NCBI RefSeq assembly: GCF_013315695.1 | Contig: NZ_CP054359.1 | DNA from: Escherichia coli | Lineage (GTDB): Bacteria; Pseudomonadota; Gammaproteobacteria; Enterobacterales; Enterobacteriaceae | DNA length: 4,110 nucleotides | Reading direction: 5' to 3' (one strand) | Shown: piece after piece, positions 1-4,110 of the stretch | How positions within the stretch are numbered: position 1 is the first letter of the stretch | How the letters are laid out: the number at the start of each line of letters is the position of its first letter | Made by a program: the position numbers and the translations under genes | The notes under the pieces: model-generated | Database searches by the model: none | What the model was told of the DNA's origin: nothing | Seen by the model: only the letters and a program-made list of their open reading frames with translations

Positions 1-59
1 CAGGGCACTTACGCGCCGATGCTCAGTTGGTGATAGCCGTTCAACCCGCATGAATACTG

Positions 60-71
60 GTTTTCCACAGG
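60..71 (+). promoter_or_regulatory. DnaA-box-containing 12-bp repeat, copy 1 (GTTTTCCACAGG)
   Basis: TTTTCCACA at 61-69 fits the relaxed DnaA box consensus TTWTNCACA. The same 12-mer recurs at 156-167 and a near copy (GTTATCCACAG) at 352-362. Confidence 0.5.
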
Positions 72-155
72 GTTGAACAGCGTTTTGCCAGTGTCTGCTG
101 TTCTGCTTTTTTGTAACTTGCTGTTTTTCATGGGTTTTTGTTTTGCGCACCCCGA

Positions 156-167
156 GTTTTCCACAGG
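156..167 (+). promoter_or_regulatory. DnaA-box-containing 12-bp repeat, copy 2 (GTTTTCCACAGG)
   Basis: Exact direct repeat of 60-71, 96 bp downstream; contains TTTTCCACA at 157-165. Confidence 0.5.
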
Positions 168-184
168 CTCGCCGTTAAGTTTTT

Positions 185-226
185 AGATCTTGTTTTTAAG
201 ATCTTGTTTTTAATACTTGTTTTCGG
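185..226 (+). repeat. 14-bp tandem direct repeats AGATCTTGTTTTTA (two exact copies plus a degenerate third), AT-rich, each exact copy carrying a GATC site; candidate DNA-unwinding element of oriV
   Basis: Exact copies at 185-198 and 199-212, degenerate copy ATACTTGTTTTCGG at 213-226. GATC at 186-189 and 200-203. Lies in a T-rich stretch just upstream of the iterons. Confidence 0.55.
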
Positions 227-267
227 ACCGAAATTTCTTATGGAATTCAAGGGATTAGATTGCTATA

Positions 268-350
268 GGTGAACATTTCGGGGGTAAAGGTGAACATTTC
301 GGGGGTGGTTAGGTGAACATTTCGGGGGTAAAGGTGAACATTTCGGGGGT
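268..350 (+). repeat. Iteron array of oriV: four direct repeats of GGTGAACATTTCGGGGGT
   Basis: 18-bp core exactly repeated at 268-285, 289-306, 312-329 and 333-350, with alternating spacers AAA and GGTTA (periodicity 21/23/21 bp, about two helical turns). Sits directly upstream of a Rep_3-type initiator gene. Confidence 0.9.
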
Positions 351-352
351 GG

Positions 353-361
353 TTATCCACA
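353..361 (+). promoter_or_regulatory. Consensus DnaA box TTATCCACA adjacent to the last iteron
   Basis: Exact 9-mer match to the high-affinity DnaA box consensus, 2 bp after iteron 4. Confidence 0.65.
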
Positions 362-447
362 GAAAATGGTGAATTAAAAAAAAATGATTGCACCAATTGA
401 TGGGGTGAACTAGTTTTTTTTTAGTTTACTTTAGGTGAGGGTGCTCA
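362..447 (+). promoter_or_regulatory. rep promoter/operator region with partial iteron motifs and ribosome-binding site
   Basis: Partial iteron half-sites GGTGAA (368-373) and GGTGAAC (404-410), plus an imperfect inverted copy TTGCACC (388-394). Possible -35 TTGCAC (389-394) and -10 TAGTTT (411-416), both weak. Shine-Dalgarno-like GAGG at 437-440, 7 nt before the ATG at 448. Confidence 0.4.
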
Positions 448-1149
448 ATGGTTGATTTGATAGCTTACAAATCCAATGCCTTAGTCGAAGCCAGCTACAA
501 GCTCACGTTACAGGAGCAGCGTTTCCTGTTGCTGTGCATTAGTCGATTACAGTCAGGTGTTGATGCTCCTCCACCTGAATTACAAAAGACCATGACTATT
601 ACGGCTGTGGAGTTTTTTAATTCATTTCCTGACATGGGAAGAAACCATGCCGAAGAAAAGTTACAGGAAGCGATCGATCGTCTGTGGGACAGGTCGATCA
701 TTCTTAAGGATGGTGAAAAACGCGAGGAGTTCCGTTGGATCCAGTATCGGGCGCAGTACCTGAAAGGCGAAGCAAAAGTTCAAATAACTTTCGCAGATGC
801 TGTAATGCCGTACTTAACGCAATTAAAAGGGCAATTCACAAAAGTTGTAATTAAAAACATATCTAATTTATCAAAGAGTTATAGCATCAGAATATACGAA
901 ATCCTCCAACAGTTCCGTAACACAGGGGAGCGGATGATTTCTCTAGATGATTTCCGCAGCATGCTACAACTGGAAGATAAATATAAAGATTTCAAGACGT
1001 TAAATAGAGCCCTCATAAAACCGGCAGTGGCGGAACTGAATCAAAAAAGCGATCTGGCCGTAACGGTTGAGACAATCAAGAAGGGGCGCACTGTCGTAGC
1101 CCTGCATTTTCGCTTCAAGGAAGACAAACAGATCAAGATGACGATCTAA
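448..1149 (+). CDS. repA: Iteron-binding plasmid replication initiator, Rep_3 (RepA/RepE/pi-like) family, 233 aa
   Basis: Complete ORF, ATG to TAA (1147-1149). The translation has the hallmarks I recall for Rep_3 initiators such as pPS10 RepA: an N-terminal ...SNALVEASYKLTLQEQRFLLLC... segment and a C-terminal ...YSIRIYEILQQF...ISLDDFRSMLQLEDKY...ELNQKSDL... segment. Located immediately downstream of the cognate iterons. Lower GC than the mob module. Confidence 0.85.
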   Translation: MVDLIAYKSNALVEASYKLTLQEQRFLLLCISRLQSGVDAPPPELQKTMTITAVEFFNSFPDMGRNHAEEKLQEAIDRLWDRSIILKDGEKREEFRWIQYRAQYLKGEAKVQITFADAVMPYLTQLKGQFTKVVIKNISNLSKSYSIRIYEILQQFRNTGERMISLDDFRSMLQLEDKYKDFKTLNRALIKPAVAELNQKSDLAVTVETIKKGRTVVALHFRFKEDKQIKMTI

Positions 1150-1168
1150 AATCGATTCTAAGGCATCT

Positions 1169-1194
1169 AAAACGCGCGCTGACGCGTTTTTTTT
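1169..1194 (+). terminator. Rho-independent terminator for rep
   Basis: Perfect 8-bp stem AAAACGCG (1169-1176) / CGCGTTTT (1183-1190) with a 6-nt loop, followed by a further T-run, 8 T in all across 1187-1194. Begins 20 bp after the rep stop codon. Confidence 0.6.
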
Positions 1195-1256
1195 GTGTAA
1201 GGTATGCGATGGTACTACGAATCACAAAAACATCGTCAGAATCGCTCTCACGAGCT

Positions 1257-1282
1257 AAAAAAATCCCCCATATGCGGGGGGA
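1257..1282 (-). terminator. Rho-independent terminator for mobA (minus-strand orientation)
   Basis: G/C stem CCCCC (1265-1269) / GGGGG (1276-1280), extendable to 6 bp, with an ATATGC loop. On the minus strand the hairpin is followed by a 7-T run (complement of A 1257-1263). Lies about 117 nt downstream of the mobA stop. Confidence 0.55.
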
Positions 1283-1324
1283 AGAAACTATGCGGAGATT
1301 ATCTAGTTTGTTGTGTGTGCTTAT

Positions 1325-1353
1325 TGACGTTCATCCCTGTCATGTGAACGTCA
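1325..1353. repeat. Inverted repeat TGACGTTCA / TGAACGTCA (9-bp arms, 11-bp spacer) in the mobA 3' untranslated region
   Basis: Left arm 1325-1333, right arm 1345-1353, exact reverse complements. Flanked by reiterated CATG/ACATGA motifs (1341-1369). Function unknown. Confidence 0.5.
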
Positions 1354-1398
1354 CATGAACATAACATGATGTTAAACAAAACAAAATATTGTGCACAT

Positions 1399-3558
1399 TC
1401 ACTGTGACCAACCGCGATCGTGCCTCCTCTCGGTGGCGTGTGTTCGTGCATCTTCCTCGCGCCGCCATTCGTCCCAGGTACGATTAAAACCCAGCGAGCG
1501 GAACAGATGATCCGGCTGTTTTTCTGGTGTATTGACGGCAGCAAAAAGCGGTGCCTCACGGGTTTTCAGATGAAACTCCATAAGTTCCGGTGCAGGTGAT
1601 ATGTGGCTGTCTGCATCGTGATTGACGGCAACACCATACCCTGCATACCGTAACCCCTTGTCCGTCAGCGCACTGATGACCAGATGCCTGTTATCGGCTG
1701 AGGGAACGGCAAACGCGGGATACAGCGTGCCATTAAGCCGGACAACGCCGCCCAGAGAGTCATCCACGCCCATGACCAGCAAAAGCTGAAGCTGGCGGGT
1801 TTCCCGGTCGACAGAACTCATTACCGGCATCAGCGTCGGTGGCAGACGTCCCTGCGTAAAATCCACCTTCCTTGCTGCCAGTGATGGCATGGCTGGCTGG
1901 CGGTCTTCTCCAAGACAGAAAAACTCCGGCCATGTCTTCGGCTGGCGGAGATTGCGGGTATGTTGTGGCCATGTCTGGCAAACCTGCGTCAGCAGTTGCT
2001 CAAAGGTCGCAGAGGAATAAACACGTTGCAGTGGTGGATGTTGACCGATTTCGCTTCGGTCACAGATATAACCACTCCTGTCACGCATTAAATCAACACG
2101 CTCAAAGATTCTGGTGCGGTATTTCTCCAGCTCGTTCCCCCAGAGCGTATATTCTCCGTTCCGGTTGTGAAGCAGAAGGTAACTGGTCATTTCCCCGTTA
2201 CCAGGCATGGGGGCCTCGCCATACCCCGTAACGACTGCTCTCAGTACCCCTGAATCCATAACGGCATTGTCATTTTTCCTGAGCTGCTCCGCTCGTCGCT
2301 CCGCGCGACTACGTTCTGTATCCTCCAGCTCCTTCCGGCGCAATTCCTCTTCACGTTTAAGCAACTGGGCTCTGAGAGCTGCAAGGCCGGATGCCCCCCA
2401 CTGCTGCCACTGTGTTTCAAATTCCGTCTGACTCGCGGGAATGTCCTGTTTCTCCACCTTCCGGTAATGCTGTCGCAATTTTTCCATTTGCTGGCTCAGA
2501 GACTGAATTTTTCCCTGCTCACTACGGTATTCCGGTGCAGCCCATTGCATCAGGGGAATACGGGAAAAACCGGACGAAAACGGCGATGATTTTTTCAGGC
2601 TGGCAGCATGGCTCATCGCTTCCTTTCGTTCGGTGTTCAGCTCTTCCCAGCGTCTGCGCGTCGCCTGCATATCTGTCATCATCGACATGGCATTACTGGT
2701 GAGTTTCCATGCCGCGTTACTGTCCTTCGGCAACGCTTCGATGATGTCACGTAGTGTGTACGAAGTTGCGTTGTCAGGAAGCTCAATATTCAGAAGGTCA
2801 GCCACACGGCGGGCAGGCTCTGTCAGCCCGCTGTTCCTGAGTTCGGTACGGAAAATCTGTATTTCCAGGCTAAGCCTGTTAATCAGACGATTCTGTTCGC
2901 CGCGTTCTGTTTCGATACCGCGTGTTTCCATCGCACAGGCAGACTTTCCGAGGTGAATACCAGGCGTTTTCTCAAGCCCCTGTCGCTCGTATGAACGATG
3001 GTCTATCTCTTCCTGATAACCGGCGTTCGCCAGTGCCCTGTTTGCATGGTCAGCCCATGATGCCCGCCACGTCTCGGCATGTGTCCGGTCGTTCCAGTCC
3101 CTGACCTTTCCACCGAACCCCGCAGGTCCGACAGCCCTCGTGGTCAGCATGATGTGCGCATGGGGATTTGTTTTATCCATGTGATGGAACGCCACATCAG
3201 CAATCATGCCCTGACTGACAAAGTTTTCTCTGACAAAGGCGAGAACGGTTTCCCGTGCGGCATCCTGCGGCAGTTCACGGGGGATGGCGAGTTCAATTTC
3301 CCGCGCAAGTTGTGAGTTCTTCCGACGTTCGGCCTTCTCAACGGCATTCCAGAGTTCGGTACGGTTCGTACACCAGGCAGGGGCGGTGGCGGGGGACAGA
3401 ATCACAGCCTCAGCCACACCGCTTTTGCGGGTGTAGTCGTGAGTCAGTCCGGTACGCTCATCAAGCATTAGTGAACCGGAACGATAGGCAGCAGAAGCAA
3501 CGGCGCTGTAGCCGTTGCTTCTGGAGATGATTTTCATGCTGAGATGATAAATCGCCAT
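1399..3558 (-). CDS. mobA: MOBQ-type mobilization relaxase MobA with C-terminal RepB'-like primase domain (relaxase-primase fusion), 719 aa from the conserved MAIYHL start
   Basis: The N-terminus MAIYHLSMKIISRSNGYSAVASAAY closely matches RSF1010/R1162 MobA (MAIYHLTAKTGSRSGGQSARAKADY), including the catalytic Tyr25 (codon 3484-3486). Histidine-triad metal-binding motif HHMDKTNPHAHIML and conserved WADHANRAL...IDHRS...GLE..PGIHLG are present. A central E/R/Q-rich predicted coiled-coil follows. C-terminal motifs ERVDLMRD, LLLVMGVDDSL and HLFRSLGFNRT resemble RSF1010 RepB' primase segments (ERFDIGVRD, LVLVDDLSEF, HYGRLAGFTNRK) as I recall them. Start chosen at ATG 3558 rather than the ORF-track start at 3663. 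Approximate domains: relaxase 2886..3558, linker 2181..2885, primase-like 1399..2180. Confidence 0.85.
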   Translation of the reverse strand: MAIYHLSMKIISRSNGYSAVASAAYRSGSLMLDERTGLTHDYTRKSGVAEAVILSPATAPAWCTNRTELWNAVEKAERRKNSQLAREIELAIPRELPQDAARETVLAFVRENFVSQGMIADVAFHHMDKTNPHAHIMLTTRAVGPAGFGGKVRDWNDRTHAETWRASWADHANRALANAGYQEEIDHRSYERQGLEKTPGIHLGKSACAMETRGIETERGEQNRLINRLSLEIQIFRTELRNSGLTEPARRVADLLNIELPDNATSYTLRDIIEALPKDSNAAWKLTSNAMSMMTDMQATRRRWEELNTERKEAMSHAASLKKSSPFSSGFSRIPLMQWAAPEYRSEQGKIQSLSQQMEKLRQHYRKVEKQDIPASQTEFETQWQQWGASGLAALRAQLLKREEELRRKELEDTERSRAERRAEQLRKNDNAVMDSGVLRAVVTGYGEAPMPGNGEMTSYLLLHNRNGEYTLWGNELEKYRTRIFERVDLMRDRSGYICDRSEIGQHPPLQRVYSSATFEQLLTQVCQTWPQHTRNLRQPKTWPEFFCLGEDRQPAMPSLAARKVDFTQGRLPPTLMPVMSSVDRETRQLQLLLVMGVDDSLGGVVRLNGTLYPAFAVPSADNRHLVISALTDKGLRYAGYGVAVNHDADSHISPAPELMEFHLKTREAPLFAAVNTPEKQPDHLFRSLGFNRTWDEWRREEDARTHATERRHDRGWSQ

Positions 3559-3602
3559 TTCTGCCGTAATGCCTTTTTGCAGTTTTCTTTCAGCCCCGCA
3601 GG

Positions 3603-3650
3603 GCGCACACAATCGAACCGAAGGTGAGATTGTATAAGTGCGCACTTCGT
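3603..3650 (+). other. Candidate origin of transfer (oriT), IncQ/MOBQ-like: imperfect inverted repeat with GAA loop followed by nic-core TAAGTGCGC
   Basis: Imperfect inverted repeat ACAATC-GA-ACC / GGT-GA-GATTGT (3609-3633) with a central GAA loop, followed 2 nt later by the 12-bp perfect palindrome AAGTGCGCACTT (3636-3647). TAAGTGCGC (3635-3643) matches the RSF1010 nic-region core GTAAGTGCG^CCCT. Sits between divergent mobA and mobC, on the strand antisense to mobA as in RSF1010. Predicted nic after G3642 on the + strand. Confidence 0.6.
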
Positions 3651-3699
3651 GATTTCTGCGCATTATGCCAGCTCAGTTTTTAAACTACCAGTGACGAGC

Positions 3700-3705
3700 T
3701 AAAAT
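3700..3705 (+). promoter_or_regulatory. Candidate -10 element (TAAAAT) of the mobC promoter
   Basis: 5/6 match to TATAAT, 30 bp upstream of the mobC ATG. The upstream -35 is poor (T-rich, around 3677-3682). GGAG Shine-Dalgarno at 3725-3728, 7 nt before the ATG. Confidence 0.3.
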
Positions 3706-3735
3706 GCGATTTTTCACCGCGCACGGAGTTACATC

Positions 3736-4026
3736 ATGAGCAGAACACTCGAACAGAAAATTGCCGAAGCTGAAGCCAGATTGCAGCGTCTGAAGGCAAA
3801 GAGCCGGAGCCTGGACACAGCGCAGAAGGTCGTTGTAGGTGCTGCATTGCTGGCAAAGGTCAGAAAGCCGGAGGAGGTGCAATTGCGCGCCTGGTTACTC
3901 CAGTTCCTGAAGGCAGAGGTGACACGGCAGGCTGATGTGAGCAGGATACAGCCGTTGATTGACGAACTGAACGCGTTGCCAAAACCCGTCCCCAAAGGCG
4001 TGTCAAAAAACGGCCAGCAGGCGTGA
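3736..4026 (+). CDS. mobC: Mobilization accessory protein MobC-like (relaxosome component), 96 aa
   Basis: Complete ORF, ATG to TGA (4024-4026), with a good RBS. Small protein with an N-terminal charged helix (AEAEARLQRLKAKSR) and the motif KVVVGAALLAKV, resembling RSF1010 MobC (about 94 aa, ...RKVLVGAMILAKV...). Divergent from mobA across the oriT, which is the IncQ arrangement. Confidence 0.7.
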   Translation: MSRTLEQKIAEAEARLQRLKAKSRSLDTAQKVVVGAALLAKVRKPEEVQLRAWLLQFLKAEVTRQADVSRIQPLIDELNALPKPVPKGVSKNGQQA

Positions 4027-4110
4027 ATGCACCATCCGCTCGCCGCAGCCCCAGCGACCGAGCGTTAGCGAGCGAGTGGGCGAGGAAGCGGAAAAGCTGC
4101 TGCACCAAAA

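Follow-up and report, generated by a model that had tools for sequence, protein, structure and literature searches.

pIGWZ12, a 4072 bp Escherichia coli plasmid and the prototype of MOBQ41, was described by Zaleski et al. (2006, 2015; summarised in PMC6856555) as having iterons, an A+T-rich region and DnaA boxes in its origin; it replicates by the theta mode at ~15 copies per chromosome, and its iterons are incompatibility determinants (PMC6856555). How DnaA boxes, 13-mers and IHF generally act in iteron origins has been reviewed (PMC4980987): pSC101 needs IHF between its DnaA box and its iterons; P1 oriR is equipped with DnaA-box arrays on both sides of the unwinding element and iterons, either array being sufficient; and R6K gamma ori, F ori2 and RK2 oriV combine iterons and DnaA boxes with an AT-rich, 13-mer-like unwinding element, R6K also possessing IHF sites. 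In ColE1, n'-pas (ssiA) and an alternative DnaA-dependent DnaB loading site are located downstream of ori, near a DnaA box (PMC3640518; PMC3167613).

Identity of the plasmid and layout of its origin region

In the current work, a stretch of 4110 bp (the window) was analyzed which represents the complete circular E. coli plasmid p.E166-P5, position 1 being an arbitrary cut in the circle and the non-coding region of 531 bp running on to position 4027. p.E166-P5 is 100% identical to NZ_CP032071.1, has 603 related records in PLSDB and belongs to the MOBQ41/pIGWZ12 family (MOB-suite rep_cluster_1778), several of its matches being plasmids entered as MOBQ41 in PMC6856555 (Table S2). MOB-suite assigned no replicon cluster to the p.E166-P5 record. 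A MOBQ4 relaxase (MobA_MobL, 1.7e-70, Pfam) and mobC diverge across oriT on this plasmid of ~4.1 kb, the mob half of which is 88-95% identical to that of pIGWZ12. The rep product is a Rep_3 initiator with the two winged-helix domains typical of iteron theta origins (Pfam WH1, WH2), and it is 84% identical to the Rep of pIGWZ12 over its full length; identity across Rep_3 relatives is 77-85%, with the exception of pCKF (62%), and the closest solved structures retrieved by a PDB sequence search are pPS10 RepA (2e-12), F RepE (1.6e-10) and R6K pi (1.5e-6). An Rfam scan of the whole plasmid (E<=1) found nothing.

Positions 1-447, joined across the junction to 4027-4110, very probably constitute the vegetative origin (oriV) of a Rep_3 plasmid of the pIGWZ12/MOBQ41 family that replicates by the theta mode under iteron control, with the elements in the order pas-like element, distal box, T-rich spacer, proximal box, AT-rich repeats, IHF-like site, iterons, box 3, putative operator/promoter and rep (Table 1). 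The origin was aligned with those of 12 relatives whose iterons differ, including pCKF as well as Serratia and 6.9-kb types (core relatives, n=9). The shared order comprises the distal box (11/12), the proximal box, the GATC repeats, the IHF-like site, the iterons, the third box, a putative half-iteron operator and rep. The sequence-only reading of this DNA had proposed a layout of DnaA boxes, AT-rich repeats, iterons, DnaA box and rep; this is correct and is kept in register across the 12 relatives, and the comparison with related Rep_3 oriV layouts, which it had suggested as a check, returned the same element order in these relatives and, for DnaA box, AT-rich region and iterons, in pSC101.

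Table 1 Features of the origin region of p.E166-P5, in their circular order
Feature	Position	Strand	Basis
pas-like element, ColE1 homologue	4036-4105	+	84% identity over 70 nt to ColE1 1309-1376, same strand
Distal DnaA box TTTTCCACA (61-69), inside first 12-mer GTTTTCCACAGG	60-71	+	consensus scan, repeat
T-rich spacer between boxes	72-155		AT skew -0.5 to -0.78 on + strand
Proximal DnaA box TTTTCCACA (157-165), second 12-mer	156-167	+	consensus scan, alignment
Conserved linker GGCTCGCCGTTAA, proximal box to AT-rich repeats	166-178	+	alignment
Probable DNA unwinding element, three 13/14-nt T-rich repeats GTTTTTA(A)GATCTT	179-223	+	repeats, stability
IHF-like site ATTCAAGGGATTA, one mismatch from WATCAANNNNTTR, between unwinding element and iterons	245-257	+	consensus match
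Four exact 19-nt iterons AGGTGAACATTTCGGGGGT, predicted Rep binding sites	267-350	+	repeats; starts 21, 23 and 21 bp apart
Third DnaA box, consensus TTATCCACA, directly 3' of last iteron	353-361	+	consensus scan
Probable rep promoter/operator	362-447	+	imperfect inverted repeat 369-394 / 404-429, A9 and T9 runs
rep, Rep_3 initiator with WH1 and WH2 domains	448-1149	+	Pfam Rep3_N 1.8e-37, Rep3_C 4e-21 (PF01051)

DnaA boxes, AT-rich repeats and iterons

The 12-mer was found as two exact copies, 96 bp apart, at the very coordinates given by the sequence-only reading, and dinucleotide shuffling of 1-178 produced an exact repeat of at least 12 nt in 6 of 2000 cases (p ~0.003). When the relaxed DnaA-box consensus TTWTNCACA was used to scan the whole 4110-bp plasmid, only three sites were retrieved, these being the distal, proximal and third boxes, all on the + strand, against 0.41 expected, a count of three being reached in 2 of 200 shuffles. 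The consensus box that had been noticed after the iterons is one of these three sites.

Mean pairwise identity over the 12 relatives, pCKF included, is highest at the proximal box (0.97), which is the best-conserved element of the origin, followed by box 3 (0.85), the AT-rich repeats (0.83) and the distal box (0.76), and then by the iterons (0.61) and the spacers (0.51-0.65). The proximal box reads TTATCCACA in most relatives and is separated from the first GATC by a constant 29-30 bp, the linker between them having an identity of 0.83 over all 12 relatives and of 0.94 in the core relatives, while the third box is represented by ATCCACA or ATTCACA at the same place in 12/12. Having the same 12-mer twice is specific to this lineage, most relatives carrying GGATTTCCACAGGG and AGTTATCCACAGGC. 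The distal box is located 206 bp upstream of the iterons, and a box-like 9-mer is present 94-96 bp 5' of the proximal box in 11 of the 12 relatives, pCKF being the one from which it is absent; this 9-mer is ATTTCCACA or GTTTCCACA in E. coli relatives and TTATTCACA in the Serratia and 6.9-kb types. The off-consensus form ATTTCCACA in most E. coli relatives and the absence from pCKF count against the oriV reading, in which the distal box is probably an auxiliary DnaA site.

A 12-nt inverted repeat surrounds the distal box (36-47 / 70-81; z = -2.5 and -3.1). An R6K 'A-site'-like hairpin holding the DnaA box at 36-81 was considered and rejected as a family feature, since the relatives keep only ~5 bp of it and the box is located in the loop rather than in the stem.

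The tandem repeat at 179-223 (period 13/14, 3.4 copies) has the lowest GC content of the non-coding region (25%) and is its least stable duplex, at -41 to -43 kcal per 40 nt compared to a plasmid median of -56. Two of its repeats resemble the 13-mers of oriC (GATCTTGTTTTTA) and include the two GATC sites of the 531-bp non-coding region (186-189 and 200-203). DnaA boxes accompanied by an AT-rich candidate unwinding element with 13-mer-like units are seen in the sequence, in the statistics, in duplex stability and in conservation. The sequence-only reading had placed GATC-containing tandem repeats and a recurring CTTGTTTTT motif between the two 12-mers: the repeats are indeed present, as 13/14-nt units with GATC at 186 and 200, and the motif does recur, but only inside this tandem array, which is located 12 bp downstream of the second 12-mer. 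Between the 12-mers there is a separate T-rich spacer, with a conservation of 79% among the core relatives and of 47-50% relative to distant ones.

The iterons correspond to the arrangement known from such arrays, i.e. direct repeats of ~19-22 bp, about two helical turns apart and next to rep; their sequence varies among relatives, with position and number being kept. No extra iteron-like sites were found elsewhere on the plasmid, an 11-nt TGAACAT-containing repeat at 1345-1369 producing no iteron match at the thresholds used. Perfect IHF matches are present at the corresponding place in pIGWZ12 (AATCAATATGTTA) and pCKF (AATCAATTAGTTA), and IHF may bind at 245-257; the facts that this site is poor in some relatives and has one mismatch here count against the oriV reading. 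The rep promoter presumably lies within 362-447, where the half-iteron motifs GGTGAA (at 368 and 404) and, on the - strand, GGTGCA (389-394) were observed, relatives having their own variants of such motifs between box 3 and rep, and where a Shine-Dalgarno-like GGTGAGG is present 5' of the ATG at 448. A simple sigma-70 promoter and terminator scan of 1-520 found nothing, which is a further point against the oriV reading.

Extent of the origin and competing readings

Positions 150-226 are at least 90% identical in ~400 of the 463 matching plasmids, and 1-460 as a whole is below 80% identity in 391 of 467. The comparison shows the proximal DnaA box and the GATC repeats (150-226) as the apparently invariant heart of the origin, with iterons that seem to diversify into specificity types. 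The core common to all relatives begins at the proximal box, ~110 bp upstream of the iterons; that the oriV reaches at least ~300 bp upstream of the iterons, as had been proposed, goes beyond the evidence. A strict 'cassette' model, in which a shared host-factor module is combined with a swapped Rep/iteron module, is only weakly supported: Rep identity (77-85%, pCKF excepted) is similar to the identity that the core E. coli-type relatives show in the DNA upstream.

Every element is documented here in its presence, statistics and conservation. The mechanism of initiation is most likely that of pSC101, P1, F and R6K, on which all binding and unwinding steps are modelled here. Rep monomers would occupy the four iterons and host DnaA would bind the boxes flanking them. 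Next, a bend introduced by IHF at ~250 would allow DnaA at the proximal box to touch the Rep-iteron complex, and both would then melt 179-223, following which DnaB-DnaC would be loaded on the opened strands by DnaA and/or Rep. Rep dimers would probably repress rep at the inverted half-iterons, and the two GATC sites of the unwinding element could add a modulation by Dam/SeqA.

The alternative that survives best concerns the pas-like element, which is positioned ~65 bp upstream (circularly) of the distal DnaA box. Conservation of the element across the 9 core relatives amounts to 97%, and it was found in over 5000 plasmid records, which cover many replicon types and include plasmids of 1.5 kb. 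Its ColE1 counterpart (1309-1376), which is probably ssiA to judge from the reported position downstream of ori and near the DnaA box, is located 115-180 nt downstream of the ColE1 origin and ~30 nt after the DnaA box TGTGGATAA, and by this resemblance 4036-4105 may function as a pas. It is accordingly conceivable, at odds somewhat lower than even, that the origin is the proximal half only (~156-447), with 4036-155 representing an accessory ColE1-type DnaB-loading/priming module (a PriA-dependent pas and a DnaA box) used for lagging-strand initiation or for complementary-strand synthesis after conjugative entry. The identity to a segment beside the ColE1 DnaA box and the wide distribution of the element speak for such a module, as does the description of n'-pas/ssiA and of DnaA-dependent DnaB loading in that ColE1 neighbourhood (PMC3640518; PMC3167613). 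In addition, pCKF is without pas-like element and distal box, yet keeps the proximal core, and the match is on the + strand, which is predicted to be the transferred one should the relaxase gene be the last to enter the recipient. On the other hand, the Serratia and 6.9-kb relatives lack the pas-like element but possess a distal box (TTATTCACA, located 94 bp upstream), the box thus being conserved on its own and in register with the proximal box. The single-stranded fold of the element is no better than that of shuffles (z from -0.1 to +1.3), the window scoring -0.11 and +0.53; since ColE1 itself scores +1.27 and +1.04, the predictor does not pick out even the reference, and the fold speaks neither for nor against a pas function.

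It is doubtful that initiation depends on Dam, or is sequestered by SeqA, through the GATC sites of the unwinding repeats in the manner of oriC and P1 oriR. Both sites occupy the same register of two oriC-13-mer-like repeats, and both are kept, 13-14 bp apart among relatives, in 11 of the 12 even where neighbouring repeat bases have changed (TTGTTTTT, TTATTTTT, TTTTTTTT); the AT-rich region of pSC101 also begins with GATC. However, they are two sites only, on a plasmid where GATC is not enriched (11 found compared to 15.3 expected), and a GATC cluster well above chance, of the oriC or P1 oriR type, was not observed. Likewise, pCKF has equivalent T-rich repeats from which GATC is absent, the prototype is present at ~15 copies per chromosome (PMC6856555), meaning that it can replicate more than once per cell cycle, and the conservation of GATC may merely reflect the near-invariance of the whole 64-nt block. 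The Dam sensitivity proposed by the sequence-only reading therefore goes beyond the evidence, the conservation of the two GATC sites in 11/12 relatives being suggestive.

A further reading is unlikely: a hybrid origin in which a Rep/iteron core is joined by two borrowed modules that depend on the host, namely a ColE1-type primosome site with a nearby DnaA box and an oriC-like GATC unwinding element under Dam/SeqA. If true, 4036-4105 and 61-69 would serve DnaB loading or conjugative complementary-strand priming, and 179-223 would place a multicopy iteron plasmid under Dam/SeqA control.

For the oriV reading itself, the position of the unwinding element has to be considered, since 362-430, a second AT-rich stretch that contains runs of A9 and T9 and is located 3' of the iterons, between box 3 and rep, comes close to 179-223 in instability and could be the unwinding element instead, with 179-223 then serving, for example, for bending or protein binding. 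This is improbable. The segment 345-463 is the second least stable of the non-coding region (-45 kcal per 40 nt), GC content in the stretch is 28-35% and the consensus box 3 flanks it; it shows, however, the lowest conservation within the origin (identity 0.51) and contains inverted repeats of half-iterons that are lineage-specific and characteristic of rep operators, whereas 179-223 is more unstable, is tandem like known 13-mers, is nearly invariant in the family and is on the same side as the unwinding region of pSC101.

Finally, it is most improbable that the 12-mer repeat is a chance or purely historical duplication without DnaA function, given that the repeat is statistically rare and that the boxes are kept in register while their flanks diverge, even though exact 12-mer identity is confined to this lineage, or that the region codes for a small protein (73-186), a 37-codon frame from TTG which is open in 8/12 relatives and which was rejected because its variable columns (22, 17 and 16 at codon positions 1, 2 and 3) lack a coding signature, because it has no Shine-Dalgarno sequence and because it is lost in 4 relatives.

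Comparison with known systems

The origin of p.E166-P5 is a pSC101/P1-like theta origin of known kind. With pSC101 it shares a Rep_3 initiator and the order of DnaA box (TTATACACAGGG in pSC101), AT-rich region opening with GATC (GATCTATTCTTTTT), direct repeats, inverted repeats and the rep gene (repA). In contrast, the pSC101 Rep is only 24% identical, there are three iterons, the consensus scan identified neither a box after the iterons nor a distal box, and pSC101 has a low copy number and carries a par locus. No nucleotide homology between pSC101 and the origin was detectable (best E-value 0.5), and homology at sequence level was rejected, the resemblance being one of architecture only.

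P1 oriR likewise has DnaA boxes on both sides of the unit formed by unwinding element and iterons. Abeles and Austin reportedly described in 1987 that its AT-rich part contains GATC-bearing repeats and is Dam-dependent. P1 differs in having five GATC heptamers, as opposed to two GATC sites in 13/14-mers here, in encoding a RepA of another family and in being unit-copy. With regard to R6K and F, pi and RepE are among the closest solved homologues of Rep, and R6K gamma ori, F ori2 and RK2 oriV differ from the present origin in how many boxes and iterons they have and in where these are placed; the unwinding element of RK2 is located across the iterons from the DnaA boxes, and TrfA is not a close homologue. 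In the n'-pas (ssiA) region of ColE1/pBR322, as here, a DnaA box is found within ~30-70 bp of the element, yet the ColE1 box is 5' of the element and on the opposite strand, while here it is 3' and on the same strand, and initiation in ColE1 uses RNA II and Pol I instead of Rep and iterons.

Among these systems pIGWZ12 shows the same gene order (mobA, oriT, mobC, oriV, rep), the same origin elements in identical order and spacing, and a 100% identical segment at 160-223, which runs from within the proximal box through the linker and across the GATC repeats. The fourth DnaA box counted by Zaleski for pIGWZ12 had no identified counterpart in p.E166-P5. The distal and proximal boxes, both TTTTCCACA here, are ATTTCCACA and TTATCCACA in pIGWZ12, the perfect consensus of box 3 (TTATCCACA) is replaced by TTATTCACA, and the mobC product is 84 aa in length compared to 96 aa here. 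The iteron is AGGTGAACATTTCGGGGGT here and GGTGGAGGAATTTAAGGT in pIGWZ12 (55% identity over the array), so that incompatibility specificity is probably different. Since the same layout has already been described for this prototype, the finding is correct but ordinary and carries little weight as a discovery: it retrieves a layout known from the literature, in a family of plasmids with a wide distribution across E. coli, Salmonella and Shigella (~600 related PLSDB records). Its practical value is that of a base-level, conservation-backed map of an origin which database records leave unannotated.

Plasmid context and organization of the origin region

By megablast, the window is 100% identical over its full length to a complete circular E. 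coli plasmid, p.E166-P5 (NZ_CP032071.1), from which it differs by a 545-bp rotation. The cut at position 1 is thus arbitrary, and the feature under study (1-447) belongs to a non-coding region that starts at 4027 and ends at 447 on the other side of the junction. Another 603 records proved to be related; most come from E. coli, Salmonella and Shigella, and most are mobilizable plasmids of ≈4.07-4.09 kb. The plasmid carries three genes (see table), and the 96-aa product of the mobC-like ORF has no Pfam match; MobC is 84 aa in most relatives, the longer form being common to the window and the 4091-bp relatives (e.g. CP093115.1 and, according to Table S2 of PMC6856555, pMG828-2). Two convergent terminator-like hairpins with T-runs, at 1169-1190 (+) and 1283-1264 (-) between the stops of rep and mobA, probably end transcription of rep and mobA, respectively. 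An 11-nt tandem repeat (TGAACATAACA, 2.3 copies, 1345-1369) near the mobA 3' end includes an iteron-like TGAACAT and is probably not a Rep site, with no iteron match at three or fewer mismatches.

Judged from its sequence, the feature constitutes the oriV of a theta replicon under iteron control. As noted in the sequence-only reading, the 12-mer GTTTTCCACAGG occurs twice in exact form and a third DnaA box, TTATCCACA, lies beyond the iterons. These three sites, all on the + strand, are the only matches to TTWTNCACA on the whole plasmid (0.41 expected), and a chance origin of the 12-mer repeat was rejected: dinucleotide shuffling of 1-178 gave an exact repeat of this length in just 6 of 2000 trials (p ≈ 0.003). 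The 13/14-nt tandem repeat was also recovered, its two GATC sites starting at 186 and 200; it is located downstream of the second 12-mer and not, as had been proposed, between the two 12-mers, and CTTGTTTTT recurs inside this array and nowhere outside it. Nowhere else in the non-coding region is the GC content as low (25%) or the duplex as unstable as in these repeats, and two of the units are two mismatches away from the oriC 13-mer consensus. GATC is not enriched on the plasmid (11 found versus 15.3 expected).

Between the third box and rep, half-iteron motifs (GGTGAA/GGTGCA) are found at 368-373, 389-394 and 404-409, and the relatives have their own half-iteron variants here. The inverted repeat at this location is probably an autoregulatory operator together with the rep promoter; a consensus scan did not find a sigma-70 promoter.

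Features of the window; identity is the mean pairwise value for the block in the twelve-relative alignment
Feature	Coordinates	Strand	Identity	Remarks
Distal DnaA box (first 12-mer)	60-71	+	0.76	
Proximal DnaA box (second 12-mer)	156-167	+	0.97	
Linker GGCTCGCCGTTAA			0.83	
13/14-nt T-rich tandem repeats	179-223		0.83	
Putative IHF spacer			0.54	
IHF-like site ATTCAAGGGATTA	245-257			one mismatch
Four exact 19-nt iterons	267-350		0.61	
Third DnaA box	353-361	+	0.85	
Candidate promoter/operator			0.51	
Imperfect 26-nt inverted repeat	369-394 / 404-429			A9/T9 runs; between third box and rep
rep	448-1149	+		Pfam Rep3_N, Rep3_C
mobA (MOBQ relaxase gene)	1399-3558	-		
mobC-like ORF	3736-4026	+		
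pas-like element	4036-4105	+		directly after mobC

Conservation among related plasmids

The 545 bp upstream of rep were aligned for twelve relatives, among them the prototype pIGWZ12 (NC_010885.1), pSE11-6, Yersinia pestis pCKF, a 6.9-kb plasmid from E. coli and one from Serratia. All twelve share one order of elements although the iteron sequences differ, except that pCKF lacks the distal box; in the other eleven this box lies 94-96 bp ahead of the proximal one, with the sequence ATTTCCACA or GTTTCCACA in relatives from E. coli and TTATTCACA in the Serratia type. Exact identity of the two 12-mers is a peculiarity of the lineage of the window. The spacing from the proximal box to the first GATC is 29-30 bp in every relative having GATC, and the IHF-like site is perfect at the equivalent place in pIGWZ12 and pCKF. 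Segment 150-226 reaches 90% identity or more in approximately 400 of 463 matching PLSDB records; over the whole of 1-460, identity is below 80% in 391 of 467. The iteron/rep variant of the window reaches at least 99% over 1-460 in only six PLSDB records, and no replicon cluster is assigned to NZ_CP032071.1 (MOB-suite/PLSDB), the relatives being rep_cluster_1778; the plasmid looks like a rare iteron-specificity type inside a common family.

A 12-nt inverted repeat (36-47/70-81, 92% complementary; single-stranded fold z = -2.5 and -3.1) surrounds the distal box and appears to be lineage-specific, because the relatives retain only ≈5 bp of it. A 37-codon frame with a TTG start (73-186, +) and a high content of Phe, Leu and Cys covers the T-rich spacer together with the proximal box. 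Eight of the 12 relatives keep this frame open; it is probably non-coding, because its variable columns (22/17/16 at codon positions 1/2/3) reveal no positional bias and a Shine-Dalgarno sequence is absent. Fragments of the 29-223 module (81% identity) also occur beside an IS5-family element inside large conjugative plasmids (NZ_CP038858.1, a 131-kb IncR plasmid, and NZ_OR095750.1), where they are probably left over from cointegration or insertion.

Proposed mechanism and alternative readings

Rep shares 84% identity with the pIGWZ12 protein; the nearest solved homologues are pPS10 RepA, F RepE and R6K pi. The analysis itself shows the sequence features and their conservation; the binding and melting steps are inferred by analogy with the pPS10, F and R6K systems (reviewed in PMC4980987) and would likely be these: Rep monomers would occupy the four iterons, DnaA would bind the flanking boxes, IHF would bend the spacer, the 179-223 repeats would melt and DnaB would be loaded, with Rep dimers at the inverted half-iterons repressing rep.

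The suggestion that the GATC sites make this origin Dam-sensitive receives modest support: 11 of the 12 relatives retain both sites, also where adjoining bases have changed. Against it stand the number of sites (only two), their absence from pCKF and the multicopy state of the plasmid. The functional origin may, as first proposed, extend ≈300 bp upstream of the iterons; alternatively, the distal half may form an accessory module outside the minimal origin. The AT-rich 362-430 stretch might serve as unwinding element instead of the 179-223 repeats, but it is the least conserved block and resembles an operator.

Comparison with known systems

The pas-like element (≈60-70 nt, CCGCTCGCCGCAGCCCCAGCGACCGAGCGTTAGCGAGCGAGTGGGCGAGGAAGCGGAA), which on the circle shortly precedes position 1, has 84% identity to ColE1 1309-1376. 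In ColE1 this segment follows the RNA II/DNA switch by ≈115-180 nt and the DnaA box by ≈30 nt, a neighbourhood for which n'-pas/ssiA as well as an alternative, DnaA-dependent site of DnaB loading have been described (PMC3167613, PMC3640518). Over 5000 PLSDB records, spanning many replicon types and including 1.5-kb plasmids, contain the element, which is 97% conserved in nine core relatives and absent from the Serratia type and pCKF; single-stranded folding does not discriminate, even for ColE1 itself. The element may possibly serve primosome assembly, for priming of the lagging strand or of the complementary strand in conjugation. If it is functional, the origin region would reach further upstream than previously proposed, or else the element would be a site at which the transferred strand is primed.

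The order of elements in pSC101 is the same as in the window: TTATACACAGGG is followed by GATCTATTCTTTTT, which lies in an AT-rich region, and then by the iterons. There is no nucleotide homology, and Rep is only 24% identical. MOBQ41 plasmids were defined with pIGWZ12 as prototype (Garcillan-Barcia et al. 2019, PMC6856555), and several plasmids matching the window appear in Table S2 of that work, which, citing Zaleski 2006 and 2015, gives the iterons as incompatibility determinants. The layout first read from sequence is thus a correct rediscovery: the feature is real and represents a known kind of origin already described for pIGWZ12, in which 160-223 is identical to the window; the present member differs in iteron sequence and small box variants.

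Follow-up and report, generated by a model that had tools for sequence, protein, structure and literature searches.

A putative double-palindrome operator for Rep autoregulation between the iterons and rep of a pIGWZ12-type Escherichia coli plasmid

The 86 bp that separate the replication origin from the initiator gene of a small Escherichia coli plasmid (positions 362-447 of the window, meaning the whole 4110-bp stretch of DNA that was analyzed) probably form the promoter and operator of rep, where dimers of the Rep_3 initiator would bind two palindromes, O1 and O2, and repress transcription of their own gene. We place the probability of this reading at about 0.72. Between the last iteron and the rep start codon lie four copies of the 5' head of the iteron, in the order direct/inverted/direct/inverted, with iteron position 3 at 369(+), 393(-), 405(+) and 429(-), giving a spacing of 24/12/24 bp (Table 1). 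The same order and the same spacing are found in pSC101, and the half-sites change in step with the iterons and with a short segment of the initiator among related plasmids.

The window is a complete small plasmid. Across the 1200 bp compared, it matches the 4109-bp E. coli plasmid NZ_CP147570.1 at 100% identity and 4.1-kb plasmids of E. coli and Salmonella at 99.9%; relatives are typed in PLSDB as rep_cluster_1778/MOBQ, and more than 440 PLSDB records match the plasmid family. The plasmid is a member of the pIGWZ12/MOBQ41 family with an iteron-origin Rep_3 replicon. Its prototype in that family, pIGWZ12, is about 4.07 kb long and likewise has a Rep_3 initiator, iterons, an A+T-rich region and a MOBQ4 relaxase, with four DnaA boxes and with iterons that act as incompatibility determinants (PMC6856555). 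The GGTGAAC head and the class of WH2 helix in the window differ from those of the 4072-bp relatives L004 and L023 (GGTGGAGG). The 96-aa open reading frame beyond the relaxase gene had no Pfam match; at its position relatives have an 84-aa protein with the annotation MobC, a relaxase accessory protein, and the counterpart in pEC19-5 is a 96-aa hypothetical protein. An oriT presumably lies in the mobA-mobC intergenic region, at about 3540-3735. The rep and mobA genes converge, and the DNA separating them holds two terminator-like hairpins that face each other and have T-runs, at 1169-1190 (+) and 1264-1283 (-). Beyond the rep terminators, at 1325-1375 and short of the 3' end of mobA, two 9-bp arms, TGACGTTCA / TGAACGTCA, form an inverted repeat without mismatch, and CATGAAC and AACATGATGTT repeats come after it. 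These GAAC-containing repeats were considered as extra Rep sites and rejected, because their (G/C)A(T/C)GAAC units are unchanged in relatives that have other iteron heads.

Upstream of rep, the origin has tandem iterons in helical phase (spacing 21/23/21 bp), close to an A+T-rich region and DnaA boxes, as in a Rep_3 iteron replicon. Each iteron consists of the head GGTGAAC and a tail, ATTTCGGGGGT. A perfect DnaA box, which the sequence-only reading did not note, directly adjoins both the last iteron and the first palindrome, and a box at this junction of iterons and palindromes is kept in all relatives (TTATTCACA, TAATCCACA and similar). On the other side of the iterons, three AT-rich repeats of 13/14 bp at 179-223 (GATCTTGTTTTTA twice, then ATACTTGTTTTC) are probably the DNA-unwinding element; two of them contain GATC sites and resemble the oriC 13-mer GATCTnTTnTTTT, and they are almost invariant in relatives whose iterons differ.

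Table 1. Coordinates of the origin, the candidate rep control region and the genes of the 4110-bp window
Feature	Position	Strand	Sequence or remark
DnaA-box-like sequence, two identical copies	60-71, 156-167		GTTTTCCACAGG; on the other side of the AT-rich region
Four iterons, 19 bp each	267-285, 288-306, 311-329, 332-350	+	AGGTGAACATTTCGGGGGT
Perfect DnaA box	353-361	+	TTATCCACA; between last iteron and candidate operator region
O1, convergent palindrome, 27 bp	368-394		D1 + I1; counterpart of pSC101 IR-1
Half-site D1	368-374	+	GGTGAAT; 6/7 against iteron positions 2-8; left arm of O1
A9 tract	376-384	+	O1 spacer; about -47 to -39 of predicted promoter
Half-site I1	388-394	-	TTGCACC (reverse complement GGTGCAA); 5/7; right arm of O1; overlaps -35-like hexamer
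Predicted -35 hexamer, promoter P1	388-393	+	TTGCAC
Alternative promoter P2	397-402 / 420-425		TTGATG / TTTAGT; 9 bp downstream of P1; score tied with P1
O2, convergent palindrome, 27 bp	404-430		D2 + I2; counterpart of pSC101 IR-2 and F repE operator
Half-site D2	404-410	+	GGTGAAC; 7/7; left arm of O2; abuts predicted -10 hexamer
Predicted -10 hexamer, promoter P1	411-416	+	TAGTTT; predicted start near 423
Half-site I2	424-430	-	GTTTACT (reverse complement AGTAAAC); 5/7; right arm of O2
Shine-Dalgarno region	433-443	+	AGGTGAGGGTG; holds fifth head-like direct copy, GGTGAGG, 434-440, 5/7
rep	448-1149	+	233-aa Rep_3 initiator, WH1 + WH2; Pfam Rep3_N + Rep3_C
MobA/MobL relaxase gene	1399-3663	-
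Small open reading frame	3736-4026		96 aa; counterparts in relatives annotated MobC

Exact GGTGAAC occurs five times on the two strands of the 4110-bp window, four times within the iterons and once at D2. Against dinucleotide shuffles of the 86-bp interval 362-447, scored on both strands, matches to GGTGAAC are in excess at every threshold: one 7/7 match where the null mean is 0.012 (P=0.012), two at 6/7 or better where 0.23 are expected (P=0.017), and six at 5/7 or better where 1.9 are expected (P=0.005). Three of the four half-sites are imperfect, and I1 and I2, at 5/7 each, are alone within chance (about two 5/7 matches are expected); what makes I1 significant in this sequence is where it lies and how it compares with the sites of relatives. 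When the pSC101 geometry was fixed in advance and all four sites were scored together, the window reached 23 of 28, a score attained in 0 of 5000 mononucleotide and 0 of 5000 dinucleotide shuffles (null mean 11.2-11.3, maximum 17). The sequence-only reading had placed GGTGAA(C) copies at 368-373 and 404-410, both exact in position (GGTGAAT, 6/7, and the exact GGTGAAC), and an imperfect inverted copy at 388-394, which corresponds to I1. What it read as a single imperfect inverted pair is a set of four half-sites forming two convergent palindromes; I2, the GGTGAGG copy and the 24/12/24 spacing had been missed.

The GGTGAGG copy coincides with the Shine-Dalgarno sequence because the 18 nt before the ribosome-binding site (421-438, TTAGTTTACTTTAGGTGA) resemble the 18 nt before the first iteron (255-272, TTAGATTGCTATAGGTGA), to which they are 83% identical. 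This similarity could be due to chance, to an old duplication or to a further Rep site. At the position of this copy, Y. pestis pCKF has AAGTGAAC.

The rep promoter is predicted to lie within the palindromes. A standard sigma-70 scan of positions 1-1400 returned no promoter, and promoter P1 was called by simple weight-matrix scoring of hexamers in the interval after the DnaA box, combined with positional conservation. Promoter P1 is weak, with 6 of 12 consensus positions in TTGCAC/TAGTTT, and in the window it ties for the top score with P2. All relatives have TTGCNC or TTCCAC at the position of the P1 -35 hexamer, followed by 17 bp and then TAnnnT (TATATT, TATCTT, TACAGT, TAGGTT or TAATTT), and this conserved arrangement is the highest scoring in five of nine relatives (L001, L002, L006, L011 and L014). 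The promoter falls inside O1/O2 in either register. In the P1 register, I1 would overlap the predicted -35 hexamer, as the sequence-only reading had suggested, and the position of this -35-like hexamer is conserved across the family; D2 would abut the -10 hexamer, and O2 would run across that hexamer and the presumed start. The proximal UP element has the consensus AAAAAARNR, which the A9 tract resembles and whose role it may play; its position is A-rich in all relatives. Autoregulation of the P1/Rts1 type, where the promoter hexamers lie inside the iterons, was also considered and rejected: the standard scan, which included the iterons (267-350), found no promoter within 1-1400, and the conserved candidate lies downstream, at 388-416, in the interval after the DnaA box to which the weight-matrix scoring was confined. 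An intrinsic terminator or attenuator hairpin fared no better, since no terminator was called in 362-447 and the only stem before the T-run at 414-422 is 4 bp long (CACC/GGTG).

Origin-rep junctions were compared across 13 relatives from PLSDB and five more. All are colinear, the ATG following the DnaA box at a distance of 84-89 bp, and their iterons differ mainly in the 5' head, the tail (ATTT..RGGT) being more conserved. The window shares its GGTGAAC head with Yersinia pestis pCKF; other relatives have AGG(C/T)AATATGA, (G/T)GTGGAGG or GGTGA(G/T)nn, and a Providencia plasmid has AGGCATAGA. In nine relatives with different iterons, half-sites occur at conserved positions, and the best fit at those positions is to the plasmid's own iteron: own heads match D1, I1, D2 and I2 at a mean of 3.8, 5.3, 5.6 and 5.3 of 7, and heads of other classes at 2.7, 3.7, 3.6 and 3.4. 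When own heads were compared with others' heads by the best four matches per interval, the permutation p was 0.0001 for 7-mers and 0.001-0.004 for other word lengths, to be read against few independent co-variation events, perhaps five or six, because several of the relatives are close kin. The best four-site register is the same in eight of nine representatives of the iteron specificities, and the ninth is 2 bp off. In L001, the site equivalent to I1 repeats 14 nt or more of that plasmid's iteron in inverted orientation and without mismatch. D2/I2 is the better conserved of the two palindromes and forms a perfect inverted repeat in L009 (GGTGGCGT...ACGCCACC) and in L014 (GGGATAGAC...GTCTATCCC), while D1 is the least conserved half-site and co-varies weakly in a fixed register. 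Pairing by eye yielded unusual spans, 20 bp in L006 and 28 bp in L012, but in the fixed-geometry scan both also fit the 24/12/24 register, so that their readings are ambiguous; for L006 the alternative is 20-bp instead of 25-bp palindromes. The Pseudomonas megaplasmid relative L020 has a single palindrome only and is uninformative for the double-operator geometry.

The closest parallel is pSC101, whose control region (NC_002056), like that of F, was taken from PLSDB and read directly. For pSC101, Rep binding and repression are established in the literature of 1985-1995, whereas for the window both are predictions. Like the window, pSC101 has four head half-sites in the order direct/inverted/direct/inverted at 24/12/24 bp, with rep just downstream. 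Its -35 hexamer lies at the right arm of the first palindrome and its -10 hexamer towards the left of the second, and the hexamers predicted for the window are placed likewise. Its half-sites lie at -15/+9/+21/+45 from the -35 hexamer TTGACT, compared with -19/+5/+17/+41 from the predicted TTGCAC of the window, an upstream shift of 4 bp with respect to that hexamer. Iterons in both are built from AGG, a variable head, ATTTAC and GG(T), those of pSC101 (RS1-3) reading AGGTCTAGC(G/A)GAATTTACAGA, and its palindromes are GGACTAG...CTAGCC (IR-1) and GGTATAG...CTAGACC (IR-2). The two plasmids differ in several respects: the arms in pSC101 run into a far longer IR-2 palindrome (CATCTCAATTGGT...ACCAATTGAGATG), unlike those of the window, and the window has four iterons, with a DnaA box between them and the first palindrome, where pSC101 has three. 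Unlike pSC101, the window plasmid is of the high-copy MOBQ4 mobilizable type, the prototype of which is present at about 15 copies (PMC6856555).

Other systems share part of this layout. The repE operator of F, TGTGACAA-N9-TTGTCACA, and O2 of the window, GTGAACTA-N9-TAGTTTAC, are both convergent inverted repeats of the 5' head of the iteron; the F operator in full is AGTGTGACAA-tctaaaaac-TTGTCACACT, with arms that repeat the head of the F iteron, TGTGACAAATTGCCCT. Both heads contain GTGA, and the Rep fold is the same. Measured from one head position to its equivalent in the other arm, the F operator spans 23 bp and that of the window 25 bp. The only palindrome of F lies downstream of its -35 hexamer, and the window has two. 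The pPS10 plasmid of Pseudomonas also has a Rep_3 initiator and four iterons, and there RepA dimers on an inverted-repeat operator repress repA while monomers on the four iterons initiate replication (PMC4857107, PMC2367726); it has a single operator, and the comparison covered its initiator and its published regulation. In a betaproteobacterial host, Neisseria gonorrhoeae plasmid pJD4 (L019), whose Rep is 42% identical to that of the window, has four half-sites with an ACAAC head in the same order and at near-identical spacing (head position 1 at 4, 33, 41 and 69). In the 90 nt upstream of its rep, this beta-lactamase plasmid has in addition, unlike the window, an almost complete inverted iteron (AACAGGAAATTTGTTGTCTT) that overlaps the start codon.

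The encoded Rep is an initiator with two winged-helix domains. Its Pfam domains are Rep3_N (1.8e-37) and Rep3_C (4e-21), and its sequence matches in the PDB are pPS10 RepA, RepE and pi, the best being the pPS10 WH1 domain (1HKQ, E 2e-12). An AlphaFold2 model (pLDDT 81.5) has two winged-helix domains, and Foldseek with this model retrieved RepE54 and pi in complex with iteron DNA as well as the RepE dimer in complex with its operator (2Z9O). Identity to pSC101 RepA is 30% over the full length (aa 1-231, E 2e-32), and to F RepE it is 23%. The Reps of L001, L002, L003 and L006 are 93-96% identical outside aa 168-195 and 46-57% identical inside it, with the exception of L001 and L002, which are 96% identical to each other in this segment. 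In the AlphaFold2 model, the hypervariable residues 174-188 fall at the turn that leads into the WH2 recognition helix (182-200) and in its first half. Three motifs in this segment go with three classes of head: DFK(T/I)LNR with GGTGA(A/K) in the window, L006 and L011; QF(K/R)DLNK with GGTGGAG in L003, L009 and L012; and T(Y/F)KSLNQ with AGG(C/T)A in L001, L002 and L014. The motif classes track the head classes regardless of the iteron tail and of overall Rep relatedness. In F, WH2 of RepE contacts GTG/GtCA of the iteron head and reads the sequence that iteron and operator share (PMC4980987). These comparisons support the view that the half of the iteron repeated in the putative operator, the head, would be the half read by WH2, and aa 168-195 look like a swappable determinant of specificity, that is, of incompatibility.

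Taken together with this fold, the layout suggests the following mechanism. Rep dimers, joined through WH1, would place their two WH2 domains on one half-site each of a palindrome. The right arm of O1 would cover the -35 hexamer, with the upstream A-tract possibly serving as an UP element, and O2 would reach from the spacer end across the -10 hexamer and over the start site (~423). Because the palindromes would cover the promoter elements, occupancy of O1 and O2 would exclude RNA polymerase, and rep transcription would drop as Rep rises. Monomers, in turn, would bind the full iterons, head and tail, and fire the origin. Initiator dimers are known to bind efficiently where half-iterons are arranged as inverted repeats (PMC3401445), and RepE dimers repress repE in F (PMC5785507, PMC13028717); a 2026 study of F makes the case for repression of repE by monomers too, which questions dimers as the sole repressing form, and for a possible part of an operator half-site in the pairing of iterons (PMC13028717). 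The sequence-only reading had proposed an operator for Rep self-repression, and comparative evidence supports it, all the computational tests able to contradict this reading having agreed with it.

The two palindromes need not do the same work. Ohkubo and Yamaguchi (J Bacteriol, 1995) reportedly described IR-1 of pSC101 as a replication enhancer and IR-2 as the strong repressor site. By analogy, O2 (404-430) could be the only autoregulatory operator, and O1 (368-394), beside the DnaA box at 353-361, could be mainly a Rep-binding enhancer of the origin that would aid the loading of Rep and DnaA on the iterons and not repress transcription. We regard this division of labor as a credible alternative, but one well short of an even chance. 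O1 matches IR-1 in position, abuts the perfect DnaA box and contains D1, the least conserved half-site, while D2/I2 is better conserved and in two relatives perfect; two of the three motifs in the sequence-only reading lie in O1. On the other hand, the conserved -35-like hexamer lies partly under the right arm of O1, where binding should also hinder RNA polymerase, and the roles of enhancer and operator are compatible with each other: O1 may act in repression, at the origin, or in both.

Dimers on palindromes are also not the only form in which Rep could act here. D1, D2 and the copy at 434-440 are oriented like the iterons and might be weak extra iterons for Rep monomers, which would titrate the initiator or couple these copies to the iterons of the origin by handcuffing or looping. 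Whatever effect there is on transcription would then be due to bound monomers or to loops, and not to dimers on palindromes. The F study on monomer repression and on pairing by an operator half-site (PMC13028717) fits such a scheme, but these copies are without the iteron tail that WH1 of a monomer would need, and the inverted partners at fixed distances of 24 bp in the window family, pSC101 and pJD4 are the signature of a binder with two-fold symmetry; we consider extra iterons unlikely. Very improbable, in our view, is that the motifs have no function for Rep, being chance matches or decayed remnants of an iteron duplication, with the symmetry of the region (A9/T9 and the arms 369-394/404-429) reflecting DNA bending, an UP element or a cruciform or hairpin. 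The 5/7 matches would permit as much, as would the A9 tract in a position that suits an UP element, and as single-stranded DNA the region folds at -10.6 kcal/mol (z -2.4). That fold is weak and driven by the A/T runs, however, and the region had no Rfam match and no called terminator; no shuffle attained the four-site score, and the sites change with the iterons across specificity classes while keeping their positions.

Autoregulation by Rep at O1 and O2 would be a control of a well-known type, that of pSC101, F and pPS10, and is not a new mechanism; the general picture of iteron-plasmid control is unchanged by it. What it provides is a candidate function for the 86 bp that lie between origin and rep in small mobilizable enterobacterial plasmids of a very common family, and an instance of the pSC101 IR-1/IR-2 layout whose spacing holds to the base pair among plasmids with Reps of only 30-42% identity. 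For vectors of the pIGWZ12 type, it predicts the bases that set the level of rep expression and, through it, copy number. More tentatively, and with odds a little short of even, we propose that iteron heads, operator half-sites and some 5-8 residues at the start of the WH2 helix (aa 174-188) form a three-way co-evolving specificity module. If so, the swap of a short WH2 segment accompanies a change at eight or more DNA sites (four iterons and four half-sites) between Reps that are otherwise 93-96% identical, new types of incompatibility or specificity arise in this way within the MOBQ41 plasmids, and the pairs DFKxLNR-GGTGA(A/K), QF(K/R)DLNK-GGTGGAG and T(Y/F)KSLNQ-AGG(C/T)A are a natural read-out of a WH2-to-DNA code. 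Between plasmids that otherwise hardly differ, recognition helix, iteron head and operator appear to change together as one compact module, and the analysis predicts the Rep residues and the DNA bases that would define the compatibility of co-resident plasmids of this family.

Follow-up and report, generated by a model that had tools for sequence, protein, structure and literature searches.

A Sog-like C-terminal module in place of a primase in the MobA relaxase of a small mobilizable Escherichia coli plasmid

MobA, the relaxase of the small Escherichia coli plasmid analyzed here, almost certainly lacks a primase, and its C-terminal ~280 residues are homologous to the C-terminus of Sog. The analyzed DNA (the window) is the whole stretch of 4,110 bp, a complete circular plasmid with the same sequence as E. 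coli p.E166-P5 (100% identity). A first-pass annotation had described it as a mosaic of a Rep_3 iteron replicon and an IncQ-type relaxase-primase backbone; the modular Rep_3/MOBQ build held, but the relaxase-primase did not. Since the MobA C-terminus corresponds to a non-primase end of Sog, the question raised at the time, what a primase does on a theta replicon, has no object: its premise was wrong, and the modular build had already been published. The remaining value lies in the tail, a strong homolog of an exported, non-primase Sog end, and in the finding that different relaxase lineages carry Sog-C variants of different I-complex helpers. As the best overall explanation, we somewhat favor a MOBQ41 plasmid composed of Rep_3 and MOBQ modules, with the Sog-C tail as a putative I-type recognition part. 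The features of the plasmid are listed in table 1.

Table 1. Features of the 4,110-bp plasmid and the evidence for each.
Feature	Position	Strand	Basis
DnaA-box-like site TTTTCCACA	61..69, identical second copy 157-165	+	Repeat family D3; pattern match
AT-rich region, three 13-14-bp repeats, GATCTTGTTTTTA-like	179..223	+	Repeat family D2
Four 22-bp iterons, core AGGTGAACATTTCGGGGGT	266..353	+	2 x 44 nt exact direct repeat = 4 x 22
Consensus DnaA box TTATCCACA, directly abutting last iteron	353..361	+	Repeat and pattern search
rep, Rep_3-family replication initiator, 233 aa, WH1 + WH2	448..1149	+	Pfam Rep3_N, Rep3_C; NCBIfam RepM/RepE-like
Terminator-like hairpin then T-run, downstream of rep	1169..1190	+	Sequence scan
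Terminator-like hairpin then T-run, downstream of mobA	1264..1283	-	Sequence scan
mobA C-terminal Sog-C-like module, aa 439-719	1402..2244	-	Homology to Sog C-terminus
mobA middle region, aa 215-438	2245..2916	-	No family match
mobA relaxase domain, aa 1-214	2917..3558	-	Pfam MobA_MobL; NCBIfam MobQ
oriT region between divergent mobA and mobC	3559..3735	.	Hairpin 3609-3633 (inverted repeat I2) and nick core
mobC, relaxase accessory protein, 96 aa	3736..4026	+	Similarity to named MobC proteins

MobA residues 439-698 matched residues 947-1231 of R64 Sog with 44% identity (BLASTP, E = 6e-67), and the profile of the module (A1) scored 320 bits on MobA. Identity to R64 Sog rises to 72-73% over residues 589-698, a stretch in which identity to the sister MOBQ42 relaxase is only 40-59%; at the DNA level, mobA and sog share 78% identity over 241 nt. 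The predicted structure comprises a short beta unit (residues 439-485) followed by a helix and a beta-barrel (approximately residues 510-710). No solved structural relative of this barrel was found, and the module has neither a Pfam model nor a solved structure. R64 Sog contains a Toprim_3 domain (residues 266-365) and an LPD7 domain (residues 775-862), and its MobA-homologous part lies ~580 residues downstream of the Toprim domain. SogS represents the C-terminal 844 aa of SogL (PMC6112013). The MobA-matching segment is the extreme C-terminus of Sog, a part present in both SogL and SogS and separate from the Toprim primase domain; the module shared with MobA spans Sog residues 947-1255. No Toprim domain was detected in MobA using Pfam. 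The literature has credited the relaxase tail only with "low homology to SogL primases," and the strong Sog-C homology is a sharper statement.

The RepB'-like primase that had been assigned to the MobA C-terminus has to be given up, because these ~280 residues have neither RepB' similarity nor a primase fold. Pfam and NCBIfam yielded no RepB or other primase family, RepB' was absent from the matches of the PDB sequence and profile searches, and the best BLASTP E-value against RepB' was 1.8. The predicted beta-barrel matched neither AEP nor Toprim folds, and the position of the Sog counterpart, far downstream of the Sog Toprim domain, points the same way. It is therefore extremely improbable that MobA is an RSF1010-type relaxase-primase whose C-terminus would, in the recipient, prime synthesis of the strand complementary to the transferred one, even though the relaxase domain, MobC, and the oriT core all have IncQ relatives and MobA, at 719 aa, is close in length to RSF1010 MobA. 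At the sequence and fold level, this reading was ruled out. The absence of RepB' similarity goes part of the way against the mosaic as first described.

We then considered where else the module occurs. It was detected in 2582 plasmid records, 1904 of them conjugative and 631 mobilizable. Representatives examined at full length always had it at the extreme C-terminus, either of Sog-like proteins of ~1065-1423 aa or of MobQ relaxases. On the sequences surveyed, the module appears confined to the C-termini of I-type (Dot/Icm-like) plasmid primases and MOBQ4-like relaxases, and each of the four primase loci inspected lay within a traJ-icmT-[pri]-dotI-dotH operon of an I-type system. A profile search of the R751 Tra1 region (TraC, TraI) and the IncQ1 mobA-repB region did not detect the module in these regions. 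IncP primases sharing the module, which would have fitted the helper activity of RP4, were considered as well, but the searched part of R751 gave no match and the idea was dropped. A second relaxase lineage (P0054) has a relaxase domain 70% identical to that of the window; its C-terminal module is closer to the IncK2/Z Sog variant (77% identity) than to the module of the window (23%).

Hundreds of SogL molecules are delivered into recipients whether or not DNA is transferred (PMC8406263), and SogS is transferred as well as SogL (PMC6112013). MOBQ4 plasmids are mobilized best by R64drd11 and pCTX-M3, both of which are MPF_I (PMC6856555). Given this export of Sog through the I1 system and the superiority of I-type helpers in mobilizing these plasmids, we tentatively infer that the Sog-C-like module is a putative helper-matched docking or export module, a proposal with substantial though not predominant plausibility. 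The module would be the part of Sog that is recognized by the I-type (Dot/Icm-like, MPF_I) transfer machine; MOBQ4 relaxases would have gained it and may still exchange it with helper sog genes by recombination, and its possession would make the relaxosome acceptable to that machine. Such docking would explain the preference for MPF_I helpers described in the literature. RP4 (MPF_T) likewise mobilizes MOBQ4 plasmids (PMC6856555), and the module is absent from the searched part of the related IncP plasmid R751; thus, the module is not strictly required for every helper. The host strain E166 has no MPF_I plasmid, which counts against the docking proposal. Two features of MobA also count against it: ~45 residues present in Sog proteins are missing from the first sub-domain of its module, and its extreme tail is unlike the ...SPGR ending that Sog proteins share.

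A broader version, which we hold a little more cautiously, is that the Sog-C barrel may be a portable, helper-specific recognition domain for I-type (Dot/Icm-like) conjugative secretion systems. Small mobilizable plasmids would repeatedly capture it from, and go on exchanging it with, the primase gene of the I-complex helper on which they rely, and helper range would be determined by the relaxase tail and by neither the relaxase nor oriT. The helper under that version would be IncI1 for the plasmid of the window and IncK2/Z for another relaxase lineage. If the module is a docking or export signal, it would offer a concrete, testable basis for the helper specificity of small plasmids that are very common in enterobacteria, and a way to study how I-type conjugation systems select their protein substrates.

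Two other roles were weighed. The module might act in the recipient or on DNA, binding or protecting the transferred single strand or aiding establishment; Sog proteins have been speculated to coat and stabilize the transferred strand (PMC6112013), and both proteins bearing the module travel with or to transferred DNA, but we regard this role as unlikely. Less likely still is a self-association domain, by which MobA would bind the Sog of the helper, be exported together with it, and bring along the SogL primase, so that priming would be borrowed and not encoded. The high identity of the barrel to the helper's Sog and the matching of relaxase modules to distinct Sog variants form a pattern that a homotypic interface would favor, and Sog is made and exported in large amounts. 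However, deletion of sog reduces R64 transfer only about tenfold (PMC6112013), indicating that Sog is not an obligatory carrier.

Other parts of the mobilization module, namely the relaxase domain, MobC, and the TAAGTGCGC core, are related to those of RSF1010, in line with the first-pass annotation; the MobA C-terminus does not share this likeness. mobA (1399-3558, minus strand) and mobC (3736-4026, plus strand) are transcribed divergently, with oriT between them. NCBIfam MobQ scored 263 bits on MobA (cut-off 200), and PDB matches of the relaxase domain place it nearer to NES of pLW1043 (4HT4, E = 1.2e-27) than to MobA of R1162 (2NS6, E = 8e-10). All six catalytic residues (Y25, E87/E89, H125/H133/H135) are found in MobA at the published positions (PMC6856555). 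Residues 215-438 matched nothing in Pfam, NCBIfam, or PDB, and this middle region is only 38% identical to the MOBQ42 relaxase. Over 83 aa, MobC shares 92% identity with the RefSeq "MobC" of pIGWZ12-type plasmids, and its identity to RSF1010 MobC is 36% (E = 3e-7); with the 2NS6 match, the latter value marks the RSF1010 relation as distant. The last 13 aa of MobC differ from the pIGWZ12 type, partly owing to a 36-bp insertion at 3986-4021.

The IncQ-like nick core TAAGTGCGC lies at 3635-3643 (plus strand), 3' of the oriT hairpin, and occurs once in the window (0.03 occurrences expected). The same hairpin-plus-core arrangement is present in the IncQ1 oriT sequence, taken from an IncQ1 relative that was found by tblastn and stands in for RSF1010; this comparison was made by reading the sequences, as a MAFFT alignment left the nick cores unaligned. 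The family oriT has been mapped between mobA and mobC (PMC6856555), and the nick position in the oriT of the window is a presumed one. MobA, aided by MobC, would nick oriT at the hairpin and TAAGTGCGC site, and strand-bound MobA would enter the recipient via the type IV secretion system of a helper plasmid. Mobilization by MPF_I helpers and a cis-acting relaxase have been reported for family members (PMC6856555).

The replicon was correctly recognized as a Rep_3 iteron replicon of the theta type: Rep3_N and Rep3_C domains, iterons, and DnaA boxes are all present, with tandem iterons adjoining a gene for a Rep of WH1 and WH2 domains. RefSeq names the product "replication initiation protein," and Rep shares 82% amino acid identity with the pIGWZ12-type Rep. 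The DnaA-box pattern TTWTNCACA had three matches (0.41 expected), compared with four DnaA boxes reported for pIGWZ12 (PMC6856555), and both TTTTCCACA boxes are kept in the pIGWZ12-type oriV. The AT-rich repeats are identical in a pIGWZ12-type plasmid (L002). They presumably resemble the oriC 13-mer GATCTnTTnTTTT, and the AT-rich region is probably the DNA-unwinding element of oriV. The iterons are predicted Rep binding sites and likely the incompatibility determinant, as iterons are in pIGWZ12, for which theta replication has also been reported (PMC6856555). Rep would bind the four iterons, which adjoin DnaA boxes and AT-rich 13-mers, and replication would proceed in the theta mode by host proteins. 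No strand-displacement replicon (repA helicase, repC initiator, oriV with ssi sites) was found in the window, whose sole replication gene encodes the Rep_3 protein; a weak Pfam RepC match (E = 0.0046, 42 residues) falls within residues 69-110 of this protein and overlaps the Rep3_N match. A scan of the window for sigma-70 promoters gave no site, and Rfam gave no RNA families.

The expected GC contrast between the two modules was confirmed: 42-43% in the replicon and ~55% in the mobilization part (mobA, oriT, mobC). The mobilization module is clearly the GC-richer of the two, which the first-pass annotation took as a sign of modular acquisition; in a rival reading, the contrast reflects long-standing composition constraints on a stable, old pairing and not recent acquisition. 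A similar contrast was observed in a 90%-diverged relative, both modules occur together in ~400 PLSDB records, and the difference in GC2 is as large as that in GC3 (31% vs. 46% and 48% vs. 57%), which implicates amino acid composition as well as codon bias. On the other hand, the mobilization module is also found on unrelated replicons, namely a colicin plasmid with a ColE2-like Rep (L014) and a separate 5.7-kb plasmid (L006) (PMC6856555), and members of the family with 92-100% identity in the mobilization module show 55-80% in the rep module, the change occurring at sharp breakpoints near 1100 and 3900. Thus, either module exchange or very unequal divergence has occurred, and we consider an old, stable pairing rather unlikely. 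The same doubt attaches to the specific form of this reading, that Rep_3 genes and iteron origins are AT-rich while the mobilization module has the composition of I-complex tra genes.

The window matched 603 plasmid records, 396 of them over at least 80% of its length. It is, with very little doubt, an already described small cryptic mobilizable E. coli plasmid of the MOBQ41/pIGWZ12 family, and this family and its modular build, including the same mobilization module on ColE2 replicons, have been published previously. Such pIGWZ12/MOBQ41 plasmids were reportedly treated by Zaleski et al. in 2006 and 2015. Both modules are thus found together in a large described family, for which an account has been given by Garcillan-Barcia et al. 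2019 (PMC6856555), but their composition is not uniform.

Comparison with known systems places the plasmid among several relatives. Like RSF1010/R1162 (IncQ1, MOBQ1), it has the MOBQ relaxase fold and motifs, a homologous MobC, a hairpin followed by TAAGTGCGC, and divergent mobA and mobC. However, the RSF1010/R1162 relaxase is fused to the RepB' primase, whereas MobA of the window ends in a Sog-type barrel; the window also lacks the repA/repC strand-displacement replicon, and mobB was not found in it. Sog of IncI1 R64/ColIb-P9 and the Sog-like "Pri/TraC" proteins of other MPF_I plasmids carry the module at the extreme C-terminus, as does MobA; the DUF5710, Toprim, and LPD7 regions and the very acidic middle of Sog are absent from MobA, which carries a relaxase instead. 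The MOBQ42 colicin plasmids (ColE9-J type, e.g., CP122739.1) share the mobA-oriT-mobC layout, and their relaxase domain and MobC are 84% and 86% identical to those of the window, but the middle and C-terminal parts of their MobA are only 38-41% identical, their Rep is ColE2-like and unrelated to Rep_3, and they carry a colicin/immunity/lysis operon. The closest likeness is to pIGWZ12/MOBQ41 plasmids, which share the size (~4.1 kb), the gene set (rep, mobA, mobC), an oriV of iterons, AT-rich region, and DnaA boxes, and an oriT between divergent mob genes. The mobilization module is 92-100% identical at the DNA level and MobA 96-99% at the protein level, with 97% identity in the relaxase domain; in one pIGWZ12-type plasmid, the mobilization module is 94.7% and the rep module 77% identical. 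The window differs in a MobC longer by 12 aa, in an iteron core of AGGTGAACATTTCGGGGGT versus AGGTAATATGATTTAAGGT within the same iteron layout, and in its rep/oriV, a rare diverged allele (~75% DNA identity) found in only seven PLSDB records.

The window is a whole circular plasmid, matched at 100% identity over its full 4110 bases by E. coli p.E166-P5 (NZ_CP032071.1) and one Salmonella plasmid. In PLSDB, 603 records match it, 396 of them over 80% or more of its length; nearly all of these 396 are 4.06–4.09 kb, come from E. coli, Salmonella and Shigella, and are typed as mobilizable, MOBQ. The plasmid is ordinary and already described. The MOBQ4 relaxase family was defined by Garcillan-Barcia et al. 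2019 (PMC6856555; Zaleski et al. is among its references) and has two subgroups with a common mobilisation module on unrelated replicons: MOBQ41, with a Rep_3 replicon (prototype pIGWZ12, 4072 bp), and MOBQ42, with a ColE2-type replicon and a colicin operon. Because this group is in the literature, the mosaic backbone seen by the first-pass annotation, a Rep_3 iteron replicon joined to a MOBQ mobilisation module, is real but known.

Features of the plasmid, with GC content where computed
Feature	Position	Strand	GC (%)	Remarks
oriV region	1-447		42.1	
DnaA-box matches	61-69, 157-165, 353-361			three observed, 0.41 expected by chance
AT-rich repeats	179-223			three, 13-14 bp
Iterons	266-353			upstream of rep; 4 x 22 bp, an exact 44-nt unit in two copies
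rep	448-1149	+	42.7	233 aa; Pfam Rep3_N 1.2e-35, Rep3_C 9.6e-21
Terminator-like hairpin	1169-1190			downstream of rep
Terminator-like hairpin	1283-1264			downstream of mobA
mobA	3558-1399	-	54.8	719 aa; start MAIYHLS at 3558
oriT hairpin	3609-3633			between mobA and mobC
IncQ nick-region core TAAGTGCGC	3635-3643			directly after oriT hairpin; once observed, 0.03 expected
mobC	3736-4026	+	55.7	96 aa; 92% to RefSeq MobC of pIGWZ12 type

Profile searches bore out both the Rep_3 initiator and the relaxase. Residues 18-213 of MobA match Pfam MobA_MobL (1.7e-70), the NCBIfam MobQ model is passed, and all six published catalytic residues (Y25, E87, E89, H125, H133 and H135) are in place; the closest solved relaxases are NES of pLW1043 (4HT4, 1.2e-27) and MobA of R1162 (2NS6, 8e-10). 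MobC is 36% identical to that of RSF1010 (E 3e-7), and the IncQ1 oriT, compared by reading the sequences, has the same hairpin-then-core arrangement. Relaxase domain, MobC and oriT are therefore all IncQ-related, so that this part of the proposed IncQ-type mobilisation stands; the relaxase family, however, is MOBQ4 and not MOBQ1. Upstream of 3558 the mobA frame continues without a stop as far as an ATG at 3663 (754 aa), crossing the oriT hairpin and nick core, but this extension (3559-3663) is probably untranslated, since homologues and RefSeq start at 3558. RefSeq annotates this copy of mobC merely as 'hypothetical protein'.

The non-coding stretch 1150-1398 between the convergent rep and mobA is 87–96% identical to pIGWZ12-type plasmids and contains small ORFs at 1204-1347 and 1209-1358 (47–49 aa) as well as a convergent pair of terminator-like hairpins. 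A fourth gene of this backbone, hypothetical and usually left unannotated, has been mentioned (PMC6856555). Several 2.1–2.7-kb Salmonella and E. coli plasmids match the window in the oriT core alone (3585-3652, 81–93%), for example a 2738-bp Col(MP18) plasmid (positions 411-466 of locus L015) whose sole annotated gene is rep. Their sequences suggest that they carry a MOBQ4-like oriT without a relaxase of their own, and they could use MobA in trans.

The C-terminus of MobA had been taken for a RepB'-like primase. No primase family matched MobA in Pfam or NCBIfam, permissive thresholds included, and the last 249 residues searched alone gave zero matches in either. Compared by sequence with every PDB chain, MobA returned the two relaxase domains named above and nothing else, a profile search of PDB with the C-terminal module returned nothing, and the RepB' domain from an IncQ1 plasmid reached a best BLASTP E of 1.8. 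An AlphaFold model of residues 431-719 (14-sequence alignment; mean pLDDT 79.8; confident over ~510-710) predicts a barrel of some ten strands with a single helix packed against it. Foldseek with this model found nothing in PDB at E<=0.001, and in AFDB50 solely MobQ relaxases and C-termini of Sog-type proteins. Neither an AEP/RepB' nor a Toprim primase emerged from any sequence, profile or Foldseek search of MobA, and the reading of MobA as a relaxase-primase is wrong.

What MobA carries instead is a homologue of the end of Sog, the IncI1 plasmid protein whose long form, SogL, has an N-terminal Toprim primase. MobA 439-698 aligns with residues 947-1231 of R64 Sog (1255 aa) at 44% identity (E 6e-67), outside the DUF5710 (8-59), Toprim_3 (266-365) and LPD7 (775-862) domains of Sog. 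As the shorter form, SogS, consists of the C-terminal 844 residues (PMC6112013), both forms contain the shared module (hereafter C-module), which is distant from the primase. Over MobA 589-698 identity rises to 72–73% (78% over 241 nt of DNA). The published description of the MOBQ4 relaxase tail as having 'low homology to SogL primases' (PMC6856555) understates this relationship and leaves the Sog part unnamed. Between primase and C-module, residues 412-946 of R64 Sog (gene at 41573-45340 of the R64 locus) are extremely acidic (net charge about -64, pI 4.3); this middle part was not taken over by MOBQ4 relaxases.

Among 1.84 billion representative proteins searched, 80 relatives of the C-module were found; in those examined at full length, it forms the extreme C-terminus of Sog-like proteins (~1065–1423 aa) or MobQ relaxases. 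The PLSDB records that contain it number 2582, of which 1904 are conjugative and 631 mobilizable. At the primase loci inspected (R64, a Klebsiella MPF_I plasmid, an Enterobacter plasmid and an IncK2/Z plasmid), the gene sits in the traJ-icmT-[primase]-dotI-dotH operon of I-type transfer systems. The C-module profile found nothing in the R751 Tra1 region (TraC and TraI included) or the IncQ1 region searched. In two distant Sog-like proteins (P0066, 766-842, E 7e-13; P0074, 1045-1142, 1.5e-13) the first small sub-domain is matched by the last part of the NCBIfam MobP1 relaxase model, so MOBP relaxases commonly end in this unit as well; the window's MobA retains only ~45 residues of it.

Identity within the C-module is mosaic. 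MobA 589-698 is 72–73% identical to R64 Sog against 40–59% to the sister MOBQ42 relaxase, whereas 438-588 is nearer MOBQ42 (33–43%) than Sog (22–39%). P0054, found in metagenomes, represents another relaxase lineage: its relaxase domain is 70% identical to the window's, whereas its C-module shares 77% identity with the IncK2/Z Sog variant and just 23% with the window's. A neighbour-joining tree places relaxase C-modules in two separate positions among primase modules. This pattern is evidence, from sequence comparison, for exchange of the C-module between relaxases and helper primases.

Beyond the domain content, homology, fold class, distribution and mosaic pattern established here, we infer, giving the idea somewhat less than an even chance, that the C-module is a docking element for the I-type machine, on Sog and relaxases alike. 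The shared barrel would be the element by which this machine accepts Sog, and relaxases may carry it so that a DNA-bound relaxase is also accepted. The best helpers of MOBQ4 plasmids are R64drd11 and pCTX-M3, both MPF_I; RP4, R751 and R6K are poor helpers, and F, R27, R388 and pKM101 gave no mobilisation (PMC6856555). SogL reaches recipients in hundreds of copies without need of DNA transfer (PMC8406263), and both SogL and SogS are transferred (PMC6112013). Alternatively, the C-module could self-associate with the helper's Sog, export and priming being borrowed. It could also act in the recipient on the strand that was transferred; with a pI of 6.9 in MobA and 6.0 in Sog it is not a basic module, a weak argument against DNA binding. 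Against docking, RP4 can also mobilise MOBQ4 plasmids, and no C-module is present in the part of its IncP relative R751 that was searched; strain E166, which carries an identical plasmid, has IncF (MPF_F), IncI2 (MPF_T), IncN/R/X1/Y hybrid and 6.6-kb MOBP plasmids and no MPF_I helper among them; and the window's MobA, compared with Sog, is missing ~45 residues of the first sub-domain. Our literature search found no proposal or test of a link between the C-module and I-type acceptance; it is as a candidate helper-matching domain that the module retains interest.

In the replication module, the window's rep/oriV allele occurs at >=99% identity in only seven PLSDB records, all others being at 60–80%. 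Compared with the pIGWZ12-type plasmid L002 (3043-3130 and 3226-3927), the iteron core differs (AGGTGAACATTTCGGGGGT against AGGTAATATGATTTAAGGT) and Rep is 82% identical, whereas the 4 x 22-bp iteron layout, AT-rich 13-mers and DnaA boxes are all conserved. The rewritten iterons and diverged Rep look like a coupled switch of Rep/iteron specificity, and the allele is possibly a new incompatibility type inside the family. In the insect symbiont Arsenophonus nasoniae, a 32-kb plasmid (NZ_CP123538.1, 28877-29061) is 82% identical over 186 nt to window 202-387, which spans AT-rich and iteron sequence of oriV; among the matches listed, the rest of the 1-1150 query is unmatched.

The GC contrast between rep and mobA noted at first pass is correct and present in both family members measured, a relative ~90% identical overall having 42.3% and 54.8%. 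The difference is as large at GC2 as at GC3, which means that amino-acid composition accounts for some of the contrast, and by itself the contrast gives no date for acquisition. The window is 92–100% identical to L002 from ~1100 to 3900 (3' end of rep, mobA, oriT and most of mobC), just 55–80% over 1-1100, and ~70% over 3900-4110; the drop from ~95% falls inside the 3' end of mobC, where a 36-bp insertion (3986-4021) relative to the pIGWZ12 type extends MobC to 96 aa. The mobilisation module is likewise present on a distinct 5.7-kb plasmid that has an MFS-transporter gene. Together with the colicin plasmid described next, these differences are sequence evidence, independent of GC, pointing to modular evolution. 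The Rep of that 6.6-kb plasmid is ColE2-like and has no relationship to Rep_3, and its mobilisation module is related to the window's, with the relaxase domain 84% and MobC 86% identical.

Follow-up and report, generated by a model that had tools for sequence, protein, structure and literature searches.

In this MOBQ41 plasmid, whose transfer module consists of oriT, mobA and mobC, mobB is very probably absent from mobA rather than overlooked there, and 2181..2885 very probably holds no other overlapping gene. The window (the whole stretch of DNA analysed, 4110 bp) is a complete circular plasmid, with a 100% match to p.E166-P5, NZ_CP032071.1. The region under study, 2181..2885, corresponds to MobA aa ~225-460 and is single-frame mobA coding sequence, comprising the end of the relaxase domain, a predicted helical linker and the initial strands of a Sog-like domain (Table 1). 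The absence of mobB is the already known, published and experimentally characterised normal state of the MOBQ4 family, in which the transfer module is made up of oriT, mobA and a non-essential mobC only (Garcillan-Barcia et al. 2019, PMC6856555). Sequence analysis of this kind would be blind to very short peptides (<40 aa) and to starts beyond ATG, GTG and TTG, and the claim of absence is limited to that extent.

Table 1. Features of the plasmid, with open stretches in the alternative frames of mobA
Feature	Position	Strand	Remarks
rep, Rep_3 initiator	448..1149	+	Pfam Rep3_N 1.8e-37, Rep3_C 4e-21
mobA, MOBQ41 relaxase, 719 aa	1399..3558	-	RefSeq MobQ family relaxase in the identical NZ_CP032071.1; start MAIYHL
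Sog-like C-terminal domain, MobA aa 439-719	1399..2244	-	beta-rich; BLASTP match to IncI1 SogL
sog-closer patch, MobA aa 589-698, ~330 nt	1465..1794	-	nearer to IncI1 sog than to sister-clade mobA
Predicted helical, coiled-coil-like linker, MobA aa 225-438	2245..2886	-	most of 2181..2885
Open stretch, 33 codons	2518..2417	-	no start codon
Open stretch, 56 codons	2692..2522	-	sole start gives 7 aa
Open stretch, 36 codons	2789..2679	-	TTG start, 35 aa
Relaxase domain, MobA aa 1-224	2887..3558	-	33% identity to RSF1010 MobA over 253 aa
oriT, 177-bp mobA-mobC intergenic region	3559..3735		matches the experimental 178-bp oriT of PMC6856555
Putative nick region	3609..3645	+	inverted repeat I2 (3609-3619 / 3623-3633), then TAAGTGCGC (3635-3643)
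mobC, relaxase accessory protein, 96 aa	3736..4026	+	divergent from mobA; named MobC by RefSeq in relatives

A MOBQ41 mobilisation module

The plasmid is a MOBQ41 member of the pIGWZ12/pE2022_4 type, ~4.1 kb, of E. coli. Its mobA is ~97% identical at the nucleotide level to the genes for relaxases WP_001029343.1 and WP_001029354.1, both MOBQ41 entries in Table S2 of PMC6856555, a close sequence kinship with the listed members. The replicon is of the Rep_3 type, with four ~21-bp direct repeats at 266-355 upstream of rep, and mobC is divergent from mobA with the oriT between them (published length ~178 bp). The catalytic residues listed in PMC6856555, Y25, E87, E89, H125, H133 and H135, are all invariant in the alignment (A1). 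MobA matches the Pfam MobA_MobL (1.9e-70) and NCBIfam MobQ (1.2e-78) profiles, and its relaxase domain matches the sequences of PDB entries 4ht4 (NES, 1.2e-27) and 2ns6 (MobA, 8e-10). The mechanical ORF of mobA extends to 3663, and the extension crosses oriT.

Aligned with Q41 and Q42 plasmids, the oriT region averages 89% identity per column. In the RSF1010 oriT sequence used as query, the inverted repeat likewise precedes a TAAGTGCGC core, and from this arrangement we infer that the nick position probably lies within 3609..3645. MobC is 78-93% identical to the copies in relatives and has 36% identity over 66 aa with RSF1010 MobC (pairwise E 3e-7). The plasmid used for the published mobilisation tests is ~97% identical to the window in the mobilisation region. 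The best helper for the pE2022_4-derived pRC1, whose mobA+ mobC+ oriT backbone was mobilised, is the IncI1 plasmid R64drd11 (MPF_I); without mobC, mobilisation falls by only ~1.5 log, and the pRC1 relaxase acts preferentially in cis (PMC6856555).

Among MOBQ41 relatives, pIGWZ12, pE2022_4, pSE11-6 and pEC147-4 (PMC6856555) have the same plan: a Rep_3 rep preceded by iterons, mobA, an oriT of ~178 bp and mobC in divergent orientation. Their mobA genes are ~97% identical to this one in nucleotides, lack mobB and have the C-terminal SogL homology noted in PMC6856555. The relatives compared are slightly smaller (4057-4091 bp vs 4110 bp), and outside mobA the backbone has diverged further, with ~89-91% overall identity; the MobC found here is the 96-aa variant and not the 84-aa one. 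The MOBQ42 colicin plasmids (ColE9-J, pDPT1/pDPT3, Col156 replicons) share the mobA-oriT-mobC module with a near-identical oriT, a relaxase domain 84-85% identical in amino acids, the lack of mobB and a Sog-like C-terminus. They differ in having a ColE2-type replicon and a colicin operon, and identity falls to ~40% in the linker and C-terminal domain.

RSF1010/R1162 (IncQ1, MOBQ1) resembles the plasmid in its N-terminal MOBQ relaxase domain, its divergent mobC with oriT between the genes, the inverted repeat followed by TAAGTGCGC and a weakly similar MobC. Here, however, there is neither a frame +1 mobB nor an in-frame RepB' primase domain, and the C-terminus is Sog-like; past aa ~233 there is no similarity to RSF1010 MobA and no primase family match that would indicate the MobA-RepB' fusion of IncQ1. 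The preferred helper of MOBQ41 plasmids is MPF_I (IncI1), not IncP1 as for RSF1010/R1162, and the relaxase is cis-acting and not efficient in trans (PMC6856555). The earlier note took its expectation from RSF1010, which has mobB in an alternative frame of mobA. That placement was seen again in frame +1, but as a yardstick for this plasmid it is only loosely apt, because just the ~230-aa relaxase domain is shared (33% identity) and the family, MOBQ4, is a different one.

Search for mobB in the alternative frames of mobA

Both alternative minus-strand frames were scanned across mobA with ATG, GTG and TTG starts allowed, and open stretches of 30 codons or more were tabulated for 2181..2885. The longest stop-to-stop stretch in this region has 84 codons (2495..2241, MobA aa 355-438). 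It first offers a start at TTG 2420 (59 aa), and the longest ORF that begins with ATG in it has just 10 aa, which bears out the earlier note's statement that no ATG-started mobB-like gene lies in 2181..2885. That note had left two possibilities, that mobB is absent or that it has a GTG or TTG start and was missed, and had proposed a re-scan for a product of 100-140 aa with a transmembrane segment. The re-scan found no such product: no alternative-frame stretch in mobA reaches 100 codons with any start, which effectively excludes a gene missed through its start codon. By comparison, RSF1010 mobB occupies a frame +1 stretch of 138 codons with ATG as first codon, while the longest +1 stretch of the window is the one of 84 codons, with TTG and no Shine-Dalgarno (SD) sequence.

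The alternative-frame translations do not resemble MobB in other respects. None matched any NCBIfam profile, or Pfam PF17511 (Mobilization_B) at E<=1, in a search in which RSF1010 MobB matched PF17511 at 1.1e-61, and no transmembrane-like segment was found, the Kyte-Doolittle 19-residue maximum being <=1.26 in every alternative-frame ORF and 2.38 for RSF1010 MobB in the same scan. In an anti-SD duplex calculation, no SD was present at the starts of the 59-, 70- and 73-aa candidates; the RSF1010 mobB start gives -10.3 kcal/mol. A tblastn search with RSF1010 MobB found nothing in the alternative frames of the window. Its best match (E 0.027, 2511..2284) falls within the coiled-coil linker, read in the frame of mobA itself, and was judged compositional because it is gone with composition-adjusted BLASTP (E 5.2).

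Over the whole of mobA the longest alternative-frame ORFs are 1760..1981 and 1299..1559 (GTG, 86 aa, running past the mobA stop). The first, in the +2 frame (73 aa from TTG, 70 aa from ATG), was rejected, with no family match and no SD. It is Gly/Ala/Pro-rich with a Kyte-Doolittle 19-residue maximum of 0.17, in agreement with its earlier description as low-complexity and non-hydrophobic. In relatives L008 and L012 it is shortened to 59 aa, and at its position and frame no stretch is open in MOBQ42. The second belongs to a +1 stretch at the mobA 3' end, 1299..1565, whose endpoints vary among relatives and which is broken in MOBQ42. When the synonymous codons of mobA were shuffled 1000 times, the longest alternative-frame ORF on the same strand had a mean length of 89.8 aa, and 85% of the shuffles equal or exceed the observed 73 aa; the alternative-frame ORF lengths in mobA are no greater than chance gives. 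The genuine RSF1010 mobB (137 aa) is also not longer than synonymous shuffles at 66% GC. ORF length is thus a weak discriminator, and reliance was placed on profile match, hydrophobicity, SD, conservation and synonymous-site suppression.

Synonymous sites and the IncQ1 control

In three IncQ1 plasmids used as control, mobB lies at the identical offset of 748 in frame +1 of mobA, and the fraction of synonymous differences is 0.07 and 0.20 over mobB vs 0.26-0.37 in the flanks. No such suppression in mobA, the signature of dual coding, was found in 2181..2885. Between MOBQ41 and MOBQ42, two clades with few intermediate sequences for this region, 57-58% of the identical-residue codons of 2181..2885 differ synonymously (saturated). 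The same measure gives 56-58% in the Sog-like region and 33-34% in the relaxase domain. Since the divergence in 2181..2885 equals that of the downstream region, there is no constraint from a second frame. With no long ORF, profile match, hydrophobicity, conservation in MOBQ42 or synonymous constraint, the evidence favours the first of the two earlier possibilities, that mobB is absent; a conserved alternative-frame ORF with a ribosome-binding site and membrane character, which would have spoken for the second, was not found inside mobA.

Other candidates for an overlapping or neighbouring gene

The +1 frame at 2241..2420 could hold a novel small gene unrelated to MobB, for example one starting at TTG 2384, that serves as a MOBQ41-only accessory factor, but this is improbable. 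In each of the seven MOBQ41 mobA genes compared the +1 stretch is still 80-84 codons long, and TTG 2384 is the only internal start with an SD-like sequence, a run of G at 9-14 nt upstream whose potential pairing with the anti-SD amounts to -9.3 kcal/mol. The stretch sits, however, in a purine-rich segment coding for the Glu/Arg/Ala coiled coil, where +1 stops are rare by composition, and 84% of the shuffles give a longer one. Its first start shifts among MOBQ41 plasmids, giving 55, 59 or 67 aa, and the substitutions within Q41 at 2241..2495 are mostly non-synonymous in the +1 frame (0-4 synonymous vs 6-15 non-synonymous). The 59-aa product from the first TTG has no family match and a Kyte-Doolittle 19-residue maximum of -0.07, and its start has an anti-SD duplex of only -3.5 kcal/mol, far from that of RSF1010 mobB; for this ORF (2241..2420) the changes within Q41 number 0-2 synonymous vs 6-9 non-synonymous in the +1 frame. 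The 47-aa product from TTG 2384 is basic and lacks hydrophobic character, and MOBQ42 does not conserve it. The whole 84-codon stretch is specific to Q41; MOBQ42 plasmids lack it and are mobilised just as well (PMC6856555).

A MobB analogue might also lie elsewhere, in a 47-aa ORF between rep and mobA (1204..1347, + strand). This reading has a similarly low probability. The ORF has an ATG start and a hydrophobic tail (Kyte-Doolittle 19-residue maximum 2.08), and PMC6856555 counts as a fourth backbone gene a 'hypothetical protein' that was looked for and not located. Against it, the ORF is not conserved: the DNA of relatives L008-L011 is only 72-77% identical and tblastn gives no match, and in relative L002 the similarity switches between two overlapping frames, indicating indels. 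None of the relatives examined has it annotated in RefSeq, and there is no counterpart in the MOBQ42 plasmids.

It is less probable again that any of the plus-strand ORFs opposite mobA is real. These ORFs, at 1872..2231 (119 aa), 2391..2702 (103 aa) and 2633..2956 (107 aa), are the longest overlapping 2181..2885, but their lengths are within the shuffle expectation (fraction of shuffles at least as long, with any start, 0.09 to 0.98). They have no Pfam match and are unannotated in all relatives, and no promoter-like site was found in 2100..2950. A true mobB homologue with a GTG or TTG start is the least credible reading: RSF1010 does have mobB in frame +1 just after the relaxase domain and the window does have its 84-codon +1 stretch, yet that stretch is too short, without a MobB family match or transmembrane-like segment, negative by tblastn and not kept in MOBQ42, and its synonymous sites lack the suppression so clear in the IncQ1 control.

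The Sog-like C-terminal domain

Where IncQ1 MobA carries a primase, MobA here carries a domain related to the C-terminus of the IncI1 primase SogL/SogS (R64, ColIb-P9). MobA aa 439-698 align with SogL aa 947-1231 at 44% identity (BLASTP E 2e-67). MobA differs from SogL in lacking the Toprim/primase part, the domain being joined to a relaxase and not to a primase. The resemblance is strongest in the patch at aa 589-698, which is 73.6% identical in amino acids and 76% in nucleotides to SogL aa 1122-1231 and only 50-52% identical in amino acids to MOBQ42 MobA; within it, 1510-1749 has a ~80% nucleotide match to sog of many IncI1-type plasmids. AlphaFold pLDDT is >90 over roughly aa 514-704, and no significant PDB fold match was found for the domain. 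When MobA aa 225-719 were used in a homologue search, all the proteins returned were near-identical members of the family. A separate Sog-like polypeptide made from an in-frame internal start, comparable to RepB' or SogS, was considered and set aside: the nearest Met, at ~aa 434, is not conserved in MOBQ42, and on inspection of the sequence, made without an anti-SD calculation, has only AGGA ~17 nt upstream.

In R1162/RSF1010, MobB supports the type IV transport signals of the relaxase. This job would be unnecessary in MOBQ4, or may be built into MobA through the C-terminal domain shared with SogL. SogL is described as exported to recipients by the I1 transfer system (a statement cited in PMC8406263). 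SogL is exported by that system on its own. It is possible, although put forward here with some doubt, that the Sog-derived domain is a type IV recruitment and export signal that makes a MobB-type adaptor needless and tunes the plasmid to IncI1 (MPF_I) helpers, and that the patch at 1465..1794 reflects recombination with the helper that keeps the signal matched. PMC6856555 noted only a 'low homology to SogL' and did not tie it to helper preference.

Implications

No mobB-type gene has been missed in the RefSeq annotation of this very common cryptic backbone, which lists three genes (rep, mobA/mobQ, mobC), and not every MobA/MobL relaxase should be expected to follow the gene plan of RSF1010. 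The test for overlapping genes, combining a frame scan, a synonymous-shuffle null, synonymous divergence between clades and an IncQ1 control that behaved as expected, can be reused. If the role proposed for the Sog-like domain is true, helper specificity in this family, which now carries mcr-4 as well, could be explained by a relaxase bearing the export-competent end of the primase of its helper.

Alternative-frame scan of mobA

The region 2181..2885 of the window encodes MobA residues ~225-460, and the earlier note saw in it no ATG-initiated gene resembling mobB, which in RSF1010 (IncQ1) overlaps mobA in another frame. Both alternative minus-strand frames were scanned stop-to-stop over all of mobA with ATG, GTG and TTG as starts, and neither a stretch of at least 100 codons with any start codon nor a product with a Kyte-Doolittle hydrophobicity (19-residue window) above 1.26 was found. 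The largest open stretch in the region has 84 codons (2495..2241), with a first start at TTG 2420 that gives 59 aa and a longest ATG ORF of 10 aa. The longest alternative-frame ORFs elsewhere in mobA are 1760..1981, already noted by the earlier reader (73 aa with the TTG start, 70 aa with the ATG), and a GTG-initiated ORF of 86 aa at 1299..1559, which continues beyond the mobA stop. As a positive control, the same script run on RSF1010 found mobB as a 138-codon stretch in frame +1 relative to mobA, spanning MobA residues 249-386; ATG is its first codon past the stop, and its hydrophobicity peaks at 2.38. Since the script recovers the genuine gene and the window scan is negative, the earlier observation is correct, and it also holds for GTG and TTG starts.

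ORF length was compared with 1000 shuffles of mobA's synonymous codons in which protein and codon usage stay unchanged. In these, the longest same-strand alternative-frame ORF averages 89.8 aa, and 85% of the shuffles reach at least the observed 73 aa; the ORFs antisense to mobA, with 119, 107 and 103 aa, do not exceed the shuffle expectation either. The length of the genuine RSF1010 mobB is itself unremarkable in shuffles at 66% GC, so ORF length is not a sharp test, and further criteria were therefore applied.

Homology and translation signals

RSF1010 MobB matches the Pfam family Mobilization_B (PF17511) at 1.1e-61, and the alternative-frame and antisense translations of the window have no Pfam or NCBIfam match at E<=1. 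The single weak tblastn match to MobB lies in mobA's own frame and is compositional, falling in a Glu/Arg/Ala-rich segment with an E of 5.2 after composition correction. The Shine-Dalgarno sequence of RSF1010 mobB (GGGAGG) has an anti-SD duplex energy of -10.3 kcal/mol, compared with only -3.2 to -3.5 kcal/mol for the 59-, 70- and 73-aa candidates. The sole exception is TTG 2384, where an upstream G-run gives -9.3 kcal/mol; the 47 aa encoded from this start form a basic, non-hydrophobic product without a family match. No promoter-like site was found in 2100..2950.

Two candidates elsewhere on the plasmid were also rejected. A 47-aa ATG ORF between rep and the mobA 3' end (1204..1347, plus strand) has a Cys-rich hydrophobic tail (hydrophobicity maximum 2.08) and is not conserved, since the similarity changes frame in one relative (L002) and tblastn is negative in other relatives. 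An 85-aa ORF spanning the window ends has internal stops in relatives and is likewise not conserved.

Comparative tests

The sister clade MOBQ42 (L004 and L005, Col156/colicin plasmids) has a MobQ of 739 aa that is 55% identical to the window MobA overall and just 39-40% identical in the finding region. Its central region contains no alternative-frame open stretch of at least 50 codons, and its C-terminal open stretches lie in different frames and positions from those of the window. Among codons for the same residue in both clades, the share that differs synonymously is 57-58% across the finding region, 56-58% for the C-terminal region and 33-34% within the relaxase domain. Synonymous change is thus unconstrained in the finding region. 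In IncQ1 plasmids taken as a positive control, mobB lies at the identical offset 748 in frame +1 (RSF1010, pVPS72-VEB and pCHE-A), and the synonymous-difference fraction in mobA is 0.07 and 0.20 across the overlap versus 0.26-0.37 in the flanks. The test is thus able to detect a real overlapping gene, and it detects none in the window.

The 84-codon +1 stretch is kept among seven mobA genes of the window's own clade (89-100% identity), with a first start that shifts to give 55, 59 or 67 aa. Its +1-frame substitutions are 0-4 synonymous versus 6-15 non-synonymous, as expected when a coiled-coil segment rich in purines is read in the wrong frame. Another +1 stretch, at the mobA 3' end, varies in its endpoint among relatives and does not stay open in the sister clade.

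The scan, family profiles, Shine-Dalgarno energies and synonymous sites, together with a published family whose only transfer genes are mobA and mobC, support the absence of mobB from this plasmid. Within the reach of sequence analysis, the other reading offered in the earlier note, a mobB missed for its GTG or TTG start, is ruled out.

Plasmid family and gene content

The window is a complete circular plasmid of 4110 bases; E. coli p.E166-P5 (NZ_CP032071.1) and an equally long Salmonella plasmid match it at 100% identity. Nearly all of its ~600 relatives are 4.06-4.09-kb mobilisable MOBQ plasmids from E. coli, Salmonella and Shigella. It carries three genes; the published backbone count includes a fourth, an unplaced "hypothetical protein" (Garcillan-Barcia et al. 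2019, PMC6856555). The direct repeats upstream of rep fit the literature description of a pIGWZ12-type origin.

Features of the plasmid and of MobA
Feature	Position	Strand	Remarks
A+T-rich direct repeat	179..223		upstream of rep; 13-14-bp unit, ~3.4 copies
Four ~21-22-bp iterons (AGGTGAACATTTCGGGGGTAA)	266..355		upstream of rep; direct repeats
rep	448..1149	+	Rep_3 initiator
mobA	1399..3558	-	MobA/MobL-family relaxase gene
MOBQ relaxase domain	MobA residues 1-~230		33% identity to RSF1010 MobA; PDB sequence matches NES 4ht4, MobA 2ns6
MobA C-terminal part	from aa ~438		beta-rich in model; pLDDT >90 at aa ~514-704
Inverted repeat, then TAAGTGCGC	3609..3645	+	3609-3619 / 3623-3633; TAAGTGCGC at 3635-3643
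mobC	3736..4026	+	small gene divergent from mobA

The group has been defined as MOBQ4, comprising MOBQ41 (Rep_3, cryptic, ~4 kb, pIGWZ12/pE2022_4) and MOBQ42 (ColE2-type, colicin plasmids) (PMC6856555). Two relaxase accessions of the fetched relatives appear in Table S2 of that paper, and pE2022_4, the plasmid of its experiments, is 97.2% identical to the window over the finding region. The published transfer genes are mobA and mobC, with no others, so the absence of mobB is the family's published, functional state. The relaxase prefers oriT in cis, mobC deletion lowers mobilisation by just 1.5 log, and the best helper is R64drd11 (IncI1, MPF_I) (PMC6856555). The 2019 description reports no resistance genes in the family (PMC6856555). 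One Salmonella relative of 9.5 kb (L012; NZ_MG800340.1, pMCR-4.2_AB243) shares the rep-mobA-mobC backbone and carries mcr-4.2 (colistin resistance) at 4582..6207.

The mobA-mobC intergenic region (177 bp; oriT is published as a 178-bp intergenic region, PMC6856555) is nearly invariant between MOBQ41 and MOBQ42, with far more divergent flanking genes. Its arrangement mirrors the RSF1010 oriT, where an inverted repeat precedes TAAGTGCGCCCT. RefSeq starts mobA at 3558 (MAIYHL..., 719 aa). Taking the first possible start, at 3663, gives an ORF of 754 aa with 35 extra codons (3559..3663, minus strand) that read through the conserved oriT, TAAGTGCGC core included; this longer ORF is an artefact of choosing the first start. 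Many database MobA entries (748-755 aa) appear to have a similar upstream extension. MobC, which the identical RefSeq record names a "hypothetical protein", is 36% identical to RSF1010 MobC over 66 aa (pairwise E 3e-7), with the common motif KV(V/L)VGA..LAKV; PSI-BLAST had given no homology to other accessory proteins (PMC6856555). MobC occurs in two lengths within the family, 96 and 84 aa, with different C-termini.

MobA architecture and transfer without mobB

MobA has three parts: the relaxase domain, a linker and a C-terminal part for which a PDB search gave no significant fold match. The C-terminal ~280 aa (1399..2244, minus strand) share homology with the final ~285 residues of SogL, the IncI1 primase (44% identity, E 2e-67), described previously as "low homology to SogL primases" (PMC6856555); in RSF1010 the equivalent position is occupied by the RepB' primase. 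Residues 589-698 (a 330-nt patch, 1465..1794, minus strand) are 74% identical to SogL (76% nt to sog) and only 50-52% identical to sister-clade MobA, and ~1360 conjugative plasmids, mostly IncI1-type, match window 1510-1749 at ~80% nt. Because this patch is nearer to SogL than to sister-clade MobA, its sequence suggests that it may have come from recombination of a mobilisable plasmid with the sog gene of its preferred helper.

Linker homologues are confined to this relaxase family; 114 representatives, many of them fragments, match MobA residues 225-719 among 1.84 billion proteins. Between MOBQ41 and MOBQ42, the mobA relaxase domain has 83% nt identity and the linker and C-terminal region ~52-53%. 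In the relatives L008 and L012, the relaxase domain is the part most diverged from the window (87 of 224 codons changed). Given this mosaic divergence, mobA modules seem to have been exchanged through recombination. The linker is the fastest-evolving part within the family (30 non-synonymous versus 18 synonymous changes in L008), and among the variants compared (L008, L009, L010 and L012) a 12-nt, 4-codon in-frame difference inside this coiled-coil linker (2241..2495, minus strand) separates 719-aa from 715-aa MobA.

Published work on close relatives shows that MobA works at oriT in cis with MobC enhancing, and that the complex is exported via the coupling protein and the MPF_I apparatus of the helper. 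In R1162, the two type IV transport signals of the relaxase are cited as requiring MobB (Parker and Meyer 2007, cited in PMC8406263). Hundreds of SogL copies are exported by the I1 system, and this export does not depend on DNA (PMC8406263). With the C-terminus of SogL, a relaxase might need no adaptor to dock on the I1 system. The lack of mobB is an ordinary, already known feature of the family.

Follow-up and report, generated by a model that had tools for sequence, protein, structure and literature searches.

The closest described systems to the locus studied here are the pIGWZ12-family plasmids, which belong to MOBQ41 (PMC6856555), and RSF1010/R1162 of MOBQ1. In the pIGWZ12 family, a Rep_3 replicon with iterons is accompanied by divergently oriented mobA and mobC genes, with an oriT of approximately 178 bp between them. 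The 178 bp separating mobC from mobA were treated as intergenic; the region confers mobilization as oriT and splitting it abolishes transfer (PMC6856555). The same report numbers the catalytic tyrosine of the relaxase Y25 and lists it with H125/H133/H135 as the MOBQ4 residues, while mapping of the nic site was not found in its supplement. The oriT of RSF1010 is overlapped by promoters P1-P3, which are subject to autoregulation by MobA and MobC (PMC2200642). A consensus for MOBQ oriTs, NWACCNNTAAGTGCGCCCTYNN, and a core, TAAGTGCGCCCT, are quoted in PMC3832669.

The window, by which we mean the whole 4110-bp stretch of DNA that was analysed, resembles the pIGWZ12 family in its Rep_3 replicon with iterons, its divergent mobA and mobC genes, its intergenic oriT, and a relaxase that begins MAIYHL and carries Y25, and the DNA is ~90% identical over nearly the whole plasmid. 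It differs from that family in the length of the intergenic region (177 bp), in a 1-nt deletion that puts the ATG of a CATAATG motif in the mobA frame, in a variant hairpin loop, and in a MobC protein that is 12 aa longer. The comparison with RSF1010 was made on an RSF1010-type IncQ1 plasmid with identical MobA. There too, a nic core (TAAGTGCGC) on the strand opposite mobA is followed by an inverted repeat, a leader and ATGGCGATTTATCA (MAIYH), and mobC is divergent. However, mobA of RSF1010 is preceded by a GAGG Shine-Dalgarno, which the window lacks, and its frame meets a TAA 11 codons past the nic core, hence no long extension is possible there. The nic core contains CCCT in RSF1010 but CACT in the window, and nic core and ATG are 111 nt apart in the former and 84 nt apart in the latter. 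The relaxase domain is also like those of NES of pLW1043 (4HT4) and the MobA minimal relaxase domain (2NS6), a similarity at the level of sequence only. The locus is an ordinary MOBQ oriT-relaxase junction of an already described kind.

The window is a complete circular plasmid that is 100% identical to E. coli p.E166-P5 (NZ_CP032071.1), which has been typed as MOBQ with a Rep_3 replicon, and to one Salmonella plasmid. We found ~600 related plasmid records, mostly from E. coli, Salmonella and Shigella. The plasmid is a predicted mobilizable member of the MOBQ41/pIGWZ12 family of Garcillan-Barcia et al. 2019 (PMC6856555). The coordinates of its main features are given in Table 1. The segment 266-361 of the window comprises the iterons (AGGTGAACATTTCGGGGGT...) and, after them, a DnaA-box-like sequence, TTATCCACA, at 353-361. 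Another short tandem repeat, GTTTTTAAGATCTT, is present in 3.4 copies at 179-223, upstream of rep. On the minus strand, the relaxase scored 237.6 bits against Pfam PF03389 (MobA/MobL) and 263 bits against the NCBIfam model NF041496 (MobQ; cutoff 200), whose profile positions 1-197 aligned with residues 36-228 of the long ORF described below. Counted from ATG 3558, the tyrosine at residue 25 lies within AAYRSG, and HAHIM aligns with HCHLM of MobA, in agreement with a MOBQ4 relaxase. Over 83 aa, the product of the divergent gene shares 92% identity with a protein annotated as MobC (WP_000091744.1). No Pfam or NCBIfam model matched it, and its PGAP name is "hypothetical protein". It has 96 aa, as opposed to 84 aa in most relatives, with a C-terminus that is longer and divergent.

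Table 1. Positions in the window of the plasmid genes and of the features at the mobC-mobA junction
Feature	Coordinates	Strand	Basis or remark
rep, Rep_3 initiator	448-1149	+	adjoins four iterons of ~21-22 bp
mobA, MOBQ4 relaxase; probable true CDS of 719 aa, MAIYHL start, catalytic Tyr25	1399-3558	-	
35-codon in-frame extension, probably non-coding (mobA-proximal part of oriT plus mobA leader)	3559-3663	-	
A-rich mobA leader without Shine-Dalgarno, GCUGAAAGAAAACUGCAAAAAGGCAUUACGGCAGAA	3559-3590	-	duplex energy; mostly unpaired in predicted RNA fold
Block common to orphan oriTs, minimal conserved oriT core (~60 bp)	~3591-3652	+	alignment
Inverted repeat ACAATCGAACC / GAA / GGTGAGATTGT, presumed relaxase-binding hairpin; 11-nt arms 3609-3619 and 3623-3633	3609-3633	+	directly 5' of nic core
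nic core TAAGTGCGCACT, on the strand opposite mobA	3635-3646	+	match to MOBQ oriT consensus
In-frame GTG inside nic core, 29 codons upstream of the probable true start	3643-3645	-	start of the 748-aa form in some RefSeq records
Lineage-specific 1-nt deletion, GCGCAG-AAATCAC versus GCACGGCAAATCAC in relatives	~3655-3656	-	sequences, frame table, alignment
Upstream ATG, start of the longest ORF; overlaps candidate -10 hexamer	3661-3663	-	in frame in this plasmid lineage only
Candidate extended -10 element for mobA, TGgCATAAT	3662-3670	-	by-eye match plus conservation
mobC orthologue, relaxase accessory protein, 96 aa, divergent from mobA	3736-4026	+	bounds the 177-bp oriT intergenic region 3559-3735

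The sequence TAAGTGCGC at 3635-3643 of the plus strand matches the MOBQ oriT consensus NWACCNNTAAGTGCGCCCTYNN, and the longer nic core agrees with TAAGTGCGCCCT at 11 of 12 positions, with the inverted repeat immediately on its 5' side. In MOBQ4 a perfect 12-nt palindrome, AAGTGCGCACTT, occupies 3636-3647, where the MOBQ consensus has ...GCGCCCTT. Since the palindromic core reads alike on both strands, only the flanking inverted repeat marks the plus strand as the one that is nicked. By analogy with R1162, cleavage would occur on the plus strand within GTGCG/CACT, at ~3642/3643. Folded as single-stranded DNA, the plus strand was more stable than its shuffled counterparts (z = -3.05). Compensatory changes in the outer stem (ACAATC/GATTGT to ACAAAC/GTTTGT) were seen in one relative, L014, and in the orphan oriTs described next.

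Six related oriTs (L004-L009) are orphans, found on ColpVC and Col(MP18) plasmids of 2.0-2.7 kb that lack a relaxase and, in one case, on an IncF plasmid of 151 kb. The nic core was invariant in 11 of 11 relaxase-bearing aligned sequences (the window and ten relatives) and was kept in five of the six orphans, the remaining one (L004) having a single substitution in the last four bases (GCGCATTT). These data suggest that the orphan oriT plasmids exploit MOBQ4 relaxases supplied in trans. The stretch 3559-3663 is the mobA-proximal part of the predicted 177-bp oriT intergenic region.

The longest ORF across the relaxase gene (1399-3663, minus strand) encodes 754 aa and opens with MRRNHEVRTYTISPSVRLCAPCGAERKLQKGITAE followed by MAIYHL, the methionine of which is encoded by an in-frame ATG at 3558, 35 codons past the ORF start; translation from there gives 719 aa. 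The sequence-only reading of this DNA had held that a start at 3663 adds 35 residues that span the oriT palindrome, that the relaxase N-terminus MAIYHL begins at 3558 and the catalytic tyrosine is residue 25 only from that start, and that the extension is probably untranslated. The first two claims are borne out by the 105 nt at 3559-3663, which hold both the inverted repeat and the nic core, and by the position of the tyrosine in AAYRSG. The third is upheld by the start points of alignments, by frame shifts in relatives, by conservation of a DNA type and by the existence of the orphan oriTs.

Alignment of relaxase N-termini, one of the checks that the same reading had proposed, gave a consistent result. 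Profile position 1 fell on residue 36 of the long ORF in all four NCBIfam models that matched (MobQ NF041496, TraA PRK13889, TraA_Ti TIGR02768 and PRK13826), and the first residues of the PDB chains 4HT4 (NES) and 2NS6 (MobA) aligned to residue 37, with E values of 2.7e-28 and 5.7e-11, respectively. Among the best 120 homologues from a collection of 5.8 billion proteins, 100 have the exact start M-A-I-Y-H; the other 20 mostly show differences in the motif or 5' truncation, and approximately five have a longer N-terminal extension. PGAP places the mobQ start at the equivalent of 3558 in NZ_CP032071.1 and in seven relatives. MobA is thus very probably translated from ATG 3558 as a protein of 719 aa, in which MAIYHL...Tyr25 would be the conserved start of the HUH relaxase fold, and 3559-3663 would be untranslated oriT. 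Translation of the extension would yield peptides such as MRRNHEV..., (M)RTYTIS..., TYTISPSVR and LQKGITAEMAIYHLSMK, and the 719-aa form would yield (M)AIYHLSMK.

The upstream ATG was out of frame in all eight relatives examined. In seven of them (L003, L010-L013, L015 and L016) the ATG of CATAATG lies 106 nt from the MAIYHL ATG, versus 105 nt here, and the TAA within CATAATG is an in-frame stop. In L014 the offset is 98 nt, so the frame across oriT is a different one, and the relaxase N-terminus is unchanged. The 1-nt deletion listed in Table 1 brings ATG 3663 into frame and at the same time removes the TAA of CATAATG from it. Across 91 nt around the ATG, no more than 9 plasmid records out of 484, and 7 E. 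coli records out of 538, matched the window at 99% identity or higher. When the intergenic region was shuffled, 13% of the shuffles remained open over 35 codons or more. The open frame is no more than expected by chance; it is accidental, and its ATG-initiated form is lineage-specific.

We compared the 29 codons from the GTG to the ATG with the first 100 codons of mobA in 11 distinct sequences, a small sample of related family members. Variable sites were spread evenly over the three codon positions in the extension (5:5:6; 16 sites) but were concentrated at the third position in mobA (15:13:56; Fisher p = 0.047). Of the 11 variable codons in the extension, two varied only synonymously and nine changed the amino acid, as opposed to 39 and 26 in mobA (Fisher p = 0.019). 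At the nucleotide level, 18% of sites in the extension and 28% in mobA were variable, and a variability lower than that of the gene fits a constrained DNA element. The comparison of these codons as protein and as nucleotides, likewise put forward by the sequence-only reading, came out as expected for an untranslated stretch: the counts support an extension that appears to be conserved as DNA and not as protein. In its frame, its codon variation and the N-termini of its homologues, the 35-codon extension does not behave as a protein-coding sequence.

A wider scan, using one genome per species and seeking GCGCACTTAT 45-75 nt upstream of ATGGCNATHTAYCA, returned 72 loci from many phyla. The frame of the nic core relative to the start codon was evenly distributed among these distant loci (24:26:22; chi-square p = 0.85), and 34 of the 72 had an in-frame stop between nic core and ATG. 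Two over-extended distant homologues (P0031 and P0035) have the peptide RTYT in common with the extension in the window. We considered this as a case of protein conservation and rejected it, since the peptide comes from CGCACTTATAC, the nic core, which spurious TTG starts bring into one reading frame. Homologues that conserve the extension as protein, which the sequence-only reading took as grounds for abandoning an untranslated extension, can mislead here as a criterion, as such peptide conservation is only apparent.

The best duplex with the anti-Shine-Dalgarno sequence in the 22 nt before ATG 3558 had an energy of -3.2 kcal/mol at a spacing of 12 nt, which is background level; the window-wide median was -2.5 kcal/mol, and the values for rep and mobC were -8.5 and -6.1 kcal/mol, the latter with GGAG at 3725-3728. 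The sequence-only reading had remarked on the weak Shine-Dalgarno at this start, with which the energies agree, and had suggested that initiation may be unusual or coupled. The upstream candidates fared no better, with -4.0 kcal/mol before ATG 3663, at a spacing of 3 nt that makes it unusable, and +0.1 kcal/mol before GTG 3645. With no Shine-Dalgarno at ATG 3558, ribosome-binding signals give that codon no edge over the upstream candidates. Ribosomes must either start at ATG 3558 without the help of a Shine-Dalgarno sequence or initiate there very weakly. In L014 and L067 the variant leader is still A-rich and SD-less despite a length difference of 8 nt. We also considered absence of a Shine-Dalgarno as a general MOBQ trait and rejected this, since 26 of the 72 loci had a duplex of -6 kcal/mol or stronger. 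The fold of the putative leader RNA was no more stable than shuffles (z = -0.69), so that a regulatory mRNA structure is unsupported, and we found no evidence of translational coupling for the mobA start.

A scan of 3400-3900 with the sigma-70 consensus detected no full -35/-10 promoter. None of the 11 relaxase-bearing sequences varied in the TGgCATAAT element (GCATTATGCCAG), which the orphan oriTs lack. We propose it as a candidate extended -10 promoter element for mobA, for which the overlap of promoters with oriT in RSF1010 is a precedent. A transcript from this element would probably start near 3655 and would exclude ATG 3663.

Identical DNA has given public MobA proteins of 719, 748 and 754 aa, two of which translate the origin of transfer, and each of the longer forms amounts to a competing claim about the start. 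That MobA begins at ATG 3663 in this lineage, as a 754-aa protein with a 35-residue N-terminal extension, is in our estimation highly improbable. It is the longest ATG-start ORF, its exact product is called on 363 public contigs, where it is deposited as "mobilization protein A" (e.g. CSU02653.1), and the competing ATG 3558 has no Shine-Dalgarno. But ATG 3663 lacks a usable one as well, is in frame only through the lineage-specific deletion, and overlaps the conserved TGgCATAAT, which probably puts it upstream of the transcription start. The profile and structure alignments all begin at residue 36 or 37, and the 35 residues evolve like non-coding DNA. Equally hard to credit is a start at GTG 3645, inside the nic core, for the 748-aa form called by recent PGAP, perhaps as an isoform of the whole family. 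In most MOBQ4 plasmids this GTG is unchanged and shares the mobA frame, and it is used by RefSeq in WP_411543821.1, annotated as mobQ in NZ_OY754405.1 and NZ_OY754403.1, and in a related 748-aa protein, WP_420209698.1, found on 81 contigs. The RTYT frame is the mobA frame and is open for 35 codons in most MOBQ4 members, so a low-level product starting at the GTG could formally be made. However, the constancy of the GTG follows from its position within the nic core AAGTGCGC, and five of the six orphan oriTs, which have no relaxase gene, keep that core just as strictly; the L014/L067 lineage carries the GTG out of frame and has an unaltered relaxase N-terminus. Its duplex energy, given above, speaks against it too, the third-position bias of a coding sequence is absent downstream of it, and for identical DNA an older PGAP annotation has the 719-aa form.

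The absence of a Shine-Dalgarno before mobA might also be accounted for if the upstream frame were a leader ORF coupled to ATG 3558. In most of the family, including L014 and its seven companions among L003 and L010-L016, CATAATG provides the ATG of a 24-codon uORF, which crosses oriT and stops at a TGA ~31 nt upstream of mobA. Its equivalent in the window is 3590-3663 on the minus strand, where the 1-nt deletion has joined it to mobA. We give this reading very little weight: a gap of ~31 nt is too wide for coupling by termination and reinitiation, the window lineage has no separate uORF yet persists on hundreds of contigs, an open frame of 24 codons is expected by chance about one third of the time, and the ATG of the uORF overlaps the candidate -10 element. 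The 24-codon uORF is probably without meaning.

Read in the mobA sense, the junction comprises the candidate extended -10 element over ATG 3663, then the nic core (TAAGTGCGCACT on the opposite strand) and the putative relaxase-binding inverted repeat, and after these a GC-rich box and the A-rich SD-less leader. In most of the family, the frame is closed after 35 codons by the TAA in CATAATG; here, the deletion between this motif and the nic core brings the ATG into frame instead. This exchange of TAA for ATG by deletion creates an ATG-initiated longest ORF, which is what naive ORF finders and some annotation pipelines choose.

The start codon lies ~80 nt from the nic core, and the A-rich SD-less leader abuts oriT. 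It is tempting to connect this adjacency with the strong cis preference reported for MOBQ4 relaxases, with which the geometry and the absent Shine-Dalgarno are compatible, but we consider a functional tie of this kind unlikely. If it existed, newly made relaxase might reach the neighbouring nic site through rare and local coupled transcription and translation, and the relaxosome would occlude the 5' end of the transcript or the promoter.

The main value of these results lies in the quality of gene-start annotation. The sequence-only reading had warned that automated annotation could over-extend this gene, and this has occurred: an exact-sequence look-up returned the 719-aa form on 289 contigs, fewer than the 363 that carry the 754-aa form, and the 748-aa form has entered RefSeq. 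RefSeq mobQ starts even differ for identical DNA, with 719 aa in WP_052940773.1 and 748 aa in WP_411543821.1. Over-extension buries oriT in a "CDS", shifts the residue numbering of the catalytic tyrosine, and creates a spurious conserved RTYT peptide out of the nic core, which can be mistaken for conservation at the protein level.

Sequences nearly identical to the MOBQ4 plasmid were also present at loci L034, L041, L056, L063, L089, L093 and L067, in assemblies labelled as Clostridiales MAGs, Bradyrhizobium, Rhizobium wenxiniae, Chryseobacterium, Acinetobacter idrijaensis and Pseudomonas. Most of these contigs are short, and the MOBQ4 sequence in these assemblies is likely to be contaminating enterobacterial plasmid DNA.

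Follow-up and report, generated by a model that had tools for sequence, protein, structure and literature searches.

A probable MOBQ4 nick region with a 12-bp palindrome in the transfer origin of the Escherichia coli plasmid p.E166-P5

The closest described counterparts of the locus studied here are the transfer origins (oriTs) of MOBQ4 plasmids, for which oriT function, a stimulating but non-essential MobC and a relaxase that prefers to act in cis have all been shown. The identity of this oriT is already known, its function having been defined experimentally in 2019 for near-identical plasmids. The 178-bp intergenic region of pE2022_4, cloned in either orientation in a non-mobilizable vector, was mobilized in the presence of the Mob proteins and R64drd11, and the intergenic region of a ColE9-J-like plasmid likewise mobilizes a vector (PMC6856555). 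Mobilization of the cloned pE2022_4 region was at least 500-fold below that of a plasmid with mobA in cis, deletion of mobC lowered transfer but did not abolish it, and splitting of the fragment at nt 70/71 gave no transfer (PMC6856555). The cis preference of MOBQ4 relaxases contrasts with RSF1010 MobA, which works well in trans (PMC6856555). Neither this paper nor its preprint contains the terms 'palindrom', 'inverted repeat' or 'hairpin' or gives a nick position, and we found no mapping of a MOBQ4 nick in the later literature searched.

Other characterized members of the wider family provide the frame in which the site can be read. In RSF1010 the nick lies in CAGTTTCTCGAAGAGAAACCGGTAAGTGCG/CCCTCCC, a 6-bp stem is enough for MobA and the base of the hairpin stem is the part that matters (PMC4814116), while the published MOBQ consensus is NWACCNNTAAGTGCGCCCTYNN. 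The oriT of pIP501, which with pSK41-pLW1043 represents the Gram-positive conjugative plasmids with TraA and NES relaxases, has been described with nested inverted repeats (IR-1/IR-2) whose left halves bind the relaxase, and its TraA cleaves at 5'-GpC-3' and autoregulates at a promoter that overlaps oriT. The Mob proteins of RSF1010 are autoregulatory as well.

The plasmid, its mobilization genes and the intergenic region

The window (the whole stretch of DNA that was analysed, 4110 bp) is the complete circular E. coli plasmid p.E166-P5 (NZ_CP032071.1), to which it gives a 100% full-length match rotated by 545 bp. It also matches about 600 plasmid records, chiefly of about 4.07-4.09 kb from E. 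coli, Salmonella and Shigella and typed as MOBQ mobilizable, including pE2022_4, pSF-468-4, pMG828-2, pEC542_4 and pEC224_7, all five of which have been classed as MOBQ41 (Garcillan-Barcia et al. 2019, PMC6856555). The features of the plasmid that bear on transfer are as follows.

448-1149, + strand: Rep_3 (PF01051) initiator gene (Rep3_N 1.2e-35, Rep3_C 9.6e-21)
1399-3558, - strand: mobA, MOBQ4 relaxase, 719 aa, with the annotated start MAIYHL at the ATG at 3558
3559-3735: mobA-mobC intergenic region, 177 bp, the homologue of the tested 178-bp oriT fragment of pE2022_4
3585-3652, + strand: conserved oriT module, 68 bp, common to ~2-kb plasmids without mob genes
3736-4026, + strand: mobC, relaxase accessory protein, 96 aa, divergent from mobA and adjoining oriT

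The replicon carries four exact 18-bp iterons and is thus of the Rep_3 iteron type found in MOBQ4/MOBQ41, and by sequence p.E166-P5 is a MOBQ4 plasmid of subgroup MOBQ41. Its replicon DNA is only 55-80% identical to that of pE2022_4, and its mob module is 94-100% identical per 100 bp. MobA matches the NCBIfam MobQ equivalog with 263 bits (cut-off 200) and Pfam MobA_MobL at 1.7e-70, is 97% identical to MobA of pE2022_4 and contains Y25, E87, E89, H125, H133 and H135, the catalytic residues named for these relaxases (PMC6856555). Its closest solved structure is that of NES (4HT4, 1.6e-28) followed by R1162 MobA (2NS6, 1.7e-11), and it is 34% identical to MobA of RSF1010 and 27% to that of pSC101. 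The mobC product, annotated in the record as hypothetical, has no Pfam or NCBIfam match; it is 93% identical to MobC of pE2022_4 and 36% to MobC of RSF1010 (E 3e-7). A search of the entire plasmid against Rfam gave no match.

Aligned with the intergenic region of pE2022_4, that of the window shows 11 substitutions and one indel (3580, 3581, 3618, 3620, 3621, 3624, 3625, 3652, 3657, 3659, 3697 and 3717); the two regions share the palindrome, the base of the hairpin and both outer arms described below. The differences are absent from 3626-3651, leaving hairpin base, spacer and palindrome untouched, and the inner part of the hairpin with its loop reads ACC-GAA-GGT in the window against AAC-AGA-GTG in pE2022_4. 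The split at nt 70/71 that gave no transfer corresponds in the window either to 3628/3629, inside the hairpin, or to 3665/3666, 23 nt beyond the predicted nick. The oriTs of pE2022_4, pIGWZ12, pMG828-2 and ColE9-J belong to the same family as that of the window. With positions 3560-3735 as query, BLAST matches in ColpVC and Col(MP18) plasmids span query positions 26-93; these ~2-kb plasmids are orphan-oriT plasmids that MOB-suite types as mobilizable with no relaxase given. The oriT module occurs in 573 of 5426 complete E. coli genomes and is plasmid-borne in 696 of 701 places.

A preliminary description, made from the letters of the stretch, had proposed an oriT of MOBQ type at this place, and the proposal is borne out, as the homologous region of pE2022_4, with a MobA of 97% identity and the same palindrome, mobilizes a vector (PMC6856555). 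We put at about 85% the probability that the site is the nick region of a MOBQ4 (MOBQ41) transfer origin in which the palindrome is a by-product.

Hairpin, nick core and predicted strand

The oriT is placed 51-89 nt ahead of the start codon of mobA, and its putative recognition and cleavage elements comprise the following.

3609-3633, + strand: inner hairpin ACAATC-GA-ACC/GAA/GGT-GA-GATTGT, proposed from a repeat search and covariation as the relaxase recognition hairpin
3635-3642, + strand: nick core TAAGTGCG, 8 nt that end at the predicted nick and are the same as those before the mapped nick of RSF1010
3642-3643, + strand: predicted nic, GpC (G3642/C3643), by homology

Read 5' to 3' the window has the hairpin, A, TAAGTGCG and CACTT, and because the RSF1010 site is homologous to this arrangement the nick is predicted between G3642 and C3643 on the + strand, 9 nt past the stem. 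TAAGTGCG is unique in the plasmid, its single copy lying at 3635-3642 on the + strand, and comparison with the MOBQ form TAAGTGCG/CCCT(Y) gives agreement at 8/8 bases 5' and 4/5 bases 3' of the nick. RSF1010/R1162 (MOBQ1) has, like the window, a hairpin with a GAA loop, TAAGTGCG, a nick at GpC, a place between mobA and mobC, which diverge, and a core that points away from mobA; it differs in having one nucleotide fewer between hairpin and core and CCCTCC rather than CACTTC 3' of the nick. In pSC101 the resemblance takes in GGGCGCAC, a hairpin with a tandem GA/GA mismatch and a GAA loop, TAAGTGCG and the same gene layout, whereas the bases past the nick are the canonical CCCT. The NES-type locus of S. 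aureus reads hairpin-ATAAGTGCGCCCTTAC, with the spacer of the window and a core that differs by one base (C at nick+2, not A).

The orientation of the core is constant among these loci. In the window mobA starts at 3558 on the - strand and the core starts at 3635 on the + strand, so that core and relaxase gene are on opposite strands and the core points away from the gene, and the same holds across the 9 compared lineages, among them pSC101, an RSF1010-type IncQ1 plasmid (which stood for RSF1010, having an identical oriT) and loci from Gloeothece, Priestia, Acidiphilium, Acinetobacter, Klebsiella and S. aureus. The relaxases of the last six are 34-52% identical to that of the window and their cores lie 66-150 nt upstream. 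Alignment with known MOBQ oriTs, the check put forward in the preliminary description, thus finds layout and orientation in agreement with pSC101, RSF1010 and seven MOBQ loci that are more distant. The T at -8 is invariant on the + strand in 15/15 aligned sequences; the equivalent base on the minus strand is G or A.

The inverted repeat that had been noted at 3609-3633 is real, lies immediately 5' of the core and consists of two 11-nt arms (3609-3619 and 3623-3633) that are complementary at 9/11 positions around a GAA loop. Among relatives 5 of its 9 pairs have changed on both sides and 86% of cells are paired, and the covariation score is matched by 0/500 shuffles; sliding the partner by 1-3 columns lowers pairing to 15-45%. 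The stem takes the forms ACAATC/GATTGT in MOBQ41/42, ACAAAC/GTTTGT in pMG828-2 and ColpVC and TTTCT/AGAAA in pSC101. With these compensatory changes the adjacent repeat is supported as the likely determinant of strand, as had been suggested, and the choice of strand is likely best explained by the hairpin on the 5' side. The + strand as the one that is nicked is supported by the orientation of the core, the covariation of the hairpin and the geometry of the minus-strand copy; for the window, where exactly the nick falls, on which strand, and which side enters first are inferred.

The palindrome places a second copy of the core on the other strand, and the preliminary description had allowed for nicking on either. 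The dyad shows AAGTGCG/C on both strands, and on such a reading cuts would be made at 3642/3643 on the + strand and/or at 3641/3640 on the minus strand, with transfer in either direction; we consider this very unlikely. As had been claimed, the core is present on both strands, the identity extending over 7 nt on the 5' side of the nick and 5 nt on the 3' side; the hairpin is predicted to form on either strand with similar energy (-14.9 vs -14.1 kcal/mol), and TrwC and RP4 TraI do cleave reverse substrates, in which the hairpin lies 3' of the nick (PMC4814116). RSF1010 MobA, the nearest relaxase tested (34% identical), however gave no cleavage or 1.4% on reverse substrates and left RQ(8+28) uncleaved (PMC4814116). 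The minus strand reads GAAGTGCG from 3648, fold prediction finds no hairpin 5' of its core, and 7 nt separate the would-be nick from the hairpin on its 3' side, which is the nick-to-hairpin spacing of RQ(8+28). On this geometry nicking on either strand is not supported. Nicks on both strands 2 bp apart would moreover amount to a double-strand break and therefore linearize the plasmid, the distinction at the -8 base sets the + cores apart from the minus copies, and the non-palindromic relatives (pSC101, RSF1010, Priestia, Acinetobacter, the NES type and the Klebsiella sister family) have the core on one strand only and in constant orientation. Natural variants among relatives break the + core in two cases (L013, L015) and the minus core in two (L009, L017) and favour neither strand.

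A different minus-strand site has also to be weighed, namely the upstream copy in which the hairpin is followed directly by GTGCG/CCCT (3608 down to 3600), a 9/9 match to the canonical RSF1010/pSC101 core. The minus strand has GTGCGCCCT from 3608 and pSC101 has the same, but the TAA spacer is absent and the nick would lie 5 nt from the hairpin rather than 8-9 nt. Nor is the CCCT conserved, the minus strand of MOBQ42/ColpVC reading GTGCGGTC or GTGCGATC, and the orientation would be opposite to that of every characterized relative, all of which makes a nick at this place extremely improbable.

With nicking on the + strand, the preferred reading, MobA would recognize the base of the hairpin (3609-3633) and the following ATAAGTGCG, helped by a MobC that is not strictly required, and would cut the GpC between 3642 and 3643 while staying joined through Tyr25 to the 5' end at C3643. 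The coupling protein and type IV secretion system of a helper plasmid, MPF-I plasmids (R64) serving best, would then export the cut strand 5' to 3', so that the mobC side would enter the recipient first and mobA last. Once the hairpin and TAAGTGCG are back as single-stranded DNA the relaxase would rejoin the ends. The minus-strand copy, being without a 5' hairpin, would go unused.

The 12-bp palindrome

The palindrome itself, together with a candidate promoter element near it, is placed as follows.

3636-3647: perfect palindrome AAGTGCGCACTT, its own reverse complement, containing most of the nick core and lying 3' of the hairpin
3662-3670, - strand: candidate extended -10 for mobA (TGgCATAAT), read by eye, weak, conserved in MOBQ4 relatives

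Palindromes of at least 12 bp in 4.1 kb arise with a mean of 1.04 in dinucleotide shuffles, 63% of which contain one or more, and as shuffles yield about one per 4.1 kb the palindrome alone is insignificant. Its position is not due to chance; the plasmid's only such palindrome overlaps the sole TAAGTGCG, 8-9 nt past the hairpin and between the divergent MOBQ relaxase gene and mobC. It is kept in 13/16 relatives picked from an evenly spaced listing of 671 matching plasmid records. A literature search with the exact palindrome string gave as its sole match an unrelated primer.

Comparison with other lineages indicates how such a dyad may come about. The palindrome is one base (A3644) away from the consensus form AAGTGCGCCCTT, the MOBQ consensus TAAGTGCGCCCTY having C at nick+2 where the palindrome has A. 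With Y = T, AAGTGCGCCCTT already makes 5/6 dyad pairs, and it is present in the Priestia, Acinetobacter and S. aureus NES-type loci. Positions +2 and +3 from the nick are variable among relatives (CCCTT, CACTT, CCATT, CATTA). All MOBQ41 and MOBQ42 plasmids that were sampled carry the perfect palindrome, as do most of the ~2-kb ColpVC/Col(MP18) plasmids, and it recurs in Acidiphilium multivorum pACMV6, the relaxase of which is 47% identical. A sister family of ~4-kb Klebsiella/Enterobacter/Citrobacter plasmids lacks it, having AAGTGGGCATTA in the same layout and sharing the upstream AGCCCCGCAGGGC with the window. The perfect dyad is thus most likely, judging from these comparisons, a variant that readily arises from a motif so close to self-complementarity and not selected in itself; as a by-product of a MOBQ core that is nearly its own complement, it would be completed by the single C-to-A change at nick+2.

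The self-complementarity of AAGTGCGCACTT at 3636-3647 is as the preliminary description had it, and so is the contrast with the RSF1010-type site GGTAAGTGCGCCCTCCCC, which is not palindromic and makes 4/6 dyad pairs against 6/6 in the window; pSC101 likewise has a local dyad of 4/6. The distinctiveness that was attached to the palindrome holds only in part. The dyad is indeed perfect, but it is one substitution off the consensus, is family-wide, occurs in pACMV6 as well and is absent from the sister family. A cruciform from the 12-bp palindrome alone, with a 4-bp A/T-rich stem and a GCGC loop, was considered and would probably be too unstable.

The position of the oriT between divergent genes suggests another role for the palindrome, which might have been selected, besides nicking, for the binding of a protein dimer, formed by MobC, by MobA or by a host factor, that would regulate the divergent mobA and mobC promoters. 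Operators are typically palindromic, and the pIP501 precedent for autoregulation at oriT would fit such a role. The ColpVC/Col(MP18) orphan plasmids, however, retain the palindrome without mob genes, so that regulation of these genes leaves its conservation unexplained, and in the sister family, alike in layout and upstream sequence, the form is non-palindromic. Nor did any sigma-70 promoter pass a strict scan of 3480-3800. By eye, the extended -10 at 3662-3670 would weakly suggest that the oriT lies inside the mobA leader, and on the other side mobC has a TAAAAT ahead of it at 3700-3705 and a GGAG at 7 nt from its ATG. Autoregulation of the mob genes by the relaxase, which had been raised for this site, would be an analogy with known systems only, and a dimer site as the reason for the palindrome appears improbable. 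A by-product of the nick core remains the reading we prefer.

The outer inverted repeat

A further pairing, in which the nick core itself takes part, flanks the hairpin.

3597-3608, + strand: left arm of the outer repeat, CGCAGGGCGCAC, with the core GCGCAC at 3603-3608, complementary to the nick core
3638-3649, + strand: right arm of the outer repeat, GTGCGCACTTCG, with the nick inside, from repeat search and folding

The arms form 10/12 pairs around the core GCGCAC/GTGCGC, and the nested fold is predicted on both single strands (-14.9 and -14.1 kcal/mol as above) with z about -2.8. An outermost third pairing (3597-3601 with 3656-3660) was dropped as it is not kept in relatives. In pSC101 too the nick core and an arm upstream of it form an outer repeat, there with 9 perfect pairs. 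The equivalent arm abuts the hairpin there and also in MOBQ42, pACMV6, Priestia and Acinetobacter (5 pairs each) and in the NES type, where the pairing is only 4 bp; the four 5-pair arms end exactly at the predicted nick. RSF1010 has no adjacent outer arm complementary to its nick core.

In the Klebsiella/Citrobacter sister family the nick core reads GTGGGC and the upstream arm GCCCAC or GCCCAT, a change of G-C to C-G that leaves the position paired in all cells. As this represents one evolutionary event, and 101/500 shuffles do equally well, the compensatory change is suggestive only. Taken with the distribution of the arm it suggests that the conserved unit may be the outer repeat, through which nick core and upstream arm pair, rather than the local dyad. 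The idea of a nested outer repeat is not new in kind, since IR-1/IR-2 of pIP501 have been described.

It might be, though the chance seems slim, that the relevant unit is a two-tier fold in which GTGCG/C is paired with the upstream arm and the nick sits at or just inside the end of the outer stem, the minus strand of MOBQ41 then being a natural reverse substrate. If this were true, the preference for cis, which is 500-fold or more, could have its basis in a MOBQ4 relaxase that cleaves or binds both arms or strands, as could a second round of processing. To a mechanistic role of dyad and outer repeat tied to the cis preference of the relaxase we accord a small residual chance.

About a tenth of complete E. 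coli genomes contain this oriT family, and what the analysis adds to it is descriptive: a predicted nick at 3642/3643, a 68-bp module delimited by orphan-oriT plasmids, a dyad that is one mutation off the consensus and missing in the sister family, and an outer repeat across many MOBQ lineages. Specific targets for mutation are thereby supplied for the mapping of the MOBQ4 nick and for the study of relaxase action in cis.

The outer stem is predicted to hold the nick in single-stranded DNA, and the RSF1010 model leaves such a stem unaccounted for. The change seen in the outer arm of the sister family fits pairing and symmetric recognition of both arms by a protein alike.

Palindrome and inverted repeats at the predicted nick

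The perfect 12-bp palindrome that spans the predicted nick in the E. coli plasmid, AAGTGCGCACTT, recurs unchanged in pACMV6 of Acidiphilium multivorum (positions 374-385). pACMV6 comes from an alphaproteobacterium, its relaxase shares just 47% identity with that of the window, and the hairpin lying 5' of its palindrome differs from ours (GCATTGCC-GCA-GGCAATGC). With one palindrome beside a different hairpin and so diverged a relaxase, the variant must be either ancient or have arisen more than once.

The arm directly 5' of the recognition hairpin (3597-3608) pairs with 3638-3649, which includes the nick core GTGCG|C, forming an outer inverted repeat around the hairpin. An outer repeat of this kind was also noted in the following loci:

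L018, 4072-4117
L021, 360-405, minus strand
L029
L030

This outer repeat is common to the pSC101, MOBQ4, Acidiphilium, Priestia, Acinetobacter and S. aureus NES-type origins, whereas the RSF1010 origin is without it. In a Klebsiella/Citrobacter sister family both arms differ in what appears to be a compensatory change, from GCGCAC/GTGCGC to GCCCAC/GTGGGC.

Within the inner hairpin a tandem GA/GA mismatch is formed by 3615-3616 with 3626-3627, as also in the hairpins of pSC101 and pMG828-2, and positions 3620-3622 form a GAA triloop; a GAA (or GNA) triloop with a closing C-G pair is present in most lineages, RSF1010 included. Both elements are stable in DNA hairpins.

Orphan origins and possible scars

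The 68-bp oriT module (3585-3652) was matched in six ColpVC/Col(MP18) plasmids of approximately 2-2.7 kb (L010-L014 and L016), which carry no mob gene at all ('orphan oriT') and are typed as mobilizable by MOB-suite. Such plasmids are somewhat surprising, given that MOBQ4 relaxases are reported to favour an oriT in cis by at least 500-fold (PMC6856555).

One of these, L016 (CP077277.1), contains at 197-214 a tandem duplication, CACTTCGTG CACTTCGTG, starting at the predicted nick to within 1 nt. The IncF plasmid L017 (CP057369.1, 3047-3053) retains a remnant of the oriT, flanked by IS26 and ISKpn26, with AC inserted immediately 3' of GCGCAC. The duplication and the insertion may be scars left when the nick was processed aberrantly, or both may simply be due to slippage.

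Mosaic structure, replicon and mobC

The plasmid is a mosaic: measured per 100 bp against the MOBQ41 plasmid pE2022_4, its mob module shows 94-100% identity, whereas the replicon half (1-1400 and 3900-4110) reaches only 55-80%. MOB-suite gives its record no replicon cluster, typical MOBQ41 plasmids being assigned to rep_cluster_1778, and the plasmid probably represents a separate incompatibility variant. The presumed replication origin comprises:

61-69, 157-165 and 353-361, three DnaA-box matches, that at 353 a perfect TTATCCACA
186-225, direct repeats of GATCTTGTTTTTAA, upstream of the iterons
268-350, iterons, four exact 18-bp copies of GGTGAACATTTCGGGGGT spaced by 21-23 bp

The origin of pIGWZ12 has been described with such an arrangement.

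In the plasmid record mobC (3736-4026) is labelled 'hypothetical protein', and its product had no match in Pfam or NCBIfam profile searches. Relatives carry the name MobC on an 84-aa version; the window product has 96 aa and differs from theirs in its C-terminal tail beyond residue 82.
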